Origin: Candidatus Taylorbacteria bacterium RIFCSPHIGHO2_01_FULL_46_22b
GTDB taxonomy: Bacteria > Patescibacteriota > Minisyncoccia > Phycocordibacterales > DSPV01
Length of the DNA: 64,000 bases
Direction: 5' to 3'
Assembly (NCBI GenBank): GCA_001820875.1
Contig: MHRF01000004.1
Span: 17,434-81,433 of the forward strand
Part shown: positions 1 through 64,000 of the stretch, one piece after another
How positions within the stretch are numbered: the stretch's first letter is position 1
How the letters are laid out: each line of letters opens with the position of its first letter
Program-made: the position numbers and the translations under genes
The notes under the pieces: model-generated
The model's input: only the letters and a program-made list of their open reading frames with translations
The model's database searches: none
What the model was told of the DNA's origin: nothing

Positions 1-723
1 GTATTTCGCCAGTTCGAGAATCCATGATTATACCTGCCCCGCTTGCAAATCCATTTGAAGATGCCAAACCTTTGATAAAACCGTAAAACGCTTCTTGCAC
101 TCTCGCATCAATGGAGAGTGTTAATGTTGCTCCGTATTGCGGAAACTGGATAAGACTTTCCGATTCAACTCCCCCCAAAGCATTGTGCTCTGCAATTTTC
201 ACTCCGTTTTTACCGGCAAGCAAATCATTGTAAAACTGTTCAACCCCGTCTTTGCCAGTGAAATCGTAACGGAAATATACACCCGAGGCATCCTGTTTCG
301 GGTATTCCACGTACCCCAACAAGTGTCCGAATCCATCTTTTTTTATATATTCGCGCGAAGGATATTCAGGATGATCTTGATTTGCAACATTTGAAACCAG
401 TTGCACCTCATTTCTATCTTGAATCAACCCGCGGGGGGCAAATATAACCGTACTTCGCAAGCTATTGCGCTCACTTAAAATCCGATATGCTTCTCCTTTC
501 TTCACCTGCAATCCCCACGCCTGATACGCAAGCAGTACAAAAATCAGCGCAAAAAATATTCCCACAAGAGTAATCGCTCGCAAGGAAATTGGGCGTTCGA
601 GTCGTCCCTCAAATTGGTAGACGTCAAAATTAGGGAGATTACTTGAATCAAGAAAAATCTCATCGGGCGCAACCTCGCGCGAAGCAGAACCGGTTACTTT
701 TCGGCGTGAAAAAAAACGTCGCA
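1..723 (-). CDS. mrdA: Penicillin-binding protein 2 (MrdA-like transpeptidase), N-terminal part; runs off the window edge
   Basis: Reverse-strand translation from the ATG at 723 gives MRRFFSRRKVTGSASREV, then a TM helix, then a PBP dimerisation-like region with no stop before position 1. It lies downstream of mreBCD, the usual mreBCD-mrdA order. Confidence 0.55.
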
Positions 724-754
724 TCAAATCATGATACGTTACTCAAGCGATTTT

Positions 755-1069
755 TCAAACGCGCCTTCCTTTCCAAAACACAAGCCGTCTCTTTGCCATT
801 GGAATACCAAGCAAAACAAGCAAGGTTAGAGCGGTGAACAAAAGAGGCATTCCCCATAGAAAAACTGGGGGGCCAAAAAATAAATCTGCCAGACATGCAG
901 CGATCAACGCTTCATAAAAACTCTCAAAATATATACACCCGACCAGTACGAAGATACCGACAAACCACCACGGAGTGAAAAAAACTAACAAACAGAGAAA
1001 TAAAAGGTAAACGCTCCTATTGAGTTGATGAGGCATGAGAGACAGGGAGACGTCCAATTGATAATCCAA
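755..1069 (-). CDS. mreD: Rod shape-determining protein MreD-like small polytopic membrane protein
   Basis: 104 aa, all hydrophobic helices, immediately downstream of mreC and overlapping it. Confidence 0.5.
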   Translation of the reverse strand: MDYQLDVSLSLMPHQLNRSVYLLFLCLLVFFTPWWFVGIFVLVGCIYFESFYEALIAACLADLFFGPPVFLWGMPLLFTALTLLVLLGIPMAKRRLVFWKGRRV

Positions 1070-1859
1070 CGCTCACAAATTGTAGTTCATAGATATTCAC
1101 CAAACTATGAAAACTTACCAACTGCAAAAAATCAACCTGTTGTGATTCAATTGAACCCACCACCCCAAGAAGTGGCGGGGTGATATCCGGAAAGAAAACT
1201 GCATCGCCGATAGCCACAGAACTTTCGCGAGGCAACAACACTGAAAATGAGCCTCCTCCGGTGCCGATAGCTGTTGCAGGTATATGATCATTTCCAATCG
1301 AAACCGGAATCTCAAGCCCTGGGGAAGAAAACAAGGTTACCCGCGCGAAATCTTTAAATACTTCAGAAATCTTTCCTATCACCGAACCTCCGGTCGAATA
1401 TACATAATCTCCAACTGCAATCCCCTCCTGCACCCCCGCATCAATCACCAAACGATCATATGGAGAGAGGGGTGGACGGGACAAAACGCCTGCAAACACG
1501 CGCACCTTGTCATCTGTCCTGCCCAGAAGAGATTTGAGAAAGATGATTTCATCTTGCAAAGATTTTGCCATCACAGACTGTTCGCGGATGTTTTGCAATT
1601 CCGTTTTTAATAAAGTGTTCTCTGCAACCAAATAATTCTTTGATGCAAAATATGTTCCGAGTGCGGAAAGCGACTCGTCGAGCCAACTGTTTGTACGGAC
1701 TACGGGCACAGCAATCGTGTAGATAATGTTAGCAAAAACAGAAGGCCAGATGAGATTGCTTATGGCAACCATCACCACAATAAAAAGCGTCACAAAAAGA
1801 GAAACTTTTGGGCGCCGGCGGATATTACTTTTGAATGGGGAGGTCGTCCTCATTGGCAA
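1017..1859 (-). CDS. mreC: Rod shape-determining protein MreC
   Basis: N-terminal TM helix, a coiled-coil segment (LKTELQNIREQ), then an MreC beta-domain. Directly downstream of mreB. Confidence 0.8.
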   Translation of the reverse strand: MPMRTTSPFKSNIRRRPKVSLFVTLFIVVMVAISNLIWPSVFANIIYTIAVPVVRTNSWLDESLSALGTYFASKNYLVAENTLLKTELQNIREQSVMAKSLQDEIIFLKSLLGRTDDKVRVFAGVLSRPPLSPYDRLVIDAGVQEGIAVGDYVYSTGGSVIGKISEVFKDFARVTLFSSPGLEIPVSIGNDHIPATAIGTGGGSFSVLLPRESSVAIGDAVFFPDITPPLLGVVGSIESQQVDFLQLVSFHSLVNIYELQFVSVGLSIGRLPVSHASSTQ

Positions 1860-2895
1860 TCAGTGTTTCTTTATAAAGATCCATATTCTCAAGTATAATC
1901 CCCGCGCCACGAGCGACTGCGGTCAGCGGATCATCAGCCACAAAAACCGGAATCTTGAGTATTTGTTCAAGATAGGGAGCAAGACCTTTCAAAAGCGCAC
2001 CTCCGCCGACTAGATATATTCCCCGCTGCATAACATCGGCGATTAATTCGGGCGGTGTGGTTTCAAGTACTTCGCGTGTTGATTCAACAATCGTATCCAC
2101 CGACTGGGCAAGGGCTTCGCGAATATCAACGTCAGTAATAATAACCTCCCGCGGAAGCCCCGTGATCAAATCTCTTCCCTTGACCGGCATTTCCATCAGC
2201 TGACCCACCGGCATCGCGGAACCAATCGTAATCTTGATTTCCTCCGCAGTCTTCTCGCCGATAAGAATTTTAAATTCGCTGCGAATATAAGAAATAATAT
2301 CGTTATTGAAATGATCCCCCGCAACTTTGAGATTTTTTGATCGGACAATCCCGCCAAGCGAAATAACGGCTATGTCCGTCGTACCTCCTCCTATATCAAT
2401 CACCATGTTGCCCGCAGGATCTCTGACAGGCAGACGAATACCGATTGCCGCTGCCATTGGCTGTTCGACAATATGCACTTCACGCGCGCCACTATTTCTC
2501 GTCGCATCACGCACCGCACGCGATTCGACATTTGTTACTCCAGACGGAACACCTACGACCACACGAGGACCAAGAAACCGGCGGGTCCCCTCTTGGCCTT
2601 TGTTCATTAAATACGCGATCATCTCTTCCGTAACTTCAAAATCGGAAATCACTCCTTCCACCAAAGGCCGTATGGCATTGATGTGCCCTGGGGTGCGCCC
2701 AAGCATCGCTTTTGCCTGATTGCCAACTGCGACAACCTGTCCAGTCTTTTCATTGAGTGCAACCACTGACGGCTCGTTGACGACAATGCCGCGACCGCGC
2801 ACATAGACAAGCGTGTTAGCCGTCCCTAGGTCTATGCCAAGATCGTGAGAAAGCAGTCTATAAAAACGCTCTAGTTGTTCCTTAAAGGTGCGCAT
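1825..2895 (-). CDS. mreB: Rod shape-determining protein MreB (actin homolog)
   Basis: Contains DLGTANTLVYVRGRGIVVNEPSVVA and DIGGGTTDIAV. The likely start is the internal Met (MRTFKEQ) at 2895 rather than the extended start at 2997. Confidence 0.9.
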   Translation of the reverse strand: MRTFKEQLERFYRLLSHDLGIDLGTANTLVYVRGRGIVVNEPSVVALNEKTGQVVAVGNQAKAMLGRTPGHINAIRPLVEGVISDFEVTEEMIAYLMNKGQEGTRRFLGPRVVVGVPSGVTNVESRAVRDATRNSGAREVHIVEQPMAAAIGIRLPVRDPAGNMVIDIGGGTTDIAVISLGGIVRSKNLKVAGDHFNNDIISYIRSEFKILIGEKTAEEIKITIGSAMPVGQLMEMPVKGRDLITGLPREVIITDVDIREALAQSVDTIVESTREVLETTPPELIADVMQRGIYLVGGGALLKGLAPYLEQILKIPVFVADDPLTAVARGAGIILENMDLYKETLIANEDDLPIQK

Positions 2896-4138
2896 TGATG
2901 TGTGATGCAAGTGTATCCGGCGACACCATTGTATGTTTCCCCGAGCGGCGGTCAAGCACCTCCACGGTCCCGTCTTTTGTGGTACGACTACTCGCAATCA
3001 CGCGCAAAGATACACCGATTAAATCCGCATCGGCGAATTTCTCGCCGGCGCGCACGTCGCGATCATCAAAAAGAACTTCGATATTCCCTGCGGAAAGCGC
3101 GTTGTACACTGTCTCGGCTTGTTTACGCGCCATGTCATCTGACGGATCAAGCAAAAGAAGGTGGACAGAAAATGGTGCGACCGCTGAAGGCCAGAGAATG
3201 CTTTTCTCATCGGAAAATGATTCGACGATAGTACCAATTAAGCGCGCAGGACCGATGCCATAACTCCCCATAATTACTAGCTTGCTTTCATTTTTCTCAT
3301 CAACAAATTTCAAACCGAGCGCTTCCGAAAATCTAGTCCCGAGTGAAAAGATATTTCCCACTTCAACCGACTTTTTGACTGATAAATTCTTGTTACCGCA
3401 AGCGGGGCAAACCGGCTGGTCAGAAAATATCTCATCATTGACTGCAATAGAACATTTCTCGCAAAGGTGAATTGTATCTTCTCCTGCGTCGCACACAGTC
3501 TGAAATTCATGCGAGTATTTGCTGAAACTGCCACCTGATGCATACGTCATGTGTGTGAACGGACCCAAACCCACTCGGGAAAAAACGTTTGTATACGCCG
3601 TTTGCATGATTTTATAAAACTCATCATGTTCCTGTGCGGTTCGGGAAAATGAGTACAAGTCCTTCATCAAAAATTCACGAGTCCGAATGAGACCTGATTT
3701 CGCACGTGTTTCATTTCGAAACTTTGTTTGAATCTGATATGCATACACGGGCAAATCGCGAAAGCTACGAATGTGATCTCGCATCATTTGTGTTATCGGC
3801 TCTTCATGCGTAAACCCAAGTCCCGCTTCTCCGCCTGATCCAAGCGTGGTCTTAAACCACGAGTCAACTGCTTTATCAGACCAGCGACCAGTCGATTCCC
3901 ATATTTCTTTATTTTGAAGAGCTGATAACAAAATTTCCTGTCCACCAGACGCATTCATCTCCTCGCGAATCACATTCATTACCTTGTTCAGCACTCGGAG
4001 TCCCAGCGGTAAAAACGAATAGACGCCAGCCATTTCCTTGTGGATGAATCCGGCCTTAATCAAGAGCTTCGCGTTCTTGGAAACCTCGTCTTTGGGTACC
4101 TCTTTTCGTGTTTTTGAGAATAGTTCAGTTTGGCGCAT
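2882..4138 (-). CDS. proS: Proline--tRNA ligase, bacterial type, lacking the INS editing domain (418 aa)
   Basis: Class II aaRS motifs (FRDLPVYAYQIQTKFRNE, GSYGIGPARL), a Zn-cysteine cluster and a C-terminal anticodon-binding domain. The length leaves no room for the ~180-aa editing insertion. Confidence 0.85.
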   Translation of the reverse strand: MRQTELFSKTRKEVPKDEVSKNAKLLIKAGFIHKEMAGVYSFLPLGLRVLNKVMNVIREEMNASGGQEILLSALQNKEIWESTGRWSDKAVDSWFKTTLGSGGEAGLGFTHEEPITQMMRDHIRSFRDLPVYAYQIQTKFRNETRAKSGLIRTREFLMKDLYSFSRTAQEHDEFYKIMQTAYTNVFSRVGLGPFTHMTYASGGSFSKYSHEFQTVCDAGEDTIHLCEKCSIAVNDEIFSDQPVCPACGNKNLSVKKSVEVGNIFSLGTRFSEALGLKFVDEKNESKLVIMGSYGIGPARLIGTIVESFSDEKSILWPSAVAPFSVHLLLLDPSDDMARKQAETVYNALSAGNIEVLFDDRDVRAGEKFADADLIGVSLRVIASSRTTKDGTVEVLDRRSGKHTMVSPDTLASHINAHL

Positions 4139-4286
4139 TTGTGTGCGTTAGAAATCTTAAATATGGCCTTAATCATACAGGAAAAAAGAAAAACACCCAA
4201 GAGAATTGACAAAGAAAAAACACATGGCAATATGGTAATTGAATTCGTTGAAACAACCTATAAACCTCAAACCCTAGGATTCAGTC

Positions 4287-4967
4287 ATGAGCACAGGAAT
4301 CAAAATCGGTCTCGGAAGCTCCCTCGGCGCGTTCATCTTCGCCAGTATCGCATGGTGGGGAAACTACGCATGGTGGGCACTCGGCACAGGTCTCTTCCTC
4401 GGTACAGTCACTGCTTATCTGACACATGATCTCCGGCTCGTCGGGGTCATTGCGGACAAAGAAATACGGCAGTGGGTGGCGTCGGGATTCTACCGATTCA
4501 TTGTATTGTCCGGCGCCATTGTCTGGTTCACTATCATCTTCGGGACAGGAATGTACTTCCTCACACTGGTGGAATCGTCCGACGGGTCGGTACCGGAACA
4601 CGCCAGAATCATGCAATCCCTCCTCGTGGGAGCGGTCTGCTCTTTCGTCCTAGTTTCCCTGTTCAACAACCTGATCCTTGAAGACTGTGACGGGAAGAGT
4701 GCACTCAAATGGAATCCTGTCGCATGGCCATTCAGTTTGCTCTTCTACATCGTGATTGCAATCCTTTTTATGATCAGGATCTTTGTCAGGGAAGTCCATT
4801 CCGAGGAAGCTCTTCAGTCGAGTTTCTACGCATGCATCGGCGGAACAGTCGGCATCCTCGCAGGAGGATTTGCCGGTGTGCTAATCGGTACCGGCACAGG
4901 ATTTCTCCTCGGTTATGGGAGTTACAAACTCATCAACGTCAAGCTCCTTGCCCGTGCGCCTGCGTGA
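4287..4967 (+). CDS. Hypothetical polytopic membrane protein
   Basis: 226 aa with about six predicted TM helices and no recognisable motif. Confidence 0.5.
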   Translation: MSTGIKIGLGSSLGAFIFASIAWWGNYAWWALGTGLFLGTVTAYLTHDLRLVGVIADKEIRQWVASGFYRFIVLSGAIVWFTIIFGTGMYFLTLVESSDGSVPEHARIMQSLLVGAVCSFVLVSLFNNLILEDCDGKSALKWNPVAWPFSLLFYIVIAILFMIRIFVREVHSEEALQSSFYACIGGTVGILAGGFAGVLIGTGTGFLLGYGSYKLINVKLLARAPA

Positions 4968-4984
4968 GCATGCTCTTTGTACAC

Positions 4985-5024
4985 CGCGCCGCCTTGTCCT
5001 TTGGACAGGCGGCGCTCTTTTTTT
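4985..5024. terminator. Bidirectional rho-independent terminator between convergent genes
   Basis: GCGCCGCCTTGTCC-TTTGG-ACAGGCGGCGC hairpin followed by a T7 run. Confidence 0.65.
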
Positions 5025-5057
5025 CCACACCCCCCACCCCAACCCCCATACCCTATT

Positions 5058-6152
5058 TTAAATCAAATGCATCACGTCTTTATAGGTCACTAAAATAAGT
5101 AAGCCGATCAGAATCATAAAACCAATACCATTTGCATAGCGGACAAATTTCACCGGCAGAGGGCGGCGAATCACTGTTTCAATCAGGAGAAAAAATAATC
5201 GCCCACCATCAAGTGCTGGGAACGGAATCAAATTTATCACGGCAAGATTAAGTGAGATAAGCGCCGTAAATGAGATTAAGTAAAACCAGCCCAAGGCCTG
5301 CGCATTTCCCACCATCGTGGCAATACCCACCGGTCCTGAAATTTGAGAGAAATCAGCTTGGAAAGAAAACATTTGATAGAAAAATATGCCGATGGATTGA
5401 GCAACAAGTATAAAAAGATCTATCGTCCGCTTAGCCCCTTCCAGTAACGCAGGGAAAAAGGAGAGTTTGAGTGTTCCGACCTCGTCCATGCTGATACCAA
5501 TTGCGGCACGATCATTAACTATTCCCGCTTGAGGCACCACAGATAAGGAGAGGGGCGCATCTTTACGGATAATGTTCACCATGATCGCTTTTCCCTCATG
5601 TGACGCGATAAATCCTTGTACTTCTTTCACACTTGGTTTAGTCACCACTTCTGTCCCAGCACTCACTTCAAGAATTACATCCCCTTCTTGCAGGCCTGCA
5701 TGTCCTGCGGGAGAATCTGCAAGTACGCTTAACACCATCAACTGTTCATTGTGAAGCGGGGTTCCGGTATATTGCTCTTTTGATACTGGAGCTCCAACCA
5801 TAAATACAATTGAGAGGAGCACCCATGCAAATAGTATGTTGGCCGTAATACCACCTACGAGCACCAAAGCTTGTTTGAAACGGTTTTTCGCTGTAAGGCT
5901 GCGGGACGCATCGGGATCAAGATCGGCAGAATGATCGAGCATATCTTCCCCGTAAATTTTTACATAGCCACCAAGAGGAATTAGATTAATTGAATATTCG
6001 GTTTCTCCAACTTTCTTTGAAATAATCCGTGGGGGAAAACCAATAGCAAATTCATCCACGCGAATGCCAAACCACTTAGCGAGTGAAAAATGACCAAGCT
6101 CGTGCGCAAAGACGAGCACGCCGAGTATCACAATAAAAAGGAGTATAGTCAC
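5058..6152 (-). CDS. rseP: RIP metalloprotease RseP (site-2 protease, M50 family) with PDZ domain
   Basis: HELGH zinc motif near the N-terminus, multiple TM helices and a central PDZ-like region. Confidence 0.85.
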   Translation of the reverse strand: MTILLFIVILGVLVFAHELGHFSLAKWFGIRVDEFAIGFPPRIISKKVGETEYSINLIPLGGYVKIYGEDMLDHSADLDPDASRSLTAKNRFKQALVLVGGITANILFAWVLLSIVFMVGAPVSKEQYTGTPLHNEQLMVLSVLADSPAGHAGLQEGDVILEVSAGTEVVTKPSVKEVQGFIASHEGKAIMVNIIRKDAPLSLSVVPQAGIVNDRAAIGISMDEVGTLKLSFFPALLEGAKRTIDLFILVAQSIGIFFYQMFSFQADFSQISGPVGIATMVGNAQALGWFYLISFTALISLNLAVINLIPFPALDGGRLFFLLIETVIRRPLPVKFVRYANGIGFMILIGLLILVTYKDVMHLI

Positions 6153-6158
6153 AAACGT

Positions 6159-6710
6159 TTATGAACGAATCTCCTGTTCCTTTTTCGCAAGTAATGTATC
6201 AAATTCCTTTGACGCATCGTCAATGGTCTTTTGCATGCTGTCTTTCAGTCGGAACTTATCATCTTCGCGAATCTTGCCGTCACGCTCCTGTGCCTGTATG
6301 TCTTTCCACACCTCATCGCGCGCATTGCGCAAATGTTTTCTCGCTTCTTCAATTTTCTCTTTTGCTACTTTTATATAAGCCTCTCTTCGATCAGCAGTAA
6401 GTTCAGGAAACACTATACGGACACCTCGATCATCAACAGACACTGATAAGCCTAAATTGGACTGCACAATTGCTTTCTCAATATTTTTTATCTGGGAAGC
6501 ATCGTACGGAGTAATGCGTAATGATCTCGCGTCTTCAATATTAACTGACGCAAGGTTGGCAACCTTCATCTTTGCGCCATATGATTCAACCAACACCGTA
6601 TCAAGAATCATCGGAGTTGCACGGCCTGTGCGGATTGCCGAAAACTCCTTGCGCAGCCAATCGCCTGTCTCTGTCACTTTCGCTTTCAAGTTTTTAAAAT
6701 CATATGCCAT
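6159..6710 (-). CDS. frr: Ribosome recycling factor
   Basis: 183 aa with the typical Frr pattern (RTGRATPMILD, coiled-coil C-terminus). Confidence 0.9.
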   Translation of the reverse strand: MAYDFKNLKAKVTETGDWLRKEFSAIRTGRATPMILDTVLVESYGAKMKVANLASVNIEDARSLRITPYDASQIKNIEKAIVQSNLGLSVSVDDRGVRIVFPELTADRREAYIKVAKEKIEEARKHLRNARDEVWKDIQAQERDGKIREDDKFRLKDSMQKTIDDASKEFDTLLAKKEQEIRS

Positions 6711-6722
6711 AGTTCCTTTATT

Positions 6723-7436
6723 TTATCGTCCGGAAGCCGGCAACACAAGTGCGAGGTGTTCAAGCAACATTTTTATGGAAGCAGATTGATCTGATAGATA
6801 TTTCCTGCATAAGGCAATGTCATCAAATACAGAAATAGGAATTTTCTTTTTTCCCTTCTCTTCCCACAACACGAGTTCGATTCCTGACACCAACGTAATC
6901 ACCGATTGTTTATCTGTCTCCCCTTCAGACACTGATGTTGCGAGTGTTTTTACCAATTCCAAACGCTCGGGAATGGAAGCATCAATAAAAGAGCGTGCTT
7001 CTTTGTTAGACGCAGATCTCGGCGCTTCATCGATGATAAACAGACGAGATCGGAGTGTGGGAAGGACTGTGTCAGAGCTTGGCACGAGGATAAAGAAGTG
7101 TGTATTGGAAAATGGGTCTTCCAAAAGTTTAAGCAGTGCATTCTGTGATTCGCTCGTTGCGCGCGAAAAAGACAAGACAAATATCTTGCGCGGCCCGAAT
7201 GCTTTTTGTCCGGCAAGTGTCCGCAATCGCCGTGCATCATCAACGGAAAAATTATCGAAACGAGAAATATGCATGTCAGGATTCCCTCGCACTTCTGCTT
7301 TCACCACCTCCTGTAAAAAGGCGAGTACGTCAGCAAGCACGGCCGTATGTTCTCCAATGATCAGATACGCATGATGCAATTCAAGCGCCTGTTTACCTAT
7401 TCGAGATAAGGTGGTTTTTTCCATATCTTTATACAT
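6723..7436 (-). CDS. holB: DNA polymerase III delta-prime subunit (clamp-loader AAA+ protein)
   Basis: HAYLIIG, then RKIFVL, then SQNALLKLLEDP, then LPTLRSR: the clamp-loader sensor motifs. Confidence 0.7.
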   Translation of the reverse strand: MYKDMEKTTLSRIGKQALELHHAYLIIGEHTAVLADVLAFLQEVVKAEVRGNPDMHISRFDNFSVDDARRLRTLAGQKAFGPRKIFVLSFSRATSESQNALLKLLEDPFSNTHFFILVPSSDTVLPTLRSRLFIIDEAPRSASNKEARSFIDASIPERLELVKTLATSVSEGETDKQSVITLVSGIELVLWEEKGKKKIPISVFDDIALCRKYLSDQSASIKMLLEHLALVLPASGR

Positions 7437-7450
7437 TCAAGTGCCTCCAG

Positions 7451-8464
7451 TTATCGTTTAGCCGTAATCGCTTTTTTGTACATATCCAAGTGCTCAAGTG
7501 CCACTCCGGTACCCCGCGCCACGCAAAACAGAGGATCTTTAGCAAGTGCGGCCGGCACACCTGTGCGGCGATGCACTAATTCAGGAAAATTGCGAAGCAT
7601 TGACGACCCGCCAGTCATAATAATGCCTCGCTCGATGATGTCTGCAGCAAGTTCGGGAGGTGTTTCCTGCAACACATCTTTCATTGCCTTGATCATTTCG
7701 CGCAATTCGCGGCTAATTGCTTTTACAATTTCATTTGTTTTGAGCTCGGTCGTGCGCGGCAAACCGGTTACAAAATCGCGTCCTTTTACGGTCATGCTTA
7801 ATTCTTCTTCAATAGGAATCGCCGAACCAATTTGAATTTTTATGTCTTCAGCCATCTTGTCGCCAATCGCGAGATTGTAATTTTTCTTTATATAATCGGC
7901 AATCGCCGCATCTACCCGATTACCTGCGCATTTCACAGAATTTGAAGCAACGATGCCGCCAAGAGATATCACCGCCACATCAGTCGTGCCTCCCCCAATA
8001 TCTACGATCATGTGACCCACCGGCTCCTGAATCGGAATGCCCGCACCGATTGCCGCAAGTATCGGCTCTTTGACTACGTACGCATTTTTCGCTCCTGCCT
8101 TAATGGCCGCCTCGATCACTGCGCGACGCTCGGTTGAAGTGACTGCCGCAGGAACGCTCAAGAGGACGTCCGGCTTCCAAATATTCCATTTGCCTAATGC
8201 TTTCTGAATAAAATAGCGAAGCATCGCTTCGGTCACCCGATAGTCAGCAATCACGCCATCTTTCATAGGACGATACGCAACAATGTTATCCGGTGTTTTT
8301 CCCACCATCTTTTTTGCCTCAATACCAACTGCAAGAATCCGGCGATCAAGTTCTGAAACCGCGACCACCGAAGGTTCGTTTAACACGATTCCTTTCTTAG
8401 GAAGAAATACAAGCGTATTTGCCGTACCCAAATCAATCCCCAATTTTGTAGAGAAAAATGCCAT
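7451..8464 (-). CDS. Second MreB/Mbl-family actin homolog
   Basis: LGIDLGTANTLVFL, DIGGGTTDVAV. Likely start at the internal Met MAFFSTK (8464) rather than the extended 8608. Confidence 0.85.
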   Translation of the reverse strand: MAFFSTKLGIDLGTANTLVFLPKKGIVLNEPSVVAVSELDRRILAVGIEAKKMVGKTPDNIVAYRPMKDGVIADYRVTEAMLRYFIQKALGKWNIWKPDVLLSVPAAVTSTERRAVIEAAIKAGAKNAYVVKEPILAAIGAGIPIQEPVGHMIVDIGGGTTDVAVISLGGIVASNSVKCAGNRVDAAIADYIKKNYNLAIGDKMAEDIKIQIGSAIPIEEELSMTVKGRDFVTGLPRTTELKTNEIVKAISRELREMIKAMKDVLQETPPELAADIIERGIIMTGGSSMLRNFPELVHRRTGVPAALAKDPLFCVARGTGVALEHLDMYKKAITAKR

Positions 8465-8610
8465 ACCAGTAGCGTATAGCGTACAGCGAATAGCGAATAG
8501 TGGCAAGAAAAAAGAACTCGTACAGATTCCATCGAGTCTATAGAAAATCCTACTACAAAAGCCATCCGAAAATGATTCATATCGTCTCTTTCCTTCTATA
8601 TAGCACATAT

Positions 8611-8793
8611 GCTATAATCAATTCCTCGGAGAAAACCTCGGGATTGATTTTGAGAACCCTCGGTTCTCAACGTCCCGAAAAAACAGTGCGGGACTGCTCT
8701 CCGAAACGGGAAACTCCCGTTTCCCGACCCTTTCCCCCTTACTTCTCAAGGAAGGAGAAGTAAGACACATACATCTAACCTATATCGATTCCC
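8611..8793 (+). promoter_or_regulatory. Extended -10 promoter (TGCTATAAT) followed by a ~170-nt structured leader with two perfect 9-bp hairpins
   Basis: TGnTATAAT at 8611-8619. Hairpins GAAACGGGA-AAC-TCCCGTTTC and CTTACTTCT-CAAGGAAGG-AGAAGTAAG precede the murA ATG. Confidence 0.4.
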
Positions 8794-10308
8794 ATGACCC
8801 AAACAGCGAAAAAGCAACTCTCCGCGCTTGGAATCTTGATTCGAAATCTCCGCGAAGAGCGGAATATCACCCAGAAAACGTTTGCCGAGCGACTTGGCAC
8901 TACGCAAAGCGCCGTAGCGCGTATTGAAGGAGGCGAGCAAAACGTCAGCGCCGGCCTTTTGGCACGCATCAGCGAAATCTTGGGAAAAAATGTCATTCAA
9001 GTTTCTGATGGTGCAATCAACGTAGAAATTGAAGGAGGCTATCCTCTTTCAGGATCCGTAGTTACCAAAACATCCAAGAACGCCGCCATGGGGCTTCTTG
9101 CCGCATCTCTTTTGAACAAATCAGAGACGATGCTTTTCAACGTACCAAAAATTGAGGAAGTACACCGCATGATTGAAGTACTTCAAAGCATCGGTGTATC
9201 TGTTAAATGGAATCAAAACAGTCTCTCGATTAAACCACCGACAAAATTTCGCATAGAAGATATTGATGCTACCGCAGCCCAAAAAACACGTAGTATCCTT
9301 ATGCTTATCGGATCGTTAATCCATATCTCAAAAGCATTCTCTATTCCCCATCCGGGGGGATGCAAGCTTGGCAGCCGTACGGTCCGGCCGCATTTCTATG
9401 CACTTGAAAATTTTGGAGTCAAAATAAAAACATCTCATACCAATTACATCATTACCACCGGTGCAGTAAAACAGCACGAGATTATCCTATACGAATCAGG
9501 CGACACCGTAACCGAAAATGTCCTGATGGCCGCCGCCCGTATTCCTGAAACTACGGTGATTAAATACGCGTCTGCAAACTATCAAGTGCAAGAAATGTGC
9601 TTCTTCTTGCGCAAACTTGGAGTGCAAATTGACGGAATCGGAACTTCCACCCTGACGGTGCGCGGAGTAAGCGATATTGATGTACCGGTAAGTTATGCGA
9701 TCAGCGAAGACCCTATTGATTCCATGTTCATGCTTTCGGCTGCAATTGTCACCAAATCCCGCATCACCATCACCCGCTGTCCTATCGACTTTCTTGAAGT
9801 GGAATTGCTGAAATTAAAAAAGATGGGATTTAAGTATCGCATAGGAAAACGATATAAATCACAAAACGGAAATACCGATCTGGTGGATATCGAAACAATC
9901 CCTTCAGAATTGCGCGCCCTAGAGGAAAAAATCCACCCCAGTGTCTACCCCGGCCTAAACATCGACAATCTTCCTTTCTTTGCTGTTATTGCAACTCAAG
10001 CAAAAGGACAGACGTTTATCCATGACTGGGTTTATGAAAATCGCGCCATTCATTATAAAGAACTCGACAAGCTCGGAGCGGAAATAATTCTGGCGGATGC
10101 ACACCGTGTCTACATCACCGGCCCAGTGGAGCTTAAAGCAAATGAAATTATCTGCCCTCCCGCACTGCGTCCTGCTGCTATTATCCTCATTGGGATGCTT
10201 GCAGTAAAAGGAAGATCGGTGCTTCGAAACATCTATAGCATCAACCGCGGGTATGAAGACATAATTGATCGCTTAAATCAACTGGGGGCACATATTAAAA
10301 TCCTATAA
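8794..10308 (+). CDS. murA: UDP-N-acetylglucosamine 1-carboxyvinyltransferase with an N-terminal XRE-family HTH domain
   Basis: Residues 1-65 are an HTH_XRE (ITQKTFAERLGTTQSAVARIEGG). MurA homology starts near GAINVEIEGGYPLSG and continues through the active-site Cys region (GGCKLGSRTVRPH). There is no in-frame start codon at the MurA domain boundary. Confidence 0.85.
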   Translation: MTQTAKKQLSALGILIRNLREERNITQKTFAERLGTTQSAVARIEGGEQNVSAGLLARISEILGKNVIQVSDGAINVEIEGGYPLSGSVVTKTSKNAAMGLLAASLLNKSETMLFNVPKIEEVHRMIEVLQSIGVSVKWNQNSLSIKPPTKFRIEDIDATAAQKTRSILMLIGSLIHISKAFSIPHPGGCKLGSRTVRPHFYALENFGVKIKTSHTNYIITTGAVKQHEIILYESGDTVTENVLMAAARIPETTVIKYASANYQVQEMCFFLRKLGVQIDGIGTSTLTVRGVSDIDVPVSYAISEDPIDSMFMLSAAIVTKSRITITRCPIDFLEVELLKLKKMGFKYRIGKRYKSQNGNTDLVDIETIPSELRALEEKIHPSVYPGLNIDNLPFFAVIATQAKGQTFIHDWVYENRAIHYKELDKLGAEIILADAHRVYITGPVELKANEIICPPALRPAAIILIGMLAVKGRSVLRNIYSINRGYEDIIDRLNQLGAHIKIL

Positions 10309-10320
10309 GCATAAACTCTT

Positions 10321-11097
10321 ATGGAACCACAGATAAAAAAGAGCCGAAGAACATTATTCATCATCATACTCTGCATCTTCGTGCTTGGTATCGGAGGCAG
10401 TATTAACTTCATGACGGGAAGCCAAAAAGTCGGCACCGTATTAGTCCATTATATGGACGACCAAGCAAAAGTGTTTATAGACAACGATCGCCAAAAACTT
10501 CCTGTGATAAACGGAACTCAAACGATTCGTGTTCGCGCGGGAGTGCGAGATGTCCTTGTGTCAAAAGAAAATCACTGGCCGTGGCTCAAACAAATCACTG
10601 TAGAAAGTGCCAAAACGAGCGAACTTTCCCCCTTTCTATTCCCCAAAAATCCTTCTCTTGCGGAAATTACCGGAGATGATCCCGAGTATGATCTGCTTAT
10701 GCGTATGGCAAAACAAAACACATTTCCCTCATCTCCACAGATGCTTATATCGGCGGACGGGACCATGACTGTTTGGAATACGGGACAAACCCTATACGCC
10801 CGTTTTCTTTCTTCCAAAACTCCACCTGCATTTTTCTGTATAAAAGAATGCCAGACTGAAATCAGTTTTCTTCAGGCCAAAGCTCCGATCAGTGATATCG
10901 AATTCTTAGGCGCACGAAATGATGTTGTTCTTGCAGTAATTGGAAGTGACTTGTATGCGCTTGAAATTGATCCTCGTCCCGTCCAAAATTTCCAACCTAT
11001 TTATAGGGGAAGTGCACCGCTCTTTACCCAAACAGCTGAAGGAATCATTTATCTCTTAGACGGAAATCGTCTCTATCAGCTTACTAATAGCAACTAA
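10321..11097 (+). CDS. Hypothetical membrane-anchored protein
   Basis: N-terminal signal-anchor helix. No recognisable domain. Confidence 0.5.
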   Translation: MEPQIKKSRRTLFIIILCIFVLGIGGSINFMTGSQKVGTVLVHYMDDQAKVFIDNDRQKLPVINGTQTIRVRAGVRDVLVSKENHWPWLKQITVESAKTSELSPFLFPKNPSLAEITGDDPEYDLLMRMAKQNTFPSSPQMLISADGTMTVWNTGQTLYARFLSSKTPPAFFCIKECQTEISFLQAKAPISDIEFLGARNDVVLAVIGSDLYALEIDPRPVQNFQPIYRGSAPLFTQTAEGIIYLLDGNRLYQLTNSN

Positions 11098-12959
11098 TGA
11101 AGCTTGTCAGCGTCCTTCCGCTCGATAAAACAGTCCGCGCGGAAACACTCACTTATTTTAGTGCACTCGAGGTTGCCGAGGGAGATCTCGTTGCAATACC
11201 ATTTCGGAAAAAAATTCTGCACGCGCTAGTTACTTCGGTTCAAGACGCGCGTGCAGAAAAAGCATCGATAAAATCATCAAAGATCGGACTGCGAAAAATA
11301 TCTCGTATCATCCGCCACCACCCTTTTCCTGATGCGCTAATTGTCGCAGCAAGACGCACCGCTGAATTTTATGCTACCGATACGGGAAGCGTGCTTTCTG
11401 CGGTAATACCCACTGGAATATACAAATCCGGAATGACCCAAGACCCAATTCGCCCTCGCGCAAACAATGAAACACTCGTGATCCAGACTGATGACGAAGA
11501 TCGGTATACACAATACCGCACACTCGTGCGTGAAGCATTCCATCGTAATGAGTCAATTCTCATTCTAGTACCTACGATTCAGGACGCCCAGACAACTCAT
11601 GCGGCGATTTCCAAAGGAATTGAAACCTACGCACTTGTACTGCACAGCGACATATCATCACGAGAACTCTCAAAAGAGCTTAAAAAAATTCAGGAAGAAA
11701 ACCATCCTCTGTTAGTAATAAGCACTCCGGGATTTTTTGCCGGCATGCCGCCTCGTACCAGCATTCTTATTATTGAACAAGAGCACGCGACTGCATACAA
11801 GCAGATGATGCGCCCGTTTATTGATTTTCGTTTTTTTGCGGAACAATTTGCGCGTGAAGCTAAAATCACTCTTGTGCGCGCTGACGCGCTTCTGTCGGTC
11901 GAGACCATACAACAACTTGAAGCAGAAACGTATCATGAACTTATCCCGCTTAAATGGCGTAGCGCAAGTAAAGCGTCCTCTAAACTTGTTGATATGGCAG
12001 CATACAAACCAAACCTGCGGGGACATATCCGATCAATCAGCGCCGAGCTTGAAGCTCTCGTAGCGCACACCCGAAGCACATCGGATCATCTGTTTATATT
12101 TGCGGGACGCAAAGGGCTGGCTCCTCTAACTATTTGCGGTGACTGTGGCACCTTGTTGACCTGCGATCGCTGTAAATCTCCCCTCATACTTCACAAAGCT
12201 GGCACGAATCGAAAATACATTTGCCGGCGCTGTGGAAAGGAAAAAGACGCACATGTTCGCTGTACACATTGCACCAGCTGGAAATTGGTGCCTCTGGGCA
12301 TTGGGACGGAATTGATTGAAGAAGAATTGCAAAAATTGTTTCCTAAACTTTCGCTTTTTCGTGTTGATCACCAAACGGTAACTCGACGAAAACAAGTGCG
12401 CGAATTGGTGCACTCTTTCTACGAAACCCCAGGGAGCGTACTCGTGGGAACAGAATTTGCTATCCCCTATCTTGATAAACCAATCGGCAATGTTGCAGTC
12501 GCATCCATAGATGAACTCTTTTCCATACCTGATTTCAGAATACATGAACGTATCATCTATCGCTTGCTTGCACTTCGTTCGCTTGCTGAACGAATATTCT
12601 TAATCCAAACTCGGCACAAAGAGCATCCCTTGATCAGTGCAGTGCTCGGAGGAAATATCAGCTCTTTTTATCAGGAAGAACTCTCTATGCGAAAAGCTCT
12701 TTCATATCCCCCATTTTCTGTCCTCATAAAACTGACTGTCTTGAAACAAAAACGTGCCGACTTGGACGCCCTCATCCAAGCAATCGCGCCCTATGAATGC
12801 GAGCTATTCCCTATGTCAATTGTCAGAAAAGGAAAAATATTCACTTCCGGTATCGTAAAAATACCTCGCAAAAATTGGCCTGATCAGCGAATGCAACAAA
12901 TCTTGCGCGCCGCTCCTCTTTCTATTGAAATAGCAATCGATCCTGACACACTTTTATAA
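11097..12959 (+). CDS. priA: Primosomal protein N' (PriA) homolog with degenerate helicase motifs
   Basis: N-terminal 3'-DNA-binding domain and the characteristic Cys4-Cys4 zinc-binding cluster (CGDCG...CDRC...CRRCG...CTHC). The Walker A position reads TDDEDRYT instead of GxGKT, and DEEH is EQEH. Confidence 0.75.
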   Translation: MKLVSVLPLDKTVRAETLTYFSALEVAEGDLVAIPFRKKILHALVTSVQDARAEKASIKSSKIGLRKISRIIRHHPFPDALIVAARRTAEFYATDTGSVLSAVIPTGIYKSGMTQDPIRPRANNETLVIQTDDEDRYTQYRTLVREAFHRNESILILVPTIQDAQTTHAAISKGIETYALVLHSDISSRELSKELKKIQEENHPLLVISTPGFFAGMPPRTSILIIEQEHATAYKQMMRPFIDFRFFAEQFAREAKITLVRADALLSVETIQQLEAETYHELIPLKWRSASKASSKLVDMAAYKPNLRGHIRSISAELEALVAHTRSTSDHLFIFAGRKGLAPLTICGDCGTLLTCDRCKSPLILHKAGTNRKYICRRCGKEKDAHVRCTHCTSWKLVPLGIGTELIEEELQKLFPKLSLFRVDHQTVTRRKQVRELVHSFYETPGSVLVGTEFAIPYLDKPIGNVAVASIDELFSIPDFRIHERIIYRLLALRSLAERIFLIQTRHKEHPLISAVLGGNISSFYQEELSMRKALSYPPFSVLIKLTVLKQKRADLDALIQAIAPYECELFPMSIVRKGKIFTSGIVKIPRKNWPDQRMQQILRAAPLSIEIAIDPDTLL

Positions 12960-13136
12960 AGGGTATTCACCGGCAGGGCTTGCCCCGCGTGTGGTGCGCG
13001 CACATCACCCGCCCCAAGGGGCGTGGTATTATACCCTGTGTTACCGTCCTAGCTCGGGAGATAAAAAGAGGATACTCTTTCTCTCCGCTCGTTCGCTAGG
13101 TAATAAAGACCTGCAACTCCGTGTATAATTAACACC

Positions 13137-13676
13137 ATGGCCGAAATCGTTCAAAGAGAGAATATCGTTCTGCGGCAAAAAGCTTCACCTGTGCCGCAAA
13201 AAAATATCAATTCGCCAAGAATAAAGCGGATTATATCTGCGATGAAGACTGCGCTTGATTCGCAACAAGACGGCATTGCCATTGCGGCTCCACAAATCGG
13301 AGAGAGCGTACGGATTTTTATTGTTTCCGAAAAAGTGTTTGATTTATCAGAGAGCGTTGAAGCTCGACAAGAGCAACAAGAGTCTCTTAATCCGGAGAAA
13401 TACCAAAAACTTGTTTTTATCAATCCCACTATCACGCGCCTGTCACGAACCAAGGAATTTATGGAGGAAGGATGTCTTTCTGTACGGTGGTTATATGGGA
13501 AAGTGAAACGATCGACCAAAGCAACCGTGCGCGCGTATGATGAGAAAGGAGAACTGTTTGAACGTGGCGCAAGCGGCATTCTTGCACAAGTATTCCAGCA
13601 TGAAATTGACCATTTAGACGGGGTTCTGTTTATTGATAAAGCAATCGATGTAACCGAAATGAATCCGACCGAATAA
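13137..13676 (+). CDS. def: Peptide deformylase
   Basis: GIAIAAPQIG, EGCLS and HEIDHLDG motifs. Confidence 0.9.
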   Translation: MAEIVQRENIVLRQKASPVPQKNINSPRIKRIISAMKTALDSQQDGIAIAAPQIGESVRIFIVSEKVFDLSESVEARQEQQESLNPEKYQKLVFINPTITRLSRTKEFMEEGCLSVRWLYGKVKRSTKATVRAYDEKGELFERGASGILAQVFQHEIDHLDGVLFIDKAIDVTEMNPTE

Positions 13677-13681
13677 TCTCC

Positions 13682-14539
13682 ATGAATCCACGCATTGTTT
13701 TTTTTGGAAACTCAAAATACTCGGTCATTGACGCAGAGGCCTTACATGCGCGTTTTACACTTACCGCCGCGGTTACCCTCCCCGATTATATTGATAAGAA
13801 AAACACGAAAGTCGTGCAAAGCCCTGTTAAATTGTTTGCAAACACCCACACCATTCCCGTACTTGAAGTTCAAAAAATTACCGCCGAAATAATCGAAAAA
13901 ATAAAAGCTTACCAGCCTGACTTCCTAATAGTAGCCGACTACGGACTCATCCTTCCCGCTACTCTACTCTCAAGTCCGGTATACGCCTCGCTCAATGTGC
14001 ACCATTCCCTTCTGCCCAAATATCGAGGCCCAGCGCCCGCACCAGCAGCAATCTTAAATGGCGATGAAGTGGCGGGAGTGAGTATTATCGTCATGTCGAA
14101 ACAAGTCGATGCGGGCGACGTTCTTAAACAAGTGACCTATCGCTTAAAACAGGACGAAACAACTGACTCTCTTTTAACCAAACTGAATACATTAGGCGCG
14201 CAAGCAGTCATTGACGTTATCCAACAGTACCTATCGGGAACCGCTTCTCCTGAAAAACAAGACGAATCTCAAGCAAGCCACACCACATACATGAAGCGCT
14301 CTGATGGGTTAATCTCGCTTACTGACTCTCCCATACTTAATTGGAGGAAAATCAGAGCGTATGGAGAATGGCCCGGAACTTATTTTATTGCAAAACGAAA
14401 CGGATCCGAGATACGAGTAAAAATACGAGAAGCCAATTTTGCGGATGGAATTCTCTCTATTTTGCGTGTCATCCCAGAAAATAAAAAAGAAATGTCGTAC
14501 GAGGATTTCATGCGTGGCATGTCTTCCCAAAAAAAGTAA
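13682..14539 (+). CDS. fmt: Methionyl-tRNA formyltransferase
   Basis: N-terminal formyltransferase fold (HHSLLPKYRGPAP) and a C-terminal domain. Classic def-fmt pair. Confidence 0.9.
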   Translation: MNPRIVFFGNSKYSVIDAEALHARFTLTAAVTLPDYIDKKNTKVVQSPVKLFANTHTIPVLEVQKITAEIIEKIKAYQPDFLIVADYGLILPATLLSSPVYASLNVHHSLLPKYRGPAPAPAAILNGDEVAGVSIIVMSKQVDAGDVLKQVTYRLKQDETTDSLLTKLNTLGAQAVIDVIQQYLSGTASPEKQDESQASHTTYMKRSDGLISLTDSPILNWRKIRAYGEWPGTYFIAKRNGSEIRVKIREANFADGILSILRVIPENKKEMSYEDFMRGMSSQKK

Positions 14540-14751
14540 AACTCTTAACGCCGATTGCGATACGGATATTGCAGTTCAGCGGTTTCAGCCGTAAGTGATG
14601 CCGACTCGTACCACCCTTCAGCTACCGCATTAATTCTGGTGGCAAAATTGAATATCCACGCAGTGCCAATAGCCAAAATAAGCAAACAGAGCAACGAGGT
14701 AACATTTGAAAGACGGCGTGTTAAATGTCCCATAGCAAGATTATTATTCCA

Positions 14752-15126
14752 TTAATTTCTCCACCACGGAAAACCCTTCAAAATTGCCTTCACTCGCTGT
14801 CCTCCACGGCGCACCAATGAAAGCCGTTTTTCTTTTTCAGAGCGTAATTCCTCCATCATCCGATCTTTGGCAGCGTCAATCGATGTGTACAAATCGCCAG
14901 TTTCTTCAACAGCGCGAAAATCACGATGGCCAGCATGCACGTTAATTTCTGCGCGATACACGTCCCCTGTCTGATGATGGGCACTTGTACGTCCGATTTC
15001 AACATCAACAATCGCCGATTCAAACTCATGCGAAGTTAATTTCTCAAACGCGGACAACCGCTTCTCCAGATAAGCTGAAATATCAGGGGTCAGGGTGAGA
15101 TTAGTTGTTTTAATATTAATTTTCAT
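14752..15126 (-). CDS. hpf: Ribosome hibernation promoting factor / RaiA family
   Basis: MKINIKTTNLTLTPDISAYLEKRL..., the typical S30AE/HPF fold. The upstream in-frame extension to 15300 is probably not translated. Confidence 0.75.
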   Translation of the reverse strand: MKINIKTTNLTLTPDISAYLEKRLSAFEKLTSHEFESAIVDVEIGRTSAHHQTGDVYRAEINVHAGHRDFRAVEETGDLYTSIDAAKDRMMEELRSEKEKRLSLVRRGGQRVKAILKGFPWWRN

Positions 15127-15148
15127 GCCATTAGTATATACCAGAATA

Positions 15149-15379
15149 TCATTTGATGGGAGTGATGGTAAATAGTTTCGATGGACGATCCTTTCCTCGC
15201 ACAAAACGAACATTGAACTTTGCTCCAAAATAATCCTGTAGTAAAACAAGTATTTGCCTGTTTGCTTTCCCACCACGGGCTGGCTCTCGGACAGAGACAT
15301 GGAGGGTATCAGCAGATACTTGTTTCAGTACCTCCCGCTTTGCCGAAGCCGTGACTTTTACTTTGATATGCACGGACAA
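15149..15379 (-). CDS. DUF167 (YggU/UPF0235) family protein
   Basis: 76 aa carrying the ARGGKAN motif characteristic of YggU. Confidence 0.6.
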   Translation of the reverse strand: MSVHIKVKVTASAKREVLKQVSADTLHVSVREPARGGKANRQILVLLQDYFGAKFNVRFVRGKDRPSKLFTITPIK

Positions 15380-15386
15380 GCGAAAA

Positions 15387-16043
15387 TTAAGACAACTGCT
15401 TAGGCGATTTTTCTAAAAACCAAGCTCGTTCTTTTTTAAATATCCATTCCGCTAAATGGAAGATGCTGTACGTAATGAAAAATGCTGAAAAAACGTCAAT
15501 GGAGTAATGCAAGTGCGTCATCAGGACAACCGCCCCAAACACAATCGACGAAGCAAGGAAGATGATGCGCAACTTAACTTGTCGCCAGAAGATAAGTGCC
15601 ATTAAAAAAGGCAGACCGGTATGTCCCGAGAAAAATAAATCTCCACCAAAAGTAAATTTTTGTATCAGATCGCTTTCAATTTCAACTCTTGTAGGAAATT
15701 GGCCGATATGAGTCAAATTGATAAATCCTGCGCGGATAATAATAAAAAGAGAGATGCTATGCAGTGTAAAAGGAATTTTCTTTATATCCCACACACACAC
15801 GAAACAAACAAATATCCAGAGTGCAATTGCTCCGTATACAAAAATACCATCGAGATCAAAAACAGGTATATTACTTAAAATAAGATCCGTCACCGGACTG
15901 CTCTCCCGACGAGTCGCATATGTTCCCGCGTAATAATTAATGACAAAACTGACAAGTAAAAGTGCGATAGACAATATAGTTGTCCACACGAATTTCTTAT
16001 CTTTTACATAAAGACTATTCTCTCGAATCCATTTCTGTAACAT
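15387..16043 (-). CDS. PAP2-superfamily-like integral membrane protein
   Basis: Six TM helices with SGH and HYSID (HxxxD) motifs that resemble the PAP2 acid-phosphatase motifs 2 and 3. Confidence 0.45.
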   Translation of the reverse strand: MLQKWIRENSLYVKDKKFVWTTILSIALLLVSFVINYYAGTYATRRESSPVTDLILSNIPVFDLDGIFVYGAIALWIFVCFVCVWDIKKIPFTLHSISLFIIIRAGFINLTHIGQFPTRVEIESDLIQKFTFGGDLFFSGHTGLPFLMALIFWRQVKLRIIFLASSIVFGAVVLMTHLHYSIDVFSAFFITYSIFHLAEWIFKKERAWFLEKSPKQLS

Positions 16044-16113
16044 GGCTAGCCATATGCCTATAATCGCAAAGTTAAGCCACTTCAGTGTATCACATCCATA
16101 ACAACAACCAACT

Positions 16114-16839
16114 CTACCTTATATCAGAATACCGCTTGGTAATTGGACGATGAAAAATAAGTTCCGCAGCAGCATTAATAGCGTATAAAAATGCGCTGCG
16201 CCACAACCCCTGTCCAATAAGTCGCCGGCCGGAAGTGTGCATAATAAACCCCAGATCAAAACGCATCTTTCCAAATTGGTGTGCTCTTCGCGCCAAATTG
16301 GTATCATCGCCGAAAAAAGCAATCGACGTATCAATACCTCCCATTTGGAGAAGCGTGTCTCTTCGAATAACTACATTACCAAACACGGCCACTGAATGAC
16401 TGACCAGATACACGGGAAACGCAAGTATCCGCCAATAGATCCACACCAATACTTTTTGAAAACTTGATATATCGTAATATCGATAGGGACCACTCAAACA
16501 TACGAGTTTGGTGTCATGGGTAAATTTCTGTAATGCATAATCTCCCCACTTTTCAGGCATCAAAGTATCAGCGTCGATAAATGCGACTAGATCCCCTTTT
16601 GATTCCTGTACACCCCGGGCGCGGGCAAACATGGGGCCCTTGCGCTCTTCCGTTACCACTCGAACTCCGAGAACACTTGTGGCAATTTCGCGGGTGCGAT
16701 CAGTGCTTGCATTGTCAACAACAATAATTTCAAGAAAAGGGCTGCGGGATCTCACCGCGTGCGCCAAACATGCACCAATGTATTTCTCCTCATTGAATGC
16801 TGGAATAATGAGGCTTATGGTCGGTATCTTTTGATTCAT
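16114..16839 (-). CDS. Glycosyltransferase family 2
   Basis: ISLIIPAFNEE, VVDNASTDRT and DAD motifs. Confidence 0.8.
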   Translation of the reverse strand: MNQKIPTISLIIPAFNEEKYIGACLAHAVRSRSPFLEIIVVDNASTDRTREIATSVLGVRVVTEERKGPMFARARGVQESKGDLVAFIDADTLMPEKWGDYALQKFTHDTKLVCLSGPYRYYDISSFQKVLVWIYWRILAFPVYLVSHSVAVFGNVVIRRDTLLQMGGIDTSIAFFGDDTNLARRAHQFGKMRFDLGFIMHTSGRRLIGQGLWRSAFLYAINAAAELIFHRPITKRYSDIR

Positions 16840-16912
16840 ACGCGGGTTGTAAGAAGTATATCATGCGGTATGCACGCTTTCTTATTAGACTGATTCGTCC
16901 TACAATTGAGAC

Positions 16913-17512
16913 ATGCCTCCTCCAGAATTAATGGATCATATTGCTGCATTCAGCGATCAGTATAAATATCTTTTGATTTTTCTTGCGACAATTTTCCAAG
17001 GACCCGTAGTCATGATGGTCAGCGGTTTTATGCTACACCTCGGATTAGTAGACTTTTTTACTGTCTGTATAGTTTTAATACTCGGAGATCTCACTGCAGA
17101 CGTTGTGTGGTATATTGTCGGCCGATCTTTTGCCGCCCCGCTTATACGCAATTATGGATATTTGTTTAGCATTACTCCGGAACTGTTTGAGCGAACTGAA
17201 GGACTCTTCCAGAAATATCATGCCAAAATCTTAATTATTTCCAAACTCACTATGGGGCTCGGCGCCGCCATTGTCGTGCTTCTCGCGGCAGGGGCGACTC
17301 GAGTCCCCTTCAGAATCTACATACTCATCAATAGTATCTGCGAAATTCCGTTCATGCTACTTCTCTTTGGAATCGGCTACTTCTTTGGGTATCTCTATAA
17401 CTATGTCGCAGGAGGATTGAAAATTGCGTTTCTGCTTCTTATCGCAATAGCAATCTTTATGCTCTTGCGCGGTCTCGCCAAATTTATATGGCAGAAAGCT
17501 CTCAAAACATGA
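16913..17512 (+). CDS. DedA/VTT-domain family membrane protein
   Basis: Polytopic protein with a DedA-like GD...D...GR pattern (ILGDLTADVVWYIVGRSF). Confidence 0.6.
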   Translation: MPPPELMDHIAAFSDQYKYLLIFLATIFQGPVVMMVSGFMLHLGLVDFFTVCIVLILGDLTADVVWYIVGRSFAAPLIRNYGYLFSITPELFERTEGLFQKYHAKILIISKLTMGLGAAIVVLLAAGATRVPFRIYILINSICEIPFMLLLFGIGYFFGYLYNYVAGGLKIAFLLLIAIAIFMLLRGLAKFIWQKALKT

Positions 17513-18231
17513 TTTCATTCATCATACCAACACGCAATGAAGAGAAGGTGCTCAAACAGCTGTGCGAAAATCTTCGGCAATATTCGGGATCGTGCGAAAT
17601 AATCGTTTCTGATGGTAACAGTACCGATCAGACACTTTCCATCGCGCGGCAACATGCAGACATAGTGATTACACACGAACAAGCGATCCGTCAAAACATT
17701 TCCGGTGGACGCAACGCTGGCGCAAAAGCCGCAAAGGGAGAATATCTCATTTTTATTGACGCGGATGTCACTATTCCTAACATTGATCACACAATCCAAA
17801 CCATCATTGACCGGTTCCAAAAAAACAGTACCATCGTTGGAATTACCGTTAAGCTTGCCGTGCTTCCGGAATGCGCCACATGGGCAGACAAACTCGTATA
17901 CCTCTACATAAACGCATCGGTAGTATTCTTTAACGACTGGCTCCATATCGGACACGCCCCCGGAGGTGAATTTCAAGCAATACGCTCGTCAGCATTCAAA
18001 ACGTTAGGAGGCTTCGACGAGCGTTTAGTTGCCGCCGAAGACATTGATATGTTCCGCCGACTGTCAAAAATCGGAAAAACGTATTTCGACCGCAGTGTCT
18101 TTGTATACCATACCGCGCGCCGCGCGCATGCAATCGGTTGGCCAAAACTTTTAATACAGTGGAGTGCAAATGCAATATCAGGGTGGCTGTTTAAACGATC
18201 TGTCAGCAAAGAATGGAAGGTAATTCGCTAA
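17488..18231 (+). CDS. Glycosyltransferase family 2
   Basis: ISFIIPTRNEE, VSDGNSTDQT and FIDADV motifs. Confidence 0.8.
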   Translation: MAESSQNMISFIIPTRNEEKVLKQLCENLRQYSGSCEIIVSDGNSTDQTLSIARQHADIVITHEQAIRQNISGGRNAGAKAAKGEYLIFIDADVTIPNIDHTIQTIIDRFQKNSTIVGITVKLAVLPECATWADKLVYLYINASVVFFNDWLHIGHAPGGEFQAIRSSAFKTLGGFDERLVAAEDIDMFRRLSKIGKTYFDRSVFVYHTARRAHAIGWPKLLIQWSANAISGWLFKRSVSKEWKVIR

Positions 18232-18246
18232 GAAAACTTTCAAATA

Positions 18247-19161
18247 CTAAAATAGCGAGACGAGATACTGATCAATTTCCCGCTGATCTAAATCATAGAA
18301 ATTCTTGTGTGCAGAATACAGTGTCGTTGCTAAACTTACTCCAACATACCGCCAGTGCCACGGTTCAAACTCATAGTAAGCATTTCCTTCTGGGTATGAA
18401 AGTACAAATCCGTACAAATGGGCATGATCGCGAAGCCACGGGTACGCGAGTGTGCCAGCAAACTTCTCAAATCCTGCACCGAGCTCTGTAGTGGTGAAAT
18501 CAACCGTAGTGCCAAGCTGATGCTCGGAATACCCCTGATCTGCAGAAAATTGGTTTGCCGTCCCCGATCCATAGACAAATTTGTATGTTGATTTAAGACT
18601 CGACTGTTCAGTAAACGAACGAAAAGCGGAAATCACTTGCAGGTGCATTCCATCTTGCGTAGCAGCTTGCAATAAACGCTGAAGGTGTGGCCAAACGTCT
18701 GCATGTATCTGAATGACTTTATTTTGTTGATGCACAAATGTGGATGTACTGATGTCGGTCAAAGATGCCGGTGCATAATTTTCATTCAAAAAGTAAACCT
18801 TTGAATATTTCGCGAGCAATTCTTTGTCAGTCTTGCTCAACTTATCCAGCACCCCCACGGTTCCCGTGATATTCTTCAGTTGAAAATCGAAGTAATCATT
18901 CTTTCCTTTTTCTGTGCTTAAATTCTGGGCAAGTTGAGCATTAGTCTGTCGTTCAGCTAAAAGCTGTCCCTCAAGACCAGCGACTCGTATCAAAAATTCA
19001 TTCGTTGAGGAAGCAAAATCTGCCTGCACAAATGCAAGTTTTTGCGAAAGACGGTAATAGCAGTATCCTCCCGCAGCAAGTGCCAAACCAAGCACTATAG
19101 CCGCGCCCGAAAGCACTTTCATAGGGGTCAACGCATGTCTTCCGATCTTCATAAATATCAT
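18247..19161 (-). CDS. M15-family D-alanyl-D-alanine carboxypeptidase (VanY-like), membrane-anchored
   Basis: N-terminal TM helix and coiled coil. C-terminal SAFRS, SEHQLGTTVD and EPWHWRY motifs of zinc D-Ala-D-Ala carboxypeptidases. Confidence 0.7.
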   Translation of the reverse strand: MIFMKIGRHALTPMKVLSGAAIVLGLALAAGGYCYYRLSQKLAFVQADFASSTNEFLIRVAGLEGQLLAERQTNAQLAQNLSTEKGKNDYFDFQLKNITGTVGVLDKLSKTDKELLAKYSKVYFLNENYAPASLTDISTSTFVHQQNKVIQIHADVWPHLQRLLQAATQDGMHLQVISAFRSFTEQSSLKSTYKFVYGSGTANQFSADQGYSEHQLGTTVDFTTTELGAGFEKFAGTLAYPWLRDHAHLYGFVLSYPEGNAYYEFEPWHWRYVGVSLATTLYSAHKNFYDLDQREIDQYLVSLF

Positions 19162-19191
19162 AGTAGCACATATCCCGTTGCGTCTGAACTT

Positions 19192-19228
19192 GCAACAAAA
19201 AACGCCCCGAGTGGGGCGTTTTTTGTTG
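19192..19228 (-). terminator. Rho-independent terminator downstream of csp
   Basis: AACGCCCCGAGTGGGGCGTT hairpin flanked by A/T runs on both sides. Confidence 0.7.
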
Positions 19229-19229
19229 C

Positions 19230-19433
19230 TTAGGCCTTGTTGACTTTGACCGCGTTCGGTCCTTTCGGACTGTCCGCGACTTCAAAAGTCACTTTATCGC
19301 CTTCACGAAGTTCTTCGATTTTAACATTCTGGAGCTCGTTCGAGTGAAAAAAGAGATCTTTTCCCCCGCTCGTTCTCTTGATGAAACCGAAACCCTTGTC
19401 AGCAATAATGCGAGCAATTGTTCCTTCCTCCAT
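19230..19433 (-). CDS. cspA: Cold-shock protein (CspA family)
   Basis: GFGFI and the RNP motifs of the cold-shock domain. 67 aa. Confidence 0.9.
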   Translation of the reverse strand: MEEGTIARIIADKGFGFIKRTSGGKDLFFHSNELQNVKIEELREGDKVTFEVADSPKGPNAVKVNKA

Positions 19434-19785
19434 AAGAATAGATTTTAGTTGGAATCACGCTAGTAATACATCAAGCAGTGGGCTTAAAACGAGACTCGAT
19501 CCTGCTTCTCGAACTTAGCGCTGTATTGATAATAGAAGAATAGCATATACCGAATATATTGTCAAGGATTCTGTACTAAGTTATCAACATCCCCTATTCC
19601 CCTAAGAATAAAGGCTTAAAAATGAGCTTAGACTTTAGAGAGGCAGACAACGCAAGAAGTCTGGTTCTCACGCGTTTTGAGATATTTTGCCCCGCACAGA
19701 CAGGTCAAAATCTTGGATATTGTTTTCTGATATACCCATTTGCCATACCCATACGATCGTTTTTGTCTGGGTTTCTGATCCATAA

Positions 19786-29155: not shown

Positions 29156-30364
29156 TTAGCGAGTTCCCCACCGGTTATCGCGGAGGTTAATTATCGCCCA
29201 CGGCAATTGCCAAATAAATGTGAGAGTAAACACTATTGAAAATAAAACGCCGTAAAACCATTTCCCATTGAGTGTCTTTATGTGATAGAAAAGACCACAA
29301 ATCAATGCCGTTGTAGTCATTCCTAAAATATAAAACCAAGGTACATTGCCGGTTACGTAGGGATACCAGATAAAAGCTCGAACGACCACGAAGGGGGCAA
29401 GCAGAGGCAATATAAAACCAAGGTAGAATGAGATGCTTAAAATAGGGTGCTTTTTCCAAATAAATGTCGATGCAATCAAGTTTTCTCGAAACCATGATTT
29501 CTTCCAACGCAACTGTTGACGCATTAATTTCTTTAAGGTATTCGGAACAATCGTGTGACAAATCGCTTCTGGCGCATACATGGTCTTGTAGCCTTGTCGG
29601 AGGAGAAAGTTAGTCAGACTACGATCATCTCCGTACGTACAAGTAACCCCAAGAAATTTCTGTTTAAGCCACGGTTCAAGTACTTCTGAAACAGCACTTT
29701 TACGATAGGCTGAACAACACCCGCTGCAACACATCACGGAATTAAAAAGTGCTTCTGATGCTTTGTAAGCTCTGAAGGAAACGAAATAACGAATTGATTC
29801 CATCTTAGTTAAAAAGTTTTCTTCGGCATTTGCCACAAAAGTGTGACCAGCTACTGCAGCAACCTTTTGATCAGTGAAATATTTTACTAACTCACGAGCA
29901 GTATTATTTTCAACAAAACTGTCTGAATCTATAAAGATAAGAATTTCATGTAACGAACGCTTCACACACAAGGCCATTCCCTCACGCTTGCCACGATTGC
30001 GTTCAAAAGATGCAATAAACACAGATACTCCCTTTTTTTCGGCAATACTTTTTGCAGCAAACATTTCGGCAAGCGTGTTATCGGTAGACCCATCATCAAG
30101 TACAATTATATTGAACTTGTCTTTGGGATAATCCGTATCAGCAATCCGCAGTATGGTCTTTCTAATATGCTCACCTTCGTTTTTAGAGGGAACGCAAAAA
30201 GAAACGGTTGGTTCAAATCCATCCTTCAGCGCTGGGAGCTTCGGTTCATAAAAATACGCGAGGGCAAATCTACTCAATATGTATACCGAAATCGCTAAAC
30301 TGTAGATCCCTAATAGGGTGTTACCGGCAATACTTTCGTATGAAAGATACTTAATTACCAGCAC
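29156..30364 (-). CDS. Processive family-2 glycosyltransferase (PgaC/IcaA/cellulose-synthase-like polysaccharide synthase)
   Basis: VLDDGSTDNT, DSDS, a conserved Q(Q)xRW motif (QQLRWKKSW), and TM helices at both ends. Confidence 0.8.
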   Translation of the reverse strand: MLVIKYLSYESIAGNTLLGIYSLAISVYILSRFALAYFYEPKLPALKDGFEPTVSFCVPSKNEGEHIRKTILRIADTDYPKDKFNIIVLDDGSTDNTLAEMFAAKSIAEKKGVSVFIASFERNRGKREGMALCVKRSLHEILIFIDSDSFVENNTARELVKYFTDQKVAAVAGHTFVANAEENFLTKMESIRYFVSFRAYKASEALFNSVMCCSGCCSAYRKSAVSEVLEPWLKQKFLGVTCTYGDDRSLTNFLLRQGYKTMYAPEAICHTIVPNTLKKLMRQQLRWKKSWFRENLIASTFIWKKHPILSISFYLGFILPLLAPFVVVRAFIWYPYVTGNVPWFYILGMTTTALICGLFYHIKTLNGKWFYGVLFSIVFTLTFIWQLPWAIINLRDNRWGTR

Positions 30365-30776
30365 TGCGTAAATAAGTAAAAAGAAAGCCGACCAGAGAAT
30401 TATTTTTCTCGTTCTATACGTATTCGCATTCTTGAGTAAATGACTTTTAATGGATTTGTTTTATTATAAAAAAACCAATGCACTCTAAAGAGAGTGTTTC
30501 GTAAAACCAAGCAAGAAAGGGAAAAATGCCTTTATATGTGGTCTTTTCTTTTCGCCTTTGTCGTAACACTACTTAAAGGCCGAAATAGGTCAAGCGATAT
30601 TACGGATACACCATATATATAGTGAAAGCTCCATGTGCAGTGTCATATTAATTAAAACACACTTGAAAATTGACAAATCTTAATCATTATTTAATGATAC
30701 AGAGGGTCTGTCCTTTAAAAACAACGATTTCTAGGGCAGCAAATGACCAAACCGAAAACCAGAAAAAGTACCGCAC

Positions 30777-32468
30777 ATGAAAAGACTACTGATTGCACTT
30801 GCTATCGCAGGCATTTGGAGATCAACAACGGTCGAGGCAGGAGCGCTCGACAACACAGCGGCGATATTCTCGCCGGCAGCAACACCAATCAAATCGGACA
30901 TCCACCGGATTACACCGGAGATCGTGAAAGTGTCGTGGGCTGCCGAAGCGGGCAAGCCATACATCATTGAGCACGCGCCAACGCCGATCGGGCCGTGGCG
31001 AACATTCTCGGTGGAACTTGGGGTTGAATCATCAACTCGCCGGTCAATGGTGATTGCTGACACATCCGGATTCTTCCGCATCTTGAGTGCCGCCAAGTTC
31101 CCGACAGGTGCAAGTGTGGATTGGAAACTTCAGTTCCCCGCTCTTTCACCTCAAACAGAGCACTCGTACACAGCAACGTGGGTATGGGACAACGGCGGGA
31201 CATCCAATGTCACAGGTGGTGGTTGGAATACACCGCTCACCAAAACCTACCCCAAAAGTGGCGTGCAACAGGTGAATGTAGTCGTGCGTGACACCAATTC
31301 GTCAGTGGTGTTCTCAAGCCAATGGGCGATTGTAGTTACGAACAACCCTTCAAACTTGATTACCAACGGGAATCTCGAAACAACGGGGTCACTTCCGACG
31401 GCATGGACGAAAGATTGGTGGGGTACGAATGGCCGAACTTTCACGTATCCGGTCGCAGGACCAAGCGGCAACAACGATAAAGCCGCGCAGGTCTCAATCA
31501 CCAACTACCAGAGCGGCGATGCCAAGTGGCGCTTCAGTCCGGTGCCGGTCAATCCAAATTCCTTATACGTTTTTGAGGATGACTACAAGGCGAACGTCCC
31601 GACGGAAATTGATGTTGAAGTGATAACCACTGCGGGTACTTTGTATCCGCCGATCAGTTATCCTCCTGCATCAAGCAACTGGGCGAAGGTACGTGCCGAG
31701 TTTGTGACGCCGTCAAATGTCCTATCCGTGTCGGTGACTCACTTGTTAACCACCAACGGGACACTCACCATCGATAACGCGAGTTTACGTCAATCTTCCA
31801 CGCCAACCCCTCTGACGGAGGGAATGGTGTCGTTTGATTTTGACGACGGATGGCGAGCAACGTATCTGACAGCAACCAACACTCTTGGAAAAGCGGGTTT
31901 GCGCGGAACGTTTTACATCATCACGTCGCGGGTGGACATCGATCGTAATTTTGTGACCTCCGACGACCTGCAAGAAATACAACGGGGAGGTCATGAGATC
32001 GGCAATCACACGACAGGTCATTTGGATCTGACTACCCTCTCGACCACGCAGTCAGAACAGCAGGTTAACCTTGCTGGACAATTCCTGATCACGCGCGGTG
32101 CCAGAGTCAGTGCCTTCGCCTACCCTTTCGGAGCTTACAACGCCGAGTACATGAGGTTGGTACGTGAAGCCGGATATGGCGTCGGGCGCGTAGTCTGGAA
32201 AGGTCTGAACGTTAAGGGGGGTAATCTCTACGAACTCAAAGCGTGGAGTCTCAAAAACACCGACACGTTCGAGGGAATCAGGTCACTCATCGATCAGGCA
32301 AGAAACAACAAGGAGTGGTTGGTCTTGGTCTTTCACCATGTCAACGACAGTGGCGAAACCTACGCAGTAAAGCCCACTCTCTTCAACAGTGTTGTGGACT
32401 ACGTCGCCACGAACCACGTCAAAGTGGTCACCGCGAGTGAAGGAGCTCGGCTTATGTCAGCGCCGTAA
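30777..32468 (+). CDS. Secreted polysaccharide deacetylase (CE4/NodB domain) with N-terminal beta-sandwich domains
   Basis: Signal peptide. C-terminal NodB motifs (FDFDDGWRAT, HTTGH). Higher GC than its neighbours. Confidence 0.75.
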   Translation: MKRLLIALAIAGIWRSTTVEAGALDNTAAIFSPAATPIKSDIHRITPEIVKVSWAAEAGKPYIIEHAPTPIGPWRTFSVELGVESSTRRSMVIADTSGFFRILSAAKFPTGASVDWKLQFPALSPQTEHSYTATWVWDNGGTSNVTGGGWNTPLTKTYPKSGVQQVNVVVRDTNSSVVFSSQWAIVVTNNPSNLITNGNLETTGSLPTAWTKDWWGTNGRTFTYPVAGPSGNNDKAAQVSITNYQSGDAKWRFSPVPVNPNSLYVFEDDYKANVPTEIDVEVITTAGTLYPPISYPPASSNWAKVRAEFVTPSNVLSVSVTHLLTTNGTLTIDNASLRQSSTPTPLTEGMVSFDFDDGWRATYLTATNTLGKAGLRGTFYIITSRVDIDRNFVTSDDLQEIQRGGHEIGNHTTGHLDLTTLSTTQSEQQVNLAGQFLITRGARVSAFAYPFGAYNAEYMRLVREAGYGVGRVVWKGLNVKGGNLYELKAWSLKNTDTFEGIRSLIDQARNNKEWLVLVFHHVNDSGETYAVKPTLFNSVVDYVATNHVKVVTASEGARLMSAP

Positions 32469-32494
32469 CTCCCCTTCAAATCGTTGGAATACTC

Positions 32495-32567
32495 GAGCGC
32501 CCCACCATGGTGGGGCGCTTTTCTTATAAAAAACCGCGCCCCGAAAGATTTGGGGCGCGCTTTTCCG
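32495..32567 (+). terminator. Tandem rho-independent terminators
   Basis: AGCGCCCCACCATGGTGGGGCGCT+TTTCTT, then CCGCGCCCC-GAAAGATTT-GGGGCGCG+CTTTTCC. Confidence 0.7.
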
Positions 32568-32802
32568 ACTGATGATTCGTCGGTTTCGGTGGTTATGGAA
32601 GAAAACTGACCAGCCATCTGACTGGCCCATCACTCCCGTCTTTGAACCACGACAGCGTGGCGCAGAGAGTGAACATGCCGACGAAACAGAGAATTTTGCT
32701 GGATGTCTTCATTGTGGGAGGTTCAGAATTTTTGTTGAGGACAACGAAATTGACCGAACACAACAATAACATATTTAGGATTCTATGTCAAATCCTTTTG
32801 TG

Positions 32803-33228
32803 TTATTTTGTCTTCAGTGTTTCTTTCTGGAAATTAAGCATCCATTCCACTCCGTATTTGTCGGTCACCATCCCAAATATCGCGCCCCAGAATTGCTCCT
32901 CCGGAGCCATAAAGACTTCTCCACCTTTTTCAAGTTTTGAAAATATATCTCTAATTTCCTGTTCGCTCTCGCAATCAAGAGATACGCCAACATTGTCACC
33001 AACGACTGCCTTGTCGCGCATCATATCGGATCCAATGAGCACCCAATCCCCTTTCGTAAGCGTTGAGTGCATAATAAGATCTTGTTTCTCGGCAGGCATG
33101 TCTTTTGCCATCGGACTTCCTTTGACAGTCATAAAATCAAGTGTGCCACCAAGACATTCTTTGTAAAAATTCATCGCTTCGCGGCACTTGCTATCGTTGA
33201 AGCGCAGAAATGGATTCAGTTTTGCCAT
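32803..33228 (-). CDS. PhnB-like VOC/glyoxalase-fold protein
   Basis: MAKLNPFLRFNDSKCREAMNFYKECLGG resembles the PhnB/YjdN family N-terminus. The start could also be 33252. Confidence 0.55.
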   Translation of the reverse strand: MAKLNPFLRFNDSKCREAMNFYKECLGGTLDFMTVKGSPMAKDMPAEKQDLIMHSTLTKGDWVLIGSDMMRDKAVVGDNVGVSLDCESEQEIRDIFSKLEKGGEVFMAPEEQFWGAIFGMVTDKYGVEWMLNFQKETLKTK

Positions 33229-33252
33229 AGTTTTCTTATTAAGGTTAAACAA

Positions 33253-34383
33253 CTATTGTACGGTTTCCAGTGTAGATTTCAAAGTCAGAATTCTTACGAC
33301 AGATGCGTTAATTCTTTCTTCGGTGATTTCACCATCTACTACTGCTTTTTTAAGTCGGTCAAAAATCTCTATCTGTTTTTCTGGCGTGTACGTGCTTATA
33401 ATCATATCCACACCGGCCAAAACAGCATCTACAGATGATTGACCTATTGATTCACCTGCCGAAACCATTTCCATATCGTCAGTAATAATCACTCCCATAA
33501 AACCCATTTGATCCCTTAAGATTTCACTCATAAATTCTGAAGAAAGTGTTGCGGGTTTGTTACTGATATCGGGTATGACGATATGAGCAGTCATGATTGC
33601 ACTCGCGGGATTGTTCGCTATTACTTCTTTAAAAGGAATCAGGTTTACTTCAAGCTCCTTGGAATCAATTCGCAATGTTGCTTGGTTTGTGTGCGGATCA
33701 AGAGAGAGGTCTCCGTAACCTGGAAAATGTTTCGCAATGGGCACCACACCCCCAGCTAGATAACCTTTCATCATTGCATTACCTAGGACGCCACTTGTAT
33801 TCGGGTCTGCACCGAACGTTCTGCTATAGAGATACGATGTGGTACTAGAAACATAATCCAGCACCGGAGAAAAGTTCATATTAACACCGAGCTCCCGAAG
33901 TTCTTTGGCCCTTGTAAAGGCAACTTGTTCTGCCTGCGAAGCAGATTTGATTTGTATTTGCGGTGTCAATTCATTTAGAAAACTGAAGCGGACGACTTTT
34001 CCCCCTTCTTGATCAGTGGCAATGAAAAGCGGTATGGCGGCTATTTTCTGCAAATCTGCAGTCAGCTGTCTAGTTTGCTCTCTATCTTTTATATTTCTTC
34101 GCAAGAGGTTGAAACCACTTACGTGATATTGCTCAATCATTTTCCGTGCATGAGTATCAAGATAGGCATGTTCAAAACCGATGATCAACATTTGCCCAAT
34201 TTTTTGATCGAGCGACATTGTATCCACCTGCGAAATAATCGAATCTATAAGATTCTCGTCCTCTTGTTCAACTGGTGCAACACCAATTTGCGTCCCTGTA
34301 GCAGAATAAACAATATACAATGTCGCCCCAACAGCAATAAAAGCCACGGCAAGCAAAACGGTGATTAAATTTTTTGACATCAC
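33253..34383 (-). CDS. nagZ: Beta-N-acetylhexosaminidase (GH3, NagZ-like), membrane-anchored
   Basis: GH3 motifs (KHFPGYGD, DQEGG catalytic region) and an N-terminal TM helix. Confidence 0.8.
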   Translation of the reverse strand: MMSKNLITVLLAVAFIAVGATLYIVYSATGTQIGVAPVEQEDENLIDSIISQVDTMSLDQKIGQMLIIGFEHAYLDTHARKMIEQYHVSGFNLLRRNIKDREQTRQLTADLQKIAAIPLFIATDQEGGKVVRFSFLNELTPQIQIKSASQAEQVAFTRAKELRELGVNMNFSPVLDYVSSTTSYLYSRTFGADPNTSGVLGNAMMKGYLAGGVVPIAKHFPGYGDLSLDPHTNQATLRIDSKELEVNLIPFKEVIANNPASAIMTAHIVIPDISNKPATLSSEFMSEILRDQMGFMGVIITDDMEMVSAGESIGQSSVDAVLAGVDMIISTYTPEKQIEIFDRLKKAVVDGEITEERINASVVRILTLKSTLETVQ

Positions 34384-34514
34384 GGTTAGTTTATCACAAA
34401 GATTTTAGAAGAAAATTTTTTAGGAGACGCAACTTTCTGACTTCGGCATTTGCTGTCATTGAAGAGACGAAACGGATTTAGTTTTGCAACATGAGGAAGT
34501 TTTTTGGCTTAGTT

Positions 34515-35684
34515 CTATTTTATAATGGGGAAAGAAACCTTAAAAGTGTGTCCCCCATCTTTTTTACCCATTACGGTTATTGTTCCCTGATGTGCTTCGG
34601 TAATCCATTTGGCTACTGCAAGGCCTAATCCCAATTCCTCATGATTTTTCGTGAGAGACCGCGTACTGCTATAAAATTTATCAAATACATGAGGCAAATC
34701 TTTGGGGGATATGTCCATGTGGTGAGCAATTATCTGTATGTGAACTAGGGTCTTCTGTGCTGATCCGCTAATCTTGACCGAAGTATTTTCTTTTCCATAT
34801 ACGATGGTGTTCTTGATAATGTTGCTAAACAGTCTCTCCAGATACATTTCGTCTCCTAGAATACTAGAGTGGGGTACACGCAATATTCGTAGAGAAATAT
34901 GCTTTTTATGGGCGACAGATTTACATCTCTGCACTACTTTGTTAATTAACGTATGAAGGTTTACTTCATGTTGGACGATTTCTTCACGAAAAGATTTTTC
35001 CGAACTCATCAGTAAGGACAAGTCTGAAACAAGCACTGACATGTGTCCAACTTCTTCGTTTATTACATGTAAAGCTCTCACTGTCTCTGTTGAGTTTTTT
35101 GCCTTTGATTGAAGAGTAAGATCCACCGTACCTTTTATGATTGCAAGCGGCGTTCGAAGTTCATGTGTAGCTTGAGTAAGAAACTCTGTTTTTGACCTCT
35201 CTTTTTCATTAATTAAGAGACGGCGGATAGTGATCGCATCACCCACTGCGTTCCCGATAAACGAACACAGTATCTTCTTTTCCCTAGCAAACGATTCTTG
35301 TTCTCTAAAGCACACCACCATATTCCCATATACTTTTTCATGGTGAGAAATCGGAATTATCACAAAACTTTTCATGTACTTGCTTACATCGTATTCATCA
35401 AGTCGTTTTTTGACCCTACTAACATAATCAGGTGTACGGCTCTTGATAACTGTGTAATTGCGACCTTCTTTTCTGGGAGCATGAGGTTTATAGGGAGTGG
35501 CGCGACTTTTATACACTAGTTTTAATTCGCTTGATTCAGATGAATTAAGCCAAACAAAACCAAAATCACCTTCGAGTACTTTGATTCCCAATTCAGCAAA
35601 AGACTTGATTACCTTATGTTCATCAAACTCACCTAAGCATTCAAGTATCGTCTGATTGAGTAAGGATATTTTTTCGAAATACAT
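34515..35684 (-). CDS. Sensor histidine kinase (GAF-like N-terminus, HisKA, HATPase_c), with no adjacent response regulator
   Basis: H-box ATHELRTPLAIIKG, with N and G boxes in the C-terminal region. Confidence 0.8.
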   Translation of the reverse strand: MYFEKISLLNQTILECLGEFDEHKVIKSFAELGIKVLEGDFGFVWLNSSESSELKLVYKSRATPYKPHAPRKEGRNYTVIKSRTPDYVSRVKKRLDEYDVSKYMKSFVIIPISHHEKVYGNMVVCFREQESFAREKKILCSFIGNAVGDAITIRRLLINEKERSKTEFLTQATHELRTPLAIIKGTVDLTLQSKAKNSTETVRALHVINEEVGHMSVLVSDLSLLMSSEKSFREEIVQHEVNLHTLINKVVQRCKSVAHKKHISLRILRVPHSSILGDEMYLERLFSNIIKNTIVYGKENTSVKISGSAQKTLVHIQIIAHHMDISPKDLPHVFDKFYSSTRSLTKNHEELGLGLAVAKWITEAHQGTITVMGKKDGGHTFKVSFPIIK

Positions 35685-35731
35685 ATAAAAATAGAGTTAA
35701 GGGGGGTGAGCAATCGTAGCTTCATCCCCCC

Positions 35732-36580
35732 TCATGAGATTGACTCTGATGCAGCTACGCAGGTCATAGCTGTAACGGTCTTCGTGAAGTATTGATGGTG
35801 CTGATCATTAATTATCTCGACTCGACGGCCCGCACCAATCGTGAGGTTTTTGGTCAACGATCTTTGTGTGTGCAAGAGACTCGTCTGACTCGCAAAGTGA
35901 GCATTGTAATCTTTCATTGCATTGATGATCACGACCGCATTGCTACGATACGGATCACCGTCACTGGCGAGTGACTCCCATCCGACTTGCTGTAAGACTG
36001 CCCTGAACGAGGGTTTGGAAAGACACCCTAAGAGTCTACAGAAATACCAGAAACTCACGCGACCGAGATCGAGACCTACCGATTCCGGATCCGCAAGAAT
36101 CGATTGAATTTCCCCACAGACAACGACAGGTTCGAGAGGTGACTGGGCAGAGTGCGAGATCTGTTCCTGTTGCTTACCTAGAGATTCTCTCGCCAATTCA
36201 CAGGCATAGTCACTCACGTCAATCCACCACGTCTGGAAACCAGCTGAATGGGCTGCCGCTAACCACTCTGAATCGTATCCTTTGCCAAAACCTACTGCCA
36301 CAATGATTCTCCTTTCTGCCAGTCGGCGAGCACGAGTACGGGCGGTTGTCTTTTGTGAAATGGTCTCACTAAAATAGCGCGCCGCGAAACTCCCCAATCG
36401 TACGTTTTGTTCTGTTGCAACCTGTTCGTCCACCCCCCGTTCTAATTCATCACTGGGAACGAACACGAGAGGGTCCAACAACCTCCGATTCCAATACTCT
36501 TGTAAACCTCGCTGTTTTCGCAAAGAAAGAGAAGGGATGGTTGCGAGACTTTGGCACTGTCTTATCGAAATTGTTCCCAT
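35732..36580 (-). CDS. Hypothetical protein, weakly SAM-methyltransferase-like
   Basis: 282 aa. IIVAVGFGKGYD resembles MTase motif I. GC-rich. Confidence 0.35.
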   Translation of the reverse strand: MGTISIRQCQSLATIPSLSLRKQRGLQEYWNRRLLDPLVFVPSDELERGVDEQVATEQNVRLGSFAARYFSETISQKTTARTRARRLAERRIIVAVGFGKGYDSEWLAAAHSAGFQTWWIDVSDYACELARESLGKQQEQISHSAQSPLEPVVVCGEIQSILADPESVGLDLGRVSFWYFCRLLGCLSKPSFRAVLQQVGWESLASDGDPYRSNAVVIINAMKDYNAHFASQTSLLHTQRSLTKNLTIGAGRRVEIINDQHHQYFTKTVTAMTCVAASESIS

Positions 36581-36678
36581 AAAATATCTCCTCGCTGTTT
36601 GTTTTTTCTGACTTTCTTGCTTTTTTATATCACATTATTTTTAAGCAAACAACCAAACTTTGAATTCTACGTACTATT

Positions 36679-36975
36679 TCAACGATGAGTACAACCGGCC
36701 CAACAACACGGTCTGCGCATTCCGCCCTTAAGCTTCGAAAGCGCTTTCTCAATCCGAATACTTCGAGTCTCGGTTTTCTTCCCCGATATAACCCAGCAAA
36801 TCCACTCATTGCGCGCAAGTGGCGTAATATCTTCCCATACTGCTCGCGCCGCAGGCGTCTGAATTAGAGCTTTTCGCAAATCTGTCGGCACAGTGTGCAC
36901 CACACCAGTTGCAATCTTGTTTTTGGACATACTTTTTATATTACCAAATCTTTCCAATGAAGCCCAAAGAGTCAT
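36679..36975 (-). CDS. YdeI/OmpD-associated family protein (PF13376-like)
   Basis: VPTDLRKALIQTPAARAVWEDITPLARNEWICWVISGKKTETRSIRIEKALSKL matches the family consensus. Confidence 0.55.
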   Translation of the reverse strand: MTLWASLERFGNIKSMSKNKIATGVVHTVPTDLRKALIQTPAARAVWEDITPLARNEWICWVISGKKTETRSIRIEKALSKLKGGMRRPCCWAGCTHR

Positions 36976-37120
36976 ATCAGAAATCGCTGTAATGCTATAT
37001 TATTCACCTCGTCTATAATACCGTAAGGTCTTTGAAATAATTCCAACCTGTCAAATGGCTGGTTTCGTCTGGACCGAATAAACTCCTCTCTTTGAAACAA
37101 CACAACCGAAAGGTATCAGA

Positions 37121-38248
37121 GTGAAAACAATCAAACTTATTGTGGCAGGAATTTTTCTAGGCAGGAATCTGCTTCTTGCCCAGATGTTCCCCGGCTACAC
37201 CATCAGTGTTACACCGACAAATACAGTGGCAGATGGCGTAGGTGGTGAAGAAACATATGTCCAATGGGAAGCTCCTTTCGGAGCAATCACTCTCGCTGAC
37301 TTCATTCGCTTTTACCTACTTCCCGAAGGTGGGGGCCAAGAACTCATCTGGTTCAAACAAGAAATACTCCGAGCCGATAATTCGCAATATGCGTTCACTG
37401 GCCCAGGAGAATACAAAGTCTTGTACGCACACTTCTCGTTTTTCCAGTACTACGAAACCGCTTCGACACATGTTTCGGTTCGGCCTACCACTTCGCTCGT
37501 CCAAAATGCGCGTAACTATCCACCTAAACAAGGCCCTATTGTCGCCTTCGGAGATAGTCTAACCGAAGGAGTCGGGTCAACACATTCAAACCTCGTGAGT
37601 TGGCTTGAAGCCTACACGGGATACTCAATCATCAATGCGGGTGTAAGTGGCGATACGACCGGCGACGCGCTTCTACGCATCGAACACAGTGTGTTGGCAC
37701 ACAACCCCAGCTTGGTCATCGTTTTTCTTGGAGGAAATGACCTGCTGAATCAGTTGCCATCTTCGCAGACGTTTAGCAATCTCCATCAAATAGTTGCGCG
37801 AATTCAAAATCAAGGAGCTGTCGCTTTGGTCATCGGCATCTACAATGGACTGCTCGCAGACCGCTATCGCGAGGAATTCCACGAACTCTACACCAGCACT
37901 CGTTCGGTCTTCGTTCCAGATATCCTGCAGGGAATCTTGGGGAATCCATTCACCATCGGTGGCACACACCCCAACGACGAGGGCTATCGCCGAATGGCCT
38001 TGCGCATCGCTCCCCTCGTGAGAAAAATAATGGGAACGATGCTCACCATACAGAGAAGCGGAAATCTGATGAGTGTCGAATGGTTTGGTAACACAAACAC
38101 TGTCTATGATCTCCTCTTTTCAGACCAGCTAACCACCTCCATAAGCAGTTGGAATGTCCTCAACACAAGTACGGGTGCGAACGCTCTGATTAGCATTCCA
38201 ATTGTCACCACTAATTCGCCAAGATATTTTGGGGTGCGAGTAAGATGA
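37121..38248 (+). CDS. Secreted SGNH/GDSL hydrolase with an N-terminal extra domain
   Basis: Signal peptide. GDSL block (VAFGDSLTEG), GGNDLL, and a DxxH-like HPNDEGY. Confidence 0.75.
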   Translation: MKTIKLIVAGIFLGRNLLLAQMFPGYTISVTPTNTVADGVGGEETYVQWEAPFGAITLADFIRFYLLPEGGGQELIWFKQEILRADNSQYAFTGPGEYKVLYAHFSFFQYYETASTHVSVRPTTSLVQNARNYPPKQGPIVAFGDSLTEGVGSTHSNLVSWLEAYTGYSIINAGVSGDTTGDALLRIEHSVLAHNPSLVIVFLGGNDLLNQLPSSQTFSNLHQIVARIQNQGAVALVIGIYNGLLADRYREEFHELYTSTRSVFVPDILQGILGNPFTIGGTHPNDEGYRRMALRIAPLVRKIMGTMLTIQRSGNLMSVEWFGNTNTVYDLLFSDQLTTSISSWNVLNTSTGANALISIPIVTTNSPRYFGVRVR

Positions 38249-38547
38249 TCCGTTTGCACAATAACGCCACGGGCGTCGCGAAACATCCGCGGCGCTTTTC
38301 TTTTTCACCAAAAGACGATAGCAAAATCAGTTTCTCCAAATTAAGAAGTTTTCTTCCTGCTCTTTATTATGCCTACAACACCTACAATCACTGCAAGCAG
38401 ACCTAGCAACTGTCCCCCCGGACTATCATCAATCTCACCATAGATAAAGAAAAATACCCCAAATAATATCGCGAAAATGAAGCAGAGTATTTTAATTTTA
38501 TTCATACAAAAATACTAGCACAATTATGAGGGCTGTTAACAGAAATT

Positions 38548-38560
38548 TGCTCCGCGGGTA
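38548..38560. repeat. Candidate attL core (13-bp copy of the tRNA-Asn 3' end)
   Basis: Exact 13/13 match to 50239-50251. Confidence 0.5.
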
Positions 38561-38908
38561 AAAAGAAAAATGATCCCTAAGCTCCGGAGGCAGGATTCTC
38601 GATTACCATGCGCGGGTACTTTTCTCGTTTCGCTTCGCTCAACATAGAAAAGTCTTTCGAATCCTACACGGAAGCAAAATTGTTTGCTTCCTCCGCGGAG
38701 CAAATGAAAAATGCCCTGTGTAAGGGCACTTCTCATTTTCATTTGCTCGCGCTGGCGGACAACTTCCGAACAGCAATGGTTGGGGTCTATCCGCATTAGC
38801 AAACGACTTTGCCACAATTGACTGGTTGAAAGCGTACCCGTTCCCTAGTGTGGCACTGGGGCAAATAGCTGAACTTTTGAAATAAGAGAAACTCTCCTGT
38901 TTACCTTT

Positions 38909-39520
38909 CTACTTAGCCGTGCTCAAAAAAGAATAATCTAGATATTCTTTTTTGAGTCCCTCTCTCCCACTTGCGGTTAGAGAAGAGCCGAGGGCGTCTA
39001 AATAAAACCTCATACCTTCCATAATAAACCTAAACTTCTCAATATGTCTTTTCAAAAACTCAGCAGAAGAGATAGCCTTTCGTAACTCTGAATGACGATT
39101 CCCTTCTTCCGTGTAAATCGTAGAGATTGAATGTCCGTGTAGTAGCTGATTACGTATTGATGAGAAATCTTTGAGCTTTTCAATAATTTGATGATACTGG
39201 CTAGCTATTTCTAGCTTCCCAGAGAAATCAAAATTTGATGTGTAAACAAACATCGTAACCTTGTCACGGAAAGAGACGTTATCTAAGTTTTTCATTATCT
39301 TGAACTCATCGATTTCTTTTTTTATGGTCGGAATAACTATATGTCTAAACAAGGCATTGATCCCAATCTCCAGAACAAGATGGAGGGCGATAAGGAAATC
39401 TATTATTTCCTCCTCTGCTAGGGTCTTCTTTTGTAAGAGTCGATGGCACCTCTCTCGGTTAGAGTGTAAAAGGTAGACATGTTCCGTTCTTGCTTTCACT
39501 GAGACATTTATTTGGATCAT
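38909..39520 (-). CDS. Hypothetical protein with an HEPN-like Rx4H motif
   Basis: RNQLLHGH in the C-terminal third. Alpha-helical. Overlaps the upstream Ymh-family gene by 4 nt (ATGA). Confidence 0.4.
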   Translation of the reverse strand: MIQINVSVKARTEHVYLLHSNRERCHRLLQKKTLAEEEIIDFLIALHLVLEIGINALFRHIVIPTIKKEIDEFKIMKNLDNVSFRDKVTMFVYTSNFDFSGKLEIASQYHQIIEKLKDFSSIRNQLLHGHSISTIYTEEGNRHSELRKAISSAEFLKRHIEKFRFIMEGMRFYLDALGSSLTASGREGLKKEYLDYSFLSTAK

Positions 39521-40233
39521 TGTATTGAGTCAACAATTCTAAGGAGAGTATTCGCAATATGAATGATGTCAGCCGCCTCACGTGGATCGGTAAGATTCAC
39601 ATAGCGGTGGCTTGAGGGATTCTTGTAAGTACCTATCGCTCCAGAGAACAACTCCATACGAGCTTGCTGTTCAGCAGGATGTGCAGTTTTATCGACAAGC
39701 GGAGCAGAAGGAGGACCAAACGCTTTCCTCATGAGGTCAACACCAATCTCTTTTTCTGAGAGACCTGCCTTTGTTCGTACGCGTACCTCTACTTCCTTGA
39801 ACGCCTGAAAGATGGCAGTATCATAGTCACCTCTTATGAATGATTGTTTTACTTTCCTCACAAGGATAGAATCAAGACCATCTGATGGAAGTAAATATCC
39901 TTGCCGGTAGGTATCAAAATCTTGAGAGTCAAGTACTTTCTTGCCTCTGTGTGTTATAAACATCCAATCATTATTTCCTGGCTGTGGTGCAATAAAAAGT
40001 TCTTTTTCTAGCCACATCCATGCAACGGAAAAGCGTTCAAGAACCGATTGTCCTTGTTTATAGGATCCAGCCCAATCAACAAACTCTCTATCTGTACCTA
40101 ACAAGAAATTATGACGATTGAGTTTACCTTGTTCTGCCCTACCAAGATGTTTTAGGACAAGAGGAGCAAGTTCCTCCGGCTCCATCTCAAGGACAGCCTC
40201 TGGAAGTGGATATATTTCTGAATAAAGTGACAT
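39517..40233 (-). CDS. TIGR02391 / Hypoth_Ymh-family protein
   Basis: The C-terminal ~120 aa (LMRKAFGPPSAPLVDK...ELFSGAIGTYKNPSSHRYVNLTDPREAADIIHIANTLLRIVD) match the Hypoth_Ymh consensus. Confidence 0.6.
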   Translation of the reverse strand: MSLYSEIYPLPEAVLEMEPEELAPLVLKHLGRAEQGKLNRHNFLLGTDREFVDWAGSYKQGQSVLERFSVAWMWLEKELFIAPQPGNNDWMFITHRGKKVLDSQDFDTYRQGYLLPSDGLDSILVRKVKQSFIRGDYDTAIFQAFKEVEVRVRTKAGLSEKEIGVDLMRKAFGPPSAPLVDKTAHPAEQQARMELFSGAIGTYKNPSSHRYVNLTDPREAADIIHIANTLLRIVDSIQ

Positions 40234-40293
40234 TTTGGAATAATACCATTCTCTAGTATGTGGTGCCTTTCAAAATCCTAAATATCTTTGAAA

Positions 40294-40719
40294 TTACAAC
40301 CATCTAGCTACGCCCCCATGATGGGAACAGGTGCCGCGTCTGCTTTGGCTGAAGCTGTAGGTCCCATCTCGGCATTGCGCTGTCGCACCTGCTGGGATGG
40401 ATGGAGCGTAGGCTGGAGAATGTACGGTATTGCCTGCGCTATTGGTGTAGTAATTGTCGTTTGAAAGAGGTGTTTGTTCTGAAGGTTCTGGCTGATTCGG
40501 AGCGATCTGTTTTACCGGAACAGAAGGACTCGGTGCTACCTGACTTACTTGTGCTGTATTGAAGGAGTTTATTGCCGCCGTAGAGTCTTGAACTGACCTA
40601 GTTTGGCTACTTGAATCGCCAAAGGCTCCAAGGAGCACTATAAGCCCGAAAAACGCTATAGGTATGATATAACGCTTCTTTTGGTACCATTTCCTCGTTT
40701 TTCGATCCTGTGTAGCCAT
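40294..40719 (-). CDS. DUF3761 domain protein, membrane-anchored
   Basis: C-terminal CRDGTYSFSQSRRGTCSHHGGV is the DUF3761 signature. Confidence 0.7.
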   Translation of the reverse strand: MATQDRKTRKWYQKKRYIIPIAFFGLIVLLGAFGDSSSQTRSVQDSTAAINSFNTAQVSQVAPSPSVPVKQIAPNQPEPSEQTPLSNDNYYTNSAGNTVHSPAYAPSIPAGATAQCRDGTYSFSQSRRGTCSHHGGVARWL

Positions 40720-40795
40720 AATGCTTTTGCAAGCACCATACTAGGCATGGGGAGAGAAAAAGCAAGAACTCTTAGAGTGGAGATAAATCCTCCAA

Positions 40796-41878
40796 TTATT
40801 CAGAAAAGAAAGAATCGCTTATTTCATCGGCAATAAAACCTGAAAATCCACCCCCGCGCATTTCAATCCGAGTTGGAAACATTTCCAGAGAATCTTTGAT
40901 ATGTTTTGCAATTCGCTCTGCACTTTCAATAGTACTAGAAACTACTAGCAACTTATAGCCCATTGAAGGAAGAAGCTTTTTTAGATTTTGAAGTAAGAGC
41001 TGATCACCGGCTTTCCAGCCAATGACAAGAATCCGGTCTACTTGGGGTAAATCGATAAGAAGCCGCTGAATATGTTCGGGGTGACAGATATAACGATCTT
41101 TTCCAAGAAGAGGTATTGCAATGGCTGGAAGTTCAATGAAATCATTTCTTTCACTATGTTCTTTTAGCTCATCTTGGTGGTAAAGCCCAACATCTTTTTT
41201 CCGGTGTTCTTCTAAGAAATCAGGATTTTTTATACACCATGAAAAACCGTCAATTTCCTCCGGTGAAGTACCGTACTCTATATTGGATTTTCGGTGTATA
41301 TACGCCCAATCATGCGACCCGTGGAGTTTTATAATCTTTAGACCACCCTCTAAATAATCCCGCATCCTCTTGAATGTTCTATGTGGAATGCTCTGCTCAA
41401 ACAAACTATCGTAGTTGAATGTCGCAACAAGCGCTTTTCCGCTCGTATGGGTGTTTATGCGGTTTACAAGAGATTTGTAGTTATTGACCTGCCGCGCCTT
41501 CTGGAAATCTTCCTCGGAAAGCGGAGATAAACCCCTATTAGAAATTTCCTTGAAAAGTGCCTGTAAATAAAACTCCAGCGCAACGAAATGCACTCTCATC
41601 TGCTCAGAATGTTTTGTGCGCTCTTTTATTTCAGTAAGTACCTCTTCAAAGCCACGTTTCTTTTCTTTTACTTGAAGAAGTATGTCTGACAGGAGATCGC
41701 CAGCTCCGGGGTACTTTCCAAGTAACGTATGCAAGAGAAAGTGGTCCTCCACTAAGTCTTTCGTTAGAGGTCCAACTTTTGCTATCGGTGAATAATCGTA
41801 TGAAGCTCCAGCACCGAGGATAATAAGTGGGTAAGCCATTACATTGGCTATATTACTCCTTAGAGAATCTCCCGCCAA
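40796..41878 (-). CDS. SIR2_2-family protein (standalone SIR2-like, defense-associated family)
   Basis: LIILGAGASYD (the GAGxS motif), TFNYDSLFE (cf. TTNYDxLLE) and KLHGSHDW, as in ThsA/DSR-type SIR2 domains. Confidence 0.75.
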   Translation of the reverse strand: MAGDSLRSNIANVMAYPLIILGAGASYDYSPIAKVGPLTKDLVEDHFLLHTLLGKYPGAGDLLSDILLQVKEKKRGFEEVLTEIKERTKHSEQMRVHFVALEFYLQALFKEISNRGLSPLSEEDFQKARQVNNYKSLVNRINTHTSGKALVATFNYDSLFEQSIPHRTFKRMRDYLEGGLKIIKLHGSHDWAYIHRKSNIEYGTSPEEIDGFSWCIKNPDFLEEHRKKDVGLYHQDELKEHSERNDFIELPAIAIPLLGKDRYICHPEHIQRLLIDLPQVDRILVIGWKAGDQLLLQNLKKLLPSMGYKLLVVSSTIESAERIAKHIKDSLEMFPTRIEMRGGGFSGFIADEISDSFFSE

Positions 41879-41895
41879 GCATAAAAGCAGGACGA

Positions 41896-42093
41896 CTAAG
41901 TGACTAGGTTGAGAAAGTCCATCACCGCGGCCGGATCCTCGTTCTCGTCCAGCCGGCTCGCCACCCTCTTCAAAGCTTCCTGGTACTCTGGTTTCCGGAC
42001 CTTCGCCAGCAATTCCTCTATCTCCTCCATTGAGGGAACGTTCTGTTTTTGTATCAATTCTTGCATCTTTTTTACTCCGACATGTCTAGCCAA
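41896..42093 (-). CDS. Small acidic hypothetical protein (65 aa)
   Basis: ORF only. Coupled to the SIR2-like gene. Confidence 0.3.
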   Translation of the reverse strand: MARHVGVKKMQELIQKQNVPSMEEIEELLAKVRKPEYQEALKRVASRLDENEDPAAVMDFLNLVT

Positions 42094-42851
42094 TCCTGAA
42101 TCGCCTGGCGCGCCTCCGGAGACGGGTTCCGTCCCGCTTCGTTCACCCTCTCGCCGTCCTTCTTGAGCAATTCTCTCCGCTCGCTTGGACTGGGCTTTTC
42201 TAATTGCATTTTCTCTTTTGTAAGTTCTGGGTCGTATGTTGACATCTTATCCGTCATCTCTAGGTACTCCTTTACCCTCGCCCTTGATTCTGGGGAGTGG
42301 AGTCTCTCGGTATTCCGACGAGCTAACTCGCGGGATTCTGATTCCGTCATTCCGCCCTTGTACACCTTTTCGTTTTGTTCCACCTTTTTCGCTTCTTGAG
42401 GAAACACAAACCCAAAGTATTCATTTACTCTTCCTTTTTCAATTTGTTGTTCTTTTGGTATCACTCCTATCTCAATCAAAAAATGGTAGACTCCTATTTT
42501 CTCAAGGGGATGCCATTTTTTACTTACTATCTCAGATAACACACCCGAAACATTTCTCTTTTCTAAAATACATCGAGCAGTTTGTTTGCCCTTTGCCAAA
42601 ATGCCCGATCTAAATATACGTTGAGCCTTTCTCTCTTCATGCTCATGATGTAATCTCTCATTTTCCTTTTCTATCATCATCTTATAATGCTCTTGTGTAG
42701 AGAAATATGCCAAAGCTATACCGGTCCCAAAGACGATACCCATTTGCCAGTTTGTAATTGCCAAGGACAAAGAAATGACAGTAGCTATAGCAAGAGCGAT
42801 AAAGAAGATTACTTTTAGCGCCTTCCACATAACATTATCTTCTTGCACCAT
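42072..42851 (-). CDS. Hypothetical membrane protein with a charged coiled-coil C-terminus
   Basis: Two N-terminal TM helices followed by a K/E-rich region. Confidence 0.45.
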   Translation of the reverse strand: MVQEDNVMWKALKVIFFIALAIATVISLSLAITNWQMGIVFGTGIALAYFSTQEHYKMMIEKENERLHHEHEERKAQRIFRSGILAKGKQTARCILEKRNVSGVLSEIVSKKWHPLEKIGVYHFLIEIGVIPKEQQIEKGRVNEYFGFVFPQEAKKVEQNEKVYKGGMTESESRELARRNTERLHSPESRARVKEYLEMTDKMSTYDPELTKEKMQLEKPSPSERRELLKKDGERVNEAGRNPSPEARQAIQDWLDMSE

Positions 42852-43275
42852 GTCCCCAATTATCTTCGACCGGAACGTCTTTTTTTACCTTTGATACCCA
42901 CTCAGCATGAAGAAAACTCTCAGCAAAATAAAATAAAGTCATCAAGATCGTTATACGAGCCATTGAAGCTGTAAAACCGACTGCGCTTACTATAAAGGTC
43001 GCTTCGCTACGTCCAACGAGTAAAAAGATACTGACTAGAAAGAATATCCCACCTAGCAGAGCACACAACAGACCTTTCTTATAATATTTACCCTTCACCC
43101 AAGGAATATGAGAGAGGAGAATATCTAAAATAACCAGCACGCTTATACCGAGCGGGAGGGCTAGGATAATACCCACGGTATCATTGGGGGCGATTAGTAT
43201 TCCAAGTAACCAGATTGGAGCACTCCATGTCCAAACTTTTTTCCAAAGGATTTTCTTATTTTTCATGGGAGGCAT
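42835..43275 (-). CDS. Hypothetical polytopic membrane protein
   Basis: 146 aa with 4 TM helices. Confidence 0.45.
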   Translation of the reverse strand: MPPMKNKKILWKKVWTWSAPIWLLGILIAPNDTVGIILALPLGISVLVILDILLSHIPWVKGKYYKKGLLCALLGGIFFLVSIFLLVGRSEATFIVSAVGFTASMARITILMTLFYFAESFLHAEWVSKVKKDVPVEDNWGHGARR

Positions 43276-43374
43276 ATTACTGATAAACCCCCGCGATCAG
43301 GCAACAAAAAGCCCACCACGGGTAGTGGCTTGCGCCACTCATACCGGTTTCCCGATATGGCCAGATACAGCGAC

Positions 43375-43460
43375 CCCATGATGGGTTCTTTATGCTGTAT
43401 CTGGTCTTTTCGCCATGCCCGGACAAGGGTTTAGGCTACTTTCAATATTCAATTGTTACT
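43375..43460 (+). repeat. ~85-bp direct repeat copy A (about 80% identical to 46575-46650), flanking the DGR cassette
   Basis: Shared core ATGATGG..TGCTRTATCTGGTCTTTTCRCCATGCC..GGTTTAGG. Confidence 0.5.
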
Positions 43461-43765
43461 TCATAATAGCGCAAAAAGGGCTTCTGGTCACTTTCTTTAC
43501 GTTTAGAAATTGGGTGTTGCGAAGAGGTATTACCAACAATCGGAAAATCATTGACATATCGTCATAAATATGATAAGCTTAGTAAAAGTATAGGTCATTG
43601 TAATCCAAGGTTCAAAACTATGAGACGAGTCTCTTGGTGATCTCTGTGAGGTCTTCAAAATACTCGTCTCATACCAGAGCGAGTCCCAACCACCTGTTGG
43701 TGTCAACAAAACCCGCCTAAAGTCGAAAGACAAAGGCATCAGTACAGTACAGAAAGAGAAAAGTT

Positions 43766-44605
43766 ATGAATACAAACTCTGATCGCGGTATATTCGCTCT
43801 GAGTGTTTCAGAGCTCGGTCCGACATTGGGAGCGCTTCAAAAGCATGGTGTTACCGTGGCACATCTCGATATGCTCCGTGCCAACAACGGCGACAACGAC
43901 TACGCTAAACGGTTTGCCCAAGCTCTCACCCTCAAGGCCTTCGAAACTTCAACCGACACCCGCATCGCGCGGCTCGTCCTCGGCAAGTCATTTGTTGACG
44001 TCGCCGACTGGGTGACCCTCTACGGAGCTCGGTTCAGCAGGAAGGAAGTGCACCAGGCGCTCAAGTTCCCGTGGCACGAAGATATTCTGATGGGTCCTTG
44101 CCCCTTCAATCCGGGCAAGCTCGTCAAGGACACACACACCGCGTTTCTGGGGCTAGAGAAACTCAACGGCTCGCCGCTCAATGTCATGAAGTGGAACGAA
44201 CTGCACCCGAAGAAGGACGACCTCCAGCCTCGGATGTACTGCGACCCGAACCCCTGGTACGCAACCGAGAAACACACGACAGAAGTCCTGCTCCAACCCC
44301 GCTGGTACCTCATGCTCACCGAAATCGTCCCGGACTCATGGAACAAACTCCCTGAAGAGCAGGAACAAATGCTCCCCAAGGAGTACGAAATCCCGACGAC
44401 CGTCGCCGAAACCACGAAGGACCTCCTGGTTTTCCGAAAGACCGACATACGTCCTAACCCGACACGTTGGGCACGTTGCGCCGAGAAGACCTCGGTCGGC
44501 CTCCTCTCGTGCGTTGGCGTCTTCGACGAGTGTGGCCTCCTCGTCGACTTCTGGCTCGGCTACCGCCACGACTTTGTGGGCCTTGGTGCCTCCCGGAAGT
44601 TCTGA
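43766..44605 (+). CDS. DGR target (variable) protein with a C-terminal variable repeat
   Basis: The last ~35 codons are the VR, matched by the downstream TR except at TR adenines. No signal peptide. Confidence 0.8.
   Translation: MNTNSDRGIFALSVSELGPTLGALQKHGVTVAHLDMLRANNGDNDYAKRFAQALTLKAFETSTDTRIARLVLGKSFVDVADWVTLYGARFSRKEVHQALKFPWHEDILMGPCPFNPGKLVKDTHTAFLGLEKLNGSPLNVMKWNELHPKKDDLQPRMYCDPNPWYATEKHTTEVLLQPRWYLMLTEIVPDSWNKLPEEQEQMLPKEYEIPTTVAETTKDLLVFRKTDIRPNPTRWARCAEKTSVGLLSCVGVFDECGLLVDFWLGYRHDFVGLGASRKF
44490..44596 (+). repeat. DGR variable repeat (VR)
   Basis: 107-bp alignment to the TR with about 19 mismatches. Every mismatch is at a TR adenine, mostly in AAC codons. The 3' IMH-like GC-rich end is identical. 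Confidence 0.85.
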
Positions 44606-44645
44606 ACCTCGAACACTTGAGGGCTTGCCCCTCTTGATTCCCTTG

Positions 44646-44684
44646 AGCCCTCGCGCAAATTTTTTGCGAGGGCTCTTTTCTTTT
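44646..44684 (+). terminator. GC-rich hairpin plus T-run downstream of the VR
   Basis: AGCCCTCGC...GCGAGGGCT then CTTTTCTTTT. Could be a terminator or a DGR homing-enhancing hairpin. Confidence 0.55.
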
Positions 44685-44964
44685 ACATGCTACAATAATC
44701 GCATCCTGCTAATGCAGATTGGATTACGGTTCAATCTCGCGGGGTGTCTCACCTTTGAGATTCGCCAGAATGCCCTTGGTTTACGGATCAGGACAGCGTG
44801 CGAGGAAGGATGAAGATTTTACTTCTTGTTCGTTTCTAGCGGAGGTGTTTCCGAAAGGAAACTGCTCCCGAATAAAATTCAGGACTGAGAGGATATAGGT
44901 GGGCGAAAGCTTGCGGTAAACCTCAAGGTTCGGTGCCTTGGACGGAAGCGGACAACATTTCGCG

Positions 44965-45071
44965 ACTCGGACGGCAACCTCTCGTGCGTTGGCAACTTCG
45001 ACGAGAATGGCCTCAACGTCAACAACTGGAACGGCAACCGCAACGACAATGTGGGCCTTGGTGCCTCCCGG
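44965..45071 (+). repeat. DGR template repeat (TR), noncoding
   Basis: Adenine-rich (AAC)n-containing copy of the VR. The in-frame ORF across it is a translation artefact. Confidence 0.85.
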
Positions 45072-45122
45072 CAGTCATCTCTTCGCCGAGAAGAAGCCTG
45101 CCATGTGGCGGGCTTCTTTGTA

Positions 45123-45473
45123 TCATCGCTCTTTAGATGATCTTATCCATCCTCCGAGCATCCTGCCAATCTCATCAAGGCTCACCTCAATGGAGACGTA
45201 CCGCTTCCCGTCAATCGCTTTGACGTCCTTTGCAAGTCGGACGAACACACGCAAGAAGTTGAGTTTGAGACTCGTCTTCTCAAGAATAGGAACTTTCTCT
45301 GCTTTACCTATTTGGCTTGCCAATAGGATTCCCTCCAACACCTCAAGCAACAGCTCCTCGCATTTCTGCCAAACGGTGTAACGGTCCTGTTTGGGGATGC
45401 TAGAGCGATAGGTGTGGAAGGATTTGTATAGATCGTACGTTTTCTTGAAAATTGGGATGTCTAAATCATGCAT
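45123..45473 (-). CDS. avd: Accessory variability determinant (Avd, four-helix-bundle protein)
   Basis: 116 aa. The C-terminus EIGRMLGGWIRSSKER resembles BPP-1 bAvd VGRILGSWIARVNRK. Basic helical bundle. Confidence 0.75.
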   Translation of the reverse strand: MHDLDIPIFKKTYDLYKSFHTYRSSIPKQDRYTVWQKCEELLLEVLEGILLASQIGKAEKVPILEKTSLKLNFLRVFVRLAKDVKAIDGKRYVSIEVSLDEIGRMLGGWIRSSKER

Positions 45474-45478
45474 GGTAT

Positions 45479-46528
45479 ATGAAAATTTATAGGGACGTAT
45501 ATGCGCGAATGATCTCTCCAGAAAACCTCTTTCGGGCGTGGAAGGTATTCAAGGAGAATAAGCGCAACAAAGTGGATGTAATGGAATTTGAAATAAATCT
45601 TGAGAAAGAAATTTTCAAGTTGCACCGAGAACTGAAAGACAGGACGTACCACCACGGTCCTTATAGCGGGTTTTGGATTCGCGATCCGAAGTTGCGACGC
45701 ATACATAAAGCGACGGTACGCGACAGAGTTTTGCATCATGCGGTGTTTAGAATTCTCAACCCGATTTTTGAGCCAACATTCATTGCCAATTCGTTTTCGT
45801 GCCGCATCGGTAAAGGGACACATAAAGGGATGAGGAAGGTTGCCGAGATGATTCGCGCGAAAAGTGGTAACTACACACGGGAATGTTTTGCGTTGAAATG
45901 CGATATACGAAAATTCTTTGACTCTATCGATCACGATATTCTGCTCCGGATTCTTGAGAAGAAAGTTGTGGACAAGAGGATGCTGTGGCTCCTGCGCGAA
46001 ATCATCGAGAGCTTCACCGCGAGCAGACCGAACCTCTTTGACCGACATGGTGTACCCATCGGCAATCTGACGTCTCAAATATTTGCCAATATTTACATGA
46101 ACGAATTTGATCAGTTTATAAAACATGCCTTGCATGTAAAAGACTACGCAAGATACACGGACGACTTCGTGATTATTTCGAATGACAGAAAATATCTTGA
46201 GTACCTGCTTGAACCCATACGTGAATATCTTTCGCATACGTTGCACATTGAACTTCACCCGCACAAGATTCTGTTGCGAGAGTGTAAGCGTGGTATTGAT
46301 TTTTTGGGTTACGTTATATTGCCACATCATATTGTAGTGAGGAAGAAAACAAAGCAGAGAGTTCTCAGAAAACTACGGGAACGCGTCGCTCAATATCGAA
46401 ACGGAAATATCAAAGAAGAAACCCTCTGGGGATCGCTTAGCTCGTACCTAGGCGTTCTCTCTCATGCGGATGCCTACAAGTTGACAGAGGAGACACTAAA
46501 CAATTTCTGGTTTTGGCTGAAAGAGTGA
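45479..46528 (+). CDS. DGR reverse transcriptase
   Basis: RT motifs 1-7: RRIHKA, DIRKFFDSIDHD, VPIGNLTSQIFANIYMNEFD (the DGR-specific IGxxxSQ), YARYTDDFVII, KRGIDFLGY. No maturase or endonuclease domains. Confidence 0.9.
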   Translation: MKIYRDVYARMISPENLFRAWKVFKENKRNKVDVMEFEINLEKEIFKLHRELKDRTYHHGPYSGFWIRDPKLRRIHKATVRDRVLHHAVFRILNPIFEPTFIANSFSCRIGKGTHKGMRKVAEMIRAKSGNYTRECFALKCDIRKFFDSIDHDILLRILEKKVVDKRMLWLLREIIESFTASRPNLFDRHGVPIGNLTSQIFANIYMNEFDQFIKHALHVKDYARYTDDFVIISNDRKYLEYLLEPIREYLSHTLHIELHPHKILLRECKRGIDFLGYVILPHHIVVRKKTKQRVLRKLRERVAQYRNGNIKEETLWGSLSSYLGVLSHADAYKLTEETLNNFWFWLKE

Positions 46529-46574
46529 TATTCGAAATACAAAAACCCACCGAGGGAAGAGATTAGCATTTATC

Positions 46575-46650
46575 ACACCCTATGATGGATTTGTGCTATA
46601 TCTGGTCTTTTCACCATGCCAGCGACTTGCATCGCGGTTTAGGTCGTAGC
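46575..46650 (+). repeat. ~85-bp direct repeat copy B
   Basis: See copy A. Confidence 0.5.
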
Positions 46651-46689
46651 ATTATTCATTTGTAAACTCATTTTACCACAAAAGAGCTG

Positions 46690-47430
46690 ATGAAAAAAGA
46701 GCTGAAAACGAGTAGGGCGGAAGAAGTCTATCTTGATGCAATTGAACGGAAATCTTTCAAAACAGACTTAGATGCTTTCATGAAAAGATTCCGGGTCCCG
46801 AATCCCAAACTCCACACAGAGGAGAAAATAGAAGAATGGCTTTTGGGCATGTTTCAAGTGGCGTTGGAATACCGCTTCCCCTCTCCTTTTCTCAAACCAA
46901 GAAAAGACAATAAATATCCAAAAGCATCTGAATATATCCCAGCAAGAATTGCTTTTCTAAAGAAATATAGGTTCTCTGTGGACATGAACGGCAATGCTAT
47001 GGACGAAATCATAGGAGGAAAGGTCCCGGCATACACAAACGTTGATCTTGAAACCCCGATTGAACATGAGGAGAGAATAAACGGAAGACGTTCTTTGAAG
47101 ATTGTTGTTTATGCGGGAGCCACTCGGGAAGAGGTTCTCAACTACATCAAGCGATGGTGGAAATATCTGAGGAAACATCTGGAAGGAAGCCAGAAGGTAA
47201 AGAGGGTCCGGGTAAAAACCAAACGCAAAGAAGATGCATTGGCAGATTTCTACAGTCGGAAACCTGTTCGTGAACTTATGGTTATCTTGGGGGAAAAAGT
47301 AAAACCCGAATATAAAGCAACTCTGGTTGAGCGAATCCTGAACGAGATACATGGTTACCCCTCCAGAGATTATCTATCCCTCAATAGAGCTGTATACCGA
47401 AAAAGAGCACGAACTCTATCTGACAAATAA
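46690..47430 (+). CDS. Hypothetical protein (element-borne)
   Basis: 246 aa, basic. No recognised motif. Confidence 0.45.
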   Translation: MKKELKTSRAEEVYLDAIERKSFKTDLDAFMKRFRVPNPKLHTEEKIEEWLLGMFQVALEYRFPSPFLKPRKDNKYPKASEYIPARIAFLKKYRFSVDMNGNAMDEIIGGKVPAYTNVDLETPIEHEERINGRRSLKIVVYAGATREEVLNYIKRWWKYLRKHLEGSQKVKRVRVKTKRKEDALADFYSRKPVRELMVILGEKVKPEYKATLVERILNEIHGYPSRDYLSLNRAVYRKRARTLSDK

Positions 47431-47677
47431 GTAGGCCTATTTTATTGTCTTATACAACGTGGCTCTGAACCAATATCCTGGAAACACCAGGGTATTTTTA
47501 TGTCCAGAGCTGATACAAAATGCGGGGAGAAGTTTACAAGCGATCTAGCGTCGTTCTTTGACTTTCTTGCGCGTTTTGATTTTGAGGACAAACAAAAGGA
47601 GCAATCTGCACTGGGCTCCGGTCCTTTAGTTTCAGCTCCTAAGGGACCGGGGTCGAGTTCTGATTCTCAAACATATA

Positions 47678-48199
47678 ATGGAGCTGAAACTAAAACTTAG
47701 ATTCAAGAGGAATAACGGCTGGTTCTTTATTCACAACAGAGAGGCTGAAAGAATTGGCAATGCTTTTGGCGCTATTGGCTTAGCGGTGTATATTTTTCTT
47801 TGCAGGAGATCTGATCTCAAGACACAAAAGTGCCATCCAAGCCAAAAGAGAACTGGCAAAGATATACAAAAAAGTGCTAAGTGCGTCCAAAAATACATAA
47901 GACTTTTCCAAGAAGCTCGAATAATAGGTATTGAGAGAGGAAAACACGGAGGGAGGTGGCTAAATAACACCTATACCCTAATAGATATGAGCGAGTGGCT
48001 AATACCAGAGGAAATAAGTTCCTCTGGTAAGAGCAAAGACTCTCGATCTCCACCAGAGGAAAATAATGCCGCTAACCAAGGGCAATACATTCCCCGTAAG
48101 GAGACTCTAATAAATAAGGAAAACAATGTATGCAAAAAAGAAAATCAAGAGTTGATAGAAGGAAGAAGAAAACTAGCGCAAAAGTGGAGAACGTCCTAA
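47678..48199 (+). CDS. Hypothetical HTH / replication-organiser-like protein (weak)
   Basis: Possibly a winged-helix N-terminal region (FFIHNREAERIGNAFGAIGLAVY). Low confidence. Confidence 0.35.
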   Translation: MELKLKLRFKRNNGWFFIHNREAERIGNAFGAIGLAVYIFLCRRSDLKTQKCHPSQKRTGKDIQKSAKCVQKYIRLFQEARIIGIERGKHGGRWLNNTYTLIDMSEWLIPEEISSSGKSKDSRSPPEENNAANQGQYIPRKETLINKENNVCKKENQELIEGRRKLAQKWRTS

Positions 48200-48552
48200 A
48201 GAATCCTAGATGGGAACTCTTCTGCCGATACTATTCTGGAAATCCTGAAAGTATCGGGAACGCAACAAAGGCATATATGCTGGCATATAACCTTCCCCAA
48301 AATACCTATGGAACTGCCAACAAGAACGCATATCGGTTGATGGTAAATGAGGGTATTTTGAGGCGCATAGAAGAGCTCCAAGAGGTGTACATGAAAAAGG
48401 TTGATTTTGAGCTAGCGTTTGTCATTGGACAGAGAAAAAATCTTGCCGCAAAAGTTGCCGCTCTCAAGGAGTTCTACAGGAAATCTCCTAGGGTCAATGG
48501 GGGTATAAAAAAATCGCAGGAAGTCACTTTTCGATGGCTTGAGGATAAATAA
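48130..48552 (+). CDS. Terminase small subunit-like protein (Terminase_2/P27-like HTH)
   Basis: NPRWELFCRYYSG...NATKAYMLAY...RRIEELQ resembles the phage TerS N-terminal DNA-binding domain. The start codon is uncertain. Confidence 0.45.
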   Translation: MQKRKSRVDRRKKKTSAKVENVLKNPRWELFCRYYSGNPESIGNATKAYMLAYNLPQNTYGTANKNAYRLMVNEGILRRIEELQEVYMKKVDFELAFVIGQRKNLAAKVAALKEFYRKSPRVNGGIKKSQEVTFRWLEDK

Positions 48553-48586
48553 AAGCAATCTAAGATAAAAAGAGTAAAATAAATCT

Positions 48587-57750: not shown

Positions 57751-57807
57751 CTGGTTGAGAACGCGCGCTTCAGTGCTGCCGATATCTCAACCAGTTTCCT
57801 TTTTTAT
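57751..57807. terminator. Terminator, probably bidirectional (10-bp stem)
   Basis: CTGGTTGAGA...TCTCAACCAG followed by TTTCCTTTTTTAT on the plus strand and a T-rich run on the minus strand after the uppP stop. Confidence 0.6.
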
Positions 57808-58607
57808 ATACACACAAAAACCAGTATCGCCAATCCCACTCGATACCAGATAAACAAATTAAGATTATGTTTGGAGAGATACTTGATAAGGAAATGAATG
57901 GCAAAAAATCCCGATACGAAAGCAATGAGGGAACCGAAAAACAATTCTGATCCAAATGACGTCAAAAATCCGGCACTGCCAAGTTCAAATAATTTCTTTA
58001 CACCCGAACCGAGCAAAATAGGGAGCGCGAGCAAAAAACTGAATCGAGTTGCCTCAACACGCGAAAGGCCGTTAAGAAGTCCACCTGCAATTGTTGCACC
58101 TGAACGAGAAATCCCCGGCACCAGCGCAAGGGCCTGAAAAAAACCAATGAGGCCTCCGCGAAGCGTTGAGAGTGGTTTATCTTGCTTACCGAAACGATCG
58201 GCGATATACATCAGCAGTGCGCCGATAAGCAACGTCCAAGCAACTACCGCGCCGGATCGAAATACAGTCTCCATATATTTCTCAAGCAATAAACCCAAAA
58301 TAACTGCAGGAATCGTGCCGATAATTATTGCCTTAAGAAGGGTCCGGTCTGAAAAATCAGTTTCTGCGCGAACCAACCATCGAACAGACGTACGAATGAG
58401 AGCGGAAATTTCTTTTCGAAAGTAGAGCACCACGGCAAATGTCGCTGCCAACTGGAGGACCGCATCAAACGCGAGATCTTCCGGCCCTGCAACAATACCA
58501 AACAACTTCCGTATCAGTATCAAATGCCCCGAAGATGAAACCGGTATAAATTCAGTGAGTCCCTCCGTCAATCCCAAAATACCGCTAAACAAAAAATCCA
58601 TATACAC
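57804..58607 (-). CDS. uppP: Undecaprenyl-diphosphate phosphatase
   Basis: EGLTEFIPVSSSGHL signature and 8 TM helices. Confidence 0.9.
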   Translation of the reverse strand: MYMDFLFSGILGLTEGLTEFIPVSSSGHLILIRKLFGIVAGPEDLAFDAVLQLAATFAVVLYFRKEISALIRTSVRWLVRAETDFSDRTLLKAIIIGTIPAVILGLLLEKYMETVFRSGAVVAWTLLIGALLMYIADRFGKQDKPLSTLRGGLIGFFQALALVPGISRSGATIAGGLLNGLSRVEATRFSFLLALPILLGSGVKKLFELGSAGFLTSFGSELFFGSLIAFVSGFFAIHFLIKYLSKHNLNLFIWYRVGLAILVFVCI

Positions 58608-58700
58608 ATCACTATAACATCAATACTTTCCGTCTGAAATATTTGTCAAAAGAGAACGAGTTGTATACAATTGCCCTGTTATCTATCTCATAAAAAATAT

Positions 58701-59507
58701 ATGGATGAACAGTCTGTACAAAAGAATTCTCTTACCGTCCCGATCGCGATTGTAATTGCCGGAGTGCTCATTGCAGGTGCCCTCTATCTTTCACGCGGTG
58801 GCAGCACACAACCAGCAACTTCTCAAGGGCAAGATACCCAAGCACAACCGACAGTTAATCGAGAAATTATCGTCAGGCCCGTGAGTACACGAGATCACAT
58901 ACTAGGAAACCCAGATGCGCCAGTCGGATTCATTGTCTATACCGATCTTGAGTGTCCTTTCTGTAAATCATTCCACAACACCATGCACAAAATCACAGAT
59001 GCCTATGGAAAAGACGGGAAAGTCGCTTGGGTATATCGAAGCTTCCCTCTTCCCCAATTACACCCTAAAGCACCTGCAGAAGCGGTCGCCACAGAATGTG
59101 TGAGTATGCTTGCCGGCAATACTGCCTATTGGAGCTACGTGGACAGTCTTTTCCAAATCACCCCTTCAAACAACGGACTTGACCTTGCAGAACTTCCTAA
59201 ACTTGCAAAAAACCTGAACATTGATGAGAGTAGATTCACTGCATGTTCTACTGATGAAAAAAATACCGCTGCTGTCCAAAAAGACTACGAGGAAGCGATA
59301 AGTGCTGGCGGACAAGGAACACCTTTCTCTGTGATCGTTTCTGCTAAACCACTGAATGTTCTCACCCTCAACAAGATTAAAACGCTGACTACTCAATACC
59401 CGCCGGACACCTTTGTGTTTTCAACTGACAACAAGCGAATCGCCATGAGCGGTGCACTCCCATATGAAACCGTTTCGCAAGTAATTGAGGCGATTCTCGC
59501 GAACTAA
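58701..59507 (+). CDS. Secreted DsbA-like thiol:disulfide oxidoreductase
   Basis: Signal anchor plus the thioredoxin-fold CPFC active site. Confidence 0.7.
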   Translation: MDEQSVQKNSLTVPIAIVIAGVLIAGALYLSRGGSTQPATSQGQDTQAQPTVNREIIVRPVSTRDHILGNPDAPVGFIVYTDLECPFCKSFHNTMHKITDAYGKDGKVAWVYRSFPLPQLHPKAPAEAVATECVSMLAGNTAYWSYVDSLFQITPSNNGLDLAELPKLAKNLNIDESRFTACSTDEKNTAAVQKDYEEAISAGGQGTPFSVIVSAKPLNVLTLNKIKTLTTQYPPDTFVFSTDNKRIAMSGALPYETVSQVIEAILAN

Positions 59508-62506
59508 ACAACAAGTGATCGAAGAACGCAAAACTCGCATTCTCTGTCGTCACAAGTTTGATCCCAAAAAGCAAGAGATCTGATTTCTTCGGCTACTTTG
59601 GTAACCTCACCCTGCACTGACAATGCATCTTCGGGAGACATAAAAAACCTTTCAGGGGCGTGCAATTTTCCTTTGTTATCAGGTTCAACAAAATCAATTC
59701 CTGCGGACACCATCTCATACTTCCCCTTCTCATGCAGATCGAGCAAAAGCCGATAGAAATTCAATTGGCGTTTGATATCGCCGCTTGCATTCTTCGTATT
59801 TCCTAAAATCTCATTCCGAGTTCTGCGAGCACCCGTTTTATAATCAACAACGTGCACTGCCCTCCCTTCCAATAATTCCAATTTGTCCAGCCGACCCCGT
59901 AGCAACAACTGTTTGCCATCAGAAAGTGCTAGGAATACACCGCTGATCGGGTATTCTGCAAGCGAATTATCGTGCCAATGGGGGGCGCGCGCATCAAAAT
60001 ACATCTCGAGCGTCTTCTTTCCTTTTTTATTTAGACGCCCTAAATCAGACTTGGTAATTGGAAGACGAACCAATGTGCGAGTAAAGACTTCAAAAAAATC
60101 TTTCTTCAAAAATTTAACTCCAGTGCGACGCGCATCTGCAAATGCTTTCAATGCGGCGTGCACTGATGTTCCAAAATAGAGATACGGTGCTGGAATATCC
60201 GGTAAACGAATAAGATTCTTGAAAAAATATTTCCACGGACAAGTAAGGTAGTTATTAAGCGCAGTGGCATTCATCCCCTGCTCTAAAAACAGTTTCTCAA
60301 GAAATTCTCTGTCCCATTGCCGCTTCAAACTTGGCATTGCCAGCGTACTTTTCACTATACGAGCAAATCGTTCAATCCCACTGTAAGCCTTTCCTTCGAT
60401 CCGTTCAATCCCCTCCGGCGGCAATTCTTCCACAAAGCGAGAGGGGAGACGCTCACGGCCATTTTCATCAGCATGAGACAGCGTGATGGTCGCTTTTTCT
60501 TTTGCCCGTGTCAATGCGACATAAAACAATCGCCGCTCATCTTCATCTGTTTCACTTTCTCCTGCAGAAAAAAGTGGAGATGGAAGACGAAATGACCCGA
60601 TGGATCGGCGATTTCCCCAGACTCGATCTACTGCATTGCTGATATACACTTGTTTCCATTCGAGCCCTTTTGATTTATGCGCAGTCATTACCGATACCCC
60701 TCCTGACGAAACAAAAGAACGAGAAAACTTCAACGGACTTCCGTGCCGGATAAGCCGATCTATTGAGGTGACGAAGTCTTTCAACTTTGCATCTTTATGT
60801 GTGCTCAAAAATGCTTTGATGGCATCGTAGAGACCCGCAAGCTTAGCAAGTTTTTGCAGAGAATCCTGTTTTCCAACCAGATATGACTCAAATCCCGATT
60901 CTCGAACTACCGTTAAAAAGGCGTCAAGGGCGCTCTCATTGTGAGCACATTGCATCCATCGAACAAATTTTTCTGACAAGATCTGCGCCGCTTTTTCATC
61001 AACTAATATCGCTCGGTGTTTCTTGCTGTTTAGAATTTCAAGCGGGGAACGCCTCTCCCCTGAAGCTTGGCGATTTATATGCACCGCATCAATCGGATGT
61101 ATTCCTAAAAAATCAATGAGAAGCATACCTCCCACATATTCATCACGATCCGGAAAAATCACTGCATGAAAGAGAAGAAACAACTTGTGCATGTCAGGAT
61201 CTGCTAACACGTCATCATCAGCAAAAAGAGTAAACGGAACTTGGTGCGCCGCAAGAACCCGCCCAAAATCAGATAGTTCACTATTAGTTCTTGCAAGAAT
61301 CACTATATCTTCCGGTGTAACTTCATTCTTCTTTATTGCATCAGCAATCAGTGAAACGATTCCCTCACGCTCATCTGCAAGAGTCTCATAAGAAATCACC
61401 TCCACACGGTGGACAGAGCGCGCACTCGTCGAAGCCGAAGTCAAATGCGGACGCAGTAATGGATCAACATCGACATGAGAAGACATCAGCGCATGGGACG
61501 CATCAAGAATACGCTGACTTGAACGATAATTAGTATCGAGAGATATGATTTTTGCTTCCGGAAATTTCTTGCGGAAATACAGAAAATTTTCTAGAGACGC
61601 TCCTTGAAATCTATAGATGGCCTGCTTTTCGTCTCCCACAATAAAAAGATTCTTGGTATCGCGGTAGTCGCAGAGAAGTTCGAGCACTGTATTCTGCGAA
61701 TTGTTGGCATCCTGATGCTCGTCTGCAAGTACATACAGATATTCCTCCTGCAATGTGCGCAACAAATTCTTGTGTTTCTGCAATCCTTCAACCAATGAGA
61801 GAAGCATGTCTTCAAAATCATAGAGTTCTCGTCGGCGCAATTCCTTTTCATATGCACCATACAGAACTCCTAATTCTTTGTTTTTTGTATTGTTATGCAC
61901 ATCATCTATATATTCTTTCTTCAGTTCGCCTTTTAACCTTCCTTTCTCATGATATTTGTCAGTAGCCTTCAAGAGATGTGCTTTTTCTTTTGAGAGAAGT
62001 GCGTTAAACGCATGTGGAGCAATACCATCGCGTTTCAAATCAGAAATTACCGAAAGCGCTTTGCGCACATAGAGTGTCGGTTTCCCAAAAGGACGGATAA
62101 TTTCAAAATCGCCTTCCGAAAGAGCTTCTTCAATAATTTCAAGTTTCTCGCTCTCGGATGCCACAGCTCCGCCAATAATTCGCGGGAAATATTCCGGAAA
62201 ACGGGATATGACTTCCTGCGCAAACCCATGGAAAGTATAGAGAGGCACTCGATATGCTTCTGCACCAATATATTCCACTAATTTCCTCCGCATCGAGTGG
62301 ACACCGGACTCGGTAAAAGTTAGTCCTAAAATGCCATTAGCGGGCGTATCAGTCCGACGTAGTATATTAGCTATCCGAAGCGTTAGAATGCTTGTTTTAC
62401 CTGTTCCAGGGCCTGCAATTACCATCACCGGCCCTTCTATGCTGTCTACAGCCTCTTTCTGTGCGGGATTAAGGGTTTTGTACTTCTTATCGAAGGCGGA
62501 AATCAT
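59504..62506 (-). CDS. UvrD/PcrA-family helicase with a C-terminal RecB-like nuclease domain (AddA/AdnB-like)
   Basis: VIAGPGTGKTS Walker A and UvrD motifs over ~650 aa, then a PD-(D/E)xK-like C-terminal region with a terminal Cys cluster. Confidence 0.8.
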   Translation of the reverse strand: MISAFDKKYKTLNPAQKEAVDSIEGPVMVIAGPGTGKTSILTLRIANILRRTDTPANGILGLTFTESGVHSMRRKLVEYIGAEAYRVPLYTFHGFAQEVISRFPEYFPRIIGGAVASESEKLEIIEEALSEGDFEIIRPFGKPTLYVRKALSVISDLKRDGIAPHAFNALLSKEKAHLLKATDKYHEKGRLKGELKKEYIDDVHNNTKNKELGVLYGAYEKELRRRELYDFEDMLLSLVEGLQKHKNLLRTLQEEYLYVLADEHQDANNSQNTVLELLCDYRDTKNLFIVGDEKQAIYRFQGASLENFLYFRKKFPEAKIISLDTNYRSSQRILDASHALMSSHVDVDPLLRPHLTSASTSARSVHRVEVISYETLADEREGIVSLIADAIKKNEVTPEDIVILARTNSELSDFGRVLAAHQVPFTLFADDDVLADPDMHKLFLLFHAVIFPDRDEYVGGMLLIDFLGIHPIDAVHINRQASGERRSPLEILNSKKHRAILVDEKAAQILSEKFVRWMQCAHNESALDAFLTVVRESGFESYLVGKQDSLQKLAKLAGLYDAIKAFLSTHKDAKLKDFVTSIDRLIRHGSPLKFSRSFVSSGGVSVMTAHKSKGLEWKQVYISNAVDRVWGNRRSIGSFRLPSPLFSAGESETDEDERRLFYVALTRAKEKATITLSHADENGRERLPSRFVEELPPEGIERIEGKAYSGIERFARIVKSTLAMPSLKRQWDREFLEKLFLEQGMNATALNNYLTCPWKYFFKNLIRLPDIPAPYLYFGTSVHAALKAFADARRTGVKFLKKDFFEVFTRTLVRLPITKSDLGRLNKKGKKTLEMYFDARAPHWHDNSLAEYPISGVFLALSDGKQLLLRGRLDKLELLEGRAVHVVDYKTGARRTRNEILGNTKNASGDIKRQLNFYRLLLDLHEKGKYEMVSAGIDFVEPDNKGKLHAPERFFMSPEDALSVQGEVTKVAEEIRSLAFWDQTCDDRECEFCVLRSLVV

Positions 62507-62627
62507 GCCAAAAGTATAGCATGTGGCACTCCTATATTTCCGTCTATTTCATATTGCTTTTACGATAAAAAAGAATAGTATTCTCTTTCAGAACACATCA
62601 ACCGCAACCTGCAGCATTCCAGACGCT

Positions 62628-63947
62628 ATGAAACCGCACGTTTACAAATTCGGCGGGTCTTCACTCGCCAACCCCGAGAGAATTCGGGAAGCCATTCAGA
62701 TGGTGCGATGCGATCCGAAATGTCTCTCGGTAGTCGTTTCGGCCTTTGGTGCTCGCTTCAAAGGAGACCTGAAAGCAACCGATCTCCTGTTGCGATACGT
62801 GGCAAAGATCGAACAACCTCGTCAGCAAGCAAAAATCCTTACACAGGTAAAAGCCCGATTCGCAGAAATCGCCGCTGGGTTTGAGGAAACTGCGAGTTTC
62901 GATACCAACAGGTACTGGGACCACATGGCGAAAATCTTCGCCGCCAACAAGCATGCAGACTTCTTTATTACTCGCGGAGAACACTGCATGGCAAGACTGA
63001 TGGCTCTCATACTCGGATTCCGGTTCGTGGATGCAACGGAGTTCATCAGGTTGGAAAGAGGGTGTTACCTTCTTGAGCAAAGCAAAAGGCAGGCGAAAAA
63101 AATTCGCCTTGCTGAAACGCCATCAGTCGTCCCTGGATTCTATGGGCTCACACTGGGAGGGTTTGTACAAGCTTTCCAGCGTGGCGGATCGGATATCTCC
63201 GGAGCAATGGGAGCAGAGCTCCTTGAGGCAGAGACCTACTTCAACTGCACTGATGTCAACGGAGTTCTCGATGCGAATCCGGATTTAGTCCCGAATGCGC
63301 AGACCATTCCGATCATGAGCTTTGATGAGCTCGGCGAAATGGCCAGTCGAGGAGCAAGCGTGGTGCATTCGTACGCGCTACGGCCGGTACGCAGAGCCCG
63401 CATCCCAGTCATCGTCAGAAACACCCGAAATCCAGAGCATCAGGGAACTCTCATCACACGACGAGAAGACATCCCAACCCGCATCCCAGGGAGCATTCTT
63501 GGACTTGCGGGGCGTAATGGGTTCCTGCCGATAATCATCAGCAAAGACGGCATGGATGAGGAAGTCGCGTTTCTAGCCACCGTCACTCGGATATTTGCTG
63601 ACCATGGGCTTAACATCGAACACATACCGGATAGCAGAAATGCAATTACGGTTATTGTGAACGGAAAAGCATTCAGAAGGGTTGAGAAAGCAATTCGAAA
63701 TGACTTGGCAAAAAAGTGCCATCCCGATTCGATCTCCATCGGAAATGAATTGGCTCTCGTCTGCGTAGTTGGAGCCGCGATGAGGGAACACTCCGGCGTT
63801 GCCGCGCAAATCCTCAACACACTTGCCAGCGAAAGGATAAGTGTCTCCACCATCAGTCAAGGAGGGAGCGAGATCAGTATCGTGCTGGGCATCTCCAACG
63901 ATAAATACGAAGCAGCCATGCGTGCTCTCCACGCAGGACTACTCTGA
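62628..63947 (+). CDS. lysC: Aspartate kinase with C-terminal ACT domains
   Basis: KFGGSSL motif at the N-terminus and two ACT-like repeats at the C-terminus. The start is taken as the internal Met at 62628. Confidence 0.85.
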   Translation: MKPHVYKFGGSSLANPERIREAIQMVRCDPKCLSVVVSAFGARFKGDLKATDLLLRYVAKIEQPRQQAKILTQVKARFAEIAAGFEETASFDTNRYWDHMAKIFAANKHADFFITRGEHCMARLMALILGFRFVDATEFIRLERGCYLLEQSKRQAKKIRLAETPSVVPGFYGLTLGGFVQAFQRGGSDISGAMGAELLEAETYFNCTDVNGVLDANPDLVPNAQTIPIMSFDELGEMASRGASVVHSYALRPVRRARIPVIVRNTRNPEHQGTLITRREDIPTRIPGSILGLAGRNGFLPIIISKDGMDEEVAFLATVTRIFADHGLNIEHIPDSRNAITVIVNGKAFRRVEKAIRNDLAKKCHPDSISIGNELALVCVVGAAMREHSGVAAQILNTLASERISVSTISQGGSEISIVLGISNDKYEAAMRALHAGLL

Positions 63948-63954
63948 ACAGTTG

Positions 63955-63992
63955 ACTCAACCAGCGTCCCGCCTTGGCGGGACGCTTTCTTT
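63955..63992 (+). terminator. Rho-independent terminator
   Basis: AGCGTCCCGCC-TTG-GCGGGACGCT followed by TTCTTTTGTG. Confidence 0.65.
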
Positions 63993-64000
63993 TGTGTGTA

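Follow-up and report, generated by a model that had tools for sequence, protein, structure and literature searches.

We lean towards reading the genes at 38909-43275 of the window, the whole 64,000-nt stretch of DNA analyzed here, as containing a small defence-island patch on an integrated element of a Candidatus Taylorbacteria (CPR) genome, made of three single-gene predicted immunity genes that are independently mobile. They encode a short SIR2-like protein, a Ymh-family protein, and a 203-aa protein (H203). In other genomes these genes are separate and travel independently, therefore we regard them as neighbours within an island rather than a single conserved system, and take their adjacency as the product of island accretion. 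The defence flavour that the initial annotation had seen in the SIR2-like and HEPN genes is supported. An ORF check recovered all the reading frames proposed there for 38909-43275, at the same coordinates and all on the minus strand. The features of the region are:

38909..39520, minus strand: 203-aa protein (H203), from a CPR-restricted HEPN-fold family without Pfam model, with an invariant RNxLLHGH
39517..40233, minus strand: Ymh/TIGR02391-family HEPN protein, 238 aa (Pfam and NCBIfam above cutoff, homologue alignment)
40294..40719, minus strand: DUF3761 protein (PF12587, E 3e-26)
40796..41839, minus strand: short, stand-alone SIR2-like gene of the 'sirim' type, 347 aa
41896-42093, minus strand: 65-aa orphan ORF, no family match
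42072-42851, minus strand: 259-aa orphan ORF, no family match, initially described as a membrane protein
42835-43275, minus strand: 146-aa orphan ORF, no family match, initially described as a membrane protein
43766..46528, mixed strands: adjacent diversity-generating retroelement (DGR)
43766-44605, plus strand: DGR target gene, with the variable repeat at 44491-44600
44966-45075: DGR template repeat
45123-45473, minus strand: bAvd of the DGR (bAvd profile match)
45452-46528, plus strand: reverse transcriptase of the DGR (RVT_1 match)
47678-48199, plus strand: replication-initiator-like (Rep-like) gene
48130-48552, plus strand: small-terminase-like gene (weak)
48587-50353, plus strand: large serine recombinase (Resolvase, Recombinase, and Zn_ribbon_recom matches)

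The region is flanked by the serine recombinase and the DGR. The repeat pair of the latter spans 110 nt with 83% identity, and its mismatches lie at adenines of the template copy. A match to phrog_270 (E 9e-6) was found within the mobile-element gene set (47678..50353). Because a large serine recombinase, a Rep-like gene, and a DGR lie next door, the region looks like an integrated element, in agreement with the carriage on a mobile element proposed initially. There are no tRNAs anywhere in the window that could mark a tRNA integration site. Between 38300 and 43800, we found 11 promoter-like sites for 10.6 expected in shuffled sequence, and 10 terminator-like sites for 5.1 expected (sd 2.3); the latter, though commoner than expected, did not delimit transcription units. 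We also considered a viral origin of the SIR2-like and 203-aa families and abandoned it, as pattern scans of IMG/VR returned relatives of neither; they returned two contigs with Ymh.

The SIR2-like protein carries the motifs GAGAS (22-26), FNYD (154-157), and KLHGS (184-188). Across 35 family members, G22, A23, G24, A25, Y156, D157, K184, H186, and G187 are invariant and S26, F154, and N155 nearly so, which confirms the GAGxS, NYD-type, and KLHGS motifs noticed at the outset. The assignment to the SIR2_2 family stood in part: the Pfam model (PF13289) scores 19.5 bits, under its cutoff of 24.5 (E 1.1e-3), and around one-fifth of the listed homologues have a precomputed match to it. Besides the motifs, we base the SIR2 call not on the Pfam score but on the PADLOC SIR2 model PDLC04087, which matches 26 of the 35 members (best E 1e-13), and on the match of the family profile to the PDB entry 8w9l, the SIR2 of SIR2-HerA (E 7e-4). 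The protein has the SIR2 Rossmann fold, an intact GAGAS NAD loop of the GAGxS type, and intact catalytic positions N155, D157, and H186, with the Asn and His equivalent to N112 and H152 of ThsA. It has only two cysteines and no CxxC pairs, and hence no zinc-binding site, and DSSP assigned nine strands to its model, not all of them confirmed as central sheet. It thus shows both criteria of the sirims, which have no zinc-binding site and at least seven beta-strands (10.1101/2024.09.18.613514). The initial length of 360 aa corresponds to the mechanical ORF reaching TTG 41878; since all homologues and the NCBI record begin with M-x-Y-P, the true start is most likely ATG 41839, giving 347 aa. The family comprises 1,705 cluster representatives at E<=1e-30, of which the best 150 have 191-406 aa, mostly 310-406 aa, as expected from a single-domain family. 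Its distribution is patchy, and we found no paper on stand-alone SIR2 proteins of CPR.

We analyzed the neighbours of the SIR2-like gene in 80 GTDB loci, using ORF calling and all-against-all BLAST clustering; gene calls in these loci and in those of the 203-aa gene came from a crude purpose-made ORF picker. No neighbour is conserved among the 77 other loci with a called SIR2-like gene, and no neighbour cluster occurs in more than eight of the 80 loci, so we rejected the existence of a conserved partner. The DUF3761 gene was identified correctly (PF12587, 92 bits for a cutoff of 29, residues 79-140), and its product has an N-terminal hydrophobic segment, probably membrane-spanning. Outside the window, it adjoins the SIR2-like gene just once (L019), which led us to discard it as a partner; it is a neighbour that nothing links to a defence function. 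The 65-, 259-, and 146-aa proteins were discarded for the same role, since phmmer found no homologue of them in the 77 other SIR2-like loci or in 78 H203 loci. The median same-strand gap upstream of the SIR2-like gene is 126 nt, against 42 nt in the background, consistent with the gene having its own promoter.

The commonest immediate neighbours of the SIR2-like gene are restriction-modification (R-M) families. It is found directly upstream of hsdR in four loci (L017, L018, L020, L041), three of which have hsdS directly upstream of it (L017, L018, L041), and near type IIG/ISP enzymes in four others (L004, L005, L012, L044). Single loci have a methylase and MutH-like pair (L009), NERD (L008), or an AAA_21 ATPase (L001). 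At least 14 of 78 loci, mostly from the closest CPR relatives, have an R-M or defence gene within 8 kb, as a raw count with no matched background, and the closest homologue (P0002) adjoins a 588-aa serine recombinase and a type III R-M system. Many loci have ordinary contexts: LepA adjoins the gene in 4 Acidobacteria loci, DnaK lies next to it or no more than 1.5 kb away in three loci, and Peptidase_M23 and copper genes flank it in another (P0005). A 12-fold enrichment in the vicinity of defence systems has been reported for the sirim clade (10.1101/2024.09.18.613514).

The 203-aa protein had been linked to HEPN by its RNQLLHG, an Rx4H motif. This motif is present, and R123, N124, L126, L127, H128, G129, and H130 are invariant in 32 homologues. 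The fold is that expected of HEPN, a four-helix up-down bundle with an insert between helices 2 and 3. The motif lies at the end of the helix 112-127, with H128 just beyond it, and E51 is invariant in the helix 36-65. Hence, the protein has an Rx4-6H at the end of helix 3, a polar residue after the arginine, and an acidic residue in helix 2, as described for HEPN domains (PMC3710099). While the fold and motif uphold the HEPN call, no HMM of the Pfam HEPN families does. Searches with Pfam, NCBIfam, PADLOC, and PDB profiles, and hhalign against Ymh, gave nothing significant for the family; HEPN_Swt1 matches just 2 of 32 members at E 0.013, phrog_5483 is the sole marginal match (E 7e-4), and there was no sequence match to PDB chains. 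We conclude that the protein is the founder of a new CPR-restricted HEPN-fold family with no Pfam model. The gene upstream of the 203-aa gene has the same orientation in 64 of 67 loci, compared with 283 of 392 background pairs (p 5e-6), and the median upstream gap is 12 nt against 38 nt (with a p of only 0.04 in the gap test). The 203-aa gene usually closes a putative operon, and the genes that precede it fall into at least 36 families, many of which are defence families (36 clusters among 53 non-window loci with a gap of at most 60 nt, or 37 among 54 including the window). Upstream genes include type IIG R-M, DpnII, Vsr, PD-(D/E)XK, a HerA-like ATPase, AAA_21, AAA_14-DUF4143, and a caspase, and CBASS genes lie just upstream in one locus (L082).

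The Ymh protein matches both PF09509 (86.9 bits, cutoff 25, E 1.2e-24) and TIGR02391 (65.3 bits, cutoff 39.45), as claimed. Its suspected place within HEPN is also correct: Ymh is listed as a HEPN family, described as solo or fused, 'in operon with R-M', and with a conserved Rx4-6H (PMC3710099). Residues 1-118 form an N-terminal domain without Pfam match and residues 119-233 the HEPN domain, whose motif K204-N-P-S-S-H209 has a lysine instead of the canonical arginine. Of 17 aligned homologues, 16 have K at this first position and one has R; the histidine is retained, as is the polar residue that follows the basic one. The protein is extremely conserved and found across phyla; in one locus (L159) it adjoins an MmeI enzyme.

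The Ymh stop codon and the start codon of the 203-aa gene overlap by 4 nt (ATGA), exactly as reported initially. One might thus see here a genuine two-HEPN module, either a heterodimeric RNase or a toxin with its regulator. HEPN RNases act as dimers (PMC3710099), the overlap would couple translation, and in a heterodimer the canonical RNxLLH of the 203-aa protein would complement the variant KNPSSH motif of Ymh. Elsewhere, a second gene that differs between loci sometimes begins 3-9 nt after Ymh, coding for a 236-aa unknown (L159) or SLFN_AlbA_2 (L161). However, the 236-aa gene is unrelated to the 203-aa family, Ymh is solo in two of its 5 loci, and the two families share no profile similarity. 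In these data, the pairing is seen at this locus alone: a phmmer search with Ymh was blank in the 78 other 203-aa loci, which made us reject a conserved pair, none of the 5 Ymh loci has the 203-aa gene, and the latter follows the many other gene families counted above. A two-HEPN module is therefore unlikely. A single multi-component abortive-infection system made of all seven co-directional genes (43275 to 38909), in which the small acidic and membrane proteins would sense or regulate for SIR2 and HEPN effectors, is extremely unlikely. The seven ORFs do lie on one strand with short gaps or overlaps, including the ATGA, but such tight packing is the background, where 72% of adjacent pairs are same-strand with a median gap of 38 nt. 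No cluster of neighbours is conserved, the orphan proteins recur in none of the SIR2-like and H203 loci and DUF3761 recurs once, and the three defence-type genes are apart in every other examined locus. Hence, the one-system reading is largely refuted by the comparative data, and the 'minimal module' of the initial annotation falls with it.

The functions of the individual genes can also be questioned. The SIR2-like family might not be immune and instead be a housekeeping or regulatory NAD-dependent protein-modifying enzyme, such as a deacylase or a SirTM-like ADP-ribosyltransferase. We find this rather unlikely, given the missing zinc-binding cysteine cluster, motifs of the SIR2_2 type (NYD, KLHGS) and not of the sirtuin type, top fold and profile matches to defence SIR2s, a patchy distribution, hypervariable neighbourhoods, and insertion inside type I R-M operons. 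As for the 203-aa protein, a non-catalytic RNA- or ligand-binding regulator (MtlR-type HEPN-like), or an antitoxin-like partner with no nuclease activity, is very unlikely, as R123, N124, H128, and the helix-2 E51 are invariant in 32 of 32 sequences and non-catalytic HEPN families typically lose Rx4-6H (PMC3710099).

If the locus is a patch of three independent immunity genes, the SIR2-like protein would belong to the immune ('sirim', SIR2_2-like) branch of the SIR2 superfamily and work as a self-contained enzyme, presumably an NAD+ hydrolase that is inactive until infection. It would probably be activated by oligomerisation or direct binding of a phage product, and the resulting NAD+ depletion would abort the infection. 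Ymh would be of the HEPN RNase type, cleaving RNA upon activation, with its N-terminal domain presumably acting as sensor or regulator. The 203-aa gene could be a co-transcribed terminal 'rider' acting as a back-up suicidal RNase. A joint reading, doubtful but worth stating, extends this to both families, with the 203-aa family as a CPR-wide 'rider' HEPN RNase and the short SIR2-like protein as a self-sufficient, partner-free NADase. The former would be the last cistron of unrelated defence operons (R-M, nucleases, HerA-like/ABC-type ATPases, caspase, and here Ymh) and a shared, previously unrecognised back-up suicide effector; the latter would unite sensor and effector in one NADase. Both families would then be signs of a repertoire of minimal immune genes that fits ultra-small genomes.

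CPR/Patescibacteria are thought to hold few recognised defence systems. With standard tools, the three predicted immunity proteins of the region are annotated as 'hypothetical' or 'TIGR02391 family'. Should the short SIR2-like proteins, with more than 1,700 sequence clusters, prove to be autonomous NADases, one must ask what keeps a SIR2 with neither partner nor sensor inactive and what then activates it. A true RNase activity of the 203-aa family would mean that current profile libraries have missed a HEPN family, one that would provide a clean natural example of a 'second-line suicide nuclease behind R-M'. With both ideas wrong, the region would be an ordinary variable island.

Among known systems, the 'rider' idea is close to what Anantharaman et al. 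proposed for R-M-linked HEPN nucleases. Unlike R-M-linked nucleases of the PrrC/RloC type, the 203-aa gene is separate and small, has no ATPase domain, and stands behind many kinds of upstream genes. Its product also differs from this type, from HEPN-MNT toxins, from DUF86/YutE, and from the C-terminal HEPN of AbiA in that no sequence-profile link connects it to any Pfam HEPN family, to Ymh, or to any PDB chain. It also differs from HEPN-MNT toxin-antitoxins in having no adjacent antitoxin; no minimal nucleotidyltransferase antitoxin was found among the window genes or 21 sampled upstream partners. The 238-aa protein belongs by HMM to the Ymh family of Anantharaman et al. 2013, but its subfamily has K-N-x3-H in place of R-N-x3-H, and its 118-aa N-terminal domain has no match among Pfam models. 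The PADLOC model of the PD-lambda-3 B subunit weakly matches its HEPN domain (E 5.5e-5, residues 129-235). PD-lambda-3 of E. coli behaves as an abortive-infection system (PMC13190303) and is reported with a PD-(D/E)XK nuclease. We rejected membership of this system, because the B-model match is far too weak and neither the PD-lambda-3_A model nor PD-(D/E)XK Pfam families matched any of the ten window proteins scanned.

As the initial annotation stated, the SIR2-like gene has no SLOG, TIR, HerA, or pAgo partner in the window by profile scans. In SIR2-HerA (Nezha / Gao_19), SIR2 depends on HerA for assembly and activation. The window protein is only 13-18% identical to that SIR2 subunit and has no adjacent HerA/DUF87 gene; DUF87 is absent from the window and from the 25 commonest families of the 141 immediate neighbours in the 77 loci. 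Thoeris ThsA, DSR1/DSR2, SPARSA SIR2-APAZ, and Avs5 SIR2-STAND all have a fused sensor or regulatory domain (SLOG/Macro, a large C-terminal sensor, APAZ, STAND) or an obligatory partner (ThsB, pAgo), and the window protein has neither. Unlike ThsA of Thoeris (ThsA/ThsB), it is a single domain without SLOG/Macro, and window genes have no TIR/SLOG matches; DSR1/DSR2, with their large C-terminal sensor, have ~1,000 aa against its 347; and, in contrast to SPARSA, there is no APAZ or pAgo match at the window, the weak Aga_SIR2 matches being limited to the SIR2 core. The PADLOC single-gene candidate PDC-S25 is likewise stand-alone, and its model matches 4 of the 35 family members (best E 7e-6). Stand-alone sirims such as human FAM118B (SIRanc) are also single-domain proteins of ~350 aa from the immune SIR2 branch with catalytic N and H, and FAM118B is an NADase active only under oligomerising conditions (10.1101/2024.09.18.613514).

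The minus strand from 43275 to 38909 carries an array of seven open reading frames (ORFs):

42835-43275, minus strand: 146-aa orphan, described in the initial annotation as a membrane protein
42072-42851, minus strand: 259-aa orphan, likewise described there as a membrane protein
41896-42093, minus strand: 65-aa orphan, acidic
40796-41878, minus strand: SIR2-like protein, 360 aa as an ORF
40294-40719, minus strand: DUF3761 protein, 141 aa
39517-40233, minus strand: Ymh protein, 238 aa
38909-39520, minus strand: protein of a new HEPN family, 203 aa

We focused on the SIR2-like, Ymh and 203-aa proteins, each of which has database entries with 100% identity from the source of the window, a metagenome-assembled genome of a Candidatus Taylorbacteria (CPR/Patescibacteria). 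The reported ATGA overlap of the Ymh and 203-aa genes is indeed present in the sequence. The 259-aa orphan has a C-terminal motif in two copies, SPESRARVKEYLEM and SPEARQAIQDWLDM, and none of the fetched loci encodes a homologue of it.

The array is adjoined upstream by the following features:

43766-46528: complete diversity-generating retroelement (DGR), immediately upstream of the array
44491-44600: variable repeat of 110 nt in the DGR target gene (279 aa)
44966-45075: DGR template repeat, 83% identical to the variable repeat, with its adenines accounting for essentially all mismatches
45123-45473, minus strand: bAvd, overlapping the reverse transcriptase gene at its start
45452-46528: reverse transcriptase, completing the DGR
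47678-50353: beyond the DGR, a gene resembling replication initiators (phrog_270, E 9e-6), an ORF weakly similar to small terminases and a 588-aa large serine recombinase

The initial annotation had suggested that the array could be carried on a mobile element, a remark supported by the DGR, the replication-initiator-like gene and the serine recombinase found near it. The region from around 38.5 to 50.4 kb has the appearance of an integrated element. There are no tRNAs in the window and nothing distinctive in the composition. In L165, the locus of the closest SIR2-like homologue (P0002), the gene likewise has a 588-aa serine recombinase alongside, together with a type III restriction-modification (R-M) system.

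The most probable start codon of the SIR2-like gene is the ATG at 41839, for a protein of 347 aa; all homologues and the NCBI record open with M-x-Y-P-L-I-I. Its catalytic motifs are intact: G22, A23, G24 and A25 (GAGAS), Y156 and D157 (FNYD), and K184, H186 and G187 (KxHGS) are invariant in 35 family members, and S26, F154 and N155 are kept in at least 90% of them. The PADLOC SIR2 model PDLC04087 matched 26 of the 35 (best E 1e-13), and the family profile retrieved a single PDB sequence, 8w9l, the SIR2 of a SIR2-HerA system (E 7e-4), with NYD and KLHGS aligned. These results uphold the SIR2_2 identity proposed in the initial annotation. The absence of a SIR2_2 hit had been named there as evidence against it, and on this point the outcome is borderline, since the Pfam SIR2_2 model scored 19.5 bits, below its threshold of 24.5. 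The protein has two cysteines, lacks the zinc module and has nine strands by DSSP, which fits the published criteria for "sirim" proteins, the immune (SIR2_2-like) branch, and not classical sirtuins (10.1101/2024.09.18.613514). Hence, we file it on the SIR2_2/sirim side of the SIR2 superfamily, where it makes up a separate, distant family with 13-18% identity to solved structures.

An exhaustive profile search showed that the family is large: 4,816 cluster representatives passed E<=1e-3, of which 1,705 passed E<=1e-30. The best 150 representatives are short (191-406 aa, mostly 310-406 aa) and nearly all aligned end to end; the family is not characterised by fusions. Neighbourhoods were compared in 80 loci taken from GTDB species genomes, with ORFs predicted by a simple greedy picker and neighbouring genes grouped through BLAST. 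No neighbour cluster occurred in more than 8 of these loci, homologues of the 65-aa, 259-aa and 146-aa proteins were absent from every one, and a DUF3761 gene adjoined the SIR2-like gene elsewhere only once (L019). The upstream same-strand gap is long (median 126 nt, against 42 nt in the background), and strand agreement with the upstream gene is at background level. Hence, the gene behaves as an autonomous single-gene unit.

Among its closest relatives, which are from CPR, a type of neighbourhood nevertheless recurs. The SIR2-like gene is directly 5' of hsdR in type I R-M operons in L017 (11-4662), L018, L020 and L041, with gaps of 0-3 nt, and in L017, L018 and L041 it is wedged between hsdS, directly upstream, and hsdR. 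Type IIG/ISP enzymes adjoin it in L004, L005, L012 and L044; it follows a methylase and MutH-like nuclease pair in L009 and precedes a NERD nuclease in L008. In L001 (6457-9053), a 521-aa AAA_21/AAA_15 (OLD/AbiEii-like) ATPase stops 2 nt before the gene, and this lineage could have a two-gene ATPase and SIR2 variant. Mobile contexts include phage tail genes around the gene in L043 and nearby tyrosine integrases. R-M families are the commonest Pfam matches among 141 immediate neighbours, and in at least 14 of 78 loci, nearly all from the closest relatives, a gene for R-M or defence lies no more than 8 kb away (a BLAST lower bound).

The Ymh protein is a clear member of PF09509/TIGR02391, described as HEPN with a conserved Rx4-6H, solo or fused, and "in operon with R-M" (Anantharaman et al., PMC3710099). 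This confirms the placement of Ymh within HEPN that the initial annotation had proposed. Residues 204-209 read K-N-P-S-S-H instead of R-N-x3-H in 16 of the 17 aligned members, i.e., a Lys replaces the canonical Arg. The best 120 of at least 1,341 matches to the full-length protein share 56-100% identity with it from end to end, and among the matches listed over 100 clusters belonging to different phyla are 56-84% identical; a protein of Bradyrhizobium acaciae (P0191, in L160) reaches 72%. Such conservation is unusually high for a defence-island gene and suggests a recent and wide horizontal spread across phyla. We looked at the contexts of five Ymh loci. The gene adjoins an MmeI enzyme in L159, where a 236-aa gene unrelated to the 203-aa family lies 3 nt downstream; it is solo in L160, with a serine recombinase alongside, and solo in a phage-like region in L163. 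L161 and L162 share the order integrase, Ymh, SLFN_AlbA_2, reverse transcriptase. In L161 (3061-7354) these are a tyrosine integrase, Ymh, a 401-aa Schlafen-like SLFN_AlbA_2 protein 9 nt downstream and a convergent 466-aa reverse transcriptase, a further mobile defence-type cassette around the same Ymh gene.

The 203-aa protein matched no Pfam, NCBIfam or PADLOC model. Its family is small: a set of 5.8 billion proteins contains 63 members, and tblastn confirmed 75 stretches from 74 loci of JGI metagenomes. All of the few entries with an organism name are from Patescibacteria. The motif residues R123, N124, L126, L127, H128, G129 and H130 never vary, and neither do E13, N21, D41, H47, E51, N55, D80 and K87. 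Across 78 loci besides the window, the gene shares the strand of its upstream neighbour in 64 of 67 cases (background: 283 of 392 pairs; Fisher p 5e-6), and the upstream gap is short (median 12 nt vs 38 nt, p 0.04), while the downstream one is long (median 83 nt). The upstream genes fall into 36 clusters in the 53 non-window loci with gaps of at most 60 nt. Sampled partners include type IIG R-M, DpnII, Vsr, two kinds of PD-(D/E)XK nuclease, HerA-like and SMC/AAA_21 ATPases, AAA_14-DUF4143, a Peptidase_C14 of caspase type, DUF5677, PRiA4_ORF3, an Ltp lipoprotein and, in contrast to these, a GDP-mannose dehydratase. In L081 (3214-5633) and L089 (4181-6600), a 594-aa caspase-like Peptidase_C14 precedes the gene by 2 nt, which could make a protease and RNase pair. 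L082 (158-9796) is a dense defence island of CPR with a type IIG R-M, CBASS-like SMODS/AGS_C and SLATT_4, the 203-aa gene, HEPN_AbiV, an HTH protein and a reverse transcriptase; L097 is arranged in the same way. Given its tight same-strand placement behind such diverse genes, the family appears to be an add-on placed last in the operons of many defence genes.

These observations bear on how the array may work. The analysis shows the folds and the intact motifs, the independence of the three genes, the defence- and mobile-type surroundings, and the layouts of the SIR2-like gene (autonomous) and the 203-aa gene (operon-terminal); the activities that follow are predicted. The SIR2-like protein would be an NADase kept inactive and, by analogy with FAM118B (a human stand-alone sirim), Avs5 and SIR2-HerA assemblies, switched on when it oligomerises or binds a phage product directly. 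Not all of its neighbourhoods favour defence, several being ordinary: lepA is upstream in four Acidobacteria loci, DnaK adjoins the gene in two and is around 1.3 kb off in a third, and P0005 is found with peptidase and copper genes. One of the two most serious alternatives is a housekeeping role for this family, which we consider unlikely.

The Ymh and 203-aa proteins are predicted to be metal-independent RNases working as dimers. The other serious alternative is that they form a heterodimer, the canonical RNxLLH of one complementing the K-variant motif of the other. Ymh is upstream of the 203-aa gene in the window and in none of the 78 other loci, and such a heterodimer seems quite improbable. 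The pairing looks like one instance of the add-on habit rather than a dedicated two-gene system; the 203-aa gene may be co-transcribed with whichever gene precedes it, its product serving as a second-line suicidal nuclease. Together with the lack of a conserved SIR2-like neighbour, the window-only pairing argues against the single abortive-infection module first proposed: the three genes are independent.

Compared with known systems, the finding is not categorically new, since all the domains come from superfamilies already known to act in defence and the cluster does not form a system. The HEPN domain of Ymh weakly matched the PADLOC PD-lambda-3_B model (E 5.5e-5), a lead only; PD-lambda-3 is an abortive-infection system (PMC13190303). 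What is new is a large, partner-less and uncharacterised family of short SIR2 proteins centred on CPR, a HEPN family unmatched by the profile libraries tried and with an unusual, promiscuous operon-terminal habit, and a K-for-R Ymh subfamily found across phyla at around 70% identity.

Follow-up and report, generated by a model that had tools for sequence, protein, structure and literature searches.

The flanking repeats and the DGR between themIn the 64-kb window analysed here (the whole stretch of DNA), a DGR is bracketed by two imperfect direct repeats, which raises the question of whether these repeats mark the ends of a mobile cassette or are elements of another kind. An earlier reading of the DNA by itself (the sequence-only reading) had described them as about 85 bp long and about 80% identical, lying upstream of the DGR target gene and downstream of the RT, and had offered three explanations: a separately acquired cassette, a duplicated promoter or a small RNA. 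Below, the repeat on the target-gene side is called copy 1 and that on the RT side copy 2 (Table 1).

The DGR is genuine, as seen from its adenine-specific TR/VR mismatches, RT and Avd. TR and VR are 83% identical, 18 of their 19 mismatches lie at TR adenines, and wherever the VR differs between samples (10, 15 and 12 differences in three contigs), the site is a TR adenine. The RT has 7494 homologues at E ≤ 1e-30, the best of which, with 60-71% identity, belong to Patescibacteria. The bAvd gene stands head to head with the RT gene, with 5 nt between the start codons, a layout found throughout the RT clade. The integrase module beyond copy 2 encodes a large serine recombinase as well as a 246-aa protein, an HTH protein and a small-terminase-like protein; at its 3' end, the recombinase gene adjoins a group I intron (50286-50519, minus strand; Rfam Intron_gpI, 86.5 bits). 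Between the two repeats, no recombinase was found among the Pfam domains. In contig L004, the mobile element of the window recurs at 99.6% identity, whereas the chromosomal flank reaches only 65-80%.

Table 1 Positions in the window of the two repeat copies, their parts and the neighbouring genes.
Feature	Position	Strand	Basis
Copy 1, canonical LOOT with 5' leader box (ACAAUUGAAUA...), 3' tail and U-run	43303-43457	-	covariance models
Copy 1 P1	43412-43436	-	
Copy 1 AAAA linker	43407-43410	-	
Copy 1 P2	43361-43404	-	
Copy 1 P3, GAAA loop	43340-43359	-	
Copy 1 P4, GCAA loop	43324-43339	-	
Copy 1 pseudoknot strand L (CCCAUCAUGGG), P2 apical loop, pairs with T	43375-43385	-	family covariation
Copy 1 tail strand T (CCCGUGGUGGG), partner of L	43312-43322	-	family covariation
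Copy 1 terminator-like end: T, then C, then U5 run (43306-43310)	43306-43322	-	
Copy 1 promoter-like site: GTGACC, 17-nt spacer, TATTAT	43463-43491	-	consensus scan; putative
Gene string downstream of copy 1	38909-43275	-	ORFs, Pfam domains
DGR target gene, 279 aa, VR at 44491-44600	43766-44605	+	VR/TR pair
DGR template repeat (TR)	44966-45075	+	VR/TR pair
bAvd accessory gene	45123-45473	-	PF22296, E = 6e-17
DGR reverse transcriptase (RT)	45479-46528	+	PF00078 (RVT_1), E = 4e-23
Copy 2, mini-LOOT	46540-46663	-	R1 model, alignment to copy 1
Copy 2 P1	46613-46645	-	
Copy 2 GAAAAG linker	46607-46612	-	
Copy 2 P2 5' strand	46593-46606	-	
Copy 2 loop strand L	46578-46589	-	
Copy 2 tail strand T	46546-46556	-	
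Copy 2 U5 run	46541-46545	-	
Copy 2 promoter-like region: extended -10 TGGTAAAAT (46670-46678), then ACAAATGAATAA box	46664-46683	-	sequence inspection
Integrase module, divergent from copy 2	46690-50353	+	Pfam

The similarity of the two copies is real. A gapped local alignment of ~43373-43476 with ~46577-46683 scored 61, compared with 16.0 ± 2.2 (maximum 28) for 2000 shuffles, which corresponds to a z of about 20; the similarity thus lies at the coordinates given by the sequence-only reading and is significant under an alignment statistic. The 64 kb contain exactly two occurrences of the 27-nt core TGCTRTATCTGGTCTTTTCRCCATGCC (43393-43419 and 46594-46620), where about zero are expected by chance and none of 100 shuffles held two, and a repeat search returned a 31-nt pair of 90% identity between the copies. 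Copy 2 scored 57 against copy 1 and no more than 31 against the rest of the window. Global alignment extended the homology to lower coordinates, down to 43303 and 46540, across a 30-nt gap in copy 2, and both copies terminate in a common CCC-N5-GGG-U5 tail. The repeats therefore span ~43303-43476 and ~46540-46683 overall: their length is ~125-170 nt and not 85 bp, and their identity is only ~75-80%, with indels and without a sharp boundary. Neither the repeat search nor the alignments found an exact core of more than 14 nt shared by the copies. The placement also stands, copy 1 lying 329 nt upstream of the target start and copy 2 ending 11 nt past the RT stop.

Structure of the two copies

Both repeats are features of the minus strand, which the sequence-only reading had overlooked: copy 1 faces away from the target gene, and copy 2 is directed into the RT gene at its 3' end. 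They are RNA elements of that strand rather than cassette ends, namely two members of the LOOT family within a serine-recombinase mobile element of a CPR/Patescibacteria bacterium. LOOT (Rfam RF03000; Weinberg et al. 2017, PMC5737381; Rfam 14, PMC7779021) is an orphan structured RNA that was earlier known from metagenomes only; its Rfam entry type is 'Gene; sRNA', and no function is given for it in these two papers. Among the three explanations offered earlier, the small RNA came closest, copy 1 being a bona fide LOOT RNA and copy 2 a reduced relative. The duplicated promoter was partly right, as the same promoter-like box lies upstream of both copies on the minus strand.

Copy 1 aligned with the full Rfam model (positions 1-121) at 86.9 bits (43324-43437, minus strand), above the gathering score of 46.4 bits, and with R1, a covariance model built in this analysis on 53 LOOTs, at 128.8 bits (43306-43437). 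The long P2 hairpin of LOOT is present, as are P3, capped by a GAAA loop, and P4, capped by a GNRA loop; copy 1 further resembles the Rfam family in its P1 with a CCUAAAC/GCAUGG loop and its A-rich linker. The predicted fold has an MFE of -60.7 kcal/mol (z = -5.4). The Rfam model (121 positions) stops at P4; beyond it, a scan for terminator-like sites gave a match on the minus strand at 43328-43313, followed by GCTTTTTGTT. From the promoter-like site and the conserved box, we infer that transcription of copy 1 may start near 43457. The first downstream ATG lies 27 nt from the U-run and opens a minus-strand gene string that encodes a 146-aa membrane protein (42835-43275), a 259-aa ORFan and a SIR2-like 360-aa protein (its SIR2 matches being weak in PADLOC), as well as DUF3761, Hypoth_Ymh and a 203-aa protein. 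The favoured reading of this arrangement is that copy 1 would be the 5' leader of an accessory-gene (membrane-protein/SIR2-like) operon.

In both copies, P1 encloses a CCUAAACC/GGCAUGG internal loop and is followed by the AAAA linker; the columns of both loop and linker are invariant among the 53 LOOTs. P1, P3, P4 and a new helix between the P2 loop and the tail all covary in this set, the loop-tail helix being paired in 99.1% of cases with both-sided changes in 7 of its 8 pairs. Some of the pseudoknot pairs are G·U and would become A·C mismatches if the opposite strand were read, which speaks for the assigned strand. Most other LOOT loci share an upstream layout of a TATnAT-like hexamer, 6-8 nt and ACAAYTGAATA, a putative promoter; the U-run is degraded in some LOOTs (CUUAGUG, CUCAGUG).

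Copy 2 retains P1, the linker and a short P2 as well as the promoter box, the U-run and a putative loop-tail pseudoknot; its P1, its linker and the 5' part of its P2 are shared with Rfam LOOT. It differs from the family in having neither P3 nor P4: the 30-nt gap takes out the P2 3' strand together with P3, and the P4 region is unpaired. It scored 33.1 bits (E = 2e-6) with R1 and 15.8 bits with the Rfam model, under the gathering score. Since P3 and P4 are missing, copy 2 was classed as a reduced LOOT-like variant (mini-LOOT) and not as a member of the Rfam family. Its MFE, calculated with the pseudoknot ignored, was no better than that of shuffled sequences (z = -1.5). A script found 7 contiguous pairs in its loop-tail helix (AUCCAUC/GGUGGGU), to which a GGG/CCC extension was added by eye, and this helix was likewise no better than shuffles in a crude control (P = 0.25). 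Because neither the fold nor the helix exceeds shuffles, copy 2 could be decaying. Its promoter-like region, which was not called by the consensus promoter scan, lies within the 27-nt gap ahead of the divergent gene 46690-47430 and can be aligned with the region upstream of copy 1. Copy 2 is thus tail to tail with the RT stop and divergent from the integrase module, and the first sense gene downstream of it is bAvd.

LOOT in CPR genomes and beside the DGR clade

The sequence-only reading had held that a motif found upstream of many unrelated genes would speak against a cassette, and this is what the search of related genomes returned: LOOT stands upstream of varied genes in 70-odd CPR genomes or loci with no RT inside the fetched 8-kb blocks. 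Most genomes hold a single copy and several hold 2-3. In 54 of 63 loci, no more than 60 nt separate the U-run from the start of a same-strand ORF; the products are unrelated to one another, and many have a hydrophobic, signal-peptide-like N-terminus, as judged by eye. Such functional heterogeneity is unusual for a ligand-sensing leader. Just ahead of the downstream ATG, the linker and P2 5' strand are repeated in 9 of 60 loci (0.6 expected), which offers a possible alternative partner for the P2 3' strand.

A large serine recombinase was present in the 8-kb block of 34 of the 74 LOOT occurrences (two of the 74 being the window's own copies), located upstream and divergent in 26, downstream on the same strand in 7 and downstream on the opposite strand in one. 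At least 10 loci have a tRNA gene adjoining the recombinase 3' end, mostly within ~150 nt, and the LOOT-integrase layout of the window is also present in other genomes. From these contexts, the host group of LOOT appears to be CPR/Patescibacteria, and its usual place would be the head of a cargo operon beside the integrase of tRNA-integrating elements.

In about 9-10 loci of this RT clade beyond the window, some of them related, LOOT-like sequence occupies the position of copy 2: directly beside the RT stop, on the strand opposite to the RT, L095/96, L097, L099, L102, L103, L117, L139, L144 and L173 have a mini-LOOT or P1-only remnant, and L163 has a full LOOT. The proposed mini-LOOT, made up of the box, P1, an A-rich linker, a short P2, the loop-tail helix and the U-run, is found in the window and in L095/96, L097, L099, L117, L139, L144 and L173, and the ACAAATGAATAA box also precedes the mini-LOOTs of L097, L099, L117 and L173. 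Because model-guided alignment was unreliable here, covariation was read locus by locus; the loop-tail helices have 6-12 contiguous pairs of differing sequence (for example CCUCGCAAAA/UUUUGCGAGG, UCCUCAUAA/UUGUGAGGA and UCCUCGUCAG/CUGAUGGGGA), in a small sample and with a crude shuffle control. Full LOOTs number 12 in 90 clade loci and are antiparallel to the RT in 12 of 12, while the LOOT models gave no significant match in 72 outgroup DGR loci. As judged from these loci, the pairing of LOOT with DGRs of this RT clade is not accidental. The L097/L173 lineage even repeats the flanked layout, with a full LOOT upstream, a mini-LOOT at the RT stop and a target gene that differs from that of the window. 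Most LOOT-bearing clade loci have one copy only, and the L090-92 cassette, a close DGR relative in another context, has LOOT on neither side. The clade DGRs occupy unrelated contexts: an island (the window), a phage-like contig (L089) and a position between CobA and ribonucleotide reductase (L090).

Possible roles and comparison with known systems

The best overall explanation, which we hold with moderate confidence, is that the repeats are paralogous LOOT regulatory RNAs, cis-acting leaders close to their promoters that recur beside this DGR clade, and not recombination scars that define a cassette. The LOOT pseudoknot and U-tract would set the share of transcription entering the downstream genes. 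In the case of copy 1, these would be the genes of the membrane-protein/SIR2-like operon; transcription that passes copy 2 would cross the RT in antisense, reach avd on the same strand and could thereby tune the DGR. To reach avd from copy 2, ~1 kb of antisense-RT transcription is needed. Input of this type is not essential for avd, as neither a mini-LOOT nor a convergent gene follows the RT in many members of the clade. In a broader scheme, rather unlikely as a whole, LOOT would control the accessory-gene slot in a widespread family of tRNA-integrating serine-recombinase elements of CPR bacteria, and the reduced form of LOOT would have been recruited as a built-in regulator of the DGR clade that gates antisense transcription across the RT. 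Such transcription would supply avd mRNA and oppose the RT/TR transcripts, leading to RNA-switched mutagenic retrohoming, and in a DNA-level variant the LOOT/mini-LOOT direct repeats would allow DGR capture or loss by recombination.

As a counterpoint to the leader reading, LOOT is a stand-alone sRNA in Rfam and its U-run could simply end a small RNA. Both copies would then be trans-acting sRNA genes whose position reflects the promoter and terminator sites of the mobile element, a proposal that we consider unlikely. It accords with the Rfam type, the promoter-like box and terminator-like end of each copy, the lack of a sense ORF directly downstream of copy 2 and other mini-LOOTs, and the 2-3 copies in several genomes; however, the ORFs close behind the U-run in 54 of 63 loci leave no space for a separate promoter, the P2 5' strand recurs at the ORF start region in nine loci, and degraded U-runs are unexpected for an obligate terminator. 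Alternatively, copy 2 may be a decaying LOOT pseudogene that lost its 3' half and downstream genes at the arrival of the DGR or after a local duplication, so that the flanking is accidental. The gap and lost P4 pairing, the low Rfam and folding scores and the P of 0.25 for its loop-tail helix are in line with this, as is its closest relative among 83 LOOT-like segments being copy 1, albeit narrowly (15 vs 13), and its position being that of full LOOTs beside related integrase modules (L042, L055, L064 and L083). We nevertheless regard such decay as improbable, since reduced LOOTs with the same parts and different helix sequences lie at the RT stop in about nine other loci, and independent decay would not be expected to leave the same modules at a tight spacing from the stop codon.

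Highly improbable, finally, is that the repeats are recombination substrates bounding a mobile DGR cassette, for instance one that entered a resident LOOT from a circular intermediate by a single crossover and could later be excised. The direct repeats do closely bracket target-TR-avd-RT, the bracketed layout recurs in L097/L173 with a different target gene, and cassettes of the clade are found in unrelated contexts. Against this stand the L090-92 cassette, the single copy in most LOOT-bearing clade loci, the ~70 LOOT loci that show no RT, the divergence with indels in place of an exact stretch typical of att cores or target-site duplications, and the lack of a recombinase between the repeats; nor was a contig with an empty site found among the relatives, where presence or absence of the segment between the repeats had been suggested as a check. 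Repeats of the att or target-site-duplication type were rejected on the grounds of LOOT without a DGR, DGRs without LOOT and the absence of an exact core. The widespread motif, the close DGR relatives lacking it and the RNA-level covariation thus argue against the separately acquired cassette of the sequence-only reading; its idea of a tie between repeats and DGR is to some extent backed by the L097/L173 layout and the mini-LOOTs at the RT in about ten loci, but not as a cassette marker.

LOOT hereby gains a host group, a location at the head of cargo operons, parts that had not been modelled and a reduced form tied to a DGR clade, and the related genomes connect this orphan RNA with mobile elements and retroelements of CPR bacteria, which are tiny and uncultured. 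The loop-tail pseudoknot, U-run, 5' box, CPR host range, integrase linkage and RT-adjacent mini form are new with respect to the LOOT literature examined. If the cis-leader reading is true, it would provide a handle on the expression of accessory and defence-like genes by CPR mobile elements and, to our knowledge, the first hint of RNA-based DGR control outside the TR-RT transcript. Even if it is false, repeats flanking a DGR have proved to be a known RNA family and are unfit for delimiting DGR cassettes.

Like attL/attR tRNA-derived repeats and integron attC-like sites, the LOOT repeats are imperfect direct repeats bracketing cassette-like genes in a mobile element. They differ in being RNA genes with a putative promoter and covariation, single in most genomes, without an exact core and not adjacent to the tRNA at the 3' end of the recombinase gene, which is the likely att site. 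The RNA elements associated with DGRs ('RT' motifs) are located between TR and RT, on the same strand as the RT, and have a presumed role in cDNA priming (PMC5737381). Mini-LOOT resembles the BPP-1 TR-spacer RNA, RT-10 and other RT motifs as a structured RNA recurring beside a DGR RT gene, but it lies past the RT stop on the opposite strand. The RT-motif families gave no match to the mini-LOOT and DGR region of the window and only a sub-threshold RT-7 match (24 bits vs a threshold of 117) in related loci; at the mini-LOOT positions of the mini-LOOT loci searched, the RNA-family search returned only a sub-threshold LOOT match, in L117. Leader RNAs of mobile elements include transcription attenuators, riboswitches and the put-type antiterminator RNAs of phage HK022. 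LOOT has no sequence or structure similarity to such Rfam families, and the analogy is positional only: like them, it comes right after a promoter-like site and heads an operon of an integrated element, and its compact conserved fold precedes a U-tract and then variable genes; some loci also have a segment for alternative pairing where the ribosome would bind.

Identity of the two repeats

The sequence-only reading had claimed that two imperfect direct repeats flank the diversity-generating retroelement (DGR) of the window, and this similarity was borne out. The degenerate 27-mer used to describe the repeats had exactly two matches in the window, where none are expected, and a repeat search of the window returned a 31-nt pair of 90% identity. 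Gapped local alignment of 43373-43476 with 46577-46683 scored 61, against 16.0 ± 2.2 (maximum 28) for 2000 shuffles; the similarity of the two stretches is well beyond chance. In a global alignment the homology extended to 43303 and 46540, with a 30-nt gap in copy 2 and a common end formed by a CCC-N5-GGG-UUUUU tail. A tRNA or tmRNA origin was rejected, as ARAGORN found no tRNA in the window.

The Rfam scan of the window identified copy 1 as a LOOT RNA (RF03000), an unexceptional member of a known but functionally orphan family. It is on the minus strand, 43437→43324, with 86.9 bits at a threshold of 46.4, and its fold was far better than that of shuffled sequence (z = -5.4). Copy 2 reached 15.8 bits with the same model, below the threshold, and Rfam offered nothing else for it, and no family for the VR-TR spacer; a model of our own built from 53 LOOTs gave 33.1 bits (E = 2e-6, 46645→46540). 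The two copies share the upstream region, P1 with its invariant CCUAAACC/GGCAUGG loop, the GAAAAG linker, the apical loop and 5' strand of P2, and the 3' tail with the U-run. In copy 2 the 3' strand of P2 and the whole of P3 are missing, and the P4 region is unpaired. Both copies are on the minus strand: copy 1 runs away from the target gene of the DGR, and copy 2 runs into the reverse transcriptase (RT) gene at its 3' end. We assign this identity with high confidence. The earlier suggestion of a small RNA or a duplicated promoter was essentially right, copy 1 being a LOOT and copy 2 a reduced LOOT ("mini-LOOT") that shares its upstream region.

Features of the window in and around the two LOOT copies (window coordinates)
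Feature	Positions	Strand
Segment resembling a small element	38909-50353	
Copy 1, LOOT	43303-43457	minus
Copy 1, complementary P2 apical loop and tail	43306-43385	minus
Copy 1, -35/-10 consensus match	43491-43463	
Inverted repeat	43619-43673	
DGR target gene	43766-44605	
Variable repeat (VR)	44491-44600	
VR-TR spacer	44606-44965	plus
Spacer hairpin	44645-44675	
Template repeat (TR)	44966-45075	
bAvd	45123-45473	minus
RT	45479-46528	
Copy 2, mini-LOOT	46540-46663	minus
LOOT-recombinase example in the window	46690-50353	
Group I intron	50286-50519	minus

Anatomy and genomic setting of LOOT

A pattern scan of one genome per species yielded 77 LOOT loci, about six of them chance matches, and nearly all were in MAGs of CPR/Patescibacteria (Parcubacteria, Saccharibacteria, Microgenomates and others). 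A TATnAT-like hexamer recurs upstream, separated by 6-8 nt from a conserved ACAAYTGAAUA box that lies some 20 nt ahead of the model start; this arrangement suggests that the RNA begins at the box, and copy 1 is preceded by a promoter-like consensus match (see table). The P2 apical loop has its complement in the tail segment directly preceding the U-run. In the covariation alignment (A2, 53 LOOTs from L001 and the LOOT loci L012-L088) this loop-tail helix was 99.1% paired, with both-side changes in 7 of 8 pairs, and its sequence classes include CCCAUCAU/GUGGUGGG, CUCCUAGUCAG/CUGGCUAGGAG and CCUCGCG/CGCGGGG. The helix is a pseudoknot relative to P2 and also the stem preceding the U-tract. The upstream box, the loop-tail helix and the U-tract are all outside the Rfam model, the helix falling past its end. 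Pairing of the A-linker with the U-run, as drawn in the MFE fold, found no support, U-run variants being uncompensated in the invariant AAAA. Two otherwise canonical LOOTs (L035 and L060) naturally lack P4 and have the tail directly after P3, and because of them we regard P4 as dispensable and full and mini-LOOTs as a graded series.

In 54 of 63 LOOT loci the U-run is followed within 60 nt by the start of a same-strand ORF; the products are mutually unrelated, and many N-termini, judged by eye, are hydrophobic and signal-peptide-like. Together, the box, the pseudoknot and the close ORF appear more in keeping with a promoter-proximal leader than with the gene of an independent sRNA. The linker and the variable P2 5' strand are duplicated directly before the ATG of the downstream ORF in 9 of 60 loci, where 0.6 are expected (L029, L031, L050, L056, L066, L071, L079, L080, L081), about 110-140 nt after the AAAA linker, with AAGUCCUAUCAAGCA as an example of the repeated sequence. 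This suggests that the P2 3' strand may pair alternatively with the translation-start region; copy 1 has no such duplicate before its downstream ORF.

LOOT as a DGR-specific element was rejected, since homologues of the window's RT, Avd or target occurred in none of the 77 LOOT-pattern loci. A large serine recombinase was found in the 8-kb block of 34 of the 74 LOOT occurrences (the window's copies account for two of the 74; examples with the recombinase are L015, L020, L023, L030, L045, L067, L080 and L081). The arrangement was strongly ordered: the recombinase was upstream and divergent in 26, its start codon often 180-235 nt away from the 5' end of LOOT, and downstream in the others, 7 on the LOOT strand and 1 on the opposite strand. 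In at least 10 loci the recombinase 3' end adjoins a tRNA gene, mostly within about 150 nt. This placement and the tRNA adjacency locate LOOT inside tRNA-integrating serine-recombinase elements, heading a gene string that runs away from the integrase, and LOOT looks like a hallmark of such elements in CPR genomes. One genome carries two near-identical copies, L045 and L067, on separate contigs. The window conforms to the pattern: divergent from copy 2, a module encodes a 246-aa protein, an HTH protein, a small-terminase-like protein and the serine recombinase, and a group I intron (Rfam) meets the end of this module; the LOOT locus L064 has the same layout of 246-aa gene, LOOT and recombinase.

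The retroelement and the element carrying it

The DGR between the repeats is genuine and active: 18 of 19 TR/VR mismatches are at TR adenines, and the VRs of three other contigs differ from that of the window at TR-A positions only. Many metagenome contigs end at or near the VR or TR (L004, L006, L007, L009-L011, L253-L256), and these breaks, taken with the TR-A-only differences, are signs of ongoing diversification in natural populations. The accessory gene avd and the RT gene are arranged head-to-head, with start codons about 5 nt apart in the window (45471-45481) and 0-50 nt apart across the clade (L089-L172), an unusual DGR layout that is conserved in this clade of CPR bacteria; since almost no intergenic space remains, the promoter of each gene must be inside or beyond the other. 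The 360-nt VR-TR spacer contains a perfect-looking hairpin directly after the target gene; near 44690 comes TGCTACAAT, which resembles an extended -10, and the approach to the TR is rich in GNRA and probably structured. A 26-nt inverted repeat (81% complementary, 3-nt loop) between the copy 1 promoter and the target gene could be an operator or an RNA hairpin.

The element of the window is mobile: in contig L004 it is 99.6% identical as far as about 50200, against 65-80% in the syntenic chromosomal flank to the right of this point. The island with the DGR and copy 2 (about 42222-50200) is 99.4-99.7% identical in other samples (contigs L004, L008, L009 and L010), which, set against the L004 flank, implies its recent horizontal transfer between related species; comparison with these four contigs did not reveal the left end. 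The group I intron (86.5 bits, Rfam) is at the 3' end of the recombinase ORF, the tail of which translates ...GFEPTT... and resembles a tRNA T-arm. This suggests an intron-split tRNA, not called by ARAGORN, which is probably the attachment site of the element. The gene content of the surrounding segment is like that of a small integrative or satellite-like element, with a serine recombinase, an HTH protein, the DGR and a small-terminase-like protein without a large terminase. The LOOT-led string of SIR2-like, DUF3761 and Hypoth_Ymh genes could be defence cargo; as a recognised defence system the copy 1 operon was not supported, PADLOC giving weak SIR2 matches only.

Origin and possible role of the LOOT pair

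Relatives of the RT were collected by exact-protein look-ups (L089-L092) and from 80 metagenome and 80 viral loci; hits of the RT clade number at least 595 in metagenomes and 586 among viruses. Full LOOTs were present in 12 of about 90 RT-clade loci, on the strand opposite the RT in all 12, and none of 72 outgroup DGR loci (RT ≤40% identical) gave a significant match, evidence for a non-random association of LOOT with the RT clade. In L095/96, L097, L099, L117, L139, L144 and L173 a reduced LOOT, encoded opposite to the RT, directly adjoins the RT stop codon; at the same position L102 and L103 have P1-only remnants and L163 a full LOOT. Mini-LOOTs retain the box, P1, the linker, a short P2 and the U-run, with at most a small hairpin in place of P3 and P4, and their loop-tail helix comprises 6-12 pairs differing in sequence between loci. 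No Rfam family exceeded its threshold for them, a 27-bit LOOT match being all that was seen for copies other than the window's; a model-guided mini-LOOT alignment for pair counting was inconsistent and was left out of the results. In L103 and L117 the RT is followed by the mini-LOOT and then by the serine recombinase, at the customary distance of about 190 nt. The layout of the window, a full LOOT upstream facing away and a mini-LOOT after the RT, recurs in L097 and L173, a lineage with an RT 62% identical and no detected homologue of the window's target.

The proposal that the repeats delimit a separately acquired cassette was not supported. Invariable LOOT flanking of DGR cassettes was rejected. 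Evidence against a simple boundary role comes from L090-92, where the same target-TR-avd-RT unit is located between CobA and ribonucleotide reductase without LOOT, and from most clade loci, which have at most one LOOT. Relatives lacking the segment between the repeats were sought with a lineage-specific DNA pattern in JGI metagenomes and no empty-site contig was found; all contigs with the 246-aa or 146-aa flanking proteins carry the DGR. The 259-aa cargo protein is an ORFan, and no relative of the 246-aa protein turned up in IMG/VR.

Copy 2 can be aligned to copy 1 over its whole length, the remnant of the P3/P4 region included. The pair may plausibly have arisen by local duplication or gene conversion with later reduction. 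Of 83 LOOT-like segments compared, copy 1 comes closest to copy 2, by the small margin of 15 against 13, and copy 1 is closer to the LOOT of L033 than to copy 2, so that uniquely close, recent duplicates are doubtful. The L097 LOOT and mini-LOOT have CCAUCCAAG in common, too short to interpret. An origin of copy 2 from a LOOT next to the integrase, with loss of the 3' hairpins, ranks level with duplication or conversion.

As avd is head-to-head with the RT across the whole clade, its promoter must be inside the RT gene or beyond. A mini-LOOT would be a conserved leader with its own promoter, placed directly beyond the RT stop on the strand of avd, and could supply avd transcripts as well as RNA antisense to the RT. 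In L089 a single strand runs from a LOOT through methyltransferase, helicase and 239-aa genes straight into antisense RT and avd. However, in many clade members the RT is followed by no mini-LOOT and by no convergent gene, and the helices of copy 2 are the weakest of the mini-LOOT set; our confidence in such regulation is low to moderate.

The accessible literature mentions LOOT only among sRNA candidates from metagenomes and as an example for covariation software. Compared with this, its assignment to CPR bacteria and the integrase-element context, the loop-tail pseudoknot with the U-tract, and the reduced RT-adjacent variant all appear to be new.

Follow-up and report, generated by a model that had tools for sequence, protein, structure and literature searches.

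All mechanistic knowledge of priming in diversity-generating retroelements (DGRs) comes, as far as we know, from one phage element, in which the functional RNA lies downstream of TR. DGRs of CPR and DPANN organisms were reportedly the subject of a study by Paul et al. in Nat Microbiol in 2017. The DGR of Bordetella phage BPP-1 is ordered mtd-VR, avd, TR, spacer, brt (PDB 8ub7), and an 11-bp tetraloop stem of the Bordetella DGR, comparable to one described below, binds Avd (bioRxiv 10.1101/2023.10.23.563531). For the CPR, the main text of Wu et al. 2018 (NAR, PMC5758913) reports that 90% of DGRs have architecture B3, in which the order is TR-(avd)-RT. In the literature searched, we found no published answer to how priming occurs in the numerous CPR DGRs with antisense avd.

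We analyzed a 64-kb stretch of DNA (the window) from Candidatus Taylorbacteria, an ultra-small groundwater bacterium of the CPR. The initial annotation had claimed a complete DGR consisting of target-VR, TR, Avd, and RT, and our analysis upholds this claim, with added support from a second natural VR allele. The best explanation of the locus, which we hold to be very probable, is a complete and recently active DGR of the CPR-typical B3 type (target-VR / TR / (avd) / RT) in a Candidatus Taylorbacteria genome. The DGR class itself is already catalogued, and this locus is one more member.

Target gene, TR/VR pair, Avd, and RT

The target gene (43766..44605, + strand) encodes a protein of 279 aa whose N-terminal domain is helical and whose C-terminal domain is C-type-lectin/FGE-like. 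Modeling of the C-terminus, a step proposed in the initial annotation, returned a C-type-lectin/FGE fold; on this model, the target is a C-type-lectin/FGE-fold protein with a C-terminal VR, which lies within the C-type-lectin-fold domain. Neither a signal peptide nor a TM segment was found in the 279-aa protein, and we infer that it is cytoplasmic. Lack of a signal peptide had been flagged earlier as atypical. The absence stands; the atypicality does not, since cytoplasmic DGR targets have already been described (PMC10907252). Compared with Treponema denticola TvpA and Thermus TaqVP, both of them CLec/FGE DGR variable proteins, the target is ~11 to 12% identical, has an unlike N-terminal domain (helical, ~100 aa), and, unlike them, carries no lipoprotein or secretion signal. 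It has no Pfam domains, in which it resembles the 'UVR' or ungrouped CPR targets as presented in the main text of Wu et al. 2018 (PMC5758913).

VR (44490..44600, +) aligns without gaps to TR (44965..45075, +), and its mutable positions are 44490-44574. In the target frame, each of the 26 A in TR occupies the first or second position of its codon. The 107-bp repeat with about 19 adenine-only differences that had been noted at this locus held up on re-alignment: an ungapped comparison of 44490-44596 with 44965-45071 gives 19 mismatches, with A as the TR base in 19/19. The TR core contains 25 A per 107 nt, and the chance of 19 random mismatches all landing on these 25 positions is ~3e-16. A repeat finder returned the same pair as 110 nt (44491-44600 and 44966-45075) at an identity of 83%, and a search of both strands of the 64-kb window found no second VR for this TR. 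Across 11 related loci, the TR/VR mismatches are mostly (12 to 20 per locus) or all at TR A, with 0 to 5 non-A mismatches in each. The last ~25 nt of VR (44575-44600, +) form a GC-rich, IMH-like 3' boundary. Within it, 22 GC-rich nt are identical in the two copies (44575-44596 and 45050-45071), after which VR continues with AAGTTCTGA and TR with CAGTCATCT; judged by sequence, this shared GC-rich 3' boundary followed by divergence is an IMH/IMH* pair.

The avd gene (45123..45473, - strand) encodes 116 aa with the C-terminus ...IGRMLGGWIRSSKER. Its product matches Pfam bAvd PF22296 (6e-17) and NCBIfam NF033474 DivGenRetAVD (83.7 bits, above the curated equivalog cutoff of 80), which confirms the earlier identification of an Avd homolog. 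The DGR RT gene (45479..46528, +) encodes 349 aa from the ATG at 45479 (RVT_1, 3.8e-23); the ORF has an alternative start at 45452, and the alignments of homologs begin at residue 1 when the 45479 start is used. The RT contains the motifs GVPIGNLTSQIFANIY and YTDD. Among solved proteins, it is most closely related to Bordetella phage bRT 8ub7 (E 8e-44, residues 4-335), and in that alignment IGNLTSQ faces IGSLTSQ (GVPIGNLTSQIFANIY against GIPIGSLTSQLFANVY), in agreement with the form (I/L)GxxxSQ. This match bears out the previously claimed DGR-type RT with an IGNLTSQ motif, and group II and retron RT models scored under their cutoffs against this protein. The ORFs of target, avd, and RT are all intact.

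The reversed avd between TR and RT, initially considered atypical, is what Wu et al. 2018 (PMC5758913) define as architecture B3, with TR, avd, and RT following one another at the coordinates given above on the +, -, and + strands, respectively. Ten related genome loci share this layout, as do nearly all of 119 metagenome loci with sufficient flank and one IMG/VR contig. Relative to the CPR/DPANN B3 DGRs covered in the main text of that paper, gene order and orientation are identical, the target likewise lies upstream with a C-terminal VR, the host group (CPR, groundwater) agrees, TR is AAC-codon-rich here as well, and there is no difference in layout. With BPP-1, the locus has in common an RT that is homologous over its full length, IGxLTSQ, Avd, a CLec-fold target, A-specific TR/VR differences, and the GC-rich IMH-like 3' boundary. 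Unlike in BPP-1, avd follows TR in antisense orientation, and TR and RT are not separated by a spacer; unlike the BPP-1 tail-fibre system, the element is cellular and its target is predicted to be cytoplasmic.

The window region also has a serine integrase. Long direct repeats were sought around it as the ends of an integrated element, and only short, weak matches were found; serine integrases work without long repeats.

Structured RNA upstream of TR

Between the terminator of the target gene and TR lies the ~260-nt structured leader of the TR RNA (44702..44964, +), as folded with RNAalifold from 11 and 84 sequences. A predicted extended -10 box for the TR RNA, TGcTACAAT (44688..44696, +), precedes it, and the form TGnTAnAAT is conserved in alignments A5 (84 sequences) and A2. 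The predicted transcript start, near 44702-44704, coincides with the first leader base pair. In order along the + strand, the leader comprises P1 (44703-44745), P2 (44761-44804), a long-range strand (44812-44825) that forms a duplex with the 3' end of TR and its flank, a stop-like helix (44826-44837 with 44944-44955), a stem-loop (44839-44869), an invariant A-rich single strand (44870-44879), and a long interrupted stem-loop (44880-44935).

The whole RNA, from the leader through the 3' hairpin, has 111 pairs and is 91.8% paired, compared to 39 to 49% in slid controls. Double (compensatory) changes occur in 81 of the 111 pairs, a value reached by 0/500 shuffles that treat the sequences as unrelated, and 1217 compensatory cells are observed compared to 366 in shuffles that ignore sequence kinship. 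RNAalifold also drew helices inside TR (A5 columns 645-749); these have almost solely one-sided changes, and we discounted them as structure. With an nhmmer profile of the leader, a single copy is detected in the window (44703-44955, E 3e-62), and at least 119 metagenome contigs carry the leader sequence pattern. The leader is conserved at the nucleotide level among loci with target proteins that are only 45 to 65% identical. It co-occurs strictly with B3 avd/RT and is absent from L181, a relative with same-strand avd. By cmscan (43000-47200, E <= 1), the leader matches no Rfam family; the sole Rfam match in this interval is LOOT (43324-43437), a motif for which we found no mention in the literature searched.

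By these comparisons, the leader is a conserved, covariation-supported structured RNA with its own predicted promoter, and it seems to be new: we found no description of upstream or permuted DGR RNA in the literature searched. The initial annotation had overlooked the structured RNA upstream of TR.

In what we propose is a template:primer-like duplex, the long-range strand is paired to 45070..45084 (+), a segment made up of the TR 3' end and its flank. Cognate long-range duplexes average -9.96 kcal/mol compared to -8.09 kcal/mol for non-cognate ones, and 0/5000 permutations, in which relatedness is ignored, reach the cognate value. One locus found via RT homology and independently of the DNA pattern, L158, has compensatory changes in both long-range helices; ACUAC:GUAGU replaces ACUUC:GAAGU in a 14-bp duplex of -16.9 kcal/mol. 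No VR was found within the 5.2 kb of L158 sequence. In the main sample, the 5-bp core ACUUC is invariant, partly because the search pattern required ACTTCTTG, and the core of the primer-like duplex has a C.C mismatch in 40 of 84 sequences. We also considered whether the identity of ACTTCTTG and GGAACTTC reflects a direct repeat instead of pairing and rejected this, because GAAnTTC is near-palindromic and the two segments are therefore complementary. All mutated A sites (TR 44965-45049) are within the predicted template (44956-45069), between the two long-range helices, and A45073, within the primer-like duplex, is unmutated in both natural alleles.

In BPP-1, as here, a single RNA strand forms duplexes with the TR 3' end and, further along, with a segment upstream of TR, and an 11-bp tetraloop hairpin directly follows TR. 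Going by the description in the Bordetella paper (bioRxiv 10.1101/2023.10.23.563531), the topology is the same as that of the Bordetella primer:template and 'cPRT stop' duplexes, and the order of elements in our leader (primer strand, stop strand, stem-loop, A-rich strand, long stem-loop) is the order described for Bordetella Sp 53-139. Unlike in BPP-1, the paired strand and the stem-loops that follow it are 5' of TR, in a separate leader with a predicted promoter (a circular permutation), and there is an extra 5' domain, P1-P2. A Bordetella-type structured spacer of ~140 nt is not present 3' of TR, where only a 26-nt hairpin precedes the antisense avd ORF. Given that the equivalent paired strands are 5' of TR, the RNA would work like the Bordetella RNA, and it is not built like the Bordetella RNA. 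The arrangement also resembles retron msr-msd in that structured RNA lies 5' of the template, a 5' strand pairs with sequence 3' of the template, and this 5' strand has its 3' end directed into the template. At the corresponding position, retrons use a 2'-OH as primer. Unlike retrons, the element has an RT of a different clade, Avd, adenine mutagenesis, and homing into a target gene, and it has no msDNA or effector.

Following the established DGR mechanism, TR would be transcribed, RT-Avd would copy the TR RNA into cDNA while misincorporating opposite adenines, and the cDNA would replace VR, recoding ~13 codons of the ligand-binding face of the target. Comparative RNA analysis points to a TR RNA of ~420 nt (about 44703-45120) that is transcribed separately, from a promoter of its own, and is made up of the ~260-nt structured leader, TR, and a terminal hairpin. 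In a contiguous leader strand, 44812-44837, the 5' half would pair with the TR 3' end and flank (45070-45084) and the 3' half with 44944-44955, 10 to 20 nt upstream of TR, and the predicted priming junction is near 44825/44826. Tentatively, and with less than even confidence, we propose that CPR B3-type DGRs use a circularly permuted, retron-like DGR RNA, with the leader 5' of TR and the end at the post-TR hairpin. The primer strand, stop duplex, A-rich single strand, and RT-binding stem-loop, four elements that the Bordetella model places in the spacer 3' of TR, would all come from the leader, and an Avd-binding hairpin or terminator immediately 3' of TR would form the end of the TR RNA. A retron-like leader strand 5' of the template would explain why avd is antisense directly after TR.

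It is rather doubtful, in our assessment, that the leader is only a 5' UTR-like stabiliser or regulator, with priming and the RT-binding spacer located 3' of TR as in the Bordetella phage. Such an RNA would extend, by read-through of the hairpin, across antisense avd and into the RT mRNA. A weak T-run, CUUUGU, follows the post-TR hairpin, which makes read-through plausible, and there is no separate space for an RT promoter, the avd and RT start codons on opposite strands being 5 nt apart here and 1 to 16 nt apart in relatives. Handa et al. place putative Avd-binding stem-loops and stop duplexes at most 100 nt 3' of TR in many Avd-containing DGRs, CPR ones included. The sequence 3' of the hairpin is conserved at our locus too, but this conservation is explained by the coding of the Avd C-terminus (...LGGWI...) on the opposite strand. 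More difficult to reconcile with a UTR is that the leader strands pair with the TR 3' end and the upstream flank in the correct 5'-to-3' order and polarity, with compensatory changes, and that the mutated TR segment falls exactly between the two long-range helices. A length of ~260 nt, 81 covarying pairs, strict co-occurrence with B3, and absence in L181 are beyond the needs of a UTR.

Segment between the target stop codon and the TR-RNA promoter

A VR-downstream element (44607..44648, +) contains five CT(T/C)G(A) repeats spaced 8 to 9 nt apart (at 44608, 44616, 44624, 44633, and 44642) and encloses a small hairpin (GAGGG 44619-44623 / CCCTC 44629-44633) with compensatory changes among relatives. 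In a consensus of 72 unique loci, 4 to 5 CTTG(A) repeats are present in 56. Neither the CTTG(A) array nor the terminator hairpin that follows it has a counterpart after TR, and on its sequence the array may be a target-site mark that matches the TR RNA. The array and its small covarying hairpin, missed at first, are more distinctive than the GC-rich hairpin. The main text of Wu et al. 2018 (PMC5758913) mentions neither a structured leader upstream of TR nor a CTTGA array after VR.

The GC-rich hairpin after VR had been singled out as an atypical feature. The hairpin itself is real (11-bp stem, 44645-44655 / 44665-44675, -21.2 kcal/mol, z = -5.5), but it is not atypical; related loci conserve it, with compensatory pairs and a T-run always after it. 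A GC-rich stem with TTTTCTTTT downstream is a textbook intrinsic terminator (44645..44684, +), and the simplest reading of this sequence is that it is the terminator of the target gene.

We think it unlikely that the hairpin at 44645-44675 is primarily a homing-enhancing DNA cruciform like those of the Bordetella and Legionella DGRs, the role first suggested for it. According to the main text of Wu et al. (PMC5758913), a GC-rich inverted repeat 3' of IMH boosts homing in Bordetella and Legionella; the hairpin here is GC-rich, conserved, and covarying, and the absence of an equivalent of array and hairpin at TR also fits a role at the target. However, the hairpin is ~45 nt past the end of the TR/VR homology, the T-run invariably follows it, and it sits exactly where the target mRNA is required to end, ahead of the TR-RNA promoter. 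The small hairpin (44619-44633) and the CTTGA array are nearer to VR and are better candidates for marking the target. The terminator and homing roles of the hairpin are mutually compatible.

Hairpin after TR and natural alleles

Sixteen nt after TR, and just beyond the avd stop codon of the opposite strand, is a hairpin (45092..45117, +) with an 11-bp stem and a tetraloop, followed by CUUUGU. The 54-nt segment 45072-45125 folds at -23.7 kcal/mol (z = -4.3), with a second short stem also formed, and the hairpin covaries over 84 sequences (helices 22 and 23). By comparison with the Avd-binding stem of Bordetella, we propose that this stem-loop binds Avd and also ends or terminates the TR RNA. 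A simple promoter/terminator scan gave no usable promoter calls and missed both this hairpin and that of the target-gene terminator by its loop-size rule.

A stable hairpin 16 nt past TR, at the likely 3' end of the RNA, could also serve priming, in place of an internal leader 2'-OH, if the RNA 3' end snaps back or the hairpin is nicked; the long-range leader duplexes would then do no more than position the template. For the Bordetella DGR, a nicked RNA 3'-OH has been put forward as the primer (PMC5703328). For the present locus, we judge this improbable, as the 3' tail of the hairpin is unpaired, the TR 3' end is already in the leader duplex, and polarity aims the 3' end of the leader strand into the template.

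A sequence from a different sample (L037, 7,384 nt) differs from the window at 16 positions, 15 of which are in VR at TR-A sites. In this allele (L037/L038), TR is identical to that of the window, and there is one further SNP within 7.4 kb; the differences between protein P0068 and the target protein of the window are confined to VR. Because 15 of the 16 differences are at TR-A sites in VR and TR is unchanged, the element has been active, and on these sequences we consider it recently active. Samples with the locus are ERZ27254752/754/767/845, ERZ4903055, JGI 3300002502, SRR2090153, and SRR3989338. Only two VR alleles were found across about 10 assemblies, with one allele identical in at least 6, indicating that diversification is episodic and not continuous. 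An ordinary drifted duplication or a dead DGR relic would accord with one VR allele being identical across at least 6 assemblies from several samples, but this vanishingly improbable reading is refuted by mismatches confined to TR A (19/19, chance ~3e-16) and by the second natural allele (15 changes, all at TR-A sites, compared to one SNP across the other 7.3 kb), and the target, avd, and RT ORFs are unbroken.

The locus is a clean natural example of DGR activity, in which alleles differ at 15 TR-adenine sites and little else. The covarying RNA domain upstream of TR is common to more than 100 environmental DGRs and absent from Rfam. The proposed permuted RNA names testable nucleotides, namely the strand 44812-44837, the junction near 44825/44826, and RNA ends near 44703 and 45120. 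If the proposal is true, a permuted RNA, belonging to an uncatalogued RNA family, would account for the reversed avd that defines B3.

A complete retroelement and its natural alleles

The initial annotation called a complete diversity-generating retroelement (DGR), with a VR-bearing target gene, TR, Avd, and RT, and our analysis bears this out. The 3' end of the target gene (44490-44596) and the downstream copy (44965-45071) differ in an ungapped alignment at 19 positions, and the TR base is A at all 19, as had been described. A repeat finder independently returned a 110-nt pair (44491-44600 and 44966-45075). The TR core has 25 A among its 107 nt, and the probability that 19 random mismatch positions would all fall on A is approximately 3e-16. 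At non-A positions, TR equals VR at 84 of 85 bases. When A positions were ignored, no match to TR besides VR was found on either strand of the 64-kb window. In the target frame, each of the 26 A of TR 44965-45075 falls at a first or second codon position, which is the classical DGR design for maximal recoding. The last mutated VR site, 44574, is followed by 22 identical GC-rich bases (44575-44596, equivalent to 45050-45071), past which VR reads AAGTTCTGA and TR reads CAGTCATCT; judged from sequence, this block and the divergence after it form the expected IMH/IMH*-type boundary.

The target protein is identical to OHA18582.1 of a Candidatus Taylorbacteria MAG, and at least 10 assembled contigs, drawn from several samples, contain this locus. 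Six of the fetched locus copies carry the VR allele of the window, and two, L037 (ERZ27254845) and L038 (SRR3989338), carry a second allele. L037 differs from the window at 16 positions in 7,384 nt; 15 of these lie within VR 44496-44574, every one at a TR-adenine site, and the sixteenth is an SNP at 44962. The TR is identical between the two alleles, and the differences between a homologous target protein, P0068, and that of the window are confined to the VR. These alleles are direct evidence of at least one homing event after the two populations split; because they are few, they also suggest that diversification is episodic. Drift of a plain duplication or dead element is excluded by the A-only mismatches and the second natural allele. 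Two same-locus assemblies, L004 and L005, end at window positions 45111 and 44999, broken or chimeric right at the TR, with L005 departing from the window sequence from 44967 on. The TR/VR repeat probably produced these breaks as an artefact of the assembly graph, and they serve as a warning for short-read DGR surveys.

The protein assignments also held. The ORF at 45123-45473 on the reverse strand matches Pfam bAvd (6e-17) and scores 83.7 bits against the NCBIfam equivalog model NF033474 (curated cutoff, 80). The forward-strand ORF ending at 46528 matches RVT_1 (3.8e-23); the closest solved structure is the Bordetella phage DGR RT 8ub7 (E 8e-44, full-length alignment), and the DGR-type motif IGNLTSQ aligns opposite IGSLTSQ of 8ub7. 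Homologs align from ATG 45479, the RT start, which puts the RT and avd start codons 5 nt from each other on opposite strands.

The target protein (279 aa, 43766-44605) has no sequence match in Pfam, NCBIfam, or the PDB. Its family comprises 66 proteins, and all named lineages are CPR/Parcubacteria. An AlphaFold2 model built with 55 homologs is confident (pLDDT 91.4, pTM 0.87). Alignment of the family shows hypervariable VR columns and invariant scaffold residues (W263, G272, G274, A275, and R277). A search for an N-terminal hydrophobic segment in the target found none, and the protein is probably cytoplasmic. The absence of a signal peptide had been deemed atypical; we reject this view, as cytoplasmic DGR targets are well documented (PMC10907252).

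Target genes also stand out in composition, with 53-60% GC, GC3 of 65-81%, third-position C of about 0.45, and third-position A of 0.07-0.13, whereas avd and RT in the same cassettes have only 32-46% GC and the host loci 39-45% GC, except L035 (53%). This contrast holds in all eight cassettes examined (the window, L008, L011, L012, L016, L023, L033, and L035). High target GC is also found in most orphan homologs (L024, L025, L027), and the bias is maintained among proteins merely 45-65% identical.

Architecture class and genomic surroundings

Reversed avd had likewise been regarded as atypical, but the layout equals the catalogued architecture B3, TR-(avd)-RT with parentheses denoting the reverse strand (Wu et al. 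2018, PMC5758913), and is common in relatives. The order target(+)-TR-avd(-)-RT(+), with 1-16 nt separating the avd and RT starts, recurs in 10 genome loci (Yanofsky-, Kuenen-, Paceibacterota, and other CPR MAGs), in nearly all adequately flanked loci among the at least 119 metagenome loci listed, and in one IMG/VR contig. The latter, L158 (IMGVR_UViG_3300035698_027858, 33.8 kb), is the sole IMG/VR contig with a close RT relative (52% identity). It combines the B3 layout with a divergent form of the structured leader 5' of the TR (nhmmer E 4e-19), and so places at least one DGR of this type on a predicted viral or proviral contig.

Other loci hold parts of the cassette. Many target homologs (in L013, L018, L024-L028, L036, and others) have neither TR nor avd nor RT within 6 kb, and several of these orphans retain the CTTGA array and terminator past the stop codon; the orphans may be former targets, or targets served remotely by a DGR located elsewhere in the genome. 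Decayed or rearranged cassettes occur in L017 (6001-7540), where the leader survives with a TR whose 20 mismatches are all at A, and where avd and most of RT are lost; in L009 (1298-1662), where a leader precedes a TR-like copy whose mismatches are not A-specific; in L025 (6935-7076), with half a leader only; and in L007, where avd directly follows the target with no TR. In L110 (6681-10368), the DGR lies beside a 5S rRNA gene and a 23S rRNA gene with two group I introns.

In the window, two LOOT copies flank the entire cassette in direct orientation. An intact LOOT RNA (43324-43437, reverse strand; RF03000, 86.9 bits) lies just upstream of the target gene, and a degenerate LOOT-like copy (about 46540-46670, reverse strand) lies just after RT. 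The latter resembles LOOT in its upstream region, 5' half (31 nt at 90%, 43389-43419 and 46590-46620), and terminator, and is missing about 30 nt internally. The interval from LOOT to the target contains an imperfect inverted repeat (43619-43673, 81% complementary) with 26-nt arms around a 3-nt spacer; it lies about 95 nt ahead of the target start codon and could be a regulatory or terminator structure. Farther upstream, on the reverse strand (39517-41878), are a Hypoth_Ymh (PF09509) protein and a weakly matching SIR2_2-like protein (40796-41878; PF13289, E 0.0011). Both domains are frequent in defence islands.

The DGR is followed by a forward-strand gene run typical of a small integrative element or satellite (46690-50353). 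It includes ORF246, which has no database match, an HTH/replication-initiator-like protein (47678-48199, phrog_270), a terminase-small-subunit-like protein (48130-48552; phrog_51, 3e-12), and a large serine integrase (48587-50353; phrog_95, 2.5e-77). Antisense to the 3' end of the integrase ORF is a reverse-strand tRNA gene (50215-50540) with a group I intron (RF00028, 86.5 bits, 50286-50519); ARAGORN did not report this intron-bearing gene. The ORF tail (...RVGFEPTT...) corresponds to the tRNA T-arm translated in antisense, so the integrase proper probably stops earlier, adjoining the tRNA. A LOOT gene adjoins the DGR in each of the other loci with this DGR type and a downstream serine recombinase homolog (L066, L120, L139), so the cassette is probably in or beside a small integrative element. 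When we sought its boundaries as long direct repeats near the serine integrase, we found only short, weak matches.

The CTTGA array and terminator downstream of the VR

The hairpin described after the VR (44645-44684) is real, with an 11-bp stem followed by TTTTCTTTT, and it covaries among relatives. It is not atypical: it lies between the target stop codon and the predicted TR-RNA promoter, and we read it from its sequence as an intrinsic terminator, a role that Wu et al. 2018 (PMC5758913) considered for GC-rich repeats of this kind. It may additionally aid homing. The 40 nt from the target stop codon to the terminator are conserved as DNA across 72 unique loci, with the consensus ACCTTGAAgtCTTGAGGgCTTGTCCCTCTTGAAtcCTTGAGCC, and in 56 of the 72 the CTTG(A) unit occurs four or five times at a spacing of about 9 nt. 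A small hairpin inside this element (44619-44623 and 44629-44633 in the window) preserves its pairing via double changes. Because nothing similar follows the TR, the element is a candidate recipient-site mark.

The structured leader and a possible permuted TR RNA

The approximately 280 nt from the terminator to the TR are non-coding and conserved far above the flanking proteins. Just past the terminator T-run is a conserved extended -10 box, TGcTACAAT (44688-44696); the predicted promoter would set the transcript start at about 44703, the first base pair of the fold. RNAalifold with 11 sequences predicted 68 pairs, 43 with compensatory changes. A DNA pattern from two conserved single-stranded blocks detected the leader in at least 119 metagenome contigs and had no match in IMG/VR. 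In an alignment of 84 non-redundant leader/TR sequences (<93% identity), the consensus of 111 pairs was 91.8% paired, compared to 39-49% when partners were slid by 1-3 columns. Double changes occurred in 81 pairs, and there were 1217 compensatory cells versus 366 in shuffles, with the observed value attained in 0 of 500 shuffles. A sequence profile found one leader in the window (44703-44955, E 3e-62), and Rfam 15 had no leader match at E <= 1. The leader associates with avd and RT rather than with a single target family: at about 18 leader loci with long upstream flanks, no homolog of the window target was detectable. L181, a viral DGR in which avd and RT share a strand, has no such leader.

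The predicted RNA begins with P1 (44703-44745) and P2 (44761-44804). Next, 44812-44825 pairs across the TR (44965-45075) with its 3' end and flank (45070-45084), and the contiguous strand 44826-44837 pairs with 44944-44955, 10-20 nt upstream of the TR, in a stop-like helix. Within the latter are a stem-loop (44839-44869), the invariant single strand CGAAUAAAAU (44870-44879), and a long interrupted stem-loop (44880-44935). After the TR come an 11-bp tetraloop hairpin (45092-45117), CUUUGU, and, on the other strand, the avd stop codon (45123-45125).

Both long-range helices are backed by covariation. The 12-bp stop-like helix is 97% paired across the 84 sequences, with double changes in 8 pairs. 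In the TR-3'-end duplex, the core ACUUC:GGnAGU is invariant, which the search pattern partly imposed, and the purine-rich/pyrimidine-rich extension is variable and co-varying. Cognate partners average -9.96 kcal/mol versus -8.09 for non-cognate ones, and 0 of 5000 partner permutations attained the cognate mean. The best evidence for long-range pairing comes from comparison with L158, which was found via RT homology, outside the search pattern. Its core, ACUAC:GUAGU, has a compensatory U-to-A/A-to-U change; the extension UUUAGA:UCUAAA and an 11-bp stop-like helix are likewise compensated, and the predicted energies are -16.9 (TR 3' end) and -13.8 (stop-like) kcal/mol.

The Bordetella DGR has its spacer 3' of the TR. 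Spacer nt 53-56 pair with the TR 3' end, where A56 primes via its 2'-OH, and nt 58-70 pair with a segment upstream of the TR (the "cPRT stop"); a stem-loop, A-minor-contact adenosines, a single-stranded "thumb ring", and a long RT-binding stem-loop come next in order, and Avd binds an 11-bp tetraloop hairpin directly after the TR (bioRxiv 10.1101/2023.10.23.563531). Compared with this published description, the CPR leader elements have the same 5'-to-3' order and the right polarity; however, the whole block lies 5' of the TR, and the RNA is predicted to end at the post-TR hairpin. The CPR TR RNA would then be a circular permutation of the Bordetella RNA, with a topology like that of a retron msr-msd, and C44825, the last nucleotide of the strand that pairs with the TR 3' end, would point into the template at C45069. 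This permuted model fits the data because all mutated adenines (TR 44965-45049) fall between the two long-range helices and A45073, within the duplex, is unchanged in both alleles; it would also allow avd to be antisense directly after the TR. We give it about an even chance of being correct.

Alternatively, the cDNA may be primed by the RNA 3' end or by a nick (PMC5703328). The leader could also be a mere UTR while the antisense of avd acts as the functional spacer, as the weak T-run after the post-TR hairpin and the lack of room for an RT promoter between the avd and RT start codons would favor; yet Avd coding accounts for the conservation past that hairpin, and the covarying helices precisely bracket the template.

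Overall, the element is a real, complete, and recently active DGR. Because it belongs to the known B3 class of CPR DGRs, the finding as originally framed is ordinary; what is worth pursuing is the structured leader, the proposed permuted RNA topology, and the CTTGA array.
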